Shown: in pieces, positions 1-64,000 of the stretch
Layout of the letters: every line of letters starts with the position of its first letter
Position numbering within the stretch: position 1 is the first letter of the stretch
Source: Hyaloraphidium curvatum SAG 235-1
Taxonomy: Eukaryota; Fungi; Monoblepharomycota
Reading direction: 5' to 3'
DNA: 64,000 nt
Assembly: GCA_025558095.1 (NCBI GenBank)
Contig: JAIVFI010000009.1
Location: forward strand, 310,001-374,000
Program-made: the position numbers and the translations under genes
The notes under the pieces: generated by a model
What the model saw: only the letters and a program-made list of their open reading frames with translations
Database searches by the model: none
Told to the model about the DNA's origin: nothing

Positions 1-1368
1 TGGCCGAAGCCAACGCGCAGTACGCGACGGGCGTCTACTTCCGACTGACGCAGGGCGGCGTGCTTCAGCACGTGCAGCCCGGGCAGCTCACGGACCTGCT
101 GCGGCGTACGCGTCTCCCGGACCCGGTCCTGGCGACAATGTGGCAGATTGCCAACCCGAACTCGCTCCCGCTGGACAAGGACGGCATTTCTGGAGTGCTG
201 AGGCTCGTGTCATGCTTCCAAAACCAGCTGGATTGGCAGACGCTGGCGCCCAGCGAGCCCGTGCCCCTGCCTCGGATCGACGGGCGAGTCGGAGTTTCGC
301 TCGGACGGGACGACGCGTCCTTACGCGTGTTGCTACCCTAGACTTCCAGCGGAGGACATTCTGCCGGCCAGGCTGCTGACGCAAATTAGCATTCAAGGCC
401 AGGCAACGAACGTCGGAGTTCGCGTCGAGGCCAAACCGATGCTTTCGGGCCAGGGTAACGCGTCCCGGACGTCGCTCAACTCGGAAGTCGCGATGGTTTG
501 TCGCGCCGTCGCTCGCCCTGCTCTGGCTTACCTTGGGGTGCTGCAGGAGGAGGCGGACTTCCGGCTGACGCCCGCCGAGAAGTTCGAGGCCGAGTCTGCC
601 TTCCAAAAGTACTCCAACGGAACGACGCATGTCCGCGTCGGCGGGCTTGAGGAGCTGTACCTCAAGTCCGGGCTCCAACGGACGGACTGGAACAAGGTGC
701 GGCAACGTGGGGTTCATTGGGGAGCCCGAGACTCACATTCAGCCCTTCATACAGATCTGCGAGCTCATCGACTGGCAAAAACTAGGCCAGATCGACCAGA
801 ATCAGATGTCATATCTCCTTCACCTCGTGAATGAGCGTAAACGAGGCCGCAGGCTGCCGACCTCCATTCCCAGCGACGTCATCCTTGCCATCTACCTGGG
901 CGCAAATAAGGGGTCCAGTGGTAGCTCGGGTGGGTGAAAAGGTGGCGTCCGCAAAGATCGTCAGTAACGTATGCCCCGAATGCGCCAGCCGGCGCCTCCG
1001 TCAGAACCGAGATGTCAGCAAAACCGTCCCAAGCTTCCATGTCCTCCCTCAGCAGTCTCACATCGTCTTCGTTCGAGTTGTCCGCCAATCCTGCGGATAA
1101 GAAGGAGCCCGCTTTGCCGCGGGAGGACGCGGCAAAATCCCCTGCTTCGCTTCCCAAGACCACGAGGGAGACTGTTGATTCCAGCGAATCGGACTTCCGA
1201 TCATTGTTGCGCTATGCGCAGGCAGAGAAGGACCAGCTGGGCCTCCATCATCAGGCATTGGAGCGAGAGCTGAAGGGTCTCCAGACCCAGGTCGACCTCT
1301 ACAGAAAGGAGCTCCTGCCCGCAGCGGAGCGAGGAACCCGTCTGCTGGAATCCCTGGGAATCCGATGA
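1..1368 (+). CDS. EH-domain (Eps15/Ede1-like) endocytic protein with C-terminal coiled coil; multi-exon, 5' end outside window
   Basis: Two EH-like segments (LRRTRLPDPVLATMWQIANP; LYLKSGLQRTDWNK|ICELIDWQKLGQIDQNQMSYLLHLV..LPTSIP), then a Ser-rich linker and coiled coil ending at TGA 1368. Confidence 0.7.
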
Positions 1369-1451
1369 CCATGTCGGTCAGCTGAAACAAATCCTTCTTG
1401 ACCGGCGGGCAACCATGGCCTGATTCGCGCGACCAAGTCAGGCTCCGCCAC

Positions 1452-2438
1452 TCATTCTTGCGCTTGCGCTGCCCGCCCTGTTCTGCGGTGCGGCTCCGTT
1501 TGACCAGCTCGGACCGGCTCTTCCTGCTCGCCGTTGTCTAAATCGGCGGGCGGCGGCGCGCCTTCGGGCTCGTCCGGCGGCGGGGGCGGGAGCAGGTCAC
1601 GAAGGCGGGAGCGTTCCTTGGCGAGTACCAGATCAAAATCTCGCCAAGCCAGATACGCCAGCGGCACGAGGACGAAGAAGGGGATCAGGTTCCCATAGAT
1701 GCAGCCGTAGGGTATGCTCGAGGAGAGAAAGAGTGTCGAATATGATGCTGTGAAGTGGGAAACCACCACCAGGGCAATGCGCGCCAGAGACCGCGTCCGA
1801 TACGCGTCAAAGGCCAGCATGGCCCACACTATGTTGAGCAGTATGAAGATGCCGGTTGTGAAGGCTGCGGTGCGACTTAGTCGCCTTACTCATGTGGGCG
1901 CGCCGGAACAACCCACCGGCGATGAACGCCATCGGCGTCTCCGGACACGGCCGAGAAAAGACGACGGCAGGTCCGATCGTGCTCACCAGAAGCGTCGTGT
2001 ATGTAACGAGGCCGTTGAACACCCCGAATCCATAGCCAGAAGTGCTGCAGCGCGTCGAACGAGGTGAGAACCTCAAGAATCAACCGAGATGACGCACGGA
2101 ACCCACAACGCGTGGACGGTTCCGTTTAGGAACGATCCCGGACCGTGGGTGGCGATGATGTTGAGCTCTCTCTCCGCCTGTCCCAGCAGCAGCCAGAAGC
2201 ACCACCTCGCGACCTCCTGGGTCGCCACTCCGGTGAAGATAGTCCACGGCTGCGAATCCCGCCAGGGTACGACCGCGAACCACAGGAGAGAAGCCAGGAG
2301 CGCGGACAAGAGCCATATGAACGCGCTGGCGAGAGTCAGGATAATGAGCGACGCGTGGCGTCCGATGTAGAAGGCCAGGATGGCGATCGACGGTCCAAAT
2401 GCGATGAGGAGATCGCCAAAGAATGAGAGGAGCGTCAT
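1452..2438 (-). CDS. APH1: gamma-secretase subunit APH-1 (multi-exon)
   Basis: MTLLSFFGDLLIAFGP..ASAFIWLLSALLASLLWF..QEVARW; SGYGFG GxxxG motif; conserved His residues in the later TM helices. Confidence 0.85.
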
Positions 2439-2450
2439 TGTGCCTCCTAG

Positions 2451-5380
<2,930 letters not shown>

Positions 5381-5393
5381 CCGCGCCCTCGCA

Positions 5394-7394
5394 CTACACA
5401 AGCCGCGACTTGATGTCGGCTGAAGCTCGGATTATGTCCTCCGGAGCTACCGCCGAAGGATCCTTCAGCGACTTAATGATGCGTTTTTGCTGGGCTTGGA
5501 GGAGCTTGAGCAGATCAGGGTCGACATGGCCATCGACCGAGGAGACGTGCGATAGAATTTTGGGCACGAAGCGACCCGAAGCGAGCAGGGGCTTTGTAGT
5601 CGCCCTCTGGAAAAGCAACAGAGCGGCGATGTGGAGCACGAGCGCGGGATCTTCCGCATCGTTCAGCTGTCTCTTCAGATCCGCCTCGACGTTCGCGAGC
5701 ACCGACCCCTCCGCATCGGGTCGCATACCGCCGTCGCCAAGGAGCTGGCTGCGAAGCGCCTTGAGCGCTTCCTGGTCGCCTTCCGCGATGGCTCGTCGAA
5801 GGTTGTCCGCCACCTCCGTCAGACCTGCTTCCTTCAACGACGCCGCAACCTTCTGCATGATGGGCGATTCCGACAAGACGACGAGCAGTGCAGCTCGTGT
5901 AGGCTCGTCGCGGAGCAGCATGGCTCCAGAGGCGTACATGTCCAGCTGAGTAAACGATCCCACGACCTCGGGGCTCGCGATTGCCGGCGCGCCGTCGCTG
6001 TTCCCGTGCACAACCGAGAGCGATCGAGAGGCCTCAACCGCCGCCTGCTCCAGAGCCGGCAGAAGGTGCTCCACAATGTCGTTAAGCAAGAGAACTGGCA
6101 CGGCGGGATAGAGTCCGTGCGCTGCTTCGTCCACCTGCTCCTGCTTGAGCATTTTGCCCGTGTCGGGCTTGGCTCTGCCGCCCTTTCCGCGCTGCGCGGC
6201 CCCCTTTTGCTGGCCAATCTTCGTCGCAAAGGGCTTCAAGCCTTCCGCGATCTGAGCGAGCAGCCTCGGATCCACAAGAAAGCTCCCGAGCCTCCGTCTC
6301 GATCCCAGCTTGGGGTCGCTTCCGCTCCACAGTTTTGCCAAGACGGGTTCTCGCTCGTCGGCGTCGTCCAGGACAAAAGGGCAGACTAGTGTAAGGTCGA
6401 CCCACCCCTTCTCCTCCAATGATTCATCCACTTCAGCTTGCATCCTGTCGACGAATGCCGAAGTAACGAGCGCGTTGGCCAGCATCGTCAGCTTGGCGTC
6501 CCCTGCCGCAAGGCGTTTGGCGTAATCGTGTGCCATGTAGATTGCCGACGCTTGCGGGGCTCGCAACATGTTCTGGTACTCAAGGTAGCCGATTGCTTCC
6601 AGATCGGCCACCACAGATGACTGCAGACTGGAAACCCAACGTTCCGGCACCCAAAACCCGCGGGCTACGGTGCCACCGGGTAGACCCCTCAGTTGTGCGT
6701 CGAACGCGGCTTTGGCCACGACCAAGCCTCGCTCCTCCAAACTCGATTGGAGCGCCGAAACAGCTATCGGGGTGTTCGCGTCCGACGTCAGCTGCTCGAG
6801 CAGGCGCGCCTGCTGGCCGAGTCCCGCGGCGGTGGCAATAAGTGTCTGGTCGCTTGGGTCGAGGCGCCCTACTGGAGCATCACCATCGTCCTCGGTCCCA
6901 GGCTTAAAGATGAGCCTCCCGAACAGGTCCGAAAGCGCGGAGGGTGCCAAGGTCGTGGACCGAAGGAACAGTCCGCGCGCTTGCAGCTTCTGCACGAGCT
7001 CCCCAAGCCTGAAATTGTTTGGATCCTCCTCCAGCATGTGCCTCAGCTCCTTCCGGACATTCGAAATCCAACTCGAGGACGCGACGCCGCCGGTCGAAAC
7101 GACGATCGACGGGGCGAGGGGTCCGGAGACCAGCCTGCGCAGAACCCGCTCGGAAACGCGCGTTACCGCCTCCAGCTCCTTCCAGGATGCCACACCTCGC
7201 GCATCGCGCGGCCGTGGCGCGTCTGACGCGTCGCGGATGCCCAAGTAGTTCTTCAGATCCGTCGCGAGGCATCCCACGGTGACCAGCCCCGATCCATCGA
7301 CTGTTTCAAGGAGCTGCCGCGGATCCGAAAGCGGTGCATTCGGTGGCGGCGACGCCGAGGCTAGGAGAAAGCTGGCGAGCGCGTCTTGGGCCAT
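5394..7394 (-). CDS. UFL1: E3 UFM1-protein ligase 1 (UFL1)-like, divergent
   Basis: 666-aa ORF; C-terminal LKRQLNDAEDPALVLHIAALLLFQ..LLASGRFVPKIL resembles the UFL1 C-terminus; N-terminal LLETVDGSGLVT resembles the UFL1 N-terminal motif. Confidence 0.7.
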   Translation of the reverse strand: MAQDALASFLLASASPPPNAPLSDPRQLLETVDGSGLVTVGCLATDLKNYLGIRDASDAPRPRDARGVASWKELEAVTRVSERVLRRLVSGPLAPSIVVSTGGVASSSWISNVRKELRHMLEEDPNNFRLGELVQKLQARGLFLRSTTLAPSALSDLFGRLIFKPGTEDDGDAPVGRLDPSDQTLIATAAGLGQQARLLEQLTSDANTPIAVSALQSSLEERGLVVAKAAFDAQLRGLPGGTVARGFWVPERWVSSLQSSVVADLEAIGYLEYQNMLRAPQASAIYMAHDYAKRLAAGDAKLTMLANALVTSAFVDRMQAEVDESLEEKGWVDLTLVCPFVLDDADEREPVLAKLWSGSDPKLGSRRRLGSFLVDPRLLAQIAEGLKPFATKIGQQKGAAQRGKGGRAKPDTGKMLKQEQVDEAAHGLYPAVPVLLLNDIVEHLLPALEQAAVEASRSLSVVHGNSDGAPAIASPEVVGSFTQLDMYASGAMLLRDEPTRAALLVVLSESPIMQKVAASLKEAGLTEVADNLRRAIAEGDQEALKALRSQLLGDGGMRPDAEGSVLANVEADLKRQLNDAEDPALVLHIAALLLFQRATTKPLLASGRFVPKILSHVSSVDGHVDPDLLKLLQAQQKRIIKSLKDPSAVAPEDIIRASADIKSRLV

Positions 7395-7468
7395 GTGGCG
7401 GGCGGCGGGGGATCATCATCCGACTTCGGACCATCCAAAAGACCGCTCCCGTTTCTCCCCGTTGAGAG

Positions 7469-8870
7469 ATGGCGACGTACAACTTCGAAGACTTTATCGT
7501 CGAATGTCAGTGTTAAGGACCGACTTTCCGCTGTCGTAGACGACGGGTCGCGCAGCAGTTGCAGCGCTCTGTCTCCCGATCCTCTCTCCAGCTTCCCATG
7601 CTGGGCCCGTAGTGGATCGCGCTACCCGGCTCCCATCCGGCAATATAGCGCTTGGGAGCTTTCAGTTCTCACGGACGTGCCTCCGGGATCGCGGCGAGGC
7701 CGCCTCGCGCAACAGTTGCCGAATCAGCATCCCAGATGTTGATCACACTTTCCCGCCCAGTGGACCTTCCGAATGCCATCGGCATCGTCAAGTTGAATCG
7801 CCCGGACAGTGCAAATGCGTGGCGCAACAAAACAATCCGGGAGTTCTCGCAATGCCTGAATGCGTAGGAGCCACTCCGGAGCCACCCTGAGCACCACTTA
7901 GGCGCAGAACCCGACCGAATCAGGTTTGACAACGACGATCGGATCCGTTGCATTGTGTTTGGAGCCACGGGGAAGATCTTTAGCGCCGGGTTTGGTGCGT
8001 GTCTCGTTCGGACGCCTCCGCCCACCCCGCTCACCCCCCTTCCCCTCCCAAACTCACGCCGTAAACCTAAAACACCCAGATTTGAAGTTAGAAGGCTTCG
8101 AGCAATTGAAGGACACGCAGAACCGCACCGCAACCGAGGAGAAAGCGACGCCCTCGGTCAGCTCGTTCATCGCGGGCACGCGGAAGCCGATCGTGACTGC
8201 GTAAGTGCCCTGTGATGCGTCCTGATCATATCTTACCCTCTCCTCATCAGAATTCAAGGCGCTGCGGTGGGAATGGGTATTACAGTGCCTTGTCTGACAG
8301 ACATAAGGGTTGCTTGGGAGGACGCCAAGATCGGCTTCGTGTTTGCCCGAAGGGCCATCGTTCCCGAAGCCGCTTCATCCTACGTCGTTCCGCGCCTCAT
8401 CGGGTACTCGCGGACGATGGAGCTCTTCCTTACCGGAGAGATCATCCCTGCCAAGGACGAGCGGCTGTCGCCCATGTTCAACCGGCTCGTCAAGAGGCCG
8501 GAAGATGCCCTGCCGACGGCCATCGAGATTGCGAAAATGATCGCCCAGAACTGCCACCCGATCTCCGCTGCATTTGTCAAGGGTCTCGTCTGGCATGGTA
8601 TGTCTATAGGTCTCATGCAGAGAACCCGAGCGCTGATTGTCCGTCACCCGACCGCTGATTGTCCATCACGCAGATGCTGGTAGCGTTGTTGGGCAGACGA
8701 AGCTCGAAGGGATGGCTCTCCAGCATCTCTCGGCCCTCGGCGAGGCTGGCGAGGCTGGCCGCGCGTTCGTTGAGAAGCGCCCGCCCGTCTTCAAGGCATC
8801 CGTAGCCAAAGACATGCCTTCGTGGTTCCCTTGGTGGAATGCGGATGGCACTCCCAAGAACAAGCTGTAG
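7469..8870 (+). CDS. enoyl-CoA hydratase/isomerase (crotonase family), possibly peroxisomal
   Basis: IVKLNRPDSANAW, FGATGKIFSAG, KPIVTA..GMGIT..DIRVAWEDAKIGFVFARRAIVPEAASSY; C-terminal -NKL resembles a PTS1 signal. Confidence 0.88.
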
Positions 8871-9094
8871 ACCATTTTGTAGGCAGGACTGCTCACGAGT
8901 TACCAACGCATGACCCCTCACACGAATTAACAAGTTCTAGACAAAGATTTGTAGTTCAATGGTCAAAAGCTCGTGCTGGACCATCCGTACGTTTGTAGGT
9001 AGAAAAGGAATGTTTCATGAGGAAGAGAAGCTAGACGAGAGAAAGCGGATGCTGATGCCAGGGAAGAGTTCGGAGTCGGAGTTCGGGCTGTGTG

Positions 9095-9128
9095 CACAGC
9101 CGCAAACTCATTCACAGCCGCAAACTCA
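9095..9128. repeat. 18-bp-period tandem duplication (CACAGCCGCAAACTCA x2)
   Basis: Direct repeat at 9095-9110 and 9113-9128. Confidence 0.8.
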
Positions 9129-9279
9129 GACCAGGAATCAACACCTTCTCACTGACGCGAAGGCGAGGCTGAGCACCGGCATCTCGCGGAGCCTGACTCC
9201 GAGAGCTGCTCAAATTCTGGCGGGCGGGGACGAGGAGGCCGGACCGGCCGGCTGCGAGCATTGACTCCCGCAGCGGAGA

Positions 9280-10545
9280 ATGGCGGAGAACTCAACGCTC
9301 GGGCGCTGCTTTGCCTCCGAGGATGGAACAGCCTTCAAACCTGACTCTCCGTTCTACGGGACCCAAATGTTTGCATGGGTGGCGACCATGCTCTTTTCGG
9401 TGGTCGCGACTGCCTTCAGTGTCCGCCTCATGCTGGACCACTTCAAACGCTACCACCGACCGGAACTCCAGAGGCACGTCATCCGCCTGGTGCTCATGGT
9501 CCCATTGTTCGCGACACTGTCGTGCATATCTTTCCGACTTCTGCGCGAGAGCGCCTACCTGGACGTCTTGCGGGATGCATACGAGGCGGTCGCTCTCTAT
9601 TCATTCTACTGCTTCATGGTGACGTGCCTTGGCCCCGACGAGGAGAGCCAACGAGCGCGTTTCGCGGGCCAGCCGAACCGAGCGTTTCCGTTCCCCTTTG
9701 GATGCATGTCATACAACCCGAGAGGCCACGCTTTCCTCGTAAACACGAAAATCCTGCTCCTTCAGTACCCGGTGTCCCGCACGGTGCTTACGGTGATAGC
9801 GTTGATCCTCCACGCTCGCGGATTCTTTTGCGAGGAGACGTTTAGTCCCCTGCGCTTTAGATTCTGGTTCGTGGTCCTCAACTTTTCTTCTAGTACGATC
9901 ACCCTCTACGCCCTCTTGGTGCTCAACAGCAATACGCACGAGACCCTGCGTGACCACAAACCGCTCTACAAGGTGATTTCCCGCCTCGGTATCCTCGTTC
10001 GCCCTGCCTGACAAAGTTTGCTCGCAGTTCTTGTCAATCAAATTCATCGTAAGAGGCGCTTTGGGCTACACGTGCCGCGGCGCACACTGAAGCTGTCCAT
10101 ATAGGTCTTCCTTTCGTACTGGCAGGCCTTCCTGCTTTCGGGGCTTGGCAGGGCGCACCTGCTCACCGGCTGGGGTTACGAGAAACCGCTGAACCTTGAG
10201 AAGAGCATCCAGAGCTTCCTCATCTGCCGCTTTCCTCCTCTCCCCCCCCCCCCTCGTCGGTGACGGCTTGCTGGATTCGCTGAACGTCCGTGATATCATC
10301 CAAGATGGCGAGTGCCTCGGCAGTTGTGCAGAAAAGGGCTGACTTTATCGACAGTGCAATCAGCGCCCGGCACGGTCCGAGACCTGGCGGCATATCGGCG
10401 CGACAAACGGGCCTACAGGGAGATCAAGGAAATCGACGAAGCCTTCGACGATGCGACGATTCAGAGATCGAACGGCGAGTTTGGATCGCTGGATGACTTT
10501 GAACTCGAGCTGCAAACCGAGGCGCAACGGCAAATCAAGTTGTAG
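9280..10545 (+). CDS. organic solute transporter Ost-alpha / TMEM184 family membrane protein
   Basis: HFKRYHRPELQRHVIRLVLMVP..RDAYEAVALYSFY..KPLYK|FLSIKFI; 3' exon structure uncertain. Confidence 0.85.
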
Positions 10546-10552
10546 ATTCACA

Positions 10553-11988
10553 CTACACCTCCTTTTTCGGCTTTGCCTTTGCATCCGTCCCGCCGGACAA
10601 GCCCTTAGACAGTTTCGAGTCCTTGGTGGCCTTCTGCGGCGCTTTACTCGAGCCCGCACCAGGCTTGCCAGCCTCTGCCTCATGGATTCGCCGCTTCTTA
10701 TGCGACTTCACGTCCTTTACCCTGTCCGCTTCCACTGGCCGTTTTCCGGGTGCTTTGGCTCCCGTAGGCTTCTTCTCCTTCTTCACTTGCCGCTCCTCAA
10801 GAACAATGGGCGGCAGGGAGATATCCTCGTCCTCGTCCGAAAACTCTTCGTCCCCGGAGTCGCTCGCCCCGTCGACATCCGCCGCAGCTTCCAAAGCGTC
10901 GTCATTCCGCTTCATCTCGTCCTGCTGCTCATCCACGGCCTTCCGCTTCTTCTTGTCGGTGGCAATGTTGTCGGGGAGGGAGTGGTAAAGAGGGATGGCC
11001 ACAGACTCGGTCGTCTTCAAGTGAATCGACTGGATGTTCTTCCATTTCCGCGGGATCTTGGCAATGGCCTCGGGAATGCCGCTCATGACGTTATCCACAA
11101 TCTCCTCTGCAGACTGAGCCGTGTTGGCGATCTTGATCGCGCTGGGTATAGAAATAAGGGCCCAATCGACATGGCAACGAGCTCAATAAGGGTTCACCTC
11201 GACGAACCCTTGCCGAAAAAGAGGTAGGTGGCGTCGCGGGCCGCCGTGATCTCCTTGACGAGATCCGGCTTCGTCAGATCGACCGAGACGGGTTGCCTAG
11301 GCACAGCTAGTGTGAGATGGTCGCGACTCTCACGAACGAGGCAAGCCTTCACTTCTTCTTCTCGAAGAACGTCTTGCCCAAGAGCGGAGGCAGGAGCGGG
11401 ATCACGCGGTCGTCGGAAAGAAACAGGTCATACGACTTGCAAAGCAGCCGCTTGGCTTCGTACGGCTTGAATTTTGCCCTCAGCTTCGAAACCCCTAGGA
11501 CCTGCATCGCCAGAGAGTTGGCCCCATCGCTAGGAAAGCTGGAGCTCCTCACCTTGTGGACGAGCTGCCGCGCACCCTTCGCTTCCAGCAGGTCCTTGTA
11601 TTCCCTCTGAGGATCCTTGGTGATGAGGCAGATTTCGGCATCCTCCTTTATGAAGGGGTGTTCCACGGGTCTAGAAGGGGGGGATCAGCAGGTCGTTCCC
11701 GCAGCCCCAGAACGTGCCCACATCTGAATAGGCTTGACGTTGGCCTTGTCCGGAATCTTCTTCAGCGCAAGAATGACAAAGACAAAGTCGGCCTCGGGCA
11801 GTAGCTCGTTCACGTCTTTCTCCTTGGACCGCCTCTCGACAAAGGCGAGGAGGGCCTTGACCGCTTTCCTGACCTGCCGACGCCCGGTCTGAGCCACCGC
11901 AGCGTCCACATCGCCGGTTCCAGTCACGAACCTGCTGTCCGTCCAGCGGGTTCTCCGCCGCAGCCGCCGGAGGAGCTGCGTTGGCCAT
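10553..11988 (-). CDS. ribosomal L1 domain-containing protein (RSL1D1/Utp30/Cic1-like)
   Basis: EICLITKDPQ..KLRAKFKPYEAKRLLCKSYDLFLSDDRVIPLLPPLLGKTFF..KWKNIQSIHLKTTESVAIPLY; Lys-rich tail. Confidence 0.9.
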
Positions 11989-12062
11989 TGTTTGTTGGTT
12001 TCCAATCAAGTGGCATCGTGCGAAAACAATAACAACGGATAGCGTCGCTTCCTTTTCCCGCC

Positions 12063-15000
12063 ATGACGACCGGCGAGGAGGGCGAACGCCCGGCGACGAT
12101 CTTGGAGCTCTTTTGGGACCTCGCCTCGTTGGATGCCGCGGTCCGTTTGGCCGCCGCGGAGAAGCTGGTGACCGCCCTCGACGGTTTCCAGCAGGACTTT
12201 GAGCCGGCCGAACCCTCGGACGACGAGTCCGAGGAAGAAAGCGGCGCTGATGCGGTGGCCAAGGCCAAGAAGGCCGAACGGACCTTGGACGCGCTGTGCG
12301 CCCCGGACGTCTCCTACTCGGTCAAGCGGCTGATCCGCGGCCTCCCCTCCTCGCGCGAAGGTGCGAGGCAGGGATTCGCCGTGGCCCTCACAGAGCTGCT
12401 GGCCAAGCTCCCATATCTCTCTCTTGGCACTGTTCTGGACCTGTTGGCAAAGTACACGGCCACGACGGGTGCCATGAAAGGCCAGGAGGAGAAGGAAATG
12501 CTCCTCGGCCGCCTGTTCTGTGCCATGGCCATCGTGGAGGCTCGGGTTCCCGGACGGCGTGACACGAGCGAGGCCGACATTGTCCGCCTCGTCGAGCTCC
12601 TCCTTGCCTGCGCCAGTGCGAAGAGCTACCTGATCGAGCCTGCCTACGCCGTTCTCGTGATGCTCCTGGATCAGATGAAGGCGAGGGGCGATTCGTCGAC
12701 GGAGCTCGCGGACAAGGTGGTCCGCACGGTGCTGAAGGACGGTTTGCCCACATTCGAAGACGTTTGGTTCGCCGTCGAGGCCCAGCGGACGTTTCCAGAC
12801 CTTGACTGGCCTGGGATCATTCCCACCCTGAAAAAGGGCAGGCCTCTCCACCCTGCCAGCCTTTCTCAGGTCATCGACATCTTTATGGAGTCTTCGCACG
12901 TCCATCCGCGCCTGCATAGGGGATGGGAGACCATCTTGGACCTTGTTTTGGCGGCGGGATCGGTTGCGGGCGAGGACTCGTCGCCCAGGAAGGAAAAGAA
13001 GTCCAAGGGCAAGGTGATCGGCCTCGACGAGTTTTGGAACCAGCTCGTTGAAGGTGTGATCCCTGGGTTTCTGTGATTTCGGAGTTCGTGCTCACCCCTT
13101 GCTTCCAGAGCGCCTGTTCAACTCCTCACACGAGCGCAAGTTCCTGGCCCTCCGTCTCTTTGAGAAGCTCCTCCCGCGCCTGACCCCGGAGCAGATCCCG
13201 CGCGTGTTCACCCCCAACTTCCTCCGCACGCTCGCCAACAACATGGGCGACGCCTCCAACTACCTCCACAAGGCCGCGCACCACGCGGTACGGGCCGTGC
13301 TGGAGGCCACCAAGGAGCGCCGCCACCTGGCAGTGCCCTTTGCCACGCGGCTGCTCTCAGCCAACCCCTCGTTCGACCGTAAGAGCCGGAGCAAGACGGC
13401 TGAGGCGCTCGTGGCGGCCATGGACCCCGAGGGCTCGGCCGAGTTCGCGGGCTACCTCAGGCGGGACTTCCTGCGCCCGCCCGAGGGCGGGTTGGGCACG
13501 GACGCGCACAGGCGGTGGTGTGCGGACCAAATGGCCGCGCTCGTGCGGGCCAGGCGGGCGGCGCTGCCGCGCGAGGCGGCCGCCGCGACGCTGCGGTTCT
13601 TGTTTGCCTGCGGGCTGGTCGAGACGGACGATCTCCCCGCCGAGACGGCCGAGGAACTGCTTGGCGATGCCGAGGGCCCGGAACCCGCCCTTTCGGCAGA
13701 TTCGAGGGCCGCGAGCAGGGACCGGTTCCTCGCCGCGCTCTCGGAGCTGTGTACCCCGCAGCACACGGGCGGCAAGGGTCCCGCCGCTGACCCCGCTGAG
13801 GATGCGGGCCCCGCGGAAGAGAGGCCCGCGGCCTACTGGGCTCGGGAGATGTGCGCCTTTGCTGCGGACATCGAGGCCCGCGAGGGCGTCGAGCTGCTCC
13901 GCCCGCTGTCCGAAGCCGCAGCCGAGGCGCGCAAGCGCGGCACCAAGCTTGTCAAACGAATCCGCGAGCGCCTCGCGGCCGGCCCGGGCAAGGCCGAGGC
14001 TTCGCAGCTAGCCGCGCTCGAGATGCTGGTGCTGCACATGGTCCTGCAGCTCTACTTTGAGCCCAAGGAGGCGCAGGACCTGCTCGGCGAGCTGGAGGAA
14101 TGCTTCCAGAAGGGCTTGTCGGACAAGGCGGTCCCGCGCAAGCGCAAGTCGGCCGAGATGGAGGACGGGGCCGACGGCGCCTCGCCGCAGTCTGTGGAGG
14201 TGATCGTCGACATTGTTCTCAGCCTGCTCTCGCGGCCTTCGGCCTTGCTGCGCAACGTGGCCGAGCAGGCCTTCCGCGCGTTTTCGGCGGGGCTTACCCC
14301 GGCGGCGGTGGACCTGGTGCTGGCGGTGTTGGAGGCCAAGGATGGCGCCGCAGATGGCGTCGTGGAGTTGACGGACGACGAGGATGAGGAGGATGGGGGC
14401 GAGGAGGACGACATGGAAGTGGACGAGGAAGATGGGGCGTCGGAGTCCGGATCGTCTTCGGGCGGATCTGAAGTGGACAGCAATGACGAAGAAGAAGGGG
14501 ACGGCGAGGAGAACGGGGTGCTGGACCAGGAGCTACAGCAGCTGCGCGCGGACCTCGCCAAGGCCATGGACGCCGAGGATCTGATCGCTTCCGGCGACGA
14601 GGGCTCGGACGCCGAGAGCGAGGACATGGACGACGATCAGATGGCGGCGTTCGACGAGAAGCTGGCCGAGGTGTTCCGCAACCGCAAGAGCGCCAAGGGC
14701 GAGCGCCAGAGTGGGTCATCCGCGGGCCAGGGATCCTCGCATTTGGCTGACGCATGCCTGCAACAGACGCCAAGAAGCAGCTCGTCCACTTCAAGCTCCG
14801 CGCCCTGGACCTCCTCGACATCCACTTCCGCCGCACCCCCGACTCCCCTCTGGCGCTGCGCTGCGCCGTCTCCCTCCTCGAATCCCTCCGCCGCACCCCC
14901 ACGGACGCCGCCTCGGCACCCCTGCGGGACAAGCTCTCCTCCCTCCTCCGCAACCGCGTCCTCAAGGCCAAACCCGCGCGCGACCCCACCCTCGCTTCGG

Positions 15001-15737
15001 ACGCCGAGTCGGCCCTCTCGCGCGCCCTCGAGCTGGCGTCCCGCGCGCCCGACGCCCCCTTCGCCTCGCTCTGCTCCTCCGCCTGCCTCCTCGCCCTTCG
15101 GCAGTGCGATCCCGCCGCCGGCGCCCGCGCCTACGCGGGCGCGCTGGCCGCATTTGTTTCGGGCAAGGGCGGATACCGCGCCGCGCTGTTCCTCAACCTC
15201 GCGGAGCGCAACCCGCCCGCGGCGTGGGCGGTGCTCAGGGAGGCGGCGGGGGGATTGGGGAGGGGGAAGGGGTATCCCCTCGCGCAGGCGTACGGGTTCG
15301 CGGCGGCGGCGTTCCAGAGGCTGCCCAAGGAGGTGGGCTGCGCTGCGCTCGGAGGGCGATCGGGTGCTGATCGGTTGCCGCAGGCGTCCGAGGAGGAGAA
15401 GGAGGCAGCCATCGGAGTGCTGCGGGAGCTGGCCGGTGCCGCGGCCGAGGCGTTTTCGGGTGGCCAGAAGGGGAAGGAAGCGGCGGGCAAAAAGGACAAG
15501 AAGGACAAGAAGGCGAAAAAGGCCGCGGACGCCGAGTCGCCCGCGGTCCCCGCGCTGCCCGCCGAGCGGCGCAAGGAGATACTCAAGCACCTCCTTGCCA
15601 TGGCGCGGCGGGCGCGCAACCTGCTCGGCGACGGGTGGGAGGCGGCCAAGGGGTCGCTTGGGCTGGACAAAGCCGCGGCGGCGGCGGGATCGGAGGACAA
15701 GGTGCGGGGGCTGGCGGGGCAGCTGGCCGGGCTGTGA
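12063..15737 (+). CDS. POL5: DNA polymerase phi / MYBBP1A (rRNA synthesis factor)
   Basis: FWDLASLD..YSVKRLIRGLPSSREGARQGFAVALTELL; SSHERKFLA; MDDDQMAAFDEKLAEVFR; HFKLRALDLL. Confidence 0.92.
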
Positions 15738-15920
15738 GGGCCGTCCGAGGCTCGGGATGTGTATGGGTGAACGCTCAATTGATGACTAGAAATCCAGCAT
15801 AAAGTCCGAGTCCGGCCGCCAAAGTATGTACAAGATGCCAAATCGACGATCCCGCGCGTCAATGTCGTGTGAATGTACAGGTGGAGTTGTGGGGGCGAGC
15901 TTGGCCGCGCCCGCGCGTTG

Positions 15921-16498
15921 TCATGCGACGTCGCAGAGCAGGTTCCGTTCCTGGGCACCGCGTAGGACGAGGTCAGTCGCTCGACGGATGGACGAGCTAC
16001 GCCCGGCTCCCACCATGATGAACCGCCCCTCCTTGTACCGCTGGCTGCTCTCGCTGGCGTGCAGGTACTTCCAGCCGAGGATGGTGCAGCACGACTTGCA
16101 CAGGATGTCGCAGACGACGTGCGGGCCGGTGGTCATGATGCGCTCCGCGGGGGGACCTTCCAGCACGTTGTACACCCTGTCGAAGAGCCAGGCGCGGCCG
16201 TGGTGTCCTGTTCCGATGGAATCGGAGAGGTGGGGGATCGATCCATCAGTGCTGTTCGGCGGCGCGGGGGCGGCCACGGCCCACCCTGGAAGCTCTTCGA
16301 GATGACGTGGTGGTGCAGCGACAGGTGGATCCCGCAGGACGAGCAGGCGAGGATGCGGTGCTCGGGGTGGTAGTGGTGGCCGGGGAATGCGCGCGAGGGC
16401 GAGCCGAGGGGGGATGCGGGGTCGTCGTCGATCGATGCCCGCGAGTCCGAGTCCGAGTCGGACGGCGGGTCGAGGTACACGCGCTGTATGATGCCCAT
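15921..16498 (-). CDS. Yippee/Mis18-family zinc-binding protein (YPEL/Moh1-like)
   Basis: ACSSCGIHL..VISKSFQG|HHGRAWLF..ERIMTTGPHVVCDILCKSCCTILGWKY..SQRYKEGRFI. Confidence 0.92.
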
Positions 16499-16750
16499 CT
16501 GTGTTTCTGGGGTGTGGGCCGGTGCCGGGTGGCGGGGCTCCGGGATGTGGCTTCGGGCGCGGGCGGGGGCGGGGCGACAGGACGCCGCCCGGGATCGGCA
16601 GCCCGCGATGTGTGCGATCGGGGTGCCGCTCCCGGCGGCGGAAAAGGGGCGGACCGGGGGTGTCGTGACCTATCGGCTGCACACGGAGCTTGCGCCGGTG
16701 CGCTGCTGGCTGATCGCCTTCTGATCGGTTTCGTCGCGCAGGTGCGTCCG

Positions 16751-19661
16751 ATGTTCGGGGTGCGGCGCGGCGTGTGCCCGCGGCGGCCCCGGGCAGCCGA
16801 TGCGCGGCTCGCGGCGGCGACGTTTGTCGCGGCGGGCGGCGACGGCGCGGGGCAGCCGCCCGCGGCGCGCGTGTTCGGGCGGCTGCGCGGCCTGCTGGCG
16901 CTGCGGCACCCGCACGTCGCGCGGCTCGTCGACGCCGCAAAGGGCCGCCGCGACAGGCTGTACGCCGTGAGCGAGCACTGCGCGGACGACGCGGCGCGGT
17001 GGCGCGCCGCCTTCTCGGGCCACGCGCCGCTGCCCGCCGTGCGCGCCGCCGCATTCGAGCTGCTCGCCGCGCTCGTCTTCCTGCACGACAACGCCATCGC
17101 CGTCGGCAACCTGTCGGCACGCAACGTGCTGCTGGCCGGCGGCCCGGGCGCCGTCGACGCGTTCCCGCACCGCGTCAAGCTGGCGGCCTGGGCGCTCTGC
17201 CACGCTTCGGCCGGCGGCGCGGACGTGGCATTCCCCGTCACGGACCCATTCACGGTGCCGCCAGAGGCCGTCGCGGACCCGGGACACGTGCCGGACGCCG
17301 CGGCGGACGTGTGGGCCTTTGGCGTGCTGCTCGTCGAGCTGTGGACAGGCACCTTGCCGCTCTTTGCGCCCCCGGCGGCGCCGGATGAGGGACCCGACGC
17401 GTTCCTGGAGCGCATTCGCGCGTCGTTGGCCGCGGTGGCCGATTTGGCCGACGTGCCGGACCCGTCGGGCCCGCGCGCGGGCGGCCACCCGGCGCTGGAC
17501 GACTTTTTCGCCGACGCGTCGGTGGACCTGCAGCTGCGCGACCTCGCGGCGTCCTGCCTGCGGTGCGACCCCGCATCGCGCCCGTCTTCCGCGGAGCTCT
17601 TTTCCCACCCCTTTTTCGACGCGCACCCGGCACCGCGGGGCGTGCGCGACCCCGAGGATGCCGAGGCCTTTTCGGACCTGCTCGAGGACGACTTCCTCGA
17701 CGCCCCTCCCGCCGCCCCGCCGGACCCCGTGGCATGCCTGGACCTCGCCACGCTGTACCACCTGTGGCGCCTGGCCGGAGGCGACCTCGACGCCGAGCTC
17801 TCGCGGCAGGGCGCGCTGGCGTTCCACCCCGCCGTCGCCCGGGTGCCGCGGCTGGCGAGGCTGGCGGCGCAGCCCGAGGATGCGGCGGCGGACGCGGGCA
17901 TGTCCGATCCGGCGAGGGCGTTCTGCGACCGCGCGGCGGTGCTGGACACTTCGAGGCTCGAGGAGCGGCTGCGGCAAGCCGTCCCCGCGGCCAACGGGCC
18001 GGCGAAACCCCCGCGACGGACAGCGGAGCAGCGGGGCAGCTCGCCCTTCTATTGGGACGATCCGTTGCTGCTTGACAGATCGGGCGCGGGGAGGACGACG
18101 ACGGAGCTGGAGCGGGATCCGGTGCACCAGATGGCCAAGCTCGAGGAGTGGAGGGACCTGCTGCTCGCCTGGCCCGCAAACGCGGACGATATCGCCGCGG
18201 CTGCAAAGGGCGGCATCCCTCCGGTATGTCTGTCCCTCCTATCGCGCTTCTACCCACACGCTGACCTTCCCATCACGCAGCTCCTCCGAGGCCGCATCTG
18301 GGCCGCACTCCTGGGCATCCGCGGCGACCCCTCCGTCGCCTACGGCTTCCACGACCTCGCCGCCGACTCGGACGCCGACCGCCAGCTGGACCTCGACATC
18401 CCGCGCTGCCACCAGTACGACGACGCCATGGCCACGCCGCAGGGCCACGCGGCGCTGCGGAGGCTGCTCAAGGGGCTGCTGGCCGCCGAGAGGGGGAGGG
18501 TGGTGTACTGGCAGGGCATGGACTCGCTGGCGGCCACGTTCCTGTCCGTGAGCTGGGAAGACGAGGCGCTGGCCTTCTGCTGCTTCAGGGCGTTCGTGGA
18601 GAGGTACCTGGCGAGGTTCTTTGTGCACGACAATTCGACGACCATCCAGGAGTGGGTGGCGCGCGGGCAAGCCGCCGGCGGCGTGGCTTCTGACGCTCGT
18701 CCGGTACTGTTTCTAACCCACAGGTACATGATCTCGTTCCGGCACATCCTGTCGTACCACGACCCCGAGCTCTCCACTTACGCCGACCGCATCGGCCTGC
18801 AGCCGGACCTGTTTGCAATCCCCTGGTTCATGACGCTGTTTGCCCACGTCTTTTCGCTGGGCAAGGTTCACCATCTCTACGACAAGGTTCTCGTTGGGCC
18901 GCCGGGGCTGCCGCTCTTTGTCGGGGTGGGCGTGCTCAGGCAGATGCGTGACAAGCTGCTGGTGCGGGACTTCAACGACGTGCGTTCCACTTTGTCGCTC
19001 TTTGGCTCTCTGCTGACGTGCCGCACAGTGCATGCTCCTCTTTGCCGACCTCCCCGACACCATCGAAATCGACGCCTGCCTAGACGACTCCCTGCGCATG
19101 CTCCGCTGCACCCCGCCCACCCTCCTCCCCCCGGACCTCGCCCCCCGCAACCCGGACCCGACCGACCCCGCGTCGGTCGACCCGCTGCAGCGCAAGCGCG
19201 AGCTCGCAGGGCGCATCTCCCTCCCCGACGCCGCCGCGCAGCGGCAGCACGCGCTGCTCCTGGACGTCCGCGGGGAGGACAGCTGGACCACGGCGCACGC
19301 GCTCGGCTCCGTGGGGGTGTTCCCGCCGCGGCCGCAGGGGATCAGGGGGTGGCTGCACGCGGTCGGGGAGGCGTACGGCTACATCACGGTCGTAGGGGAC
19401 GAGGAGAACGACGGGATGGCGGTGGGTCGGCGGGCGTTCGCTTCGGTGGATGCTGCGTGCTGACGGCGTTCGTATGGACAGTTCTGCGAGGCGCTCGTCC
19501 GCGCGGGCTTTTCGCGCGTCGCGCTTCTTAATGCCCCCTTCGACGAGGTTGGAGCGAGGGGCGAGCTCCCCCTGTGCCCGTGCGAGGGCGCGGCGGAGGT
19601 CTACGGCTCGGGGGCCGAGCGGACTGTCGTTTTGAGGTGCCAAGGGGTCAATGTCCAGTAG
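16751..19661 (+). CDS. TBCK: TBC domain-containing kinase-like protein (pseudokinase + Rab-GAP TBC + rhodanese-like)
   Basis: LRHPHVARLVDAAKGRRDRLYAVSEHC; LYHLWRLAGGD; RQLDLDIPRCHQY; VVYWQGMDSL; PDLFAIPWFMTLFAHVF; LLLDVR. Start approximate. Confidence 0.9.
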
Positions 19662-19719
19662 CTGATCCATTCCCGCCCGAGATGGCACAATTAAACACTA
19701 GAGATACCCAAACAAAAGC

Positions 19720-22700
19720 TTACGTCACCGGGCACTGCGGAGGGGCAGCGATGAGCGAGGATCCGCGGATCAGTGACCTGACCGAAACGTACGGGCTCGA
19801 TGTGCCAGATCTCCCGGGCATAGTCCTCGATCGAGCGGTCCGAAGTGAATTTGCCCATTCCGGCGGTGCAGAGGAGCGACTTCTTGGCCCACGACGTCTT
19901 GTCCTTGTACGCCTCGCGCACGTGCTTGTGCGCCTCGAGGTACGAGTCAAAGTCGGCGTTGACGAGGTAGTAGTCGTTCTTCGGCTCGATCGTGTCTGGA
20001 GAACAGCGCGTTTAGAAGCCAGCCTGAGCAGGCGACCGAGGAAGCCCACTGAGCAGGGGGTCGAAGACGCGGCCGTCGCCGAAGGTGCCGTGGCGGATGA
20101 CATCGCAGACCTTGGCCACCTTGGGGTTCATCTGGTTCTGGCCGTTCCTGTTGGCCTGGCGGATGCCCTCGACCTCGGGCGTGAGCACGCCAAAGAAGAA
20201 GATGTTGTCTGCAGGGGAGGGTAGAAGCTCAGCACCTCCACGAAATACCAGCCCGGATGAATCCCACCCTTGCCGACCTCCTCGCCAATCTCAATGTTGG
20301 CGCCGTCGACGGTGCCGAGGATGATGCCGCCGTTGAGCACGAACTTCATGTTGGACGTGCCCGAGGCCTCGGTGCCGGCCGTCGAGATGTGTTGCGAGAT
20401 GTCGTTGGCCGGGATGATGACCTCGGCGAACGAGACGTTGTAGTTGGGCAGGAAAACGCACTTCATCACCGAGCTGACGTCGGGGTCGTTGTTGACCACG
20501 TTGGCGACCGAGTTGATGAGCTTGATGACGAGCTTGGCGATGAAGTAGCCCGGCGCGGCCTTGCCGCCCAGCATGACCACGTGCGGCGTCTCCTTGGCGC
20601 GCTCTTCCGGGGTCATGGCCTTGATCTCGAGATAGCGGTGGATGACGCCGAGGATGTTCATGAACTGGCGCTTGTACTCGTGGAGCCGCTTGACTTGGAT
20701 GTCGAACATGAAGGTCGGGTCCACCTCGACCCCGGTGGCCTGCTTGACGAACTCGGCGAGGCGGATCTTGTTGACGTGCTTGATGTCCATGATCGTCTTG
20801 AGCACCTCGGGATCGTCGGCGTACTTGCGGAGCTCGGCGAGCTTGTTGAGGTGCTTGAGCCAGTCGTCGTTGCCGAGCTTGGAGGTGATGAAGGACGAGA
20901 GCTTGGGGTTGCACTGGTTGAGCCAGCGGCGGGGGGTGACGCCGTTGGTCACGTTGACGAACTTGCCATCCCCGTAGAACTCGACAAAGTCCTTGAAGAT
21001 CTGCGGGGGCGAAGGATGCGTCAGCTCACCCTACACACTACTGCTCGTTTGACGGAGCCCACGGTGGTCTTGATCAGCTCAGAGTGGAGAGCCGCGACGC
21101 CGTTGACCTTGTGGGAGCCGACAATGGCCAGGTAGGCCATGCGGACGTACTGAGGGTAGCCCTCCTGGATCAGCGACATCCGGGCAAGGCGGTCGTTGTC
21201 GCCGGGGTAGCGCTTGCGGATCTCCTCGACAAAGTACTGGGGAGGATGATCAGCGAATGATGCGGCATCGCGAAGCAATCAGCCCACGTAGTTGATGTCG
21301 TAGATCAGCATCATGTGGCGCGGCAGCAAATCGGCAATCAGGGGCACGGCCCAGCGTTCCAGCGCCTCGGGCAACACGGTGTGGTTCGTGTAGGAGTAGG
21401 TGCTCGTCCTGTGGCGGGGTCCGTCACCGCGATGGCCGCTGCCTCCGGCTTCCCGTTACCCACACAATCTCCCAGGCCTCCTGGAACTCCAGACCCTCCT
21501 CGTCCACGAGAATCCTCTGCAGCTCCACCACGCCGATAACGGGGTGGGTGTCGTTGAGCTGGATCGACACCTGCGACGGGAAGTCCGACCACGGGCGGTT
21601 GGTCTTCTTAAAGCGGCGGATGATGTCCTGGAGCGACGCGCAGACGAAGAAGTACTGCTGCTTCAGGCGAAGAATCTTGCCCAGCATGAAGTTGTCGTTG
21701 GGGTACAGCACTGGTAGGTGGCGGACAGCGCTTAAGCAACGGGAAGCGAACGGCACGGTGGCGCTCACCGGCGGAGATGTTCTCGGCCGACTTCTGCTCC
21801 TCCACGGCACGGTCGTAGTTGCCCTCGTTGAACGACGAGAAGTCGAACTCCTTCTGGGGCTTGGCGCCCCACAGCCGGATGTTGATGCAGTTCTTGGTGT
21901 GGAACCCGGGGATAGGCACGTCGTAGGCCACGGCCAGCACACGCTCGCCGCCCTCCCAGTAGTGCTTGTCGTCCTCCTTCCGGACCCAGCCGCGGAACCG
22001 GACGTCGTATGTGACATCGGTACGCTCAATCTCGAAGGGGTTCCCGTAGGCGAGCCAGTAGTCGGGGACCTCGACCTGGTAGCCGTCGATGATCTTCTGC
22101 TTGAAGATTCCGTACTCGTACCGGATGCCGTAGCCCCAAGCGGCGTAGTCCAGCGTAGCAAGGGAATCTGAAGTCGACGATCGAAGGCAAGTCGAACACA
22201 AACCAATGACGCGTCAGCACCCCTCCCGGCACGTTGCCCGGACAAAACCCACCCATGTAGCAAGCAGCAAGGCGGCCGAGACCTCCGTTCCCGAGCGCCG
22301 CGTCCACCTCGTCGTTGATCAGGTCCTCGATCGTGAACCCGAGCTGGTCCAGTGCCTCCCTGAACTGCTCCTTAGCGCCCAGGTTCAGCATCGCGTTGTC
22401 GAAGAAGCGGCCCATGAGGAACTCGAGGGAGAGATAGTAGACACGCTTCGGGTCCTGGGAGGTGTGGAACTGCGGGTCGACGCGTCGGAAACACGCGGAT
22501 CAGTGGACGGCTTATGGCACAGATTGCGGGGCGCGGCGACCAACCTGCTGCGTCGCGTTCCAGCGGTCCACCAGACGGTCACGGACCGAAAACGCGGCAG
22601 CCTGGTAGGCCGCAAACTCGTCCATGTTGTACGCTTGGCGGGCCTGTTTGGGATCGGCGGGGATCGGCGTCAGCGCCCCGTGCAGCATGCTGATTGCCTG

Positions 22701-23053
22701 AGGCGACACCCACCAGGGTCTTGACGACATGGAAGCAGAACGACTTCTGGATGGCGTCGATACCTGCGGGGGGGCGCGATTCGCAGCGGGGCGGGCGGGC
22801 GGGGTTTCGGGGTGTTGGGAAGGTACGGCCAGACTCGTCAGGGCCAATCCCGACGCGAACCGCGCGTCGGCCCACTGTTGTCCTCGGGCGTGGTCCACTT
22901 CTGCCACAGCGGGAACGAGGCCTGCGGCGGCGTCCACCTGCTGGCCATGGTGGGCAGCACGCCGGTGAAGGAGCGCTTGAGGTCGCCCTTCGCGGACTTG
23001 CGCGAGACGGGGCCCGCGCCGGGGCCGCCGAGCGGCGACACGGGCGACGACAT
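19720..23053 (-). CDS. GPH1: glycogen phosphorylase
   Basis: [81 protein letters not shown]. Confidence 0.98.
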
Positions 23054-23338
23054 GGCCTGCGGGGGCGGAGAGGCGCGGCGCGCGAGATGTCGCGGGGCCC
23101 GCGGGGTGGCGCGTCAGTTGCGATTCGCCCCGCATGCAAATGCCGCGCGCCCGCAGCCCGGGATCACGCACGGCGCTGGCTCCGGCGACAAATGAAAGTC
23201 GCTAGGCGGCGGGGGCGCGCGAGATGCGGCGGGGATGGCCCGGGAAACCGCGTTCCTGGTGTCACAGGGTCCGGCCACAACTTGGGCCACAACAGAGACC
23301 TGATGTGCGCGAACTCCCGCACCAACCCAGCCCAGACC

Positions 23339-23695
23339 ATGACGTGGAGCCCGTTCCCGATCCCCACCGCGCCGGTGGACTTCGTGGACGGCCTGCGCAC
23401 GATCGCCGGGTCCGGCGATCCCGTCAGCCGCACCGGGCTCGCGATCCATGTCTACCTCTGCAACCGCTCGATGAAGGACCGGGCGTTCTATTCCGCGGAC
23501 GGGAACATGCTCATCCTGCCCCAACAAGGGACGTGGTGGTCCAGACCGAGCACGGGATGATGAGCGGGGCCGTCAACGAGTTCTGCGTTGTGCAGCGCGG
23601 GGGATCAAGTTCCGTGCCATGCTGAGGGGAGGCCTGCGAGGGGCTTTGTCTTCGAGTGCTACGAAGCTCATTACTCATTGCCTGATCTTGGGGTA
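23339..23695 (+). pseudogene. partial duplicate of the homogentisate 1,2-dioxygenase gene (copy of 37405-37764)
   Basis: First ~195 bp identical to the source; 3' half has frameshifting indels (-1, +2, -4); no upstream or downstream hmgA exons. Confidence 0.9.
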
Positions 23696-23734
23696 GGTTC
23701 GACCGGCCGGAATGCGCTGTCGAATATCTCATTT

Positions 23735-25711
23735 TCAATCAAGACATGAAGAGATCCTTCGCCTCTTTGCCTGCGACTGGGATGCAGAGGTGCGAGATCG
23801 TGTAGATCGACGTTGACCTGAGTTGCTCGGCAACGATGCCTGGGTCTCACGGGTACGAGACTTTGCGATGCCAAGTTGGCTTCTGTCTGCACCCGATCTG
23901 CGACGCTTCGAACCCTTCCAAGTCCGCTTCACTTCGTCAACCTCAATCTCCACGATCAATTCGATGTCATGCCGCGGCTGCAGCCACCGGTGCCGCGGCA
24001 AACGTTCCCAAGCGGCGTCCGAGTTTGGTTCGGCTGGCAAAACAGCCACGCGTCCGGGGGGAGCCGTAAACTGGGTCTCGGGGACAAAGTTCTCCTCCGG
24101 GTCCGAAGAAGGGACGTGCATATCGACGTCCCAAGCACAAAGACGCGGAGGGGATGATCGGCGGCGGCGGTCGGCAGGATCCAACTTATCAGAGAGCAAC
24201 CGATCACCCCACCACGGAGGCAATCCAGCAACGGAGCCTGCGCCATCATCGTCCTCAATCGAAGGAGGCACCATGTTGTGGGCTTCGAAAACTGCCGACC
24301 AACCGTCCTCAATTTGGCTGCCCAGGGGTACGGTGTGGATACCGGTCCCAACAGCTGGCGTCACCGGCGTGGCAGCAGAACTCGGGCCGGAGGCCGCCGC
24401 GCTCTTGACACCTCCGGGCGTACAGTGGTCCGCGATTGGTGGTGGTAGAGCGGCACGCGAGAAATGACGGGGAGGGAGTGAGTCCGGAACCACATCCTGA
24501 GAAACATCCAAGACAGGCATTATCAACACCGAGCTTGAAGGATTCGGCATGTCCTCTTGCGAAAGGCCGTTCGTCATCAGGTCGCGAAGCCCGGGAATCC
24601 GACCGCTTTCGGCATCACTGTCAGGAAAGGGTGCAGGATCTTCCTCCTGGAGCTGGGGCAAACTGTGCTGCGGAGACCAAGGCTCGCGGTCCTGAGGCTG
24701 CTGACCGGGCTCCATCCGGGACGAAGCCGCCGGGGAGCACGTCTGCTTCAGAGAATCGTCTGCCAACTGGGAAGCCACTGCTGCACAAGACTTTGCCTCC
24801 GGCACCACCGACGCCTGGCTTGCCGACTCGACGTCGGCGACCAGCTTCAAGGGCACGGAGGAAAACATGCAGTCCACGATATCGGCGTCGCCCGCGCGAG
24901 ACTTTGGGCTGGAAGGAATCACTCGCGAACTCTGCGTCTTGGGCGCTCCGCTTGATGTTCGCTTCGGCATCTGCCACACCCTCACGGGGGTCCGACTCGG
25001 TGGCGTTCTCTCGACGAAATGCACCGGAACTTGGGACAGTATCGGCGGCGGGCTCGAGGGCTCGCCGCGAGGCGCGAGGTTTTGGGTCTCGAAAAGCCCC
25101 TCCAATTCCGGTCCGTACTCCAGGCTCGGACCGTAGTCGCTCGAGGCTGCTTGAGATGCGCGGTGCCGGGCCTGGAAATCGATGGGCGCGTGTTGATCAC
25201 TGAGCCGAAAAGCCGTGGTCGCGAAGGTGAACGCGCCGCCTGGTGCTGCCGTCGCCCAGCCGGTCGAAGCCGAGTCCACGATGGACTCTTCGGCTGGGAC
25301 GGGCAGCGCGACACCGGGTGGACGCCGGGGGACGATGGAAGTGAGCGGAACGAGCCGCGCGGGGGAAACGGCTCCCGCTGCCGTAGTGAGCGTCGTCGCG
25401 GTGTGAAACGTCGCCGACGCCGCAGCGGTCCGAAAGGTACTGGCGCCGCCGTCATCGTCAGCTCCCGGAAAGAGTCCCGGCCGACTGGCGCCGTCCCATC
25501 GCGCCTCCGGCATCGGTTTCGCGCCGACCATTGAGCGGTTGAGACCCTCATTGAAGACCATGCGGCGGGCCGCGAAGCCGCGACGTCCCTTCCCGGCAAT
25601 TGGCGAGCGATGAAGGCTGATGCCACCGGGAGTAGGGAGAGAGCGCGGATGGCCCGCGTGGTTCGCGAGAATGGGGTCGTTGATTGGGTACGCCGGTCCC
25701 CGCCCGATCAT
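23735..25711 (-). CDS. hypothetical low-complexity Ser/Pro-rich protein
   Basis: 658-codon open frame with no recognisable domain; true start uncertain. Confidence 0.5.
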   Translation of the reverse strand: MIGRGPAYPINDPILANHAGHPRSLPTPGGISLHRSPIAGKGRRGFAARRMVFNEGLNRSMVGAKPMPEARWDGASRPGLFPGADDDGGASTFRTAAASATFHTATTLTTAAGAVSPARLVPLTSIVPRRPPGVALPVPAEESIVDSASTGWATAAPGGAFTFATTAFRLSDQHAPIDFQARHRASQAASSDYGPSLEYGPELEGLFETQNLAPRGEPSSPPPILSQVPVHFVERTPPSRTPVRVWQMPKRTSSGAPKTQSSRVIPSSPKSRAGDADIVDCMFSSVPLKLVADVESASQASVVPEAKSCAAVASQLADDSLKQTCSPAASSRMEPGQQPQDREPWSPQHSLPQLQEEDPAPFPDSDAESGRIPGLRDLMTNGLSQEDMPNPSSSVLIMPVLDVSQDVVPDSLPPRHFSRAALPPPIADHCTPGGVKSAAASGPSSAATPVTPAVGTGIHTVPLGSQIEDGWSAVFEAHNMVPPSIEDDDGAGSVAGLPPWWGDRLLSDKLDPADRRRRSSPPRLCAWDVDMHVPSSDPEENFVPETQFTAPPGRVAVLPAEPNSDAAWERLPRHRWLQPRHDIELIVEIEVDEVKRTWKGSKRRRSGADRSQLGIAKSRTRETQASLPSNSGQRRSTRSRTSASQSQAKRRRISSCLD

Positions 25712-25789
25712 GGTCCCGGCTCGAACGTAACTCTAGCTTTCTACCGCGAGCACTCGAGGTCCTAGTACGCGCTGCATCTACCATTCAGA

Positions 25790-26576
25790 TCACCGCGGCT
25801 TGGCGGGCTGCAGATCACCACCTGCGAGGAACAGCTCCAGGCTCTTCCTCGTTGGGAGGCAAGCCCCCAAGCACTGCATGAGCAGCGGCTCGCGGGTGAC
25901 TGCGCTCGTAAAGTCTGACAGAGAGACCTTTCCGTCCCTATCGTGATCCAGACGTCTGTGGACGAGGTCGACGAGCTCCCGAACGGCATCGTCCGCATCC
26001 TCCTGGCCGCCTCCTGGAGCCGGCAGGCTCGTCCGAAGGAGCGCAATCATCTCATCTTTCGAGAGGAAGCCATCTGCGTTCAGGTCGTATACGCGGAAGC
26101 AGAACCGGGGCTGTTCTGAAGGGCTCGTGAAGACCGCGAGCCCTCGAAGAGCTTCCTCCCAGCTGAGCAACCCATCCAAGTCGACGTCAAAAACCCGAAA
26201 CATCCGCTCCAAGATCAGAGTCTCCGATATTGGTGGGAAAGCATCGAGGAGAAGCTCTCTGAGGAGTGCCGTTCGCACGGCAACGTCCGTGGCGGCCAGG
26301 GGGCACATTCAACGGTCAGGCTCAGTCCGACAAGCTGCGGCTTAGACTTACCGGAACTTGACTCGCTCCATCTTCTGCGAGTTCGTCGAAAGACAGTCCA
26401 TGAATTTCTGTCTGAAGACTGCCTGTTGGTCCGTCGTGACTGCCGGGACACGGTTCACACGAGTTGGCAAGGTCCTTGCGACCGACATGTCGGACGACAA
26501 CCCCGGCAGCAATCTCACATGGAAGAGGAAGATCTGGAAATGCAGCCAGAGCCGCCTTGGCGCTTCCGGCGGCCAT
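25790..26576 (-). CDS. EFCAB1: calaxin / EFCAB1-like EF-hand protein (axonemal dynein-associated)
   Basis: ERMFRVFDVDLDG..FCFRVYDLNADGFLSKDEM..RLDHDRDGKVSLSDF..EPLLMQCLGACLP; 5' exons approximate. Confidence 0.8.
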
Positions 26577-26709
26577 GGTTTGCTGGGAATTGTGGGCAGA
26601 GTTCTGAGATAGAAGTTGGCCGCTCCTCATAATATGTGTGTTTTAAATGTCACGTTAGATCACCCATGTCACCCCGCGCGCGCGCCTAACCCGGCTATCA
26701 AAAATACGG

Positions 26710-26785
26710 GTGACTTTCCCAAACTATACTGCCGGCTGGCAGAGGTGACTTTCCAGAGCTATACCGTATAGCTCCGAAAAGTCAC
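26710..26785. promoter_or_regulatory. three copies of a ~20-bp motif GTGACTTTYCnnRnCTATAC (two direct, one inverted); candidate recombinase-binding array, mirrored near 31139-31215
   Basis: 26710-26729 gtgactttcccaaactatac; 26745-26764 gtgactttccagagctatac; 26766-26785 reverse complement gtgacttttcggagctatac. Function is inferred. Confidence 0.55.
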
Positions 26786-27672
26786 GCGGCAGTTCACCTC
26801 ATAGGCCGACAAGGTCGGCGACCCCGTGCGCGTCCCACTCTCCGCCCGGCCGCGCGCCGGCCCGCGCAGCGTCGCAGCAAGTACCGCCGCACGTGCCGGT
26901 GGGCGCGGCGGACGCGCTCGGCTGGGGACCTTGTGTGTGAGCGGCACCCCGGGCCTCGAGGGGCCCTGCGGTGTTCCTCGTGGAATGCCCCTCGCCGAGC
27001 TCGGCTGGCTCGGCGGCAACTTTGGCTACGCCGTTTTCTACGGGGATGCCGGGCCCATTGTTTCCTGGAGCTGTTTGTGGAGCCGGGCCGTGGACCTTCG
27101 CGGTGGCGGCGAGTCCGAGGCACTTCCTCGGCTTCGCATGCCTATTTGGAGGCAGGCGTCGCCGCATGCATCTCGCGAGGAACATATTCTCTAGGATTGC
27201 GCGGCTGGATCCGCCCTTGGAGGCCGCTGTACGGGGTTCGCTGCCGGTCCCCGCCGCGGCCCTGGATGTCGGCCCCCACGCTCTCCGCTGGGCGAGGACT
27301 GGCCAGGGAATCAGGGGTAGCAGACCTTCATGGTGCTGGCCAATGCCGTTGGCTAGAAGGATCGCGGCTCCGAGGTTCCTGGCGACAGCTGGGGCACTTT
27401 CGTTGTTTCGGACGCGTTGCTCCCTCACCCCTGGCCGTTACCTCCGACAAGCCAAGATTGGACCTTTGAGAAAGTTCGGCAATCAAAAGAAGCATTGCCC
27501 TCTTGTTTGCCAGAGGTCCTACAGGCCGCAACCCTGTTGCGTACGGGGGGACCCGCACGGGCGCGTATCAGCTTCTTTGCATCTGCCAGAACGCGGCTGC
27601 CGGGGTAACGGGGCCGGGATATGGGTATTTGAAGATGGATAATAGAACGAATTGCGTTCCGATGGACGCTTC

Positions 27673-28767
27673 CTACATGCCCGGCCCCTTCCACGCCGCC
27701 AGCACGCGCCCCGCGAACCTCTCCTTCCCCTCCCGCTCAGTCAGGTACTTGACGGCCTTTGCAACATTGCGAGCAAGCGAGGAGGCATCCAGGTACCCTC
27801 GCTGAACCCCTTTTGGCGCGATGATCAATGTCCTTTCCTCGCTCCCGTAGGACACCGAGCAAGAATGCCGGCGACGACCCATGACGCACTTCCTGAGGGT
27901 CTTGCTCCCCGTCAAGCTTGGTCAGGTAAGGCGCAAGAATCGCAGCTTGCTCGGCCTCGGGCTCGTGGATCACAAGCTCGGGCGGTGCGCGCTTCGTTCC
28001 GTGGTACTCCCGGCCGGCGAGCTCACCCGACTCCACCGCCTCGCGAACCTCTCCTCCAGGGAACCGAGCTCGGAAGCGGGTCCCAAAGGGTGAGAACCTG
28101 GACTGACCGATGTTGCGCGTTGATCTCTGCTTCGCCGAGTCGGCAGTACGTGCGGCAATCTTGTCGGGCGGAGGTGGGTGCCTTCGGGGTCAGAGACTGC
28201 GCTGACATCGCTGTCACCCTGCAGATGCACTCACAGAGGAGCGCTCAGTGTGCGCCGTTAGGGCTCCTAGTACGAGGAACATGTAGGCCATGTTGGAAGT
28301 TGGATTCAAGGGCCCGTGCACAAGTCCTTGAAACTCGACGCTGGCAAAGTTCTTGCCCATGCGATTCAGCTCCTCCACGTCCGCCAGGATGAAAGCAGCG
28401 TTCCTGCCGAGCCTATCAACCCGGGCAACGGCCAGGCCCACGATCGTTGCGTCGTGAGAGAGCCTCCTGAATGCTTCCTCAAGTCCGGGCCGCTGCTTCC
28501 TCCCGTCACCACGCGGGTAGGTGCCGCTGAGAACGTCGCTGTAGACAACTACTATCTTCCCTCTACTATCTCCCTCTTGTTGTCTGTCGCCCAGCGCCGC
28601 ACCAGTCCCTCCTGGTCCTGCAGCGAGATGTTGTTCACATTGTCGTCCTTCGACTTGCGCACGTATGCGATCCAGCGCCCATCCCTCGGCCGAGGATTCG
28701 CGAGGGCCACCAACGACTCCAGCGCCTCTTCGACTGCCTTCAGCGCCGGCTTTTCCCGGGCGGCCAT
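27673..28767 (-). pseudogene. serine recombinase, left copy, frameshifted; predicted intron 28160-28234
   Basis: Mirror of the right copy; 14-bp imperfect duplication at 28549-28562 and one extra base in the T run at 27811-27814 break the frame. Confidence 0.8.
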
Positions 28768-28987
28768 GACCGGCAGCCCCTCCAATGGCAAGTGATTCGT
28801 GCTCGGAGCGGAGTGGTCCCGACGTGACTTTTCCGCCGGCAGCTGCCCCGCGGAGAGTCCCACGGTTCCAGTGCCCCACGAGGCGATGGCGACGGCTCAG
28901 GAGAGCCGCGTTAAGGCCTCTAACTGGCCGTCACGAGGTCGCGAGTGAGAGACCTGCTCGGGTGACAGTCACACAAACTCGGCCAAT

Positions 28988-31290
28988 TCTCTCACTCGCG
29001 ACCTCGTGACGGCCAGTTAGAGGCCTTAACGCGGCTCTCCTGAGCCGTCGCCATCGCCTCGTGGGGCACTGGAACCGTGGGACTCTCCGCGGGGCAGCTG
29101 CCGGCGGAAAAGTCACGTCGGGACCACTCCGCTCCGAGCACGAATCACTTGCCATTGGAGGGGCTGCCGGTCATGGCCGCCCGGGAAAAGCCGGCGCTGA
29201 AGGCAGTCGAAGAGGCGCTGGAGTCGTTGGTGGCCCTCGCGAATCCTCGGCCGAGGGATGGGCGCTGGATCGCATACGTGCGCAAGTCGAAGGACGACAA
29301 TGTGAACAACATCTCGCTGCAGGACCAGGAGGGACTGGTGCGGCGCTGGGCGACAGACAACAAGAGGGAGATAGTAGCTGTCTACAGCGACGTTCTCAGC
29401 GGCACCTACCCGCGTGGTGACGGGAGGAAGCAGCGGCCCGGACTTGAGGAAGCATTCAGGAGGCTCTCTCACGACGCAACGATCGTGGGCCTGGCCGTTG
29501 CCCGGGTTGATAGGCTCGGCAGGAACGCTGCTTTCATCCTGGCGGACGTGGAGGAGCTGAATCGCATGGGCAAGAACTTTGCCAGCGTCGAGTTTCAAGG
29601 ACTTGTGCACGGGCCCTTGAATCCAACTTCCAACATGGCCTACATGTTCCTCGTACTAGGAGCCCTAACGGCGCACACTGAGCGCTCCTCTGTGAGTGCA
29701 TCTGCAGGGTGACAGCGATGTCAGCGCAGTCTCTGACCCCGAAGGCACCCACCTCCGCCCGACAAGATTGCCGCACGTACTGCCGACTCGGCGAAGCAGA
29801 GATCAACGCGCAACATCGGCCAGTCCAGGTCTTCCCCCTTCGGGACCCGCTTTCGAGCTCGGTTCCCTGGAGGAGAGGTTCGCGAGGCGGTGGAGTCGGG
29901 TGAGCTTGTCGGCCGGAGTACCACGGAACGAAGCGCGCACCGCTCGACCTTGTGATCCACGAGCCCGAGGCCGAGCAAGCTGCGATTCTTGCACCGTACC
30001 TGACCAAGCTTGACGGGGAGCCAGACCCTCAGGAAGTGCGTCACGGGCCGTCGCCGTCATTCTTGCTCGGTGTCCTGCGGGAGCGAGGAAAGGACATTGA
30101 TCATCGCGCCAAAGGGGTTCAACGAGGGTACCTGGATGCCTCCTCGCTTGCTCGCAATGTTGCAAAGGCCGTGAAGTACCTGACAGAGCGGGAGGGGAAG
30201 GAGAGGTTCGCGGGGCGCGTGCTGGCGGCGTGGAAGGGGTCGGGCATGTAGGAAGCGTCCAGCGGAACGCAATTCGTTCTATTCTCCATCTTCAAACACG
30301 ATATCCCGGCCCCGTTACCCCGACAGTCGCGTTCTGGCAGATGCAGAGAAGCTGATACGCGCATGGGCGGGTTCGCCGTATGCAACAGGGTTGAGGCCTG
30401 TGGGACCTCTGGCAAACAAGAGGGCAATGCTTCCTTTGATTGCCGAATTTTCTCAGTGGTCCAATCTTGGCTTATCGGAGGTAACAGCCAGGTGTGAAGG
30501 AGCAACGCTTCCGAATCAAAGAAAGTGCCCCAACTGTCGCCAGGAACCTCGGAGCCGCGATCCTTCTAGCCAACGGCATTGGCCAGCACCATGAAGGTCT
30601 GCTACCCCTGATTCCCTGGCCAGTCCTCGCCCAGCGGAGAGCGTGGGGGCCGACATCCAGGGCCGCGGCGGGGACCGGCAGCGAACCCCGTACAGCGGCC
30701 TCCAAGGGCGGATCCAGCCGCGCAATCCTAGAGAATATGTTCCTCACGAGATGCATGCGGCGCCGTCTGCCTCCAAATAGGCATGCGAAGCCGAGGAAGT
30801 GCCTCGGACTCGCAGCCGCCGCGAAGGTCCACGACCCGGCTCCACAAACAGCTCCAGGAAACAATGGGCCCGGCATCCCCGTAGAAAATGGCGTAGCCAA
30901 AGTTGTCGCTGAGCCAGCCGAGCTCGGCGAGGGGCATTCCACGAGGAACACCGCGGGGCCCTTCGAGACCCGGCAGGTGCCGCTCACACACAAGGTCCCC
31001 GGCCGAGCGCGTCCGCCGGGCCCACCGGCACGTGCGGCGGTACTTGCTGCGACGCTGCGCGGGCCGGCGCGCGGCCGGGCGGAGAGTGGGACGCGCACGG
31101 GGTCGCCGACCTTGCCGGCCTATGAGGTGAACTGCCGCGTGACTTTTCGGAGCTATACGGTATAGCTCTGGAAAGTCACCTCTGCCAGCCGGCAGTATAG
31201 TTTGGGAAAGTCACCCGAATTTTTGATAGGCGGGTTAGACACGCGCGTGGGGTGACTTGGGTGATCTAACGTGACATTTAAAACACACAT
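28988..31290. repeat. right arm of long inverted repeat
   Basis: Reverse complement of 26634-28952. Confidence 0.97.
29173..30251 (+). CDS. serine recombinase (resolvase/invertase-type catalytic domain plus C-terminal extension), right copy; predicted intron 29692-29766; one apparent 1-bp frameshift near 29915
   Basis: IAYVRKS (Ser39), SLQDQ, VYSDVLSG, RPGL, VARVDRLGRN; splicing GTGAGT...AAG gives ERSS|IAARTADSAKQRSTRNIGQSRSSPFG, then LVIHEPEAEQ. Confidence 0.85.
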
Positions 31291-31321
31291 GGCCGCGCGC
31301 GGCTGAGGACGAAGAATCGCA

Positions 31322-34148
31322 ATGGCCTCCGCGCTCAGTCGCGTTAGCGCGATTGCGATGGAGGCGTCGCGAGAGCTTCGTGCGGCTCGCGGAGCGCCGC
31401 GGCCGGGAGGGGAGGCGGCCGAGCTCCGCCAGCTGCTGGACTCTCGGTGGGCAACCCCGCCGACTGAGGGGTAGAACGCGCTCTGACGCGTCTTGCAGCT
31501 TCGAGGCCGAGAAGCTAGATGCTATGAAACGCCTGGTCAACGTGGGCACGTGGACGCCGCGCGTCGGCGACGTGGATCTGCTGACGCGTCTGGCTGGGGA
31601 ACGCGCTTCCAGCTCATGAGCCGGGGCCGCGATTGCGCCGAGTTCTTCCCGGCAGTGGTGAAGAACGTGGCTTCGCCATCGGCAGAGGTCCGTCGCCTCG
31701 TCAGGATCTTCATTCAGCGATACGCGGAGCGGGAGCCGGACATTGCGCTTCTCTCTGTCAACAGCTTCCAGGTGACCATTCGTGCCTGGGAAACTGTCCT
31801 GATCATTGGATAACAGTCGAGCAACGTGTTTTACAGAAAGACTTGACGGACAAGAACCCCACCATGAGGGCCACAGCTCTGCGCGCCATGTCTTCCATCA
31901 AAGGTTCGCCGAGGGACCGGGCGCAGCACAGTCCAGCCCTGAAACCGCCTTCATTGCAGTTCCCGTCATTGTCCCGATCGTCATGCTGGCCATCAAGAAG
32001 GCCCTCACGGACCTATCGCCGTACGTGCGAAAGGCAGCGGCCGCAGCCGTCGCCAAATGCCACGGGTTGGTGGTTCCGTGCCTGGGAACGAACATCCAAT
32101 AACGGGGTTTTCAGGCTCGACTCTAGCCAGGAGGAGTCTCTTGTTGAGCTACTGGTACAATGCCTCGGCGACCTGTCCCCAATTGTCGTCGGGACCGCTG
32201 TGGCATCCTTCAACTCCGTGTGCCCGGACAAGATGGAACTCCTGCACAAGCTTTACCGACGGTACTGCAAGATGCTGCTCGACGTGGACGAGTGGGGCCA
32301 ATTGGAAATGCTGGACGCCCTCCATCGCTACGGTGCGTTTCCTCTTGTCTGTGTCCGTCTACGTTCTCAGACCGTCATTTCAGTGCGGTCCAACTTCTCG
32401 GATCCCGCTGCCGCGGCGACGGAGGACGTCGACATCACCCTCCTGCTGAACTCCACCGCGGTCCTCTTTCTCTCCCGCAACCCCGCCGTCGTTCTCCGGG
32501 CGGTTGCTCTCTACACCGACCTCGCGCCTCAGGCAAAATGGACAAAGGTCGTTCCGCCACTCCTACGGCTGGCAAAAGCCGAACGGGAGCAGCAGTTCCT
32601 GGCTCTGCGCGCCATCCTCTCCCTCGCGTTCCGCGCCCCGGGCCTGTTTTCCGATCGCCTGCGCCATTTCGTCGTGTTCCCCCTGGAGAACCGGCCCGTG
32701 CGGGACCTGAAGCTGCGAATCATGGTCGCGGCGGCTTCCGAGGCCAACGTGGCGGACGTGTGGAGGGAGCTGCAAGCCTACATGAGGAGCCCTGAGAGGG
32801 AGCTTGTCCTCGCTGCCGTCAAAGCGGTCGGGGATCTGGCTGCGAAGCTGCCCGACATGGCCGAGATCTTTGCCAACGGGCTCATGGGGTTGATATCCAA
32901 GCGAAACGGTGGGTTGCGCCATTCGGACGTACCTTCGGCAGCTCATTCCGGGTTCGGTCCAGAGAGCCTGCTGCCGGACATTCTGCTCACCCTGCGCGTG
33001 CTACTCCAGCTCAAACCTTCGGCCCCGTCGATTGCGCGGCTCACGAAGCTTTTGGATCTTGTTTCTTCGCCCACCGCCAAGACCAGCATCCTGTGGCTGG
33101 TCGGTGAGTACTGCGCGCTCATCCCCGACGTCGCGCCCGACGTCGTACGACGGTGTGCGAAGGAGTTCAAGGAGCTGGAAGGCCTGGAGAACGTGGGGTT
33201 GAAGCTACAGATCTTGACGGCGGCGTGCAAAGTGTACGTCGAGCTCGCACGGCCAGAGGAAGGCGCGACGGCCGGGAAACGGCTGGAGGGTGCCGCGGCA
33301 GGGCGAATGGAGGCGATCCTCCGCTATCTGCTGGAGATGGCGCGGTTTGATATGGACTACGACGTGCGGGATCGTGCGAGATTCCTGCGCGCCTTGGTTT
33401 TGGAGGGCGAGGGAACGGAAGCTCTGCGTAGGGGGGCGCGGGACGTGCTGATCGGGAAGAAGAAGGTCGGCTCAAGAATCGACGCTGACGGTGAGTTCCG
33501 CATTTCAGGTTCCCACCGCCCAGCACTTACGTCGCCGGCCGTGCAGCACATTTGGACTTTCCGCTCTCGACCCTTTCCCACCTCCTAGGCCATGCCGTTC
33601 GGGGCTACCGGCCATTGCCGGACTGGTCGGCAAGTCCGACGGATCCCTCTGTACGCACCGTTGAGGGCGACGACCCATGGACGAGGACAATGGCGCCATC
33701 TCCGGTCGCGGACCGCACCAGCCGGATGGGAAGTCCCGTGCGGCCGTCGTCGGCTGTACGGAATACGCCGCCTCCCACCGTTAAGGTGAAGAAGAGGGTC
33801 GTGAACCTGGACAACTGGTTCGATGAGAGCGCATCTGACGACGATGCCGCGGAGGGAGCGGAGCAAGAGGGAAGCGGCGAGGAAAGCGGGGAAGATAACG
33901 ATGCCGGTGGGACGGGAGAGGAGGAAACTGAGGAAGAAAGCGGCGAGGAGAGCGGTGACGAAGCGTCGTCGGATGAGGACGACGCGGATGCCGCAAAGTC
34001 GCTGCGATCGCGACAGGATGCTGCCCAGGACGGCGCGGAACCGATCGCGAACCTGTCGGCCACCACGGCACGCGGTCCCGAGGAAACCGTGGACGATACG
34101 GACGAGGAGGACGAGGCAGTGCCGATACGGCAGGGGAGCAAATCATGA
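31322..34148 (+). CDS. APL6: AP-3 adaptor complex beta subunit
   Basis: [72 protein letters not shown]; acidic tail. Confidence 0.93.
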
Positions 34149-34194
34149 TGCCAATGCAGCTGCAGTTCCAGTGCCACCGAGTTCCTAGCTTCCG

Positions 34195-34706
34195 CTATCG
34201 CCTGGCCCCACGGATGACTGCACCCAGCAGTATCGCCCCCAGCGCCACCCCGCCGCCGACGAGCCCCAGCCCGATGAGTCCGTCCCGCTTGACGCGGTCG
34301 TCGATGAGCTCCCGCAAGCTCTGGGCCTGCATGTTCTTGGGCTCTGAGCGGAGGAGCTCGTCCACGTACTTGCGCGCCTCGCTGTAGTTGGCTGCCAACA
34401 AACGGGGGTCAGAGTTCAGAAGAAGATGGAGTTTGGCCATCGAGGCCCACCAAGCTTGAACTCTCCCAAGGCAAGATAATACAGCGCCTCCCGGGTCATC
34501 GAAGGCTCATCCTTGTACACTTGATACATCATCCTGACCCCGGACTCCTGGTCCTCCCTCCTCGAGGAGCGTATGAGACCCCAGGCGAAGGAGAACTTGG
34601 TCGAGGGCGACGGGTTCGGGAGCTCCTCTTCGAACTGCGCCCGCAACGTGCGGAGCTCCTCGGGGGACAGCGAGACCTCGGCTTCGATGGCGTAGGACGA
34701 CGACAT
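34195..34706 (-). CDS. FIS1: mitochondrial fission protein Fis1
   Basis: [26 protein letters not shown]|[26 protein letters not shown]-terminal TM helix. Confidence 0.95.
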
Positions 34707-34888
34707 GGCCAAGCGTTGCTTAGAGCGATGGCGCCGGGGGTGAAGTGAGTCGCTGGTGCTGGGCCCTGGCTTTGAGACACGCCAAATAGCCACGCCACGA
34801 TCAGCGACCTTGTCGATCTCTTGCTAATGCCTTCTTTCGTGGTATCATACAATTGAGGGTATCGCGGCTTCCTACTCCATCTTCCACC

Positions 34889-35585
34889 TCATGTTCGCGA
34901 CGGAGGCGACACCAAAATGACGCCGTCCCCGCGTACCTAAACAGTGCAGCGCCGTAAGTCACGGGCTCTCCAGTCATCGAAAGAGCTGGTACTCACAAAC
35001 AGCATCTCATGCTTTCGCTTCACGGTCTGTGGAGTGGGACCGGGATAAGCCGCCGAACAAACGCGAGGCCAACGATTCCGCGGGGACCCACCTTGAACGA
35101 CTGCTCCATCGTATCCTCGTTGACGTCCACCTGCAGGATCGTCTCCTCGACGTCGCCCAGCACCATGTTCAGATGTCTGGAACACAGAATATGCTGCTCA
35201 GCGTCCGATTCCTCCACAAGGTTCCCAAAGCACACCCACTGGTCATATGCCTAGTGATATGCCGTCCGAGTTTCGCAGAAAAGATAGTATCGAGCCACCA
35301 GATCGCCATCAGGGAGGGGGAAGGGAAAGAGACGAACACCGGTCACGTTCAGCGACCGAACGTGCCGAGACGCGCCGAATCGCGCCACGCACGTGCAGCG
35401 TCCCGCGCAGCTCCCGCTCGTTGCGCAGTTTGACCAGGATGCGCTCGTCCAGCGACAGTTTCACGAGGTCCAGCGGTTCTGGGGAGCGCGACGCGAAGGG
35501 CGCGACGACGCGTCAGCGGGCGCGAATCCCGACGGCGGGGGCAGCGCGCACCGGCGACGGCGGCCTGCGCGCGCGAATCGCCCAT
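34889..35585 (-). CDS. LSM3: U6 snRNA-associated Sm-like protein Lsm3 (many small exons)
   Basis: [45 protein letters not shown]|[11 protein letters not shown]; start approximate. Confidence 0.9.
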
Positions 35586-35674
35586 CGCGGCAGGCGGAGG
35601 GCGGGAAAGGCGGGGTGTGTGTGGAGTGCTTGACTGCACGGCCCCGCGACAACGCGACGCGGCCGATCCGGCCG

Positions 35675-35718
35675 CGCCTCCTCCACGCCTCCTCACCGCC
35701 TCCTCACCGCCTCCTCAC
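35675..35718. repeat. 11-bp tandem repeat (CGCCTCCTCAC) x4 in a divergent promoter
   Basis: cgcctcctcca cgcctcctcac cgcctcctcac cgcctcctcac. Confidence 0.8.
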
Positions 35719-35793
35719 GGCACGCGCGGCTCCAACGCGCTCCCACGTTGAGTGCGACCTGCTGTCTCGCCGTGTACCTTCCGCGGCACCGGA

Positions 35794-36595
35794 ATGGCGG
35801 AGGCGGAATTCGCGAGCGAGCTCGGAGCCGAGGAGGGCGCGGCAGCCGAAGCCGGCGGTTCCGGCTCCGGCGTTGGCTCCGGCGTGCTTGCCACTTCTAC
35901 TGCGCTGCTGTCGCACGCGCAACCGCTATGGACTTCCATAAAAACTGCGTTGGCGGAGTCCGAGAATCCGTACCTCACTGTCGGAGGCCTCATCTGCGCG
36001 ACCTTCTCCGTCGTCAATGCCGTCGCTGGAGAACTCTGGATACTCCAACCGCTCATGCGCGCGACGGCAAACGCCCTGCTGGACAGCGCGGAGGAGAAGG
36101 CCAATAACGGATCTTCTTCTTCGTCGGGCTCCATGTTCAGTCTGGGCCTGTCCTCGTCAAAGGGAGACAAGGCCCAGCCCGCGACGGCTGTCTCGGCCCG
36201 TCGCTCCGTGATACTGCTCGAGAGGAACGCCCGCACGATCCGAGTGGTGGGCTGACTCGGTTTCGCGCTCTCATTCCGATGCTGAATTGCTGCCTTTCCT
36301 GGTCTTCAAGGCGTATCACTGCTTCGGTGCCCTATTGGGTGGGATCGGCGGCGCTTTGATCGTCCTAGGTCGGCCTCCGGGGCAGGGATCGACGCGCGAC
36401 GCGAACAAGGAGAGGGATCTGCTGAAGGTGCTGACGGGGACGTTCACCACTTGCGCAATTATCGTCACCTTTCTAGGGACCGGGCACGGGAGCACGTTCA
36501 AGGCGCCGGCGTTTCCAACGCTTGGACCGCTGGCCGTGCTCATGGCACTGGGCCTCGCTCGGTTCGATCGCAAGGCACACGCGGTAACCGATTGA
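35794..36595 (+). CDS. hypothetical multi-pass membrane protein (2 exons)
   Basis: About four hydrophobic segments across two ORFs joined by a probable intron near 36247-36310. Confidence 0.55.
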
Positions 36596-37012
36596 GGATG
36601 GTTTGAGAGTGCCGGTAGAGCGCATGCGATCGGCGGCAGGCGGAAGCCGCGGCAGTAAAGGAAAGATTGTGTTCGAGGCTGAATCGAGATTGCAGTAAGA
36701 GAAGAGGGAGGCAGGGTTGTTGACTCGATCGGGCCGTCCAAAATCCCGAGCGGGACTTGGCGCGTCGTTGTCCCTCGCCTGGCCCTCCGACGCGTCTCTT
36801 GCTCTCGCGAACTGTTAATCGCGTTAGGCGCTTTGCGGCTTGTGGGCCCGTAGTCCGTGGAGCTCGGTCTCCCGCATTGGCCCCCCGTCACTTGCACCAC
36901 GCCGCGGCCTCCCTTCGCCGGACCTACGGCGCGTCTGTTCCGCTCGCGGGGTGATCGATCGCATCGGTGGCCTTGCCACTAAGCCAGGACAGTGCTCCGC
37001 GGGCGCCTCGTC

Positions 37013-38920
37013 ATGGCCACGCCGCCTCATCTCCTCGGTCCCGTCGAGCCCGACGTCAAATCCAACGTGAACGATCCCTACTCGTATCTCACCGGATTCG
37101 GCAACAACCACGAGTCTGAAGCCGTGAAGGGCGCGCTCCCCGTGGGTAGGAACAATCCGCAAATCTCCCCGTACCGGCTCTACGCGGAAAGGTGAGCCAG
37201 TCTCCAGGAGAGGTAGGAAAACCTTCTGACTCTCTGTTGTGTAGCATCTCCGGCACGCCGTTCACGGTACCCCGTTCTACGAACCAGAACCAAAAGGTCT
37301 GGCTCTACCGCCTCCGACCGTCGACGTCGCAAGGAGCTTTCCGGCCCTATGACAAGCCTGGCGGTCCCATTCTGAGCACGGATTTCCAGCCCCGCCCTAA
37401 CGCGATGACGTGGAGCCCGTTCCCGATCCCCACCGCGCCGGTGGACTTCGTGGACGGCCTGCGCACGATCGCCGGGTCCGGCGATCCCGTCAGCCGCACC
37501 GGGCTCGCGATCCATGTCTACCTCTGCAACCGCTCGATGAAGGACCGGGCGTTCTATTCCGCGGACGGGAACATGCTCATCCTGCCCCAACAAGGGACGC
37601 TGGTGGTCCAGACCGAGCACGGGATGATGAGCGTGGCCGTCAACGAGTTCTGCGTCGTGCAGCGCGGGATCAAGTTCCGTGTCATGCTGGAGAAGGAGGG
37701 GCCTGCGAGGGGCTTTGTCTTCGAGTGCTACGGAGCTCACTACTCATTGCCTGATCTTGGGGTACGCTTGGTCGGGCGACCACAATTGACCTTTCGCTCA
37801 CTTTGAGTTCACAGCCGCTGGGAGCCAACGGCATGGCCAACGCGCAGGATTTCCAACATCCCACAGCACATTTTGAGGACGATCGACGGCCCTGGGAGCT
37901 GCTTTGCAAGTTTGCAGGAAAGGTTTGTGAACCGTGCAGTCAAGTGCGGTCTGTGGTGCTCATTCTTGAGGAATTGCTCGCCTTGCTCCGCTTTTGACAG
38001 ATGCACACCGCCCAGCTCGAGCACAGCCCCTTCGACGTTGTCGCATGGCGCGGAAACTACGCTCCCTATAAGTTTGACTTCGTTCGGTTCCACTGCATGG
38101 GCTCCGTCACCTACGACCACCCCGATCCGAGCATTTTCACGGTCTTAACGGTCCCCACGCCCGTGCCGGGCGTTGCACTCATCGACTTCTGCACGATCAT
38201 TCCTCCGCGGTGGAACGTCATGACAGGTGCGTCTAGTGACGGCGCTGGTCCCCCACGCTACACACCGTAATCACTCCTGCTGCCCCCAGGGCTTCGTATT
38301 CCCTACGTGAGTCCGCTTGCGTGGACCAGCGCGCCGTTCGAGTTTTGAGCACGTTATCTGACATCCTTCCCCACATTGTAGTACCACAGGAACACCATGA
38401 CCGAGTTTGCTGCCAGCATCTTCGCTCCCATCCCTCAGGCAGTGTTGGACAACCCTCCACCCTCGGCTAAAGATGGACTGTGGCCAGGAGGTGCGTCGAA
38501 CTGTTGCCTGTCTGGGTTGGGTCTCGCTCAAACTTGATTGCTGCCGAATACGCATGATTTGCTGCCGAATCTGCATAGGCGCTCTTTTGAATTCGGTAAT
38601 GACACCTCACGGTGCCGACGCCAAGACGATCGAGGCGGAGATGGCAAAGGAGTACAAGCCGGAGCGGGAGGCGGATGGTGCCCTGGCAGTGCTGCTCGAG
38701 ACGAACCTTCTCGTGGTGAGTGATGATCACCGCTCGCACGCCAGCGGTGGGCAGAAATCTCACATTCCGGCAGGGCGTGACGGAGTGGAGCCTTCAGTAC
38801 ACGAACCTGGACCGCTCCGATCGGTCCGGCAAGGGTTACAGGGTGCTCTTCGACCCTACGTTCACCAAGGGCGGCTCCGAGGCGGGCAAGGGCGGATCGA
38901 AGCCCGGACCGAAGATCTGA
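37013..38920 (+). CDS. hmgA: homogentisate 1,2-dioxygenase
   Basis: [83 protein letters not shown]. Confidence 0.95.
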
Positions 38921-39185
38921 TGTGTTGCTGCCGCTATCTCGATTGTTTGAAAGATAGATCGTTCGTCTTTGCGAAGGTGAAACAAGGTTCGGCATTGATC
39001 GCCAGTCCAGTTCCCTAGGTTTCCGTGTGAATTCACGGTGAGGAGTCTGTACGATTGCTCACGTTCATCAAACGACTTCGTGCTGCAAGTGGGGACGCCT
39101 CGAGGCGGACGATGGAAGCCGGCGGTGATGCCTTGGGGAGCGGACAAACAAACACAAACAGGCCCCGAAACTGCTCGCTTCCGCA

Positions 39186-41888
39186 ATGGACGACGATGGG
39201 GGCATGCTGCTCAACTTTGCCCCGGTGTCAAATGGCGGCACTGGTCGGCCTGGAGTACCTGGAGGCCGTCCTGCAAAGAGGAAGGCCGTGCACGACGTCG
39301 CTTCCCACCTGAAGGGCTCTTGGAAGCGCAGGAGGATTGCGGCGCGCAAGATCGTCTCTCTGGACAAGAAAAAGACGAAAGCTGCCTTGGAGGAGCAGCA
39401 GAGCACTCCGGCCGGGACATCTGGCGCCGAAGCGCGTTTGGAGGCGGCAGCGACCTCTCGGCGACAGCAGGCCTTTTCACCGGAACGGACCGAGGACGGA
39501 AGCGCGGAACGTGGCGTGCAGAACGGTCGGGCACCGAAGAAAGGCTCTTGGGGAGGGACTGCGACCGAAGGTGGACAGCGAAGCGGGCCGATTTCGCCTC
39601 CGGGAGAAGCGAAGGCGGCTCCCCGGCAGTGGGTCACCTCCCTGTTCTCGGCCAACCCTACCGTGGAGCTGCCACCCGCTGCTGAAAAATCGTTCGAAGA
39701 CGTAAAGGAGGCGTCTCCGGAGCCCGTTTTTGACAGCAGCACCTTTTCGGGGCTGGGGATGGACCGTTTCTTGGCCACGCACCTGGCGGGCCAACTGCAC
39801 ATGAAGCGCCCGACTTCGATACAGGCGGCTTCCATCCCACACCTCATCGGCGCGCGAAAGTCATCGGACGCCATCATTCAGGCCCAGACGGGCTCGGGCA
39901 AGACCCTTACGTACCTCCTTCCGATCCTTAACTGCCTGCTGAGCATCGACGACCGCGGGGCATCGCGGCGGAGCGGATGCTTTGCCATCATTCTCGCACC
40001 GACACGCGAGCTTGCGAGGCAGATTTACGGGGTCTTGGAGTCGCTGCTCAACTTTTCGAGCAAATCTACCCGCAAGGACGGCGATTCGGACGGTTCCGAC
40101 AGCGACTCGGACGAGGACTCGTCCGATTCCGACGAGGACGTACCGACGGAAAGGAGACCCCGTTGGATCGTGCCAGGCCTCGTAGTGGGCGGCGACAGCA
40201 AGAAGTCGGAAAAGGCCCGCATCAGGAAGGGTATCAACATCCTGGTGTCGACACCCGGCCGGCTCCTGGACCATCTGCAGAACACGAAGGCACTCAATGT
40301 GTCGAAGGTGCGCTGGCTAGTTTTGGACGAGGCGGACCGGCTCATGGATCTCGGGTTCGAGGAGACGATCAAGGAGATCCTCGGTTGCCTGAAGCGGGAA
40401 GGGAGGGCCTGCAACTTTACGGAGAGCTGGCAAGAGGTCATGCCGGAGCGCAGGGTCACCTGGCTTTGTTCTGCCACCATGAAGGACCACGGCGGAATGG
40501 AGAGGCTGCAGAACATGTCGGTGGAGAACCCTCTTGTCGTAGTGGACAAGTCCATCGGCGAGGCGGACGGTGACGATCGCTCGGGCGACTCCGAATCGTC
40601 GTCCGAGGACGGCTCGAGTGGGAAAGCTGCCGCGGCGGATCTGGCAGCGACCGAGGAGGAGCTGCAGCATTCGAGGATCTCCGTTCCGAACCAACTACGC
40701 CAAACGTACCTCGTGGTTCCGGCCAAGCAACGCTTGGTCGTCCTCATCTCGCTGCTCAAGACCGAGGCGGCTGGTTCCGGTGCCAAGGTCATCGTTTTTG
40801 TTTCGTGCCAGGACAGCGTGGACTTTCTCTTTGATCTCTTCGGAAAGCTGAAACCGGAAAGCAGCAAGGGAGCTTCAACAGACCAGGAGACCAGAGGGAA
40901 GAAGGCCAAGGCATTGGATCATGCTGCGGACGCGCCGGATTTGCTTGGCTTGGCTGCCGAAGAACCTGCTGTTGGCGTTGGGAAAGGGAAAGGTCAGAAG
41001 GACAAAGACCCCATCTCCGTTGACGCGGAGTTGTTCTCCGGAACCCCGGTGTTCAGGCTGCACGGCAATATGCCACAGCATTTGCGGACACAGACGTTCC
41101 AGCAGTTTACGCGGTGCGAGCGCGGCATCCTTCTCTGCACGGACGTGGCGGCCCGGGGCTTGGACCTTCCGAACGTGTCGGCAATCGTGCAGTACGATCC
41201 GCCCAGCGACTTCAAGGACTACGTGCATCGAGCGGGCAGGACGGCGCGACTCGGCAAGGCCGGCAGGGCCGTCATCCTGCTGCTGCCCAGCGAGATCGAG
41301 TACGTAGATCTGCTTTCGAAGGAGGGGTTCAGTCTGCACGGAGAAAAGACGGATCTGGTCCTGGAGAACCTGGCCAAGGCAGGCCGGACCGGAGCGGCAA
41401 AGTGGAAGAAGGTGGCACGGGAGGAGATGGAGAGAAAAGCGACGGATCTTCAGATGAGTGCAGAGAGATGGGTACTGTCCGATCCCAAGGTTGGTCGGCT
41501 TTGTGCATCGTTGCGCCACCGCATCCGGTGATCTGTTCCCCCGCAGAACACGGACCTAGCCCGTCGCGCCTTCACATCTCATGTGCGGGCGTATGCGACG
41601 CACAGCGCCTCGGAGAAGCACATCTTCCATCTCCGGAAGCTGCACTTGGGTCATTTGGCCAAGAGTTTCGGCCTCCGGGACGCCCCGTCCGTCGCAGGCT
41701 CCGTGCCCGGTGTCGGGAAAGGTTCCGGAAAGAAAGACGGGCACGCCAAGGCGAAAGCTGCCGCCATGCATCGTGGGGCCGAGGGGCAGCAGAAGAGGAG
41801 GCAGCAGATGAACCTTGAGTTCGGGGATGGAGGCATCGCCTCTGGCAAACTGTCGCGGGGCCCGACTGTGAAGAAGAAGCGGAGATAG
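39186..41888 (+). CDS. DBP7: DEAD-box RNA helicase Dbp7/DDX31
   Basis: [76 protein letters not shown]. Confidence 0.95.
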
Positions 41889-41891
41889 GAT

Positions 41892-44465
41892 TCACGAATA
41901 CACCAGAACGACATTGATGGCAACAGCAATTGTCAGAACAAGCACCAGCATTGTAGGCCCGACGCGTTCATCGTACGGTCCGGGTTCCTTCCGCCTCAAC
42001 CGGCCGGCCCGTGTGATGAAGATGAGAAGAGCGTAGACCATGGTCAGCAGAGCAATGCCCGTGAAGATAAGCCCGGCAATCTGCCCGGTGTGGCTGCCGA
42101 AGTTCAAAAGTCCCATGGAGAGGCCACCAAGAGTCACGGACTGCGAGGCGGTCAGTGAGCCAGACGAACTGTGTCACCCGCCGAACACTCACGAAACCCA
42201 ACCAGCTGAGGAAGGTCCGCTCGTTGGCAAAATAAGATTTCGGCTCGACCTTCATGTTGGCTTCCGGCAGTTTGCTGTAGGGCCAACATGCGTCGAACCA
42301 CGTCCCGAGCGGGTTCTGCTGCGGCTCCGCACGAAGTGAGAAGCCGCTTCCGCGGGGCGATAGCAGAGGCGTCCGTTCGCTGCCGTTCTCCTCCGACCAC
42401 TGGCTCAACGAAGTGGGTCTCCTCCGCGTTTGCTCTCTCCGGGGCTGGAGCTGCGGGCTCATAACCGCGGCATTGGTAAGGATCGGATCAAGGCGCAGTG
42501 TTGCCGGCAGTTGATCCGGGGGCGGGGCGGGTTTCCGGATGTCCTTCGACATCTGCGGCAACCAGAAGGGCAGGAGCTGCACGTGTCCGTCCAGCAGCGT
42601 CGAAACGCCGTGGATGAATTTGGAAAACTTCGGCACTTCCTCCACCAGGTGGGAAGCAACCAAGTCGCGGATCCATTTCGGCGACTCCTGGCCAAACTGC
42701 GTCTGCAGCTTAACCTCGAGCACGGCGTACGGGAAACTGGAAAGATCGAGCTTAGCCCCAAAATGCGGCACCGCAGGAGAGAACGCACATGATGTAGTCT
42801 TCCTTCGGCAGGTACTTGAAAGGGAAGTCGGTGCCGACGTCCTGCCGTCGCCACGAGTCCCCCGCTCTGGTCCTGCCGAAATCATCCTCCCGTATCATGG
42901 TGAGCTCCGTGTCCAGGGAAATGCGCACCCTCGCGTCTCCGGGCAACTGAAACGCGGTGCGGTTGTAGAAGGTCCGGATCATTGGCCGAAGCTTCCTGCC
43001 GAGGACGGCGGCCTGGACCTCGTTGGCAATGGCCTCGTTGGACTGCAGCTCCTTCTCGTCCTTGGTGCCTTTGGTCCGCATTTTCTCGGTGTATTCCGCA
43101 TACTTGTACTTGCCGTGAATGTAGTCGTTCATCTGGAATGCGGCAAAGGTGAATCACGACGAGGAGACCCGTAGAAGCCAACAAGTCCTCACGTGAGTTT
43201 CCTTTATGGGCACCCGCTGCTTCACGCTCGGCTCTCCGGTCCAATCCTCGTGGTGGGTTTTCCGCTCGATGAACACCTCCGACGCTTTCTCCGACCTGCC
43301 GTACCACCGAAAACGGATCGCCTGCGCGCCTTCGGTCTTCTCCAAGCGACCGAGATAGAGCTCGAAAGACTCGTTGTCGAAGTAGACCGAGGAGATAGCG
43401 GGGTCGGGCTCCTGCGAGCCCTTCGCAAAGACAAGGACCGGAAGGTGCTTCAAGATGATGCACTTGACTTCCATGACGTTGTCTGGCGACGAACCATGAG
43501 GGAACACACCCTGACGACGCCAAGAGTGAACGAACCAGGGTGAATCCAGTACTTGACCGTCTTTCGGACAAAGTCCTGCTGCTTGCCACCGGCCGTGCTC
43601 AGCTCCTCGTTCCGCTTGGTACCGTGCCTCGCCGCATCGTACAGCTTGGACAGCTTGATGATCATAGGATCAAAGGGGAAGGAATAGAAAGGATGCTTCT
43701 GGATTTCGAGGTCAAAGATGGGCTTGAAGTGCCGGCCGGTGAACTTGTCGTGCTTCTTCAGCATCTGCGGCCACAGGCATGAGACGAGGACAACATACGG
43801 ACTGTCATTTCAAACCTTCTGGAAGCCCGAGTAGTTGAGGCGGTTGTACCTGCTCATCTGGTTCACCTCGTTGGAGATCTTGTCCATCTGGGAACCGACG
43901 ATCTCGCATGCGCCCTTCACACCCCGCCCACGACACAGGACCGCACCTCCTTGAGCACAGCGTCCGTTTTCCGCTTCCGCTCCTCCTCCGAAGACGTGGG
44001 GTCCGCCAGGATGCCCTCGACCTCGGCCTCGGCGTCCCCGATCCTCCTCCTCAGCTCGTCGGTCTTGAGCCTGTGGAACGCGACCACCTTCTCCAGCTCC
44101 CGCCGCATCTCCGTCTGGAACCGCGCCTCGTCCTCGTCCGTGATGGGCTTCACGGCCGGCGCGGAACCGGGGGTCGCCTCCCCTGCCGGAGCTTCGTTCG
44201 AGCTGGTCATGCTCTTCAGGAGGCGCTTTAGGCCCAGATAATCCATGTAGTAGTACTGTGCCACGAGAAATGAAAGTTTCCATAGGCCCAGATCGAAGCG
44301 TAGCGTGGGAACCGGGACCGGGAGTGAGGCAGCTTCAGGCGGCGTCGGGGACGCGTTCCCACCTTCCATTCCGCGTATTCCGCGGCCTGGACCAAGAGAC
44401 ACGTCAGAATGAACACCATCGCCCTGCTGCGCATCGCGAACCTGGAGCTCCTGGCCGAACTTCAT
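41892..44465 (-). CDS. VTC4: vacuolar transporter chaperone / polyphosphate polymerase (SPX-VTC-DUF202)
   Basis: MKFG..YMDY; KYWIHP; [38 protein letters not shown]; [21 protein letters not shown]; [10 protein letters not shown]; [15 protein letters not shown]. Confidence 0.93.
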
Positions 44466-44617
44466 GCCTGCGAGGTTGTTGCTCACACGCTGGTCAGATG
44501 TGGAGGCGCCCTGCCGATCAAAGCATCAACTTCTCTGCAGATGTACGGAGAGATTACAGCGAGAGCTTGACTAATAGCAACACCAAACAGCCCACGGGCA
44601 AAGCCACCAAGTGACAG

Positions 44618-45597
44618 CTATTGACCCTCTATCGAAAGGTCGGTCCTCAGTTTAGGGACGTCCATGTAACCGCCGAACTCCTTGGAAAAGGTGGCGGCGG
44701 GAGGCGGGTCGGCTTCGGCCGCCTTCTTGGCCTTCTTCCCCCGAGCCGGCTTTGCCGGGACCGCGAATTCGGGAGCGGCAGCCAGCGGATCGGGCGAGTC
44801 GGCCGCGGGCTCGACCACCACCTCGTGATCCTGCTCCCCAAGCGACTGGACCTCCTGTGCTTCCTCCTCTTCGTCTTCGTTGAGCGCGGCGGCCTGGAGC
44901 AGCGCCGCCATCGACCCACTCTGCGCGGGGCCTTCCTCGCCGCCCTGCGCTTCGGTGTCGTAGTAGCCGATCTCGGCGCCGCCGTAGCCCTCGGCGTAGC
45001 CGACCTCCTCCTCGGCGTACTCGGCCTCGTGGACCTCCTCCCCGCCGGGGACAAAGTCGCCCGGCCCCATGCCGTACGGGTAGACGGTCCAGCCGGCCCG
45101 GGCGTTGGTGTGGTACGTGGTCTTGCAGTGCTTGAGGAAGTTGGAGAGCGTGGTGAATCCCTGGCCGCAGCACACGCAGCGGTAGTGGTTCGAGGGGCAG
45201 ATCTCGTGCTGCCGGACCGTCAGTGCCGTCGGTGCCCGACGGCGCGCGATCTACCCACGCATTGGGCGTTGAACTTGGTCGAGAAGGTCCGGTTGCACCG
45301 CGTGCAGGTCATGCCGTCGGGGCCGAGCATGGTGTTGCGGAACCTGCAGTGGTTCTGCCCGTGCTTGACCTCCTGCTGCTCGACGATGCTGACGGTGAGC
45401 GGCGCCACCTCCTGGACGAAGTAGGCCCTGCGGTCCTCGCGGTTCTGCGGCTCGTCGATGATTGTGTGCTCGGGGCACGGCTCGGCGCCGGTGTGGCAGT
45501 TTGTCTTCATCTGGTTGCGCGGGGGCGCGAGCGGGTCGGCGACCCTGCGGGGGGCCTTTTTCGTCGGCGACGCCTTGGGTTTCGCGGCCCTGGGCAT
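44618..45597 (-). CDS. hypothetical protein with two C2H2-like zinc fingers and an acidic tail
   Basis: CTRCNRTF and CVCCGQGFTTLSNFLKHCKTTYH. Confidence 0.6.
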
Positions 45598-45928
45598 GCT
45601 TGCGGCGGCGTGCGGCGACTTCAGAGGGTAAAAGGACTCGGAATCCGGCGGGCGCTGCGGGGGGCGGCGCGGATCCGCGGTGTGAGCGAGGCGGAAACGG
45701 GACGGCCGTGCGCAGCCGGGCGGGCGCCTTGCGTGCCCGCCGCCGGCCGCCCGCCGTGGCGCACCTTGAAAGCGATCCGCGGCTCGGATTCTTCCTGCGC
45801 CGGGCGGAGGATCCACGGGACGGCGGCGGCAGAGAGCTCCCAGACAGACTTCGTCTCAACGCGCGTGATGGCGAGGACGTGCCGTCCAACCATCAAAAAC
45901 AGCGCCTCGAAATCGCCCATTCACCGCG

Positions 45929-46913
45929 ATGTCCTCCTCCGAGCCTCCATCGGCTCCCGTATCCCTGCCCCAGAAGCGCTTCTTCCGGCAGCGCGCCCAC
46001 GTCAACGTCCTCTCGGACCACTTCCTCCGCTACCCCCGCACCCCCCGCGACGGCGACTGGGCCGAGATGTACCCCGCCTTTGTCCGGGGCACCAAGCGGC
46101 CCGCAGCGGACGACGAGGAGGGCGGGAGGAAGAGGGCGAAGAGCGCGGAGGAGGGGGCGGTGGAGGTGCCGGCCGAGACGGTGGAGGTGCTGGATGTGGA
46201 CGAGGAGGAGGAGCGCGAGCGGGTCTGGAAGGCGGCGAAAAAGGTCGAATTCGCGGACATTGGGTGCGGCTACGGCGGTCTGATGAGTGGGTTTCCTTGC
46301 CATGGATCCTCTTCCTTCCGCTGAGCTTCTTTCGCAGTCGAGCTGTCGCCGCTCTTTCCCGACACGCTCATGCTCGGCATGGAGATTCGGCACAAGGTCT
46401 GCGCATACGTGGACCAGCGGATCAAGGCACTGCGCGCCAAGGCGAAGGAAGAGGGCGGGCAGGCGTACGAAAACATCGCCGTGGTGCGGGGCAACGCCAT
46501 GAAGTACATGGCCAACTTTTTCGAGAAGGGACAGGTCGGTCGCCATAGCGGCCGACGGGATGAACACAAGCTGACCATTCCATTAGCTAAAGAAGATCTT
46601 TTTCCTCTACCCGGACCCGAACTTCAAGCGCCGCACGCACAGCCGCCGCATCATCTCCCCCAACCTCCTCTCCGAGTACGCGTACCACCTCGCCGTCGGC
46701 GGCCTGCTGTACACGTGTACGGACGTGCTGGCGCTGCACGAGTGGATGGTGGACAAGCTGGGGCGGCACCCGCTGTACGAGCGGCTGAGCGAGGAGGAGG
46801 TGCAGGCGGATCCGTGCAGGGAGGCGGTGTGGGGCGGGACCGAGGAGGGGAAGAAGGTGGAGCGGAACGGCGGCGGCAAGTGGATGTCGATCTGGAGGAG
46901 GATCGAGGCGTAG
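45929..46913 (+). CDS. TRM8: tRNA (guanine-N7)-methyltransferase
   Basis: LPQKRFFRQRAHVN; FADIGCGYGGL; LGMEIR; GNAMKY; YPDPNFKRR; TEEGKKVERNGG. Confidence 0.96.
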
Positions 46914-46956
46914 TTTTCGCAGCGACAACATGCCATGACAACCGCCCAGCCCAGGG

Positions 46957-47769
46957 CTAACCTCCCAGGGCATCCCGGAACAAGACCGTTATCCGCCGGT
47001 CCCCGGCGATGCGCTCGCCCCTGAACGTCCGTTCCAGCGGTATCTCGTGCGTGTAGTCGTACCGCAGCTTCCCGACCTGCGCGTAGAAGGTCCGCGGCCG
47101 GAGCAGCACCCGCACCTCCCTTTCCGGCTCGCCCACGGGCCTGAACACGGCCACCGCCCCCGCGCCCAGGCACACGGCGCACACGATGCCTCCGCTCGCG
47201 TTGACGTTGTCCACGTGCGGGCCGATCTCCCCGTCGCCCTCGCGCAGGTCCAGCACGTGCGGGGGGAGCCACGGCGTCCGAGCGGGAAAGAGCGAGTACA
47301 CGCGGCGGAATATGGCCAGCGTGGTCGGGTCCTCTTCGTCCAGCGGGTGCCTTTTCGCGGGGTCGCAGAGGTCCGACCCGCGCCCCGAACCCCACGAGCT
47401 GATGCTGCACTCGCGGTAGTGCCTGATGACGCCGTCAAAATGGCCGTCCTCGTAGCGGCGGCCGGCGATGCGGCGGATCTTGGCCGCCGCGGCGGCAAAC
47501 AGGTGGTCGTGCTCGTCCTGCGAGACAAAGTCCGGGATGACGAGGAGGTCCGAGGCGTCGAAGGACCGGGGGGCCAAGGAGAGGTCGACGAGGTCGGCCA
47601 GGGCCGCGCGGGACGTCGAGACCAGCGGCTTGGTGAGCACGCGGGGGGTCGGAGGGGTGTCCGGGGCCGGCGAGCCGGCGGGTTGGGCGGCGCCGTACGC
47701 GACGGCGCGTCGCGGGGTTCGGGGCAACCGGGCGGCCAGCCGGGCCCGCAGCACCGCGGCCGCCGACAT
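46957..47769 (-). CDS. ALKBH7: AlkB homolog 7-like 2OG-Fe(II) dioxygenase
   Basis: YEDGHFDGVIRHYRE; HVLDL..IGPHVD; LRYDYTHEI; RRITVLFR. Confidence 0.85.
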   Translation of the reverse strand: MSAAAVLRARLAARLPRTPRRAVAYGAAQPAGSPAPDTPPTPRVLTKPLVSTSRAALADLVDLSLAPRSFDASDLLVIPDFVSQDEHDHLFAAAAAKIRRIAGRRYEDGHFDGVIRHYRECSISSWGSGRGSDLCDPAKRHPLDEEDPTTLAIFRRVYSLFPARTPWLPPHVLDLREGDGEIGPHVDNVNASGGIVCAVCLGAGAVAVFRPVGEPEREVRVLLRPRTFYAQVGKLRYDYTHEIPLERTFRGERIAGDRRITVLFRDALGG

Positions 47770-47909
47770 CTCCACCCAACAGCTTAAGCAGAGCTCAGAA
47801 AAGGTAGCTAGAGCCTGCCAGGCGCCCCAGTCGCGAGTGGTGCCGCGCGCGGGTTGAAAACCTCTCAGAAGCCAGGGAGGAGTGTACTTTTACTGTTCCA
47901 CAACTAGAA

Positions 47910-49628
47910 ATGCTTGCCAGTGCCGCGATGGACGAGACTGCCGAGGGCGACGCAGGCGACGGCTCGTACTACGAGTTTGCGGGCGACCCGGGCGAGCTCG
48001 TCACGGCGGCGTTCGGGCCGCCGGCGACCCACGCGGCCGCGCACTTCTTCAACGCGCGCGACGCCGACATCGCGTGGGGCGACGCCGGCGGCTGGGGGGC
48101 CGCAGCAGGCGCCACGTCATCGGTGCACTTCCGCGCCGGCGCGCTGCCGACTCCGCGCGCGCTGCTTTTCGACGTGGCCGGCGGCTTCGGCCGCGCGGGC
48201 AGGCACGGCGGGCTCGGCGTCACAGACGACCCGGACGCCGTCAACAGCAGCCTGCCGGCCTGGGACGGCGGCGTCGCCACGTTCGCCGCGCAGCGCATCG
48301 GCGACACCGCCTACTCGCGGCACCTGGCCGCCCTGGGCGCCCCCGGCTACGAGCCGCCGGCCCGCTCGGACTTTGCACTCGACGCCTCCGCGTCCTGGGC
48401 GGACTACGCGCGCACCTACTTCCACCCGCGCTCGCTGGTCGCCGCGCCGCTGGACCCCGCCGGGCTGTCGGCAACAGGCGCCGCCGAGATGTGGTCCGCA
48501 GCGTCCTACTCGGACTGGGCCGACGACGCCTTCGACGCCCTGCGGCGGCTGGCCGAAGAGTGCGGCCGCATGCAGGGCATCCAGGTCCTGTGCACCGCGG
48601 GCGGCTGGGGCGGCCTGGCAGCGGGATTCGCCGAGCGCGCGGCGGACGAGATCGGGCGGAACGACATCGTGGCGCTGCCGATCGACTGCGCGCCGCTGGC
48701 CGAGGTCGGCGGCCGCACCGTGCACGACTTGACTGCAGCGCAGCCTTTCCGCGCGGTCGAGGTCATCAAGACGGCGCAGATGCTGTACGAGCCGTGCTCG
48801 CTCGTTCTGCCCGTCACGCTGCCGCGCGCCCTGGCACCGCGTTCTTGGTCGCGCCACGCCTCCAAGCTGGACCTATCTCTGCCCTACCACACCGGCTTCC
48901 TGGTCGCTTCTGCGCTGGACACGATCGGCCTGCCCTGGCGCACCCCCGGACGGGGCCTGCGCGAGGCGATCGACGGGGTGCGGGCCATGCCAGGAGCGCG
49001 GATCGCCGGCCTGGCTTCCGCGTGGCCGCTCCCCCTGTACGACACCGGCGACTTTGCCGGCATCCGCCGCGGGCTGAGCGAGCTGATGGGCGTGCAGTAC
49101 GATGCCTCAGGCCGCGCCGCACCGTCGTCCTCCCCATCGACCATGCTGGACCTCCTCCGCGGGCAGCCCGGCGCCTCCGCCGCGGCATTCCTTTTTCTCC
49201 CGGGCTCCTCCTCGCCGCCCGCGGTGCACCCCGACGTCTCGCACCGCCTTGTCCTCCGCGGCCTCCCTGCCTCCCATGCCGCCGCCTCCGCAGACCTCCT
49301 CCAGGGCGCCTGGGGCGTCCCCCCCCTCTCCACGGACATCTTTTCTGCCCCCGACCCCGCCACGCAGCCCGACTCGGCGCCGGACATCTTCTCCCCCTCC
49401 ATCTCGGACCGCGGCTGGGCTTCGGGGTCGCCGCGCACCGAGCACGCGGCCTCGTTCCCGCACGCCACGAGGATTTACTCCTCCGCGTCGATCGGAGCGT
49501 GGATGCGGGGGGAGGCGGCGGCGGCGGGGAGGGAGCGGAGGGCGGCGAAGGAGGCGGACGGGGCGTGGGAGGAGGTCAGGGAGGCGTGGGATGCGGTCGC
49601 GGGCGTGTACGAGGACATGGAGGCGTGA
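47910..49628 (+). CDS. DML1: Misato/Dml1 tubulin-like protein
   Basis: ELVTAAFG..AHFFNARD; TPRALLFD; WADYARTYFHPRS; LRRLAEECGRMQGIQV..GWGG. Confidence 0.85.
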   Translation: MLASAAMDETAEGDAGDGSYYEFAGDPGELVTAAFGPPATHAAAHFFNARDADIAWGDAGGWGAAAGATSSVHFRAGALPTPRALLFDVAGGFGRAGRHGGLGVTDDPDAVNSSLPAWDGGVATFAAQRIGDTAYSRHLAALGAPGYEPPARSDFALDASASWADYARTYFHPRSLVAAPLDPAGLSATGAAEMWSAASYSDWADDAFDALRRLAEECGRMQGIQVLCTAGGWGGLAAGFAERAADEIGRNDIVALPIDCAPLAEVGGRTVHDLTAAQPFRAVEVIKTAQMLYEPCSLVLPVTLPRALAPRSWSRHASKLDLSLPYHTGFLVASALDTIGLPWRTPGRGLREAIDGVRAMPGARIAGLASAWPLPLYDTGDFAGIRRGLSELMGVQYDASGRAAPSSSPSTMLDLLRGQPGASAAAFLFLPGSSSPPAVHPDVSHRLVLRGLPASHAAASADLLQGAWGVPPLSTDIFSAPDPATQPDSAPDIFSPSISDRGWASGSPRTEHAASFPHATRIYSSASIGAWMRGEAAAAGRERRAAKEADGAWEEVREAWDAVAGVYEDMEA

Positions 49629-49824
49629 TCGATTGGGAATGCGGGGACGCAACTGGCCGTGCATCATGGATTCGGGATTACTGCATGCTATCCACGATCT
49701 GGAATGGTCGCCGTCGCCAATATTCGGTTCACGAGCATTTGACGTCAGATGTGGCGAAGCTCGAGGCTCGGGACCACGAATCCTGAAGGTGACTCGCCAT
49801 CCTCATCCCAAATCCAACAATGCC

Positions 49825-52140
49825 ATGGGCGCAAAATCATTCGGATCTCGAACAATATCGCCTCCGCATGCCCGTGAGGCTGCGTCCTCGGCCCGCCTGG
49901 CCGCGCTGCTCTTCCTCTCTCTCGCCGCGGCGCTTCTGCTCCCCGCGACCGGAGCCCCGCTCGCGCCCCGCCAGCTGGCGACCACCGCCCCGCCGACCGC
50001 CGCCAACTTCACCGTGACGGTCTGGCGGCCGGGGCAGTACCGCCGCGGCGCCGCGACGACGGTGTGGGCGCGCAACTGGGGCGCCGACAGGCGGGGCGAC
50101 TCGACGGTGCAGCTGCAGCGGGCGGTCGACGAGTGCGCGCGGCGGGTCAGGGATCCTGCCGTGAAGATGTGCACGCTGCAGCTGACGAGGGGGAGGACAT
50201 GTGGGTTCGGAGCCGGGGCCTCTGTCCGCGGATCCTGACATCGCTGATGAGGACAGACAATGTCACGGCCCTCCGTGTCTCGGGCATGCACGACTTTCTC
50301 CTCGAGGGCAACGGCGCGACGCTGTTCTACACGCGGGACGGGTACGATCGCTGCTTCCCCGAGGCCCCGGACGAGGACGGGGTCTGCCCGCCCTATTTCG
50401 ACGTGCGCAACTGCACGCGGTGCCAGTTCCGCGGCCTGTCGTTGGATTGGAACTGGCTCCGCTGGCGGATCGCCTCCATCGGCAGGCTGGTCTCGCGGCA
50501 GCACGACCCGGTGACCAACGTCTCTCGGTGGAACTTCAAGATCGAGGCGCCGCCCACTCCGCGCGGCGGGCTCGACACAAGCACCATCTACGCCTTCCAG
50601 TCGCTGCACCCGCTGGACCCCAAGTCGCTGTCGGTCGGAGTGCGCGCGAAGTTCGAGTACTACCTGACCGGGGCCACGGGCGTGTGGGGCGGCGGCCTGC
50701 GGAAGCGGAACCACGTCGCCGAGGCCGTGGGACCGCGGCCGTTCGGCCTTGCCCCGGGGATGCTCGGGGACCCCAACGCCGTGGTCATGCACGTGGACAG
50801 GGTCGAGGTGTCGGGCGAAGGGGGCGGAAGCGCGGGCGGGACGGTGCCCAACATCATCACCACCTCGCCCAACGTGGCAATCGTGCTCACCCGCACCATC
50901 AACGACTTTGGGCCCATCGACAGCAGGGGTCCCACGCCCGTCGGATCGCTGTGGCTGATGAAGCACCTTGCCTACGAGGTGCACGGCTTCCGGCTGCGGG
51001 ACTCGGCGCACGTCACCCTCTCCGACCTGACGATCCGCTCGGTGCCGGGAAAGACCGTGATCGTCGACTACCTTACGCACCACGTCGAGATCCACGGGCT
51101 CTCGGTGGCGATGGCCGCCCCGCCCAAGCTCGGCGGCCCGCGCATGCTCTCGTCCGCGTCGGACGGGATCTGGGCGGGCCAGACGTCGGGCGACCTGCTC
51201 ATCCGCGACTCGAACTTTTCCTTCATCGGCGACGACGCCATCAACGTCAACACGCCGACCTCGATGCACAACATCACCTACGCCAACGGCACGGCCGAGG
51301 GCCTGCCGGACTACGGCACCCTCGTCGTCTCGCGCAGCCCCAAGTGGCGCATCCACTTTGCCACGGGCGACACGCTCATGTTCCTGGACGCCCGGACCAT
51401 CGCCCCGCTGGGCATCAACCGCACCGTCGTCTCGGCCACCTACGATCCGAAGGCCGGCGAAGGCACTTGGACCGTGGTCTTGGACCGGCCCCTCGATCCC
51501 GCCGAGCACCCGCTGCTGGCTTCCCCTCCCTTGGACCTCGGCCTGGTCAACGCCCGCCTGATCCCGTCCCGGGTGATCGTCCGCAACGTGCGGACGGACC
51601 ACCACCGCGCGCGCGGGGTGCTCCTGCAGGTCCGATCCGCCGTCGTGGAGGGCTGCCGCTTCGAGCGGGTGCAGCAGTCTGCTCTTTTGGTCCGCGCCTG
51701 TGCGGCGAGCCAGGAGGGCACCGGCGCGTCGGACGTGGTGCTCTCGCGGAACGAGATCGTGACGGCGGATGCGACGGGGTGGAACCGCGCCGTGGCGGTG
51801 GATGTTATGGCGAAGAGTTGGGAGAGGGTCGAGGCCAGGGGGAGGCATGTGGGGTTGCGGGTGCTGGACAACAGGGTGCTGCTCGCGCCGTCGTGGGTGT
51901 TTCGGGCGTGCCGTCGGGCGGATGGATGGCTGACGCGCTCCTTCCCGCCCCGGATACAGGCTGGCGGTCGCCATCGAGTCGGCGAAGGACGTCGTGGTCG
52001 CGCGGACCCGGAGCACGGCGGACCCGGCGCCGGCGGACTCGGAGGCAGGCCGGGTAAAGGCCCGGTACTCGGACAACGTGACCATGACGGGGAACTACCT
52101 GTGCACCGCGAAGGGTTGGTGCAGGCGGTCCGAGGTCTGA
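49825..52140 (+). CDS. secreted right-handed beta-helix protein, GH110 (alpha-galactosidase)-like
   Basis: Signal-peptide-like LAALLFLSLAAALLLP; RMLSSASDG..GDLLIRDSNFSFIGDDAINV; HRARGVLLQ..VEGCRF; two predicted introns. Confidence 0.7.
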
Positions 52141-53414
52141 GTCGGTGGTGGTCTTTTGGGCATGGGGAATGGCGGGCCGTTGTCGTTTACCGATACCCCG
52201 TGGAGAGCTCCGTTGAGTGCAATGCGATGTACAGAGATGGAAGCAGCTGCTGATTCGGACGATTCGGCGGTTGAGGGCGCCCCATGACCGAACGCCGGGA
52301 ACGGCAGGACCCGACGCCGCGGGCCCGCCATCCCCGCCTTGGCATTCGCCCTTCGAGGTCTTTGAGCCGCCATCGGCCCTCCTGAAGTGCGGAAGCCCCC
52401 CTGATTATAAGCCACCATCCGATCCGGCCGATCCGACCGTCCGTGAGGAGAGTCAGATGGGTTTGCACAGCCGACCAGGCGGGCCGAGCGGCGTCGTGCG
52501 GATCTCGCGCGTCGTGCCGAACCAGAAGCGCTGGCGGATGCGCGTCGCCTCGGTGCGGAAGGCCTCCCGGCGGCTTCAGGGGTGGCCCGTGCGTCCGGCC
52601 AAAGTCGCTGGCCGGGGGGCCGGTCGGCCTCGGGGCTTTATGGGCCGATCCAATGAAGTGGAAAGGAGCTTGAAGGATGCGGAAGGCGTTGGGTGTCACT
52701 GTTGTCTGCCATCGCATCGGTATTTATGGCCCCTGGGATGGCGATCCTCGATTGGCCACCGATCCCCAAGCTGCGTGTGACCGGGGGATCGGTGACGTTC
52801 AGGGGCCTTCTGGCCAATAAATGCCTCCGGAATCACCATCAGTGCTTGCGTCCTACGTTCTGGTAAGACGCGAGTGGCGGTAGGCGTCGCTCGCCCGTCT
52901 GGATGGGCTTCAACGGCCGGCGAGAGGGATAGGGGACCAACACAGGCAGAGGCACTCCGTTTGGGCCGGCAGCCGTTGATTCTGCTGAATCGCTAGATTC
53001 AGATGAAGCGGCCGCATCGGGTGGTCTGTCCGATTGGCGGGACACATTGGCCTGTTTCAGACGATGGACGCGGTCGTTCCGGCAAATTTTGGACCCGGAA
53101 GGGGCTTGGTGCGGCCTCCGAATCGGCGGGCAGGGGCGGGTGCGGGGCGCCTCGACTCGCCGCCAACCGATATCTCGTACAGTCATTAGCGTGCCTGCGC
53201 ATCGTGGTTGCTCGCGATGCTCGGTTGGGTCGGGCCGGTCGGGTCCAATCAGATCGTGGCCCAAGCGGTCGCGGGGGGCGGCTGGTTTCCGCCGGCCCGG
53301 GCGCACGGAACCACATCGAAACAACTTCGTGCCACCGACCCTGGCCACGAGCGAGACCGCGACACCGTCCCCGCCGTTCCCCGCCGCTCCCTCCGCCCCT
53401 TCCCGCTTCCCGCC

Positions 53415-54323
53415 ATGAGCACCGTCGTGTGGGGCCGCGGCCGCATGCCGACCCCCCCGTCCCCCCGCACGGCGCGCACCGACCTGCGCGCAGAGGGCGC
53501 GCCCGCCCCCGCCGCCGCCGCCTGCCAGCGCGGCCCCGCCCCCGCGCCCGCGGCGCCGTACGCCGTGCCGTACGCGTCGCCCGTCTCGGTCGGCAACCTC
53601 CGCTTCGACTCGGACTCCTCGGACGACGAGCGCGCCCCGCAGCCCCGGCTCGCGCACCCCGCAGACCCCGGCCCCCGCCCAGGCTCCCCCGACGACGGCT
53701 ACGCCTCGGACGCAGACGCCGCCCCCGCACCGCCGCCGCCCGAACCCCTGGCCATATCCCACCTGCTGCCCCTGGCGCAGCTGCTCCTCACCTCGCTCTT
53801 CCCGCCCTCGCAATCGTCGGCGCTGTACCCGCTGAACGGCTTCATCAAGGAGATGGTCACCCGCTCGGGCACCGCACCAGAGACCCTGGCGCTCGGCCTG
53901 CTCTACCTGTGGCGGTGCCGCGACCGCATCGCTCGCAACCGCAGCATCGCCAGCGCCTCCCTCGCCGCAGTGCAGGCCATCCCGCACCCGTCGCTGTGCG
54001 CGCGCCGCATGTTCCTGTCGGCCCTCGTCGTGGCATGGAAGTTCCTCTCGGACAGGACCTACACCAACTCGGCCTGGTCCAAAATCTCGGGCCTGCGCTG
54101 CGAGGAGGTCAACTCCAACGAGCGCGTGCTGCTCGGCATGCTCGGCTGGACGCTCGACGTCAAGCCCGCAGAGTGGGAGGGCTGGCGGGCGTGGATCCAG
54201 GACATGAAGGGGCAGGTCTCGCGCATCGCGGCCGACGCGGCGCAGCGGACGGCCTCGGGAACCGTTGCCCGGGACACGGAGGACGAGGCGCTGGCCGCCA
54301 CGGCGGTCCAGTGCGTCGCATAG
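53415..54323 (+). CDS. Pho85-type (Pcl/Pho80 family) cyclin
   Basis: FIKEMVTRS..LALGLLYLWR..RRMFLSALVVAWKFLSDRTYTNSAWSKISGL..VNSNERVLLGMLGWTL. Confidence 0.88.
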   Translation: MSTVVWGRGRMPTPPSPRTARTDLRAEGAPAPAAAACQRGPAPAPAAPYAVPYASPVSVGNLRFDSDSSDDERAPQPRLAHPADPGPRPGSPDDGYASDADAAPAPPPPEPLAISHLLPLAQLLLTSLFPPSQSSALYPLNGFIKEMVTRSGTAPETLALGLLYLWRCRDRIARNRSIASASLAAVQAIPHPSLCARRMFLSALVVAWKFLSDRTYTNSAWSKISGLRCEEVNSNERVLLGMLGWTLDVKPAEWEGWRAWIQDMKGQVSRIAADAAQRTASGTVARDTEDEALAATAVQCVA

Positions 54324-55070
54324 CCGGCCGATCGGCTCGGACACGCTTGTGCACGGTTGCTTGGAAGGGGAAAACGTACGGAGGGTAATGCCGGGCAGAC
54401 TGTCTCGAGACCTTCTAAAGTGTATTGCGGGCTACTTCCGCCTAATCAGCACGCTTTTCTCCACTCCGATCCGCTTTCTCACCCGGTCCGTCTCCCGATT
54501 CGGGGTGTCCCCGCCGGCCAAAAAATTGGTGTTGCGTTTCGGTGGCAAGAGGGCCCGGACCTTCGGTCGCCGCCGCCAACGCCCGCCCGCCGCCGGTCTG
54601 GCCCCGACATCGGTCTCCGCACGCACCGCCATCGCCGTGCTCGAGATCGGGAGACACTGGCGGGCCCTGTGAACTGCAGCGCAGCTGGGATGCGCAGTGC
54701 GATTGAATCGGCCGGCCGAATCCCGCCCGCGCGCGCGATCGCGGGGCATCGCTGCACTCCAGCCGACCCGATCGCGTCCACCACTCCCTGTCGGCATCGC
54801 AGCGGGGTAGCTTTGTGAGGCCGGGCGAGCTTCGCGCCCACCGATGGCCGCAGTCTCGCGCGGTGCACCGCCGAGGGAGGCATCCCGCGCCGATCTGTCC
54901 GATCCGCCCCGCAAACCGTGGGAAAGAAATTCACCGTCGTTTCTGCGCGTAAAATGGGCAGATCGGAGCGCCGCAACTGCGTGCAGGGACCGTTATCTGG
55001 GGCAGAGGTCGGCCCGCGATCGGGCCGTGACAGCGTCCCCGCCAAACAACAACGCCCCCGGAAAGGGGCC

Positions 55071-56627
55071 ATGGAGGGCGCCGCTGCTGTTTCCGGCAGC
55101 TCTGGCGGGCCACATTATGCCGTTTCGCCGCCCGCGGAGCCGGCGCGGCCTGTGCCGGACGGGATGCGCGCCCCGCCGCCCGCGCCCTCTATCTTGCGGC
55201 TGCCCGTCGAGCTCCTGGAAAAGATCGTCGTGCGCGTCGAGCCGCTGCACCGTGCACCGCCGGGACTGCCGCAGATCCTCGTGCTCGGCTCCCTCTCGCG
55301 GCTGTTCCGCGACGTGACCCTCTCGCGCCATCCCTTCTGGCGCAAGGCCGGCCTGTGGACCGAGCTGCTCGGCCGCTCGTGGGGCGGCCGGTCAAAGTGG
55401 AACATATCCTCCGATACGCCGTACGTCGTCCCGGCCGAGTTCCTCGCCCTCTTTGCCCGCGAGCCCGCCCGCGTCGCGGCCGCGCTGTCGCTGGACGTGC
55501 CGGGCGGCAGGATCCTGCTCCCCGCCTCGCTGCTGGAGCTCCTGGCCGCCTTCCGGGACCTGCCGCCCGGCCACCGCGCCCGGCTGGAGCACCTCACCGT
55601 GCCGAGCCTCAAGGCCGCCAAGCTCGACTCGGCGCTCCTCCTCGCCCTCGCCGATTCCCTCGGTCCGTCCAACCTCGCCCGCCTGCGATCCTTCAACCTG
55701 CAGAACGGGACCAAGTTCGGGCGGCACATGGACCTCGCCCCATCCAAGATCCCCTCGCGCCCCTTTATCCGCGGGGACGGCATCGCGGCTTTTGCTTCCT
55801 CCTTGGGCCCGCGCATGGTGCGCCTCGGCCTCGCGGGGCTGTCGCAGTGCCCGTGGTCGGACCTCCTGGCCACGCTGGCGCGGTGCACGTCGCTGCGGGA
55901 GCTGGACATCGTGGGGTCGTGCTTCTCGATCCACGTCGAGGTGGCGCCCGAGGACGGGTCGGTGCCGCCCGTGGACCTGGCGGCGCTCGCGGCCGCGCTA
56001 CCGGGGCTAAAATCGCTGGCCATCGGCGGCGCGTCGATACTGTACTCGGGCGGGCTGGGCGGGTTCGAGGGGCTGGACGAGGTGCTGTTTGCGCCGCCGC
56101 TGGCGTTCGCGGCGGCCGGTGCGGGGCTCGAGGAGGAGGAGCCGACGGGGCCGGCGGTGCGGGCGCTGCTCGCGTCGATCCCCGAGGGCAGGCGGTGCCT
56201 GCGCCGGCTCAAGTTCGGGTACGGGGACTCGCTGGGGCCGTGGGTCGAGCTGCTGCCCGGGTTCCCGTGCCTCGAGGAGATTTGGAACGCGGCGTACAGC
56301 GACCACAACCTCGGCCTCCGGCCCTTGGCCGACCTCGCGCTCTTCACCGCCGACCCGGATCCCGACGACCCCGAGGACGCGGAAAAGGCCGTCAGCCGGC
56401 TGCGCCGCCTCTCGGTCGTCCTCGGCGAGCGCGTGGCCCTCGTGCAGGCGGACATGGAGGCCGCGTGCCGTCCGCTCGCGCGGCTGCGCGAGCTGGTGAT
56501 CCGGCGCGACCTCACCGCGGCGTGGGTCGCGCTGGGCAACTACCAGGCCAACCTGAACCAGCTGGACCTGGAGGCACTTGGGCGGGTGCTGCCGCCGGGG
56601 TGCAGCGTCGTGGTGGCCGATGCCTGA
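55071..56627 (+). CDS. F-box/leucine-rich repeat (RNI-like) protein
   Basis: SILRLPVELLEKIV F-box-like motif; LxxLxL repeats (LEHLTV, LRSFNL, LRELDI, LKSLAI, LRRLKF). Confidence 0.7.
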   Translation: MEGAAAVSGSSGGPHYAVSPPAEPARPVPDGMRAPPPAPSILRLPVELLEKIVVRVEPLHRAPPGLPQILVLGSLSRLFRDVTLSRHPFWRKAGLWTELLGRSWGGRSKWNISSDTPYVVPAEFLALFAREPARVAAALSLDVPGGRILLPASLLELLAAFRDLPPGHRARLEHLTVPSLKAAKLDSALLLALADSLGPSNLARLRSFNLQNGTKFGRHMDLAPSKIPSRPFIRGDGIAAFASSLGPRMVRLGLAGLSQCPWSDLLATLARCTSLRELDIVGSCFSIHVEVAPEDGSVPPVDLAALAAALPGLKSLAIGGASILYSGGLGGFEGLDEVLFAPPLAFAAAGAGLEEEEPTGPAVRALLASIPEGRRCLRRLKFGYGDSLGPWVELLPGFPCLEEIWNAAYSDHNLGLRPLADLALFTADPDPDDPEDAEKAVSRLRRLSVVLGERVALVQADMEAACRPLARLRELVIRRDLTAAWVALGNYQANLNQLDLEALGRVLPPGCSVVVADA

Positions 56628-56715
56628 TATCCTCGGCTGCCTCCGAGTGCTGCGATGTAGCCGGCTCGTCTTGGAAGGAGCCCGGAATGGAGCGCCCGCG
56701 AATCCTTGGAGCAGG

Positions 56716-57405
56716 CTAAGCGTCCTCCGTGTCCGCGACGTGCTTCCGCTTCCGCTGGTCATCCAGGTAGTCCCTGAGGTTCACCCAGCCGGGGTCCACG
56801 GGCGCGACGGACGCCGCAACGGGGTCCTTGTTCCTGCCCAGCCTGTCGGTGCGCTGCGGGGCCAGCTTGAAGTGGAAGGTGTGCGAGAGCAGCAGCGCCG
56901 TGGTCAGGGCCATGATTGTGGGGTACAGCTCGGCGTTGAGCTTGGCGTAGCCGCGGTCGTCGATCTGGATTGACCGGGGTGAGGGATGCGAAGTCGAGAA
57001 GGCGCGGTTCCCCCACGTGGGCAAACTCGGCGGCCGAAATGCCCAGCAGCTTGTGTGCCGCCTGGTCGTAGACCAGCACGCCGTGGATCTCGCCCTCGTG
57101 CAGCACCCCGAGCTGAGAAGTGGGGTGAGCGGCAATCAAGGGGACGGGGGCCGGCGTGCCACCTGCAGCACGAACTGCCACTTGACCTCGACCACGCGGC
57201 CGCACTGCGAGCACAGCATCTCGTACGTGCGCTGCACGGGCATTCCCGGCCTGGGGCGCACCGAGCGCGCGAGCGTCGCCTTGATCGCGTCCTCGCGCTT
57301 GAGGCACACGCGGCAGTGCGCGCCGACCATCGGCCGCGCGGCGACGAGCGCGACGTCGCCGACAAACTCCGGCGGGAGCGTTGCCGCCGCCTTCGCCTCC
57401 GCCAT
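56716..57405 (-). CDS. small OB-fold protein with zinc ribbon (RPA1 C-terminal / DDIAS N-terminal-like)
   Basis: HCRVC..CSQC..KWQFVLQ|LGV..VLVYDQAAHKLLGISAAEF..HTFHFKL. Confidence 0.6.
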
Positions 57406-57616
57406 CCCAACTGCCGACTCGAGGAAAGTGTTGCGGGACAACCGTCCCCGTGCCGCCGCCCACTTGATGTGGGTGCCCGCTCTCGCGGCGCTCGCAGCAC
57501 TGTGGGCCCTCCTTGTGGCGCTGCTCGACCGCATCGCGCTGGGCGCCTCCTCGATGGGCGCCGCGGTCCGCCGCACCTCCGCCCGCGACCAGCTGCGGCG
57601 GCGCGGGAGCTTCTGA

Positions 57617-60210
57617 ATGATGCCGCGCGACTTTGGCGTGCCCGCGCTCGCCGTGTTCTGGAACGCCCGCGTGGACGAGGCCGCGGTGCGGCGCGGGAGA
57701 ACGCTCCTCGTCGGCTGGCAGCTGTCGGACTCGTGCTTCTGCGTGTGCGGCGCTGCCGACATCGCGAAAGTGGGCTAATCGAGGCAGGACCTGGCGATGT
57801 CTGACAGTCCTGGTGGCCCGTAGTGGACTCGGGATGCGCTCGAGGACGCGCTCGTCCACGTGCATGGCCTGTCTGCCGGGCTGCCCAGGCCGCACGTCCT
57901 CGGGACGGTCCGCGCCAAGCTCCTCGACGACGCGAATGACCGGCCACCGACATCTAACGGCACCAAGGCCGCTCATGGCGACGTGCATCTGCAATTCAGC
58001 GTCTCCGGAAAGCTGCCCCAGCTGGAGTGGGTTGCCCCCTCGTGTTCGGACACGCCTCTCCCTCATCAAGCCACGCAGACACTACCTCCTCGACTCGCGG
58101 CCCGTTCGCGTCGGCGCGGTACAAGTGATCCTCTTTTCCGAGCCCGACGTCCGACACGGGCAGTTCTTTTCCCTCGAGCCCATGGTCCTCGACCTCTCGC
58201 GTTACGCCGTCTCGGACCTGCAGTCCGCCACGAGCATCTCGCACCTCCCGCCGTCAAAGGCGGACCTCTTCCACCCCGCCATCCGCGACCTGTCGAGCCT
58301 GGCGGCGCTGCAGGACGATGCGGTGCCGTTCGAGCTTGCCGTTGACTTGGTGAGTGTTCGCGGCTCGGATTCGGCTTCCGCTAAACCCTCTGACCCCACT
58401 TCCACGTCGTCAGATGAACTCGGCGCACGCCGTCCACAAGCAGATCGTTCCTACGCTGGATTCCCGTTCCGCTGCCTCTCCCGCTGCCCTGCTCCAGGGG
58501 CTAGTCCGCGGCCTGGTCGCCCTCACCTACCCCGTCCGTCTCCTCCTCTATGCCGTCCTCGCGGCCTCCAAGCCCGCCTCGGACGCCCTCATCGCGGCCC
58601 TCCGCTACCCGGTGCCTCTCGGCGCCGCGCAGCCCGTCAAGGCGCTCGACTTTTCCGTGGCCTGCCAGCAGGTCGAGCTCCGCGTGCAGCAGGCTTCCTT
58701 CTGGCACACGCAGATCGCGCACTTGTGGGACTCTGGCGCGCGCGATCTCGCCAAGAGGCACGCCGAGTACATCAAGTCGGTCCCTCGCCCATTGCTTGAT
58801 CGGATCCGCGTTCTGACGCGTTCCCCAGCTTCAACAACACGCTGTGGCTGATTGCGAACGATGTCATCTTCGGATTTGCCCTCGGAGGGATCCTGGTCGC
58901 CAACGCCGACTCGATCGCCGCGCTGCTGGATGGATGGTTTACGGTTCGTGTCCCCGATCGAGCGCTCGAAGACACCTCACATCGGCTCCGCAGGGGTTCG
59001 GCCTGGATTACTTCCGCGGCATGACGGTCTGGCTGATGGGTTGGCCGGCGGGCCTGAAGCTCAACGCCCCGCTGAGCCGCTTCATGGGCGAGCTGTTCCT
59101 GTGGCTCCTCGGCATGTGGGAAGGTGCGAGGACGCTCTTCTCCGCACGCCAACCCGGCTAACGGCCCACATGCAGCCCTCGCCGCCGCCGCCAGGCCCCA
59201 CCTCGTCGACGCCGTCGTCTTCCTCGGGTCCTCGGGCGTGTTTGGCGCGACCATGGTGCTCTCCCTTCTCGCGGACCTCATCGCCCTCTCGACGCTCCAC
59301 ATCAACCTCTTCTACCGCGTCGCGGCCAAGATCTACCACTGGCAGTTCTCGGCCCTCGTGTCCCTATTCTACCTCTTCCAAGGTGCGCCGGTGCGCCCGA
59401 AGGGGCGATCGCACGCCCCAGCTGCTGACGTCCCGCGGACAGGTCGCAAGAGGAACGTCCTCCGAGGGCGCGTCGACCTGCAGGACTACCCCTTGGAGCA
59501 GCTGGTCATCGGCACCATGCTCTTCACCGTGCTCATGTTCCTGTTCCCCACGACGTTTGTGTACTACCTCTTGTTCACAACGGTCAGTATGCGGACAAGG
59601 TCGCTCAGCACTGACAGCAGACTAACGGACCCGCAATCCACAGGCCAGGATCGTGGTCGTGGCGGTCCAAGTGGCTCTGGAGGTGGCGCTCGCGGTTCTG
59701 AACCATTTCCCGCTGTTTGCGGTGACGCTGCGAGCCAAGAACGGCTCGCGGATACCGGGTAAGCTGCAAGTAGCGTTGCACGATTGGCGGATCTCTGATT
59801 GCGTGGCCAAGGAGGGCTCAGGTTGAAGGCGACGCCTGCGCCGTCCGGTGTCCATTCCCCTGATATCCCGACCGTACATCTCTCCGTAGCCGTAGGTTGC
59901 CAAGGGTACAGCTGCGCGTCCGTTGACATTTGTTGGCCAGAACGTGCCCATGTCCCTGGGAAGCCTCTTCTTCCAGACCTCGCAGATCATGGGCCAGCTT
60001 TCCGACTTCTACCTCGGCCCCGCGACGCTCGTCGGCCTCCTCACCGGGGTCCCGCTGCAGCAGGTCGGCCGCCTGCGCTACCTGTTCCTCCCGGGCGGAA
60101 CGTGGGGCCATGTCACGGAGCTTCGCGGCACCAGCTGACCTCTCCTCCGCAGGCTGAGCGCGGCACAGTACCGTCGGAAAATGTGGCGCCTCCTCGGGCT
60201 AGGCACTTGA
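57617..60210 (+). CDS. GPI1: GPI N-acetylglucosaminyltransferase subunit Gpi1/PIG-Q
   Basis: CQQVELR; NTLWLIANDVIFG; WLMGWPAGLKLNAPLSRFMGELF; SLFYLFQG|RKRNVLRGRVD..LEQLVIGTMLFT..FLFPT; LNHFPLF. Confidence 0.93.
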
Positions 60211-60215
60211 TGTCG

Positions 60216-62770
60216 CTAGGACGCCTCTCGCTTCCGGCGGAGCTCGTCGATCCGGGACACGACTTGCTCGATCAGGAGCAGGTTCATGAGGCGGTCCGTG
60301 AGAGTCTGCATGGAGGATCGCTTCGTGAGCTTCCATCACCGCGGGCACCTCGAGGACGGACCTGCTTCTCCTCAGCGTTGGGTGCAGGTTTCGCGGCGAG
60401 CGCGACCTCGGTCTCCGCTTTCATGCGCTCGCTTTCCTTGCGGAGCGGACCCACGAAATCCCGTTCCACGGCGGCCAGATTGTGCGCGTTCCACACGCCT
60501 GTCTCTCGCAAGGGTCAGCGTCAACGTGGGAGGCGCGGCTCGGGATACCCACTCTGTTCTCGGCATCCCTCAGCAAGAAGTAGAGATAGAGGTTCAAGAC
60601 GTGCATGACCACTGCGTGTCTCTCCGTGAAAGCTTGCATCGACAAGCCCGCCGACTGCGCGGGGGAGGAAGTGCCGTCCCCGCCAAAGGCCTTGTAGATG
60701 TCGCCATCCAACTTGAATAGCACGTTCAGCGCAACGCGCAGCACAACCTCGGTCGAAAAGATCCCCGGGTGCTGGGCTGGGAATGAGGTGCGCCTGCGGT
60801 CCACTGCGGTTGCGAGCTTACCGCCGACGGATTGTCAAACGCCACCTGCACGCTCTTCTTGAGGATCGTGATGCCCGCGACGGTGACTCCGACGTAAGGA
60901 CTCGGCTGCAGGAGCTGTCCGATGAAGTGCAGCCGCGCTTCGTCGTCGAGGCACGACATGGCGAAGCGCTCCAGTTCGCGGAAGCACGCTGTGCGGATGA
61001 ATGGCGATGGAGTGGTAGTCATGCACACGCACGCGCTCTGCGGATCATCGAGGAAGTTAGACTGACGTCGCACATTGGTTCCGAGACACGATCGTACCTG
61101 GATCATCTGCCACAAAGGTCCCAGCTCGGCATCTTCGAAAAGGGCCTGCCTGCCCAATGGCCTGACGCGCTGAACATCGACGATCGCTCGGAAGAGCGAG
61201 CAGGCCTTGTCGGCCACTTCGACCGTGGCATCGGATCCTCTGTCGTAACGAGCTCAACTGCATCGTCCGGGCGGCTTGCGCAGCATACGTACCCGAGGGA
61301 CAACAGCACATGGCACAGCTCCACAGAAGTGCCCACCGCGTCCTCCTTCTTCGACTCAAGTGCCCACCGGATTCCATCGAATATCGGGCGCCCGGTGGGG
61401 CCTGACGTTGCAATGCTGGCGAGGACCGCAATGCCCGAAACCATCCCGGCCGGAGATACATCATCTCCTTCGCTGTTCGCCTCTCCTAGTGAGTGGCTGT
61501 AAAGGTCGTCGACGTCTATCCCGAAAGGTTTGGCATTCGACTGGAAAAGACCGTGCGCCACAACCGGTTAGCTATGCGTGCGCCATCGGGTCCGTGAAAT
61601 GCCCAACCAGTAGATTCGATGCGAATGTGCGACTGTGCTCGACAAGAATCCCTGGTTTTCCGCTTAAGGAGAGGGGCATCCGCGATACCACCCGGCCCAT
61701 GGTAGACAAGAGGACGTGGAACAGCAGAACTCTACATTGGAGACGATCCTCGACGGCACCCTGGTCCTGTGGGGTATCTGTAGGTGGTGGATAGCTCCCA
61801 CAATCAGACAGGCCCACCTCGGGTTGCAGCGAGGCAATCAGCTTGAATAAATCTTCAATAGTGCCCAGTGCGTGGACGACGACAGAATCCACGTCCAAGG
61901 GCCCCACTACCGCGCTGCAGGCGAGTAAAGGAAACGCATGCGAAAGGCGTGCCTGCACTCGGCTCACCTTGCTGCACCTTTTAGTGACTTCGCCCGGTAC
62001 TCATTCTGGACAGACTCATCCGCCACCGAGGCATAGTAGCCTGCCAATGCATCCAATAGCGGCAAAATGGCGGACCAGGCGTTTGCCGCGAAGCTCAAGA
62101 AAGCTTTTCCTCTCCGAATTCTGCGTGTGGCTGCGGAAGGGAGTTGGCGGAGCTTGGAGCTGACGGGTGAACCGGGCCAACCTCGTAGGGTCATCTCGGA
62201 GACCACGAGAAACTCGTTGAGCATCCCTCGATTGGCCGCCCAGTCTGTCGCCTCAATTTCCGATACGGGCAGCATAGAGAGCCTCTCCAATCCGATCATG
62301 TGGATCTCCCTTGCGTTGCATTGGTCACCGATCGCCAGCAGGACGTCTTCGGCCGCCGAGGCGGATCCCCGGACGGCCGCATCCGACTCGAATGAGCAAG
62401 CCGTATAGGGAGCAAGGAGGTGGACAATGTCCCAGCCTATCTGGTGCAGCAACGAGTCGCTCGTCTTCGAGCGGCGCGGCGTCAACAACCGTCCAAACGG
62501 AAGTGCTCCGACAGGCACCTGTGACGCAGAATGCACGTCGAGCAACAGCTCGTCCCGGATCGCGGTGACCACGATCTGGCCCTCTCCGGGCGAAGTCCTT
62601 GTCCAGCGGTCGACATCCTCCAACGTGTTCACAACGCACGCCTTCGCGGCCGCCAGACGCGTTTCCACGAGGTCACTCTGGTCTTCATGGTTGGTTCGTA
62701 CGGCATCGCGGTACTCTTGGCACGCTCCTCGTAGCTCGGCCACCAAGTCGGCAGGGAGACGCGTCGTCAT
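60216..62770 (-). CDS. YAP-binding / ALF4 / Glomulin family protein
   Basis: LLHQIGWDIVHLL..LLAIGDQCNAREIHMIGLERL; C-terminal VLNLYLYFLLRDAENR|TGVW. Confidence 0.75.
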
Positions 62771-62900
62771 TTGTTTGGTCGTTGAGTGACCACCAACTCC
62801 GACTCACCCTCAATTCTGGGGCGGTGCTCCGCATAGCAGGCCGTGAGCAGCGCAAAGCATTTGCAGAGTCCGCGGCTTGCAAAGGCCAGCGGATCCCGCA

Positions 62901-64000
62901 ATGCGGCCGCAGTGGTCGGACGGGCGCAAGCTTCGCAAGTCTGTTGTCTCGCCGCGGGAGCGGCAGGAGCCGAAGGTCCCGGTATCTTCGCCCACGCGCC
63001 GGCAACCTCCGAGCAGCGACAGTGCCGGAGGAGCTGGGCGGACGGAGGTTCTTGGGCCTCAACGGACCGGCTCACGGAACCTGAGGGACTCTGCAAAGTC
63101 GACGTCTTCGGCACGGCCATCGTCCGCAACCATCGTGCTCGATGCTTCGGCCATACTTCGGATCCAGGCTAGCTTTGTCTTCGTTGGCAGGTCACCCCTG
63201 ACTCTGACGGATCTTCGCATCAGGAGGCCGCCACGGTGCTTTCCGAAGACGAGGTCGAGTCCCGTCGCCGTTCGCAACGCGACGAATGGTTCAGGGGCCT
63301 GGAGGAGCAGCAGAGCAAAGCTGGGGAAGAAGGTCGACGGCGGGTTGCCGCAGCACGTGCGCAGTTACAGGAGGAGTGCTCGCACCTCGCCGAAGAACAG
63401 CTACGCGAACGCGAGGCCATCGTGCAGAGAGCCGAGCAGCTTCGCGAGGATGAGATCGACGAGGTCAAGAAAATGAACCAATTGGTCAACTACGCAATTG
63501 TTGCCACCATTCGGAGCCAGCAGATGGAAGAGAGGGTGTGTTCAAGTCCCTCCGAAGGGTCGCACGGCAGCTCACGATAAATCGATGCAGGATTGGCTGC
63601 AGCTTGCGAAAGAAGCCGAGGAAGAAGCCCAAAACAGGGAGCTGGAGCGGGTTCGAATCGAATCGGCGCGGCAGCTGGCGGAAAGGGAAGAGCTTCGCAG
63701 GAAAGGTGAGCGACTTCATGGCTACCGTCGGTGGCCGGATCCGTGCTGAATCGTCACAAGTGCTCCGCGAGGGTGCGACGCTCATCAGGCAGCAAATGGC
63801 GGAAAGGGAGGAACAGAGGCAGGTTGCAAAAGCCCGCCACGACGAGGAGGTCAAGGCCACGGTGGAGCGCATACGGGAGCTGCAGAATCTGGAGCGCGCC
63901 GAGAGGGAAGAACGTCAGCGTGCCCAGCACGCCCTCCTCGAAGAGATATCAAGGATCAATGCGGCTGCGGTCGAGGCCAAGAAGCGGGCTCGCGCCCAGG
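62901..64000 (+). CDS. CFAP45: CFAP45-like (trichohyalin-plectin homology) cilia/flagella coiled-coil protein; runs off window
   Basis: IVLDASAILRIQ|EAATVLSEDE; LREDEIDEVKKMNQLVNYAIVATIRSQQMEE; E/R-rich coiled coil. Confidence 0.7.

Follow-up and report, generated by a model that had tools for sequence, protein, structure and literature searches.

Hyaloraphidium curvatum, a chytrid fungus, carries a 4.66-kb palindrome between the start codons of a calaxin-like gene (EF-hand protein) and an AP-3 beta-like gene (Adaptin_N protein), and serine recombinase (SR) sequences are found in both arms. This raises the question of whether the palindrome is itself a transposon or the remains of smaller units, and which enzyme moved them. 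The locus was analysed within a window of 64,000 nucleotides (strain SAG 235-1, JAIVFI010000009.1:310001-374000), and positions are counted from its first letter.

Layout of the palindrome and of its 2.34-kb unit

Seven colinear inverted-repeat blocks (26634-28963 versus 28977-31290, complementarity 90-99%) make up the palindrome, and the exact arm limits, 28952 and 28988, leave 35 bp between them (Table 1). This agrees with an earlier sequence-only reading, which had described reverse-complementary arms of this extent around a spacer of that length, and the coordinates (57 + 31 bp) likewise give the 88 bp that it expected to be left between the calaxin and AP-3 beta ATGs once the palindrome is subtracted. 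The same reading had assigned a serine recombinase to each arm and had seen no DDE, tyrosine-recombinase, RT, Rep/Hel or TnpB/Fanzor motifs. Pfam indeed finds Resolvase (PF00239) in both arms (right arm E 1e-15, left arm E 1.5e-8), no other family in the arm ORFs and no second Pfam-matching ORF in the unit, but both genes are frameshifted and neither encodes an intact recombinase.

Homology with the copies on contigs C22 and C2 starts at 28955 in the window, which identifies the apparent spacer, apart from its first 2 nt (CC), as left-end sequence, and the right arm matches C22:421396-423731 over its full length. The left arm lacks these 33 bp of left end, so that the arms are not equivalent at the centre. 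At 28903-29037, Rfam gave sub-threshold miRNA-precursor matches only, which were rejected as genes and attributed to a hairpin-centre effect. As a separate observation on the neighbouring gene, the outward-facing end of the palindrome is the present start site of the AP-3 beta transcript.

Table 1. Positions of the features in the window
Feature	Position	Strand	Remarks
Left arm	26634..28952	-	SR unit copy, right end toward calaxin-like gene; based on inverted-repeat blocks and alignment to right arm, C22 and C2 copies
Right-end module, left arm	26634..26813	-	41-bp palindrome 26745-26785
Terminal 20-mer, left arm	26634-26653	-
GGAAAGTCACC boxes, left arm	26709-26719, 26744-26754
SR pseudogene, left arm	27673..28767	-	exon 1 28767-28235, exon 2 28159-27673
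Exon 2 lesion, left arm	about 27812-27815		extra A
Intron, left arm	28234-28160		RNA joint 28159/28235; CT..AC on + strand, GT..AG on gene strand
Exon 1 lesion, left arm	28549-28562		14-bp insertion
'Spacer'	28953..28987	+	CC, then left-end bases 1-33 of the right unit
Small palindrome GTGACAGTCAC	28962-28972		inside the spacer's left-end sequence
Right arm	28955..31290	+	complete 2,336-bp SR unit, both ends kept, gene frameshifted
Left-end module	28955..29172	+	four GTGAC/GTCAC in 160 bp; one GAAAAGTCACG box 29106-29116
SR exon 1, right arm	29173..29691	+	173 codons, intact; catalytic motif YVRKS, DRLGR motif
Intron, right arm	29692..29766	+	75 nt, GT..AG; homologous to the left arm's RNA-supported joint
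SR exon 2, right arm	29767..30251	+	1-bp deletion in G run near 29914
Non-coding 3' region	30252..31110	+	conserved, no codon-phase pattern
Right-end module, right arm	31111..31290	+	41-bp palindrome 31139-31179
GGAAAGTCACC boxes, right arm	31170-31180, 31205-31215
Terminal 20-mer, right arm	31271-31290	+

From left to right, the unit comprises its left end, the SR gene in two exons, conserved non-coding DNA of about 1 kb and the structured right end. GTGAC/GTCAC motifs occur four times in its first 160 bp and five times in its last 152 bp (window background 1.16/kb), and all four AAAGTCAC boxes of the unit lie at most 180 bp from an end. The 20-nt terminus GTGACATTTAAAACACACAT was matched only at the two outer positions in Table 1 and not once in shuffled sequence. 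Terminal repeats, whether inverted or direct, were rejected for the unit, as the local alignment of its first and last 220 bp (score 23) was not above shuffles (18 ± 2, maximum 26), and the two ends share short motifs only. Five different, unrelated flanks follow the right terminus (both arms, C22, C14 and C8). The left end is kept in only three copies, and its boundary at 28955 is supported by the window junction, which falls at that position, and by the comparison of C22 with C2, which can be aligned on both sides while five of the seven bases directly outside differ. Because C22 and C2 have the same Crypton-like neighbour, the left boundary is based on two independent contexts. No target duplication was found at the window or C22 junctions.

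Variable sites make up 8.9% of the 3' region, whereas the intron and the third codon positions reach 17-20%. That this kilobase holds a second coding gene was rejected, since it has neither a Pfam match nor a codon-phase bias, and tblastx revealed no similarity to the 3' regions of relatives.

The exons were translated separately, and the GenBank model KAI9026854.1 (P0001) and P0004 served as queries in protein searches. KAI9026854.1 bypasses the right-arm frameshift by two introns that are supported neither by the intact C22 copy, where exon 2 is open for 161 codons, nor by the RNA joint. Splicing of the SR transcript is seen in an RNA-like run, the intron is spliceosomal, and a sister family (family B) has an intron at nearly the same protein position. 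Where copies differ from each other, third codon positions are strongly over-represented (between C22 and C2, for example, the three positions have 12, 13 and 47 substitutions), and the SR has therefore been under purifying selection while the family diversified.

Domains and relatives of the recombinase

The SR has a length of 332-334 aa, with a catalytic domain starting at about residue 35-40 and an extra domain C-terminal to it; the 13 family members end at 310-340 aa. Residues Y42, R44, S46, D120, R121, R124 and E178 of the catalytic site are invariant among 13 relatives. Neither the recombinase domain PF07508 nor HTH_7 was matched by sequence in any of the 13 members, Pfam identified no zinc beta-ribbon or coiled-coil domain in the family, and structural alignments end at chain residues 277-346. 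The predicted model aligns, at high rmsd and pLDDT 60-80, with Bxb1 (Z 15.8, residues 37-324) and with A118-type and phiC31 integrases over the catalytic and recombinase domains. A family profile search matched Gin, TP901-1 and gamma-delta resolvase, and Bxb1 up to chain residue 228; a single-sequence search of the PDB gave no match. The SR is a catalytic-domain-first enzyme, and by this model its fold is predicted to be large-serine-recombinase-like, without the zinc ribbon.

Large serine recombinases (TnpX of Tn4451, TndX of Tn5397, CcrAB and the integrases Bxb1, phiC31, A118 and TP901-1) share with the SR the leading catalytic domain and the full Y-R-S / D-R-R / E set, and Bxb1, the A118 type and phiC31 align with its predicted fold over the catalytic and 'recombinase' domains. 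They also make no target duplication, as is the case for the SR unit, which carries short motifs resembling binding sites at its ends. However, the SR is shorter, lacks the zinc ribbon/coiled coil and a PF07508 sequence match, and is encoded by a eukaryotic gene with a spliceosomal intron, followed by about 1 kb of constrained non-coding DNA. Small resolvases and invertases have about 180-200 aa and a C-terminal HTH_7, whereas the SR is longer and gives no HTH_7 match.

IS607 elements resemble the SR unit in being small, with a serine recombinase as sole enzyme and without inverted terminal repeats or target duplication. Their TnpA, however, carries an N-terminal MerR-like helix-turn-helix followed by the catalytic domain and is usually paired with TnpB/Fanzor, whereas the extra domain of the SR is C-terminal and the SR unit has no TnpB-like ORF. 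Eukaryotic and giant-virus copies of the IS607 family are linked to Fanzor2/TnpB (PMC3627910). In the literature searched, IS607 was the only serine-recombinase transposon type found reported in eukaryotes, and no paper was found on such a catalytic-first eukaryotic element.

In a quick tree, the SR falls into a separate clade (SH-aLRT 98) with members from Hyaloraphidium, Chytridium, Obelidium, Quaeritorhiza, Amoeboaphelidium and environmental contigs, and five other zoosporic or aphelid genomes carry members of the family. A viral origin was rejected, as matches in IMG/VR were distant phage recombinases only (identity at most 34%). The intron-containing SR elements of zoosporic fungi and aphelids apparently form an undescribed group.

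Part of what the sequence-only reading had proposed is borne out by these results and by the genomic copies. The recombinase has its catalytic domain first and is not of the IS607 type, and the separate clade and the literature search support a distinct, possibly undescribed class. Of the two Pfam families it had named, Resolvase was matched but Recombinase was not in the 13 members. As would be expected of a mobile element, the repeat is dispersed and its sharp terminus borders five different flanks. Other copies as well as a monomer were found, but no paralogous empty site for the C22 insertion.

Copies, neighbours and proposed movement of the unit

About nine loci were identified in the genome, of which only the one on contig C22 has an intact SR gene. 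This copy is a monomer, and the window holds the only palindrome of the genome. Several copies have lost 5' sequence but retain an intact right end. The 198 bp upstream of the C22 unit were found in C22 and C2 only, and its downstream flank is a repeat with at least 40 copies, starting 10 bp past the element.

The reading we favour, with a probability of roughly 0.55, is that the palindrome consists of two 2.34-kb units joined head to head and now defunct, and that such units are moved by the SR. The recombinase would bind the GTGAC/AAAGTCAC sites at both ends and pair them, and the unit would be excised, probably as a circle, and reinserted with no duplication of the target. IS607, Tn4451 and Tn5397, which are serine-recombinase elements of bacteria, excise and reinsert in the same mode. 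That the SR moves the unit itself is what we infer from the sequences; the 5'-truncated copies with an intact right end are not predicted by a circle-based serine-recombinase mechanism.

These truncated copies would fit better if the SR were not a transposase but cargo or an accessory module, such as a resolvase-like helper, at the 3' end of other elements, with Crypton-like carriers as candidates in the window family and duplication-making, MULE-like ones in family B. The window would then hold two 5'-truncated pieces of such a composite. The sole intact gene of the window family lies about 200 bp 3' of a Crypton-like tyrosine-recombinase (YR) and GCR1_C gene on the same strand (an ORF with an H-x-x-R / H-G-W / Y motif; GCR1_C domain E 7e-10), and this composite is common to C22 and C2. 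In family B, the SR sits at the 3' end within an element of 8.4 kb that has GGCG/CGCC termini and makes 7-bp target duplications (CGTGGGC and GGTCCGG), which are unlike the products of serine recombinases. For the exons of this carrier, a protein atlas gave similarity to DUF6729 and MULE transposases, as leads only, and homologues of the carrier ORF were found neither by word-index search nor by Pfam. The SR of Obelidium likewise occupies the 3' end of a repeat, here one of 6.7 kb. The position of the SR beside or inside these three contexts fits a cargo or accessory role as well.

However, the partners differ by family, and across loci the SR alone is conserved: tblastx found no conserved SR neighbours in other species, and BLASTP with the ORFs upstream of the SR there gave nothing significant, bar a weak zinc-finger-like match (E 0.007). 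The motif clusters flank the SR unit itself, and no GTGAC array is mirrored upstream of the C22 Crypton gene. Moreover, SR and partner blocks differ in divergence and are separated by a junction that cannot be aligned. Between C22 and C2, the partner is 87-97.6% and the SR block 92.3% identical; in Obelidium, the 2.9-kb SR block, which also has a sharp right end with motif arrays, reaches 93% and the adjoining partner block 79%. The window unit is without any partner. On balance, a cargo role is considered unlikely, although it deserves to be taken seriously. The earlier description of an element built around the SR fits the window arms but is incomplete, since the intact copy adjoins a Crypton-like YR and the sister family lies within a 7-bp-duplicating transposon.

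Two known kinds of element are comparable. Cryptons encode a YR, often with GCR1_C, and the C22 copy directly follows such a gene, neither showing target duplications; the window arms, however, have no tyrosine recombinase, and the GTGAC clusters bracket the SR unit rather than the Crypton gene. The Tn3 family, with a DDE transposase and a serine resolvase, resembles family B as a duplication-making transposon with an SR gene near one end, a comparison in which the identity of the carrier transposase is given by protein-atlas leads only and which excludes the carrier-less window element.

Origin of the pair and significance of the family

The inner 830 bp of the two arms are 99.8-100% identical to each other. 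In the outer 1.47 kb, the left arm is 94-96.5% identical to the right arm, with differing indels, and 97.4-98.6% identical to the C22 copy. Judged by these identities, the left arm is a mosaic and the arms derive from two lineages. For the defunct pair that we favour, two copies of different lineages would have come together in the 88-bp promoter that the calaxin-like and AP-3 beta-like genes share, with their left ends facing each other. Homogenisation from the right arm into the left would later have affected the inner 830 bp, and 33 bp of one left end would have been lost, with frameshifts arising in both genes. The pair is now incapable of moving itself; the right arm has kept both ends, and at best the intact C22 copy could mobilise it in trans.

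Alternatively, the palindrome might stem from a single copy that was duplicated in inverted orientation by a fold-back (hairpin-primed) event, starting from a break immediately beyond the left end, with later gene conversion of the outer left arm from a C22-like copy. If the bottom strand was copied back from a break at 28952/28953, an inverted copy from the equivalent of 28988 and then a 35-nt loop would result, which by sequence logic matches the observed layout exactly, and the near-perfect identity of the inner arms is in line with this. However, the AP-3 beta flank should then be duplicated; instead, the left arm extends exactly to the element terminus, with the calaxin flank directly next to it, and microhomology is absent at 28952/28988. 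As the outer left arm is closer to C22 than to the right arm, a fold-back also needs a second, ectopic conversion event, and this origin is regarded as rather improbable.

An assembly or polishing artefact, whether behind the palindrome as such or behind the perfect match of its inner 830 bp, is very unlikely. Among the public runs, which are short unitig sets only, no contig crosses 28952/28953 or extends over the full 5.3 kb, and reads lying wholly inside a palindrome may be placed on either arm in polishing. Hairpin centres are, however, under-represented in short-read libraries, so that a gap at the palindrome centre is expected, and one DNA-run contig (26502-26684) covers the left outer junction. 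In addition, the arms are 3.5-6% different over 1.47 kb, with differing indels, the spacer is true left-end sequence common to C22 and C2 and not an adapter, and removal of the pair restores an 88-bp head-to-head promoter.

Least probable is that the foldback dimer of the sequence-only reading is itself an active, native transposon: its two identical outward-facing termini could serve as perfect inverted ends, but this is a broken pair of two pseudogenes from two lineages, asymmetric at its centre through a truncated left end, and it is the only palindrome in a genome whose intact copy is monomeric.

A wider proposal can be made only tentatively, at somewhat less than even odds. A new superfamily of eukaryotic DNA transposons may exist in zoosporic fungi and aphelids. 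Its members would be moved by a short, large-serine-recombinase-like SR with a catalytic and a recombinase domain but no zinc ribbon, whose architecture is unrelated to IS607, and would tend to insert where other mobile elements, or their own copies, end; the palindrome would be the fossil of one such self-targeted insertion. As a decayed relic, the palindrome itself is of minor importance. Eukaryotic DNA transposons as classified use DDE, tyrosine-recombinase, HUH or Cas1-like enzymes, and the SR family, which has a spliceosomal intron, is transcribed, evolved under selection and occurs in several chytrid lineages and an aphelid, would give eukaryotic transposition another enzymatic route. 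Its repeated siting by Crypton-like and MULE-like elements raises the question of whether the SR acts as a transposase, an end-targeting hitch-hiker or a resolvase-like helper. Compact, eukaryote-adapted serine recombinases of about 330 aa would thereby become available for study.

Structure of the palindrome and of the repeated unit

The sequence-only reading described an inverted repeat around a 35-bp spacer between a calaxin-like and an AP-3 beta-like gene, and this observation was largely right. The repeat is present in the assembly: comparison of 26634–28963 with 28977–31290 gave seven colinear inverted blocks of 90–99% complementarity, and inspection at single-base level puts the inner arm ends at 28952 and 28988, leaving the 35 bp between them. 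The terminal 20-mer GTGACATTTAAAACACACAT is confined to the two outer ends (0 matches in shuffled sequence). The neighbours are an EF-hand protein and an Adaptin_N protein, and the claimed distance of about 88 bp between their ATGs without the insert was reproduced (57 + 31 = 88 bp). A serine recombinase gene had been proposed for each arm; the Resolvase domain was found in both (right arm, E 1e-15; left arm, E 1.5e-8), whereas frameshifts leave an intact reading frame in neither. The Pfam scan of the arm ORFs gave no family besides Resolvase, in agreement with the claimed lack of other enzyme genes.

Across the 31.9-Mb, 55-contig assembly of Hyaloraphidium curvatum, in which the window occupies C9:310001-374000, the whole-genome search for further copies proposed with that reading placed sequence of the recombinase unit at about nine loci, monomers included (table). 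At its right terminus ...ACACACAT the unit borders on five unrelated flanking sequences. Homology of the copies on contigs C22 and C2 to the window starts at 28955, which assigns 33 bp of the "spacer" to the beginning of the right unit. The homology of these two copies to each other persists upstream of the equivalent point, and directly outside the boundary 5 of 7 bases differ between them, with good alignment on both sides. The motif GTGAC/GTCAC occurs four times in the first 160 bp, five times in the last 152 bp and three times in the middle 2 kb of the unit, against a background of 1.16 per kb elsewhere in the window; all four occurrences of the 8-mer AAAGTCAC in the unit lie within 180 bp of an end. 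The window junction exactly at 28955, the mismatches outside it and the motif clustering together suggest that this position is the true left end and not a random truncation. No target duplication was visible at the window or C22 junctions, and the two terminal 220-bp stretches of the unit did not align with each other above chance. Two fragments (C2:641830-641904 and C21:699223-699297) share the same internal endpoint, equivalent to 31185, and the same sequence downstream; here a right-end fragment is carried along by another repeat.

Coordinates of the recombinase unit, its gene and associated elements (plain numbers, window positions; C, contigs of H. curvatum; L139 and L140, Obelidium mucronatum loci)
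Feature	Position	Strand	Basis or remark
Recombinase unit lacking 33 bp of its left end, left arm	26634-28952	-	
Recombinase unit (2,336 bp), right arm	28955-31290		
Recombinase unit, full copy	C22:421396-423731		
Recombinase unit, near-full copy	C2:639742-641904		
Recombinase unit, pieces	C14, C2, C13, C21, C8		
Recombinase exon 1	29173-29691	+	P0004 comparison and RNA-like run
Recombinase intron, 75 nt, GT..AG	29692-29766	+	P0004 comparison and RNA-like run
Recombinase exon 2	29767-30251	+	P0004 comparison and RNA-like run
41-bp palindrome in right end	31139-31179		
Crypton-like gene, then sole intact recombinase unit	C22:418149-423731		three ORFs in one frame and a GCR1_C ORF
8.4-kb family-B element	C9:537983-546391; C4:366970-375128; also C34, C46		
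Obelidium mucronatum recombinase module	L139:8541-11452; L140:8571-11453		93% identical

The left arm has a mosaic structure: over the inner 830 bp it is 99.8–100% identical to the right arm and 94–97% to the C22 copy, and over the outer 1.47 kb it is 97.4–98.6% identical to C22 and 94–96.5% to the right arm. In the simplest history, two copies of different lineages would have come to lie left end to left end, the centre would then have been converted in the direction from right arm to left arm, 33 bp of one left end would have been lost, and the frameshifts would have come later. On this history, the foldback dimer proposed originally gives way to copies of two lineages joined at their left ends, with both genes frameshifted. 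A break at 28952/28953 followed by fold-back duplication would yield exactly the observed geometry, but this origin was rated lower than the two-copy history because it would copy the AP-3 beta flank too, whereas the left arm ends exactly at the element terminus, and because ectopic conversion would be required as a second event. The palindrome is unlikely to be an assembly artefact, as the arms are 3.5–6% different over 1.47 kb and have indels of their own, the spacer consists of true element sequence and the left outer junction is spanned by a DNA contig, although the palindrome centre is without cover in any independent read set and polishing could partly account for the perfect identity of the inner arms.

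The recombinase gene, its state and its transcripts

The exon structure was obtained by comparison with P0004, the protein of a sister recombinase family (family B), and from an RNA-like sequencing run, which was taken as RNA because canonical spliced joints were also seen in both flanking genes; the splice joint 28159/28235 of the left arm had high depth. When each exon was translated separately copy by copy, the C22 copy was the sole open gene (173 + 161 codons, 334 aa). In the right arm 1 bp is deleted near 29914; the left arm carries a 14-bp insertion (28549–28562) and an additional A near 27812–27815, and in the C2 copy the start codon is gone. When 1.8 billion representative proteins were searched, a 239-aa protein, P0001, matched at 99% identity; GenBank lists it as KAI9026854.1, a Resolvase-domain protein from H. 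curvatum. This model (29173–30251) bypasses the right-arm frameshift by two introns for which the C22 copy and the RNA give no support; the public right-arm gene model is a pseudogene made to look intact.

Exon substitutions by codon position numbered 6, 7 and 32 between right arm and C22, and 12, 13 and 47 between C22 and C2, and this third-position excess argues that the recombinase was functional during family diversification. Variable sites make up 8.9% of the 1-kb 3' region, against 17–20% in the intron and third codon positions. As no codon-phase pattern was found in this region, the low variability points to constraint as non-coding sequence. The stretch (30252–31110 and its homologous parts in C22, C2 and C14), with a variability of about half that of intron and third-codon sites, could serve as a cis site or as an RNA.

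A 2,976-nt RNA-like contig opens with an Illumina adapter abutting 31284 and runs into the AP-3 beta-like gene, where the transcript contig has a GT..AG joint at 31445/31498; the transcript 5' end thus lies 7 nt inside the right terminus of the element. On the other side, low-depth RNA contigs reach the outer end of the left arm (26763–26913). The outward-facing element ends may now provide both flanking promoters.

Relatives of the recombinase and its neighbours

In 13 relatives the residues Y, R, K, S, N, Q, W, D, R, R and E of the serine recombinase active site are invariant; in the C22 enzyme the serine lies in a YVRKS motif. A search with the family profile matched Gin (1e-15), TP901-1 integrase (8e-14), gamma-delta resolvase (1e-10) and IS607-like TnpA (2e-9), and also Bxb1 integrase, with a match extending past the catalytic domain. 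The predicted model of P0004 (pLDDT 68) aligns with Bxb1, A118-type and phiC31 integrases across the catalytic and recombinase domains, and reaches Z 14–17 against catalytic-domain-only structures. Recombinase, zinc-ribbon and HTH_7 domains had no Pfam match in any family member. Profile, predicted model and Pfam therefore agree with the earlier claim of a catalytic-first enzyme unlike the IS607 type: the predicted protein is large-serine-recombinase-like but short, and the IS607 layout is excluded. Named relatives are found in Quaeritorhiza haematococci, Amoeboaphelidium occidentale, Chytridium lagenaria (two genes) and Obelidium mucronatum (two copies), and further ones on environmental contigs; IMG/VR yielded distant phage recombinases only. 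In a quick maximum-likelihood tree, the 15 family sequences split from 55 other matches with an SH-aLRT of 98.

On C22 a Crypton-like gene precedes the intact unit in the same orientation, at a distance of about 200 bp. The ORFs of this gene contain H-x-x-R, H-G-W and Y motifs and a GCR1_C domain (E 7e-10). On the other side, a repeat of at least 40 copies starts 10 bp past the right end of the unit. Crypton-like tyrosine-recombinase matches were also seen at a spacing of about 5.4 kb (C21:157458-169512 and C49:8531-15157), suggestive of a further Crypton family arranged head to tail.

The sister family (332 aa, 49-nt intron) has four copies with 97.5–99.9% DNA identity over the shared element and a 99% match of the recombinase protein. 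An 8.4-kb element, GGCGTGATAT...AAATCGCC, with GGCG/CGCC termini carries this recombinase at its 3' end and six arrayed copies of TTCAACCCT at its left end. Target duplications of 7 bp (CGTGGGC on C9, GGTCCGG on C4) point to a DDE-type carrier, and two exons resemble DUF6729 and MULE transposases in a protein atlas, a lead only. The C34 and C46 copies have mismatched 7-bp duplications, and the C46 copy has the flank of C9 on its left (>8 kb) and that of C34 on its right (>3 kb). This arrangement indicates either that copies of the element have recombined or that a haplotig or chimeric contig is involved. Just outside the element on C4, a 242-aa ORF (C4:375355-376083, minus strand; L044:6856-7584 in the C4 stretch analysed) encodes a Phage Tail Collar domain (PF07484, E 2.7e-8), which is unusual in a fungal genome.

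In Obelidium, the two loci have a 6.7-kb repeat in common, consisting of a 3.6-kb part of 79% identity, about 200 unalignable bp and a 2.9-kb recombinase block of 93% identity with a sharp end 330 bp past the gene, inside TTTGACCAAA/TTTTGGTC arrays. This module begins with a zinc-finger-like CHCCH...HC.DGF coding stretch, and similar stretches were seen upstream of the family-B recombinase (CRRCG...CDDGF) and inside the Chytridium model P0010. The recombinase is the sole conserved part across all loci compared. These comparisons fit a recombinase module that would have its own history and land beside or inside other elements; an accessory role of the recombinase at these loci also fits.

Comparison with known elements

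As models of mechanism, the serine-recombinase transposons Tn4451 and Tn5397, together with IS607, come closest. Large serine recombinases have a zinc-ribbon domain that is absent from the H. curvatum enzyme, IS607 differs in domain order and in its TnpB, which the unit lacks, and Cryptons require a tyrosine recombinase, which the unit does not contain; it belongs to none of these groups. A full-text literature search of incomplete coverage gave no report of chytrid serine-recombinase elements or of non-IS607 types in eukaryotes. The palindrome at the calaxin/AP-3 beta locus is a defunct relic. The family of elements to which its arms belong is credible as a new variant of eukaryotic serine-recombinase mobile DNA.

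Follow-up and report, generated by a model that had tools for sequence, protein, structure and literature searches.

The usual view places serine recombinases essentially in prokaryotes and phages. The large serine recombinases (Bxb1, PhiC31, TP901-1 and LI integrase) are 400–700 aa in size and follow the catalytic domain and a long helix E with a mixed α/β recombinase domain, while their zinc ribbon and coiled coil provide att-site discrimination and directionality. In IS607 enzymes a MerR-like DNA-binding domain precedes the catalytic domain, and TnpB/Fanzor is their partner. The bacterial Tn3 elements pair a DDE transposase with a resolvase whose C-terminal HTH is small and whose res site is known. 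Among eukaryotic DNA transposons, only IS607EU is known to encode a serine recombinase (2026 review, PMC13565253). The CryptonF group is defined by a tyrosine recombinase (YR) plus GCR1_C (Kojima and Jurka 2011, PMC3212892). Composite Cryptons with foreign genes are known, but no Crypton with a serine recombinase has been described; the word "serine" is absent from the same paper.

We analysed a 64-kb stretch of the genome of the chytrid-grade fungus Hyaloraphidium curvatum (64,000 nucleotides, hereafter the window), in which a prokaryote-type serine recombinase gene carrying a spliceosomal intron had been predicted at 29173–30251 of the forward strand. This feature is likely to be a degraded serine recombinase gene that belonged to a transposon, as the last (3′) gene of a Crypton-like element. 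Exon 1 (29173–29691, +, 173 aa) starts at the ATG at 29173, comprises the catalytic domain and the first part of helix E and, by direct reading, ends in the residues ERSS at 29691. The motifs YVRKS, SLQDQ, DVLSG, RPGL and DRLGRN, listed in the original prediction, are all read there. Exon 1 matches the Pfam profile PF00239 far beyond chance (E = 1.5e-15, profile positions 2–125 of 145), and the catalytic residues R37, S39, D113, R114 and R117 are all present. Together with Y35, these residues of the Y-x-R-x-S and D-R-x-x-R motifs are invariant in 12 family members. A word-indexed protein search with exon 1 gave only 4 matches, all from the same species.

Directly after ERSS, a 75-nt interruption (29692–29766, +) opens with a GTGAGT donor (29692–29697), contains a CTGAC branch site (29733–29737) and closes with an AAG acceptor (29764–29766). 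A nearer AAG (29742–29744) is just 8 nt away from the branch A; every one of these coordinates had been given correctly beforehand. Left unspliced, the exon 1 frame terminates within the interruption at an in-frame TGA (29710–29712). Host introns are 57–65 nt long, versus 75 nt for the recombinase intron. The paralogue on contig C22 has an intron of 74 nt that differs from the window intron by 16%, and the exon 2 frame is preserved only when the 74-nt piece is removed. Family B, a second recombinase family that is 38% identical to the present one (family A), has a 55-nt GC-AG intron at the same phase-0 site, as has a relative on the environmental contig L041 (67 nt, GTAAGC..CTACAG). The intron sequences at this shared site are unrelated among family A, family B and L041, and their lengths differ (75/74, 55 and 67 nt). 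Homologues without the intron, from other chytrids and metagenomes, continue through the junction collinearly and with no break, and the public gene models P0002–P0004 use this same exon junction. The shared position, the collinear intronless homologues and the frame in C22 support the spliceosomal intron of the original prediction; the interruption behaves as a real intron, of U2 type and in phase 0.

Exon 2 (29767–30251, +) is frameshifted in the window by a 1-nt deletion near 29914/29915; the alignment of copies places the missing base in the mirror copy and in the C22 and C2 paralogues. Of the predicted splice from ERSS to ELVIHEPEAEQ, the junction is supported, and the read-through of exon 2 on the forward strand is lost to this deletion. 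The predicted product of about 334 aa is intact in the C22 paralogue only (334 aa, nucleophile Ser39), as both window copies are frameshifted. The mirror gene copy (27673–28767, −) runs from an ATG at 28767 to a stop at 27673, with exon 1 at 28767–28235, the intron at 28234–28160 and exon 2 at 28159–27673; it is broken by a 14-nt tandem duplication in the first exon and a 1-nt insertion in the second. The gene copy at 29173–30251 is a pseudogene, as is the mirror copy. Substitutions between copies fall mostly on third codon positions in exon 1 (6, 6 and 28 at positions 1, 2 and 3) and show the same bias in exon 2 (6, 7 and 19), which suggests that both exons have been under purifying selection. 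Those in the non-coding 3′ part of the element (30252–31292, +), which runs to the 3′ terminus, are without codon periodicity.

Both gene copies lie in a near-perfect palindrome of 4.66 kb (26632–31292), in which the 3′ part of transposon family A occurs as two head-to-head, 5′-truncated copies, with inverted repeats of 90–99% identity. The right arm (28956–31292, +) corresponds to L027 4397–6739 of the full C22 element at 95% identity (BLAST, alignment). The truncation of the left arm (26632–28953, −), its mirror copy, reaches 34 nt deeper into the element, and the arms are joined by 2 filler bases (28954–28955). Divergence between the arms is 0–6% in a mosaic pattern; the outer part of the left arm is 1.7–2.1% diverged from C22, versus 3–6% from the right arm. 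This palindromic shape resembles long-read fold-back chimeras and, the window copies being pseudogenes, the locus could be imagined as a fold-back assembly artefact or bacterial contamination, or the interruption as a degenerate insert in a dead gene. We regard these readings as highly improbable, as three lineages have different introns at one site with canonical ends and exon frames kept, intact copies require removal of the interruption, and the arms differ in a mosaic and have unique flanks with eukaryotic genes. On its 849-kb contig the feature is surrounded by genes for adaptin, UFL1, DNA pol phi and a DEAD-box protein, which together with the multiple genomic copies rules out bacterial contamination and agrees with the earlier inference on this point.

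Next to the catalytic domain, we considered the C-terminal part, which comprises 161 aa of mixed β/α character after the helix E junction. Exon 2 of family A is 32% identical to, and collinear with, that of family B. Full-length fold analyses used public models (P0005 and others) or exon-wise references, and the family A exons were analysed separately. The AF2 model of the exon 2 product has a pLDDT of 79. In a VIA structural search with this product alone, the best 6 of 48,161 PDB chains were all large serine recombinases (Z of 4.2–6.0), with the matches falling at their αE/recombinase-domain region. Foldseek against the PDB with the same model returned nothing at E below 0.001. Pfam gave no match on exon 2 (window pieces, and the whole exon from C22 and family B), and searching the PDB with a sequence profile of the C-terminal alignment found nothing. 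With hhalign, only the first 28 columns of the recombinase domain PF07508 align (E = 3.5e-4); PF07508 is carried by 27 of the 47 nearest prokaryote-like matches and HTH_7 by 0 of the 47. The alignment of the family profile to 3GUV and Gin runs on through AEvERiNirkRT, further evidence of collinearity across the junction. In the public family B protein P0005, a paralogue from the same genome, a resolvase catalytic fold is followed by a single long helix E (residues 162–196) that spans the exon junction. The P0005 fold matches the catalytic-plus-recombinase-domain part of Bxb1 over 251 residues (Z of 16.2), and also TP901-1 (Z of 17.7) and γδ resolvase (Z of 14.8). The models support exon 2 as the end of helix E followed by a predicted DNA-binding domain similar to the recombinase domain that large serine recombinases have, and the six top structural matches agree with the original assignment.

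Comparison with the described enzymes indicates where the family stands. It shares with large serine recombinases the order of catalytic domain, long helix E and, as predicted, a mixed α/β domain of recombinase-domain type, the last beginning with a P-[FY]-G motif in both. It differs in a length of only 334 aa, in lacking a zinc ribbon or coiled coil (no PF13408 match, no Cys cluster, and an end about 160 aa past the helix E junction), in a recombinase-like domain too diverged for Pfam or Foldseek, and in a nuclear, intron-bearing gene on a fungal transposon. Full membership of the large serine recombinases was rejected on its shortness and its want of these two modules. A small resolvase or invertase is ruled out by the 161-aa mixed C-terminal part, which stands in place of a ~45-aa HTH_7 and gave no match to HTH_7. 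Like IS607 and IS607EU, this is a serine recombinase on a eukaryotic mobile element, with a catalytic fold similar to that of ISC1926 TnpA (Z of 16.5). Unlike IS607 enzymes, its predicted DNA-binding part is C-terminal, its catalytic domain starts at residue 33, and the element has no TnpB-like ORF. An IS607-type TnpA is ruled out, since only 32 residues precede the catalytic domain, leaving no N-terminal MerR-type domain, no TnpB-type Pfam match occurs among the element ORFs, and non-coding DNA follows the stop. Although of prokaryotic type, the gene appears "eukaryotised", with one phase-0 intron inside helix E.

The window holds only the 3′ 2.3 kb of the family A element, twice. An intact family A gene is found on C22 only (L027: exon 1 4615–5133, intron 5134–5207, exon 2 5208–5690), as the 3′ gene of a 5.7-kb element with further coding sequence for a tyrosine recombinase and a GCR1_C DNA-binding domain (E = 7e-10). 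An atlas feature search of the tyrosine recombinase gave 0.96 to NDC10_II, DUF3435, DUF3504 and Phage_integrase, with 8 of the 10 best matches in the tyrosine recombinase/Crypton-derived clan, and the HxxR, HGW and Y motifs are read in its ORF (L027 2590–2952). Judged by its sequence, the C22 element appears Crypton-like, as it combines, like CryptonF, a Crypton-type tyrosine recombinase with GCR1_C and has no terminal inverted repeats. Unlike CryptonF, the typical 6-bp terminal direct repeats were not found at its definable ends; no terminal direct repeat was seen with a 5′ end defined from two copies only. The recombinase gene is multi-copy in the H. curvatum genome, and three of the four family A copies are broken. 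Family A may be extinct because only one intact copy exists.

The family B element carries the recombinase paralogue between 7-bp target duplications. It is probably a DDE-type element, based on these duplications and on weak atlas leads (0.81–0.86); a word-indexed protein search with its 386-aa ORF gave no match. In tblastx and blastp comparisons of elements A, B and other chytrid loci, A and B overlap in the serine recombinase only, which in both sits furthest 3′, with ~1.1 kb of non-coding DNA beyond it. This arrangement, and the start of both window arms within 34 nt of one intergenic point just upstream of the recombinase gene, would fit an autonomous, serine-recombinase-only element of 2.34 kb (28956–31292) that inserts into or beside other transposons and uses the recombinase as its sole transposase. 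The base differences between C22 and C2, clustered just 5′ of the arm start point, would fit as well. We consider such an element unlikely, as we found the module nowhere else complete, on its own and between unrelated flanks, and the remaining copies are randomly truncated fragments. In addition, C22 and C2 have the same Crypton-to-recombinase junction, a single inverted-duplication event accounts for both window arms, and the 3′ regions of A and B have no detectable common sequence. We thus favour the recombinase as the 3′ gene of the Crypton-like element.

Since the recombinase also occurs in the unrelated family B element, its role is not tied to the Crypton machinery, and it may have an accessory role or none. 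The latter would make it a passenger, acquired horizontally from bacteria long ago and of no function to the transposons that carry it. A serine recombinase is not needed by Cryptons or DDE-type elements, foreign genes in composite Cryptons have precedent (PMC3212892), and the broken family A copies would be expected of a passenger. Against this stand the strong third-position bias in both exons, the catalytic residues, which are invariant across a clade of several chytrid orders and an aphelid, and the four family B copies, all of which are intact. Obelidium and Rhizoclosmatium, moreover, have a conserved pair of a large gene and the recombinase. A functionless passenger therefore seems improbable to us, and a recombinase that serves its element remains our preferred reading.

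The enzymes form a clade of chytrid/aphelid and environmental sequences only (support of 99/95), in which the named members are all chytrids or one aphelid. A search of viral contigs found distant phage-type relatives only, and no viral vector is evident because these are at 34% identity or less. We found no published description of these proteins, which are deposited under automatic "Resolvase" names; the enzyme family is apparently undescribed and spread through chytrid fungi. We tentatively suggest, as a reading somewhat short of an even chance, that zoosporic fungi have a clade of their own of short enzymes similar to large serine recombinases, and that transposons of at least three unrelated architectures have taken it up as a portable module. 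These would be a Crypton with a tyrosine recombinase, a probable DDE element that forms target duplications, and an element of the Chytridiales that encodes a protein of 1,100 aa. Having a primary transposase and, in the same element, a second gene for a serine recombinase recalls the Tn3 family; the primary enzyme differs, being a tyrosine recombinase in A or a TSD-forming enzyme in B. If true, the portable module would give eukaryotes their first Tn3-like "transposase plus serine recombinase" logic and their first non-IS607 serine-recombinase mobile-element system, with natural serine recombinases already adapted to the eukaryotic nucleus. The chytrid and aphelid enzymes bear on how composite recombination machinery is assembled in eukaryotic transposons and on ancient gene flow from bacteria to fungi, and could yield compact serine recombinases natively expressed and active in eukaryotic nuclei.

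Finally, beyond the established enzyme class and gene structure, we infer substrate sites and a role in transposition. Recombinase dimers would bind at sites inside the element or at its ends and come together in a synaptic tetramer, all four strands would be cut via phosphoserine links, and the subunits would rotate before the strands are religated. For the element, the outcome could be a resolution step, or an excision or integration step beside the primary recombinase. The best candidate for a recombinase binding or crossover site is a 41-bp imperfect palindrome (31139–31179; mirror copy at 26745–26785) with two 20-nt arms that are 90% complementary, which is kept in every copy aligned. Rfam and tRNA scans of the 64-kb window returned nothing. 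The C22, C2 and C14 copies aligned with the window all end at ...AAAACACACAT, and four copies diverge directly after ...CACACAT. The motif AAAGTCAC has 4 occurrences in the element.

The serine recombinase gene on the + strand starts at an ATG at 29173, and its exon 1 ends at ERSS (29691) after the motifs YVRKS, SLQDQ, DVLSG, RPGL and DRLGRN. A GTGAGT donor follows directly (29692-29697), with a CTGAC branch site at 29733-29737, an acceptor AAG at 29764-29766 and a nearer AAG at 29742-29744, all on the + strand. Direct reading found every one of these positions to be correct in the original prediction. Left unspliced, the frame from the ATG ends at a TGA (29710-29712). The Pfam Resolvase N-terminal profile aligns to exon 1 (E 1.5e-15) over positions 2-125 of its 145, thus the match stops inside helix E, exactly at the interruption of the ORF.

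Comparison between copies and relatives provides strong evidence that this interruption is an intron. The window copy has 75 nt here and the intact copy on contig C22 has 74 nt, which must be taken out for that copy to enter the exon 2 frame. Between the C22 copy and the others, the interruption has diverged by 16-18% and the exons by 3.5-8%. Exon substitutions fall mainly on the third codon position (positions 1/2/3: 6, 6 and 28 in exon 1; 6, 7 and 19 in exon 2), no substitution periodicity between copies was seen downstream of the stop codon, and purifying selection is established. Family B, a second serine recombinase family of the same genome (four copies, catalytic domain 35-38% identical), is interrupted at the homologous phase-0 position, between FEREQ and VRERTK, by an unrelated 55-nt piece (GCGAGC...TTTTAG). 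An environmental contig, L041 (60% GC), has a 67-nt interruption at the same position (GTAAGC...CTACAG). Several metagenomic ORFs, like the homologues of Chytridium lagenaria and Amoeboaphelidium, are uninterrupted there and read AE.ER.N...RTK....R..GQS.YSPYGT.F, collinear with ERSS joined to IAARTADSAKQR...GQSR.SPFGTRF. The same-site introns, the frame of the C22 copy and the collinear homologues together support the predicted spliceosomal intron after ERSS. The choice of 29764-29766 as acceptor over the nearer AAG also appears sound, since the AG at 29744 lies 8 nt from the branch-site A and breaks the frame, the next AG downstream is the AAG at 29766, and the public protein models P0002-P0004 use the same junction.

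The gene lies in a 4.66-kb inverted repeat (26632-31292) with arms 90-99% identical. When aligned with the C22, C2 and C14 paralogues, both arms proved to be the 3' part (2.3 kb) of a longer element, family A, with a 3' terminus common to all copies (...AAAACACACAT, window 31292). The right arm begins at 28956, and 2 bases connect it to the left arm, whose truncation reaches 34 nt deeper into the element. The + strand gene is short of one base near 29914/29915, present in the other three copies, and this loss shifts the frame of its exon 2. On the minus strand, the mirror gene (28767 to 27673) has gained 14 nt in exon 1 by tandem duplication and a single inserted nucleotide in exon 2. The sole intact copy is that on C22 (173 aa from exon 1, a 74-nt intron, 161 aa from exon 2). 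Its 334 aa agree with the product of about 334 aa proposed from the two arms, although both window copies are themselves frame-disrupted in exon 2. The public model of the + strand copy, P0001, joins ERSS straight to YHGTKRAP and makes another skip later, apparently to avoid the frameshift, and represents an annotation artefact over a pseudogene.

Identity between the arms is mosaic. The inner 0.8 kb (28990-29800 against its mirror) is ~100% identical, the outward part (29800-31180 against its mirror) is 94-97% identical, i.e. 3-6% different, and in its outer part the left arm resembles the C22 copy more closely than it does the right arm. The mosaic divergence and this affinity to C22 oppose an assembly fold-back as the source of the palindrome and favor a genuine, old structure that has undergone conversion between its arms. 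The pattern suggests either gene conversion near the palindrome centre or arms derived from two different copies. A small palindrome at the arm junction, GTGAC-A-GTCAC (28962-28972), lies a few bases off the true symmetry centre; it belongs to the right-arm element sequence, is also found in C2, and reads GTGACAGTTAC in C22.

The window is C9:310001-374000 of an assembly of 31.9 Mb in 55 contigs, and proteins deposited for Hyaloraphidium curvatum are identical or nearly so to those it encodes. Bacterial contamination of the locus, which the original prediction had also discounted, is excluded: clearly eukaryotic ORFs surround it, encoding an adaptin N-terminal region, UFL1, DNA polymerase phi and a DEAD-box helicase. 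Host introns are short (~57-65 nt in the two adaptin introns read). The ATG of the beta-adaptin-like gene (31322) is only ~30 nt downstream of the right end of the palindrome (31292), which places the insertion within the promoter or 5' UTR of that gene, whose first introns are at ~31772-31836 and ~31904-31959.

We compared the protein to known serine recombinases. The enzyme class and the intact catalytic set are established: R37, S39, D113, R114 and R117 are present and invariant in the family, and the family profile aligns through helix E to solved catalytic domains (3GUV, 1.6e-17; Gin, 5e-16; TP901-1, 3.6e-14). A full-length fold was predicted for the public family B protein P0005 (12-sequence alignment, pLDDT 77), rather than for joined family A exons. 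In this model one helix, 162-196, spans the exon junction, and this, with the profile alignment, bears out the expectation that helix E continues into exon 2. Structural alignment of the model gave Z 17.7 with TP901-1, Z 14.8 with gamma-delta resolvase and Z 16.2, over 251 residues, with the part of Bxb1 that covers its catalytic and recombinase domains.

For family A, the product of exon 2 of the C22 reference was folded by itself (9 sequences, pLDDT 79). The model gave no Foldseek match, and Pfam did not recognise the domain; hhalign aligned only the stretch from helix E to PFG. A structural search of 48,161 representative chains returned PhiC31, Bxb1, another serine integrase and LI integrase as the top six matches, all aligned where helix E ends and in the recombinase domain (Z 4.2-6.0; next match 3.3). 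The proposal that exon 2 starts a recombinase domain thus gains structural, but not Pfam or Foldseek, support. Among the 47 nearest prokaryote-like matches, PF07508 occurs in 27, a zinc ribbon in 5 and HTH_7 in none. Together with the structural matches, this indicates an enzyme with the catalytic domain, helix E and a recombinase-like domain of large serine recombinases, while their zinc-ribbon/coiled-coil domain is absent. It is neither a small resolvase nor an IS607-type enzyme.

Residence in a transposon is established. On C22, ORFs of a Crypton-type tyrosine recombinase lie upstream of the gene (atlas feature score 0.96 to NDC10_II, DUF3435, DUF3504 and Phage_integrase clusters), with readable HxxR, HGW and Y motifs, followed by a GCR1_C domain (E 7e-10). 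The same pair of tyrosine recombinase and GCR1_C is the signature of CryptonF (PMC3212892). The element spans 5.7 kb (~1017-6739 of the C22 stretch L027). A conserved 41-bp imperfect palindrome (31139-31179), 113-153 nt from the element 3' end, is the best candidate recombinase site; its arm motif, AAAGTCAC, has two further occurrences in the element, one of them upstream of the recombinase start codon. By the standard mechanism, one dimer would bind each site, and site-bound dimers would form a synaptic tetramer. Double-strand cuts through phosphoserine links would then be followed by subunit rotation and religation. With sites within its own element, the enzyme may serve resolution or excision/integration beside the main enzyme of the element.

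An exhaustive profile search found a distinct top group of relatives. Its named members are only zoosporic fungi (Hyaloraphidium, Quaeritorhiza, Chytridium lagenaria, Obelidium, Phlyctochytrium and Rhizoclosmatium, and the aphelid Amoeboaphelidium), the rest being metagenome contigs; viral contigs held nothing beyond distant phage-type relatives. Prokaryote-like rows had to match at least 125 profile positions, which kept 29 of 134, two of which proved to be chytrid sequences. In the maximum-likelihood tree, the 16 family rows form one clade (support 99/95) apart from the 27 prokaryote-like rows. Within it, families A and B and L041 group together (87/67), consistent with a single intron gain. 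Family genes of Obelidium and Rhizoclosmatium are interrupted at other positions (after ...APGQSE in the Obelidium recombinase), thus Hyaloraphidium appears not to be alone in having gained introns in these genes. Family proteins are deposited under the automatic names 'Resolvase' or 'hypothetical protein'. Full-text literature searches returned no paper that connects serine recombinases to either Cryptons or chytrids, and according to a 2026 review, IS607EU alone among known eukaryotic transposons encodes a serine recombinase (PMC13565253).

The family B element is 8.2 kb long, with four copies 96.5-99.96% identical to each other (C4:366968-375135, C34, C46 and C9:~535.6-544.0 kb). Two independent insertions have perfect 7-bp target duplications (GGTCCGG and CGTGGGC), and the serine recombinase paralogue that the element carries is intact and has a GC-AG intron; family B is therefore probably a currently active transposon. 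Pfam found no match in its large ORFs, and the other ORFs gave weak Mutator/ISL3-like leads only. In two Obelidium loci and one of Rhizoclosmatium, the recombinase is preceded by a conserved, co-oriented gene of ~1,100 aa, in whose product Pfam found no domain (L035 2858-9123; L046 4062-11136; L045 5060-11192), apparently a third element architecture. Elements A and B have only the serine recombinase gene in common. Across these elements, the recombinase is thus paired with several distinct primary transposition machineries. The main rival reading, that the 2.34-kb piece in the window is a serine-recombinase-only mobile unit lodging in other transposons, seems to us improbable.

A zinc-finger-like C-x2-C ... 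H ... C-[DR]-DG motif lies just upstream of the family B recombinase (7007-7399 of the C4 locus L025), in the N-terminal extension of a Chytridium lagenaria recombinase model, P0014 (residues ~140-175), and in the Obelidium upstream gene (L035 5829-6776). The Chytridium lagenaria recombinase is likewise in a transposon-rich stretch, adjoined by ORFs like a DDE-type transposase (ILDN..H motif) and a C48/Ulp1-like peptidase (L034 3299-6346).
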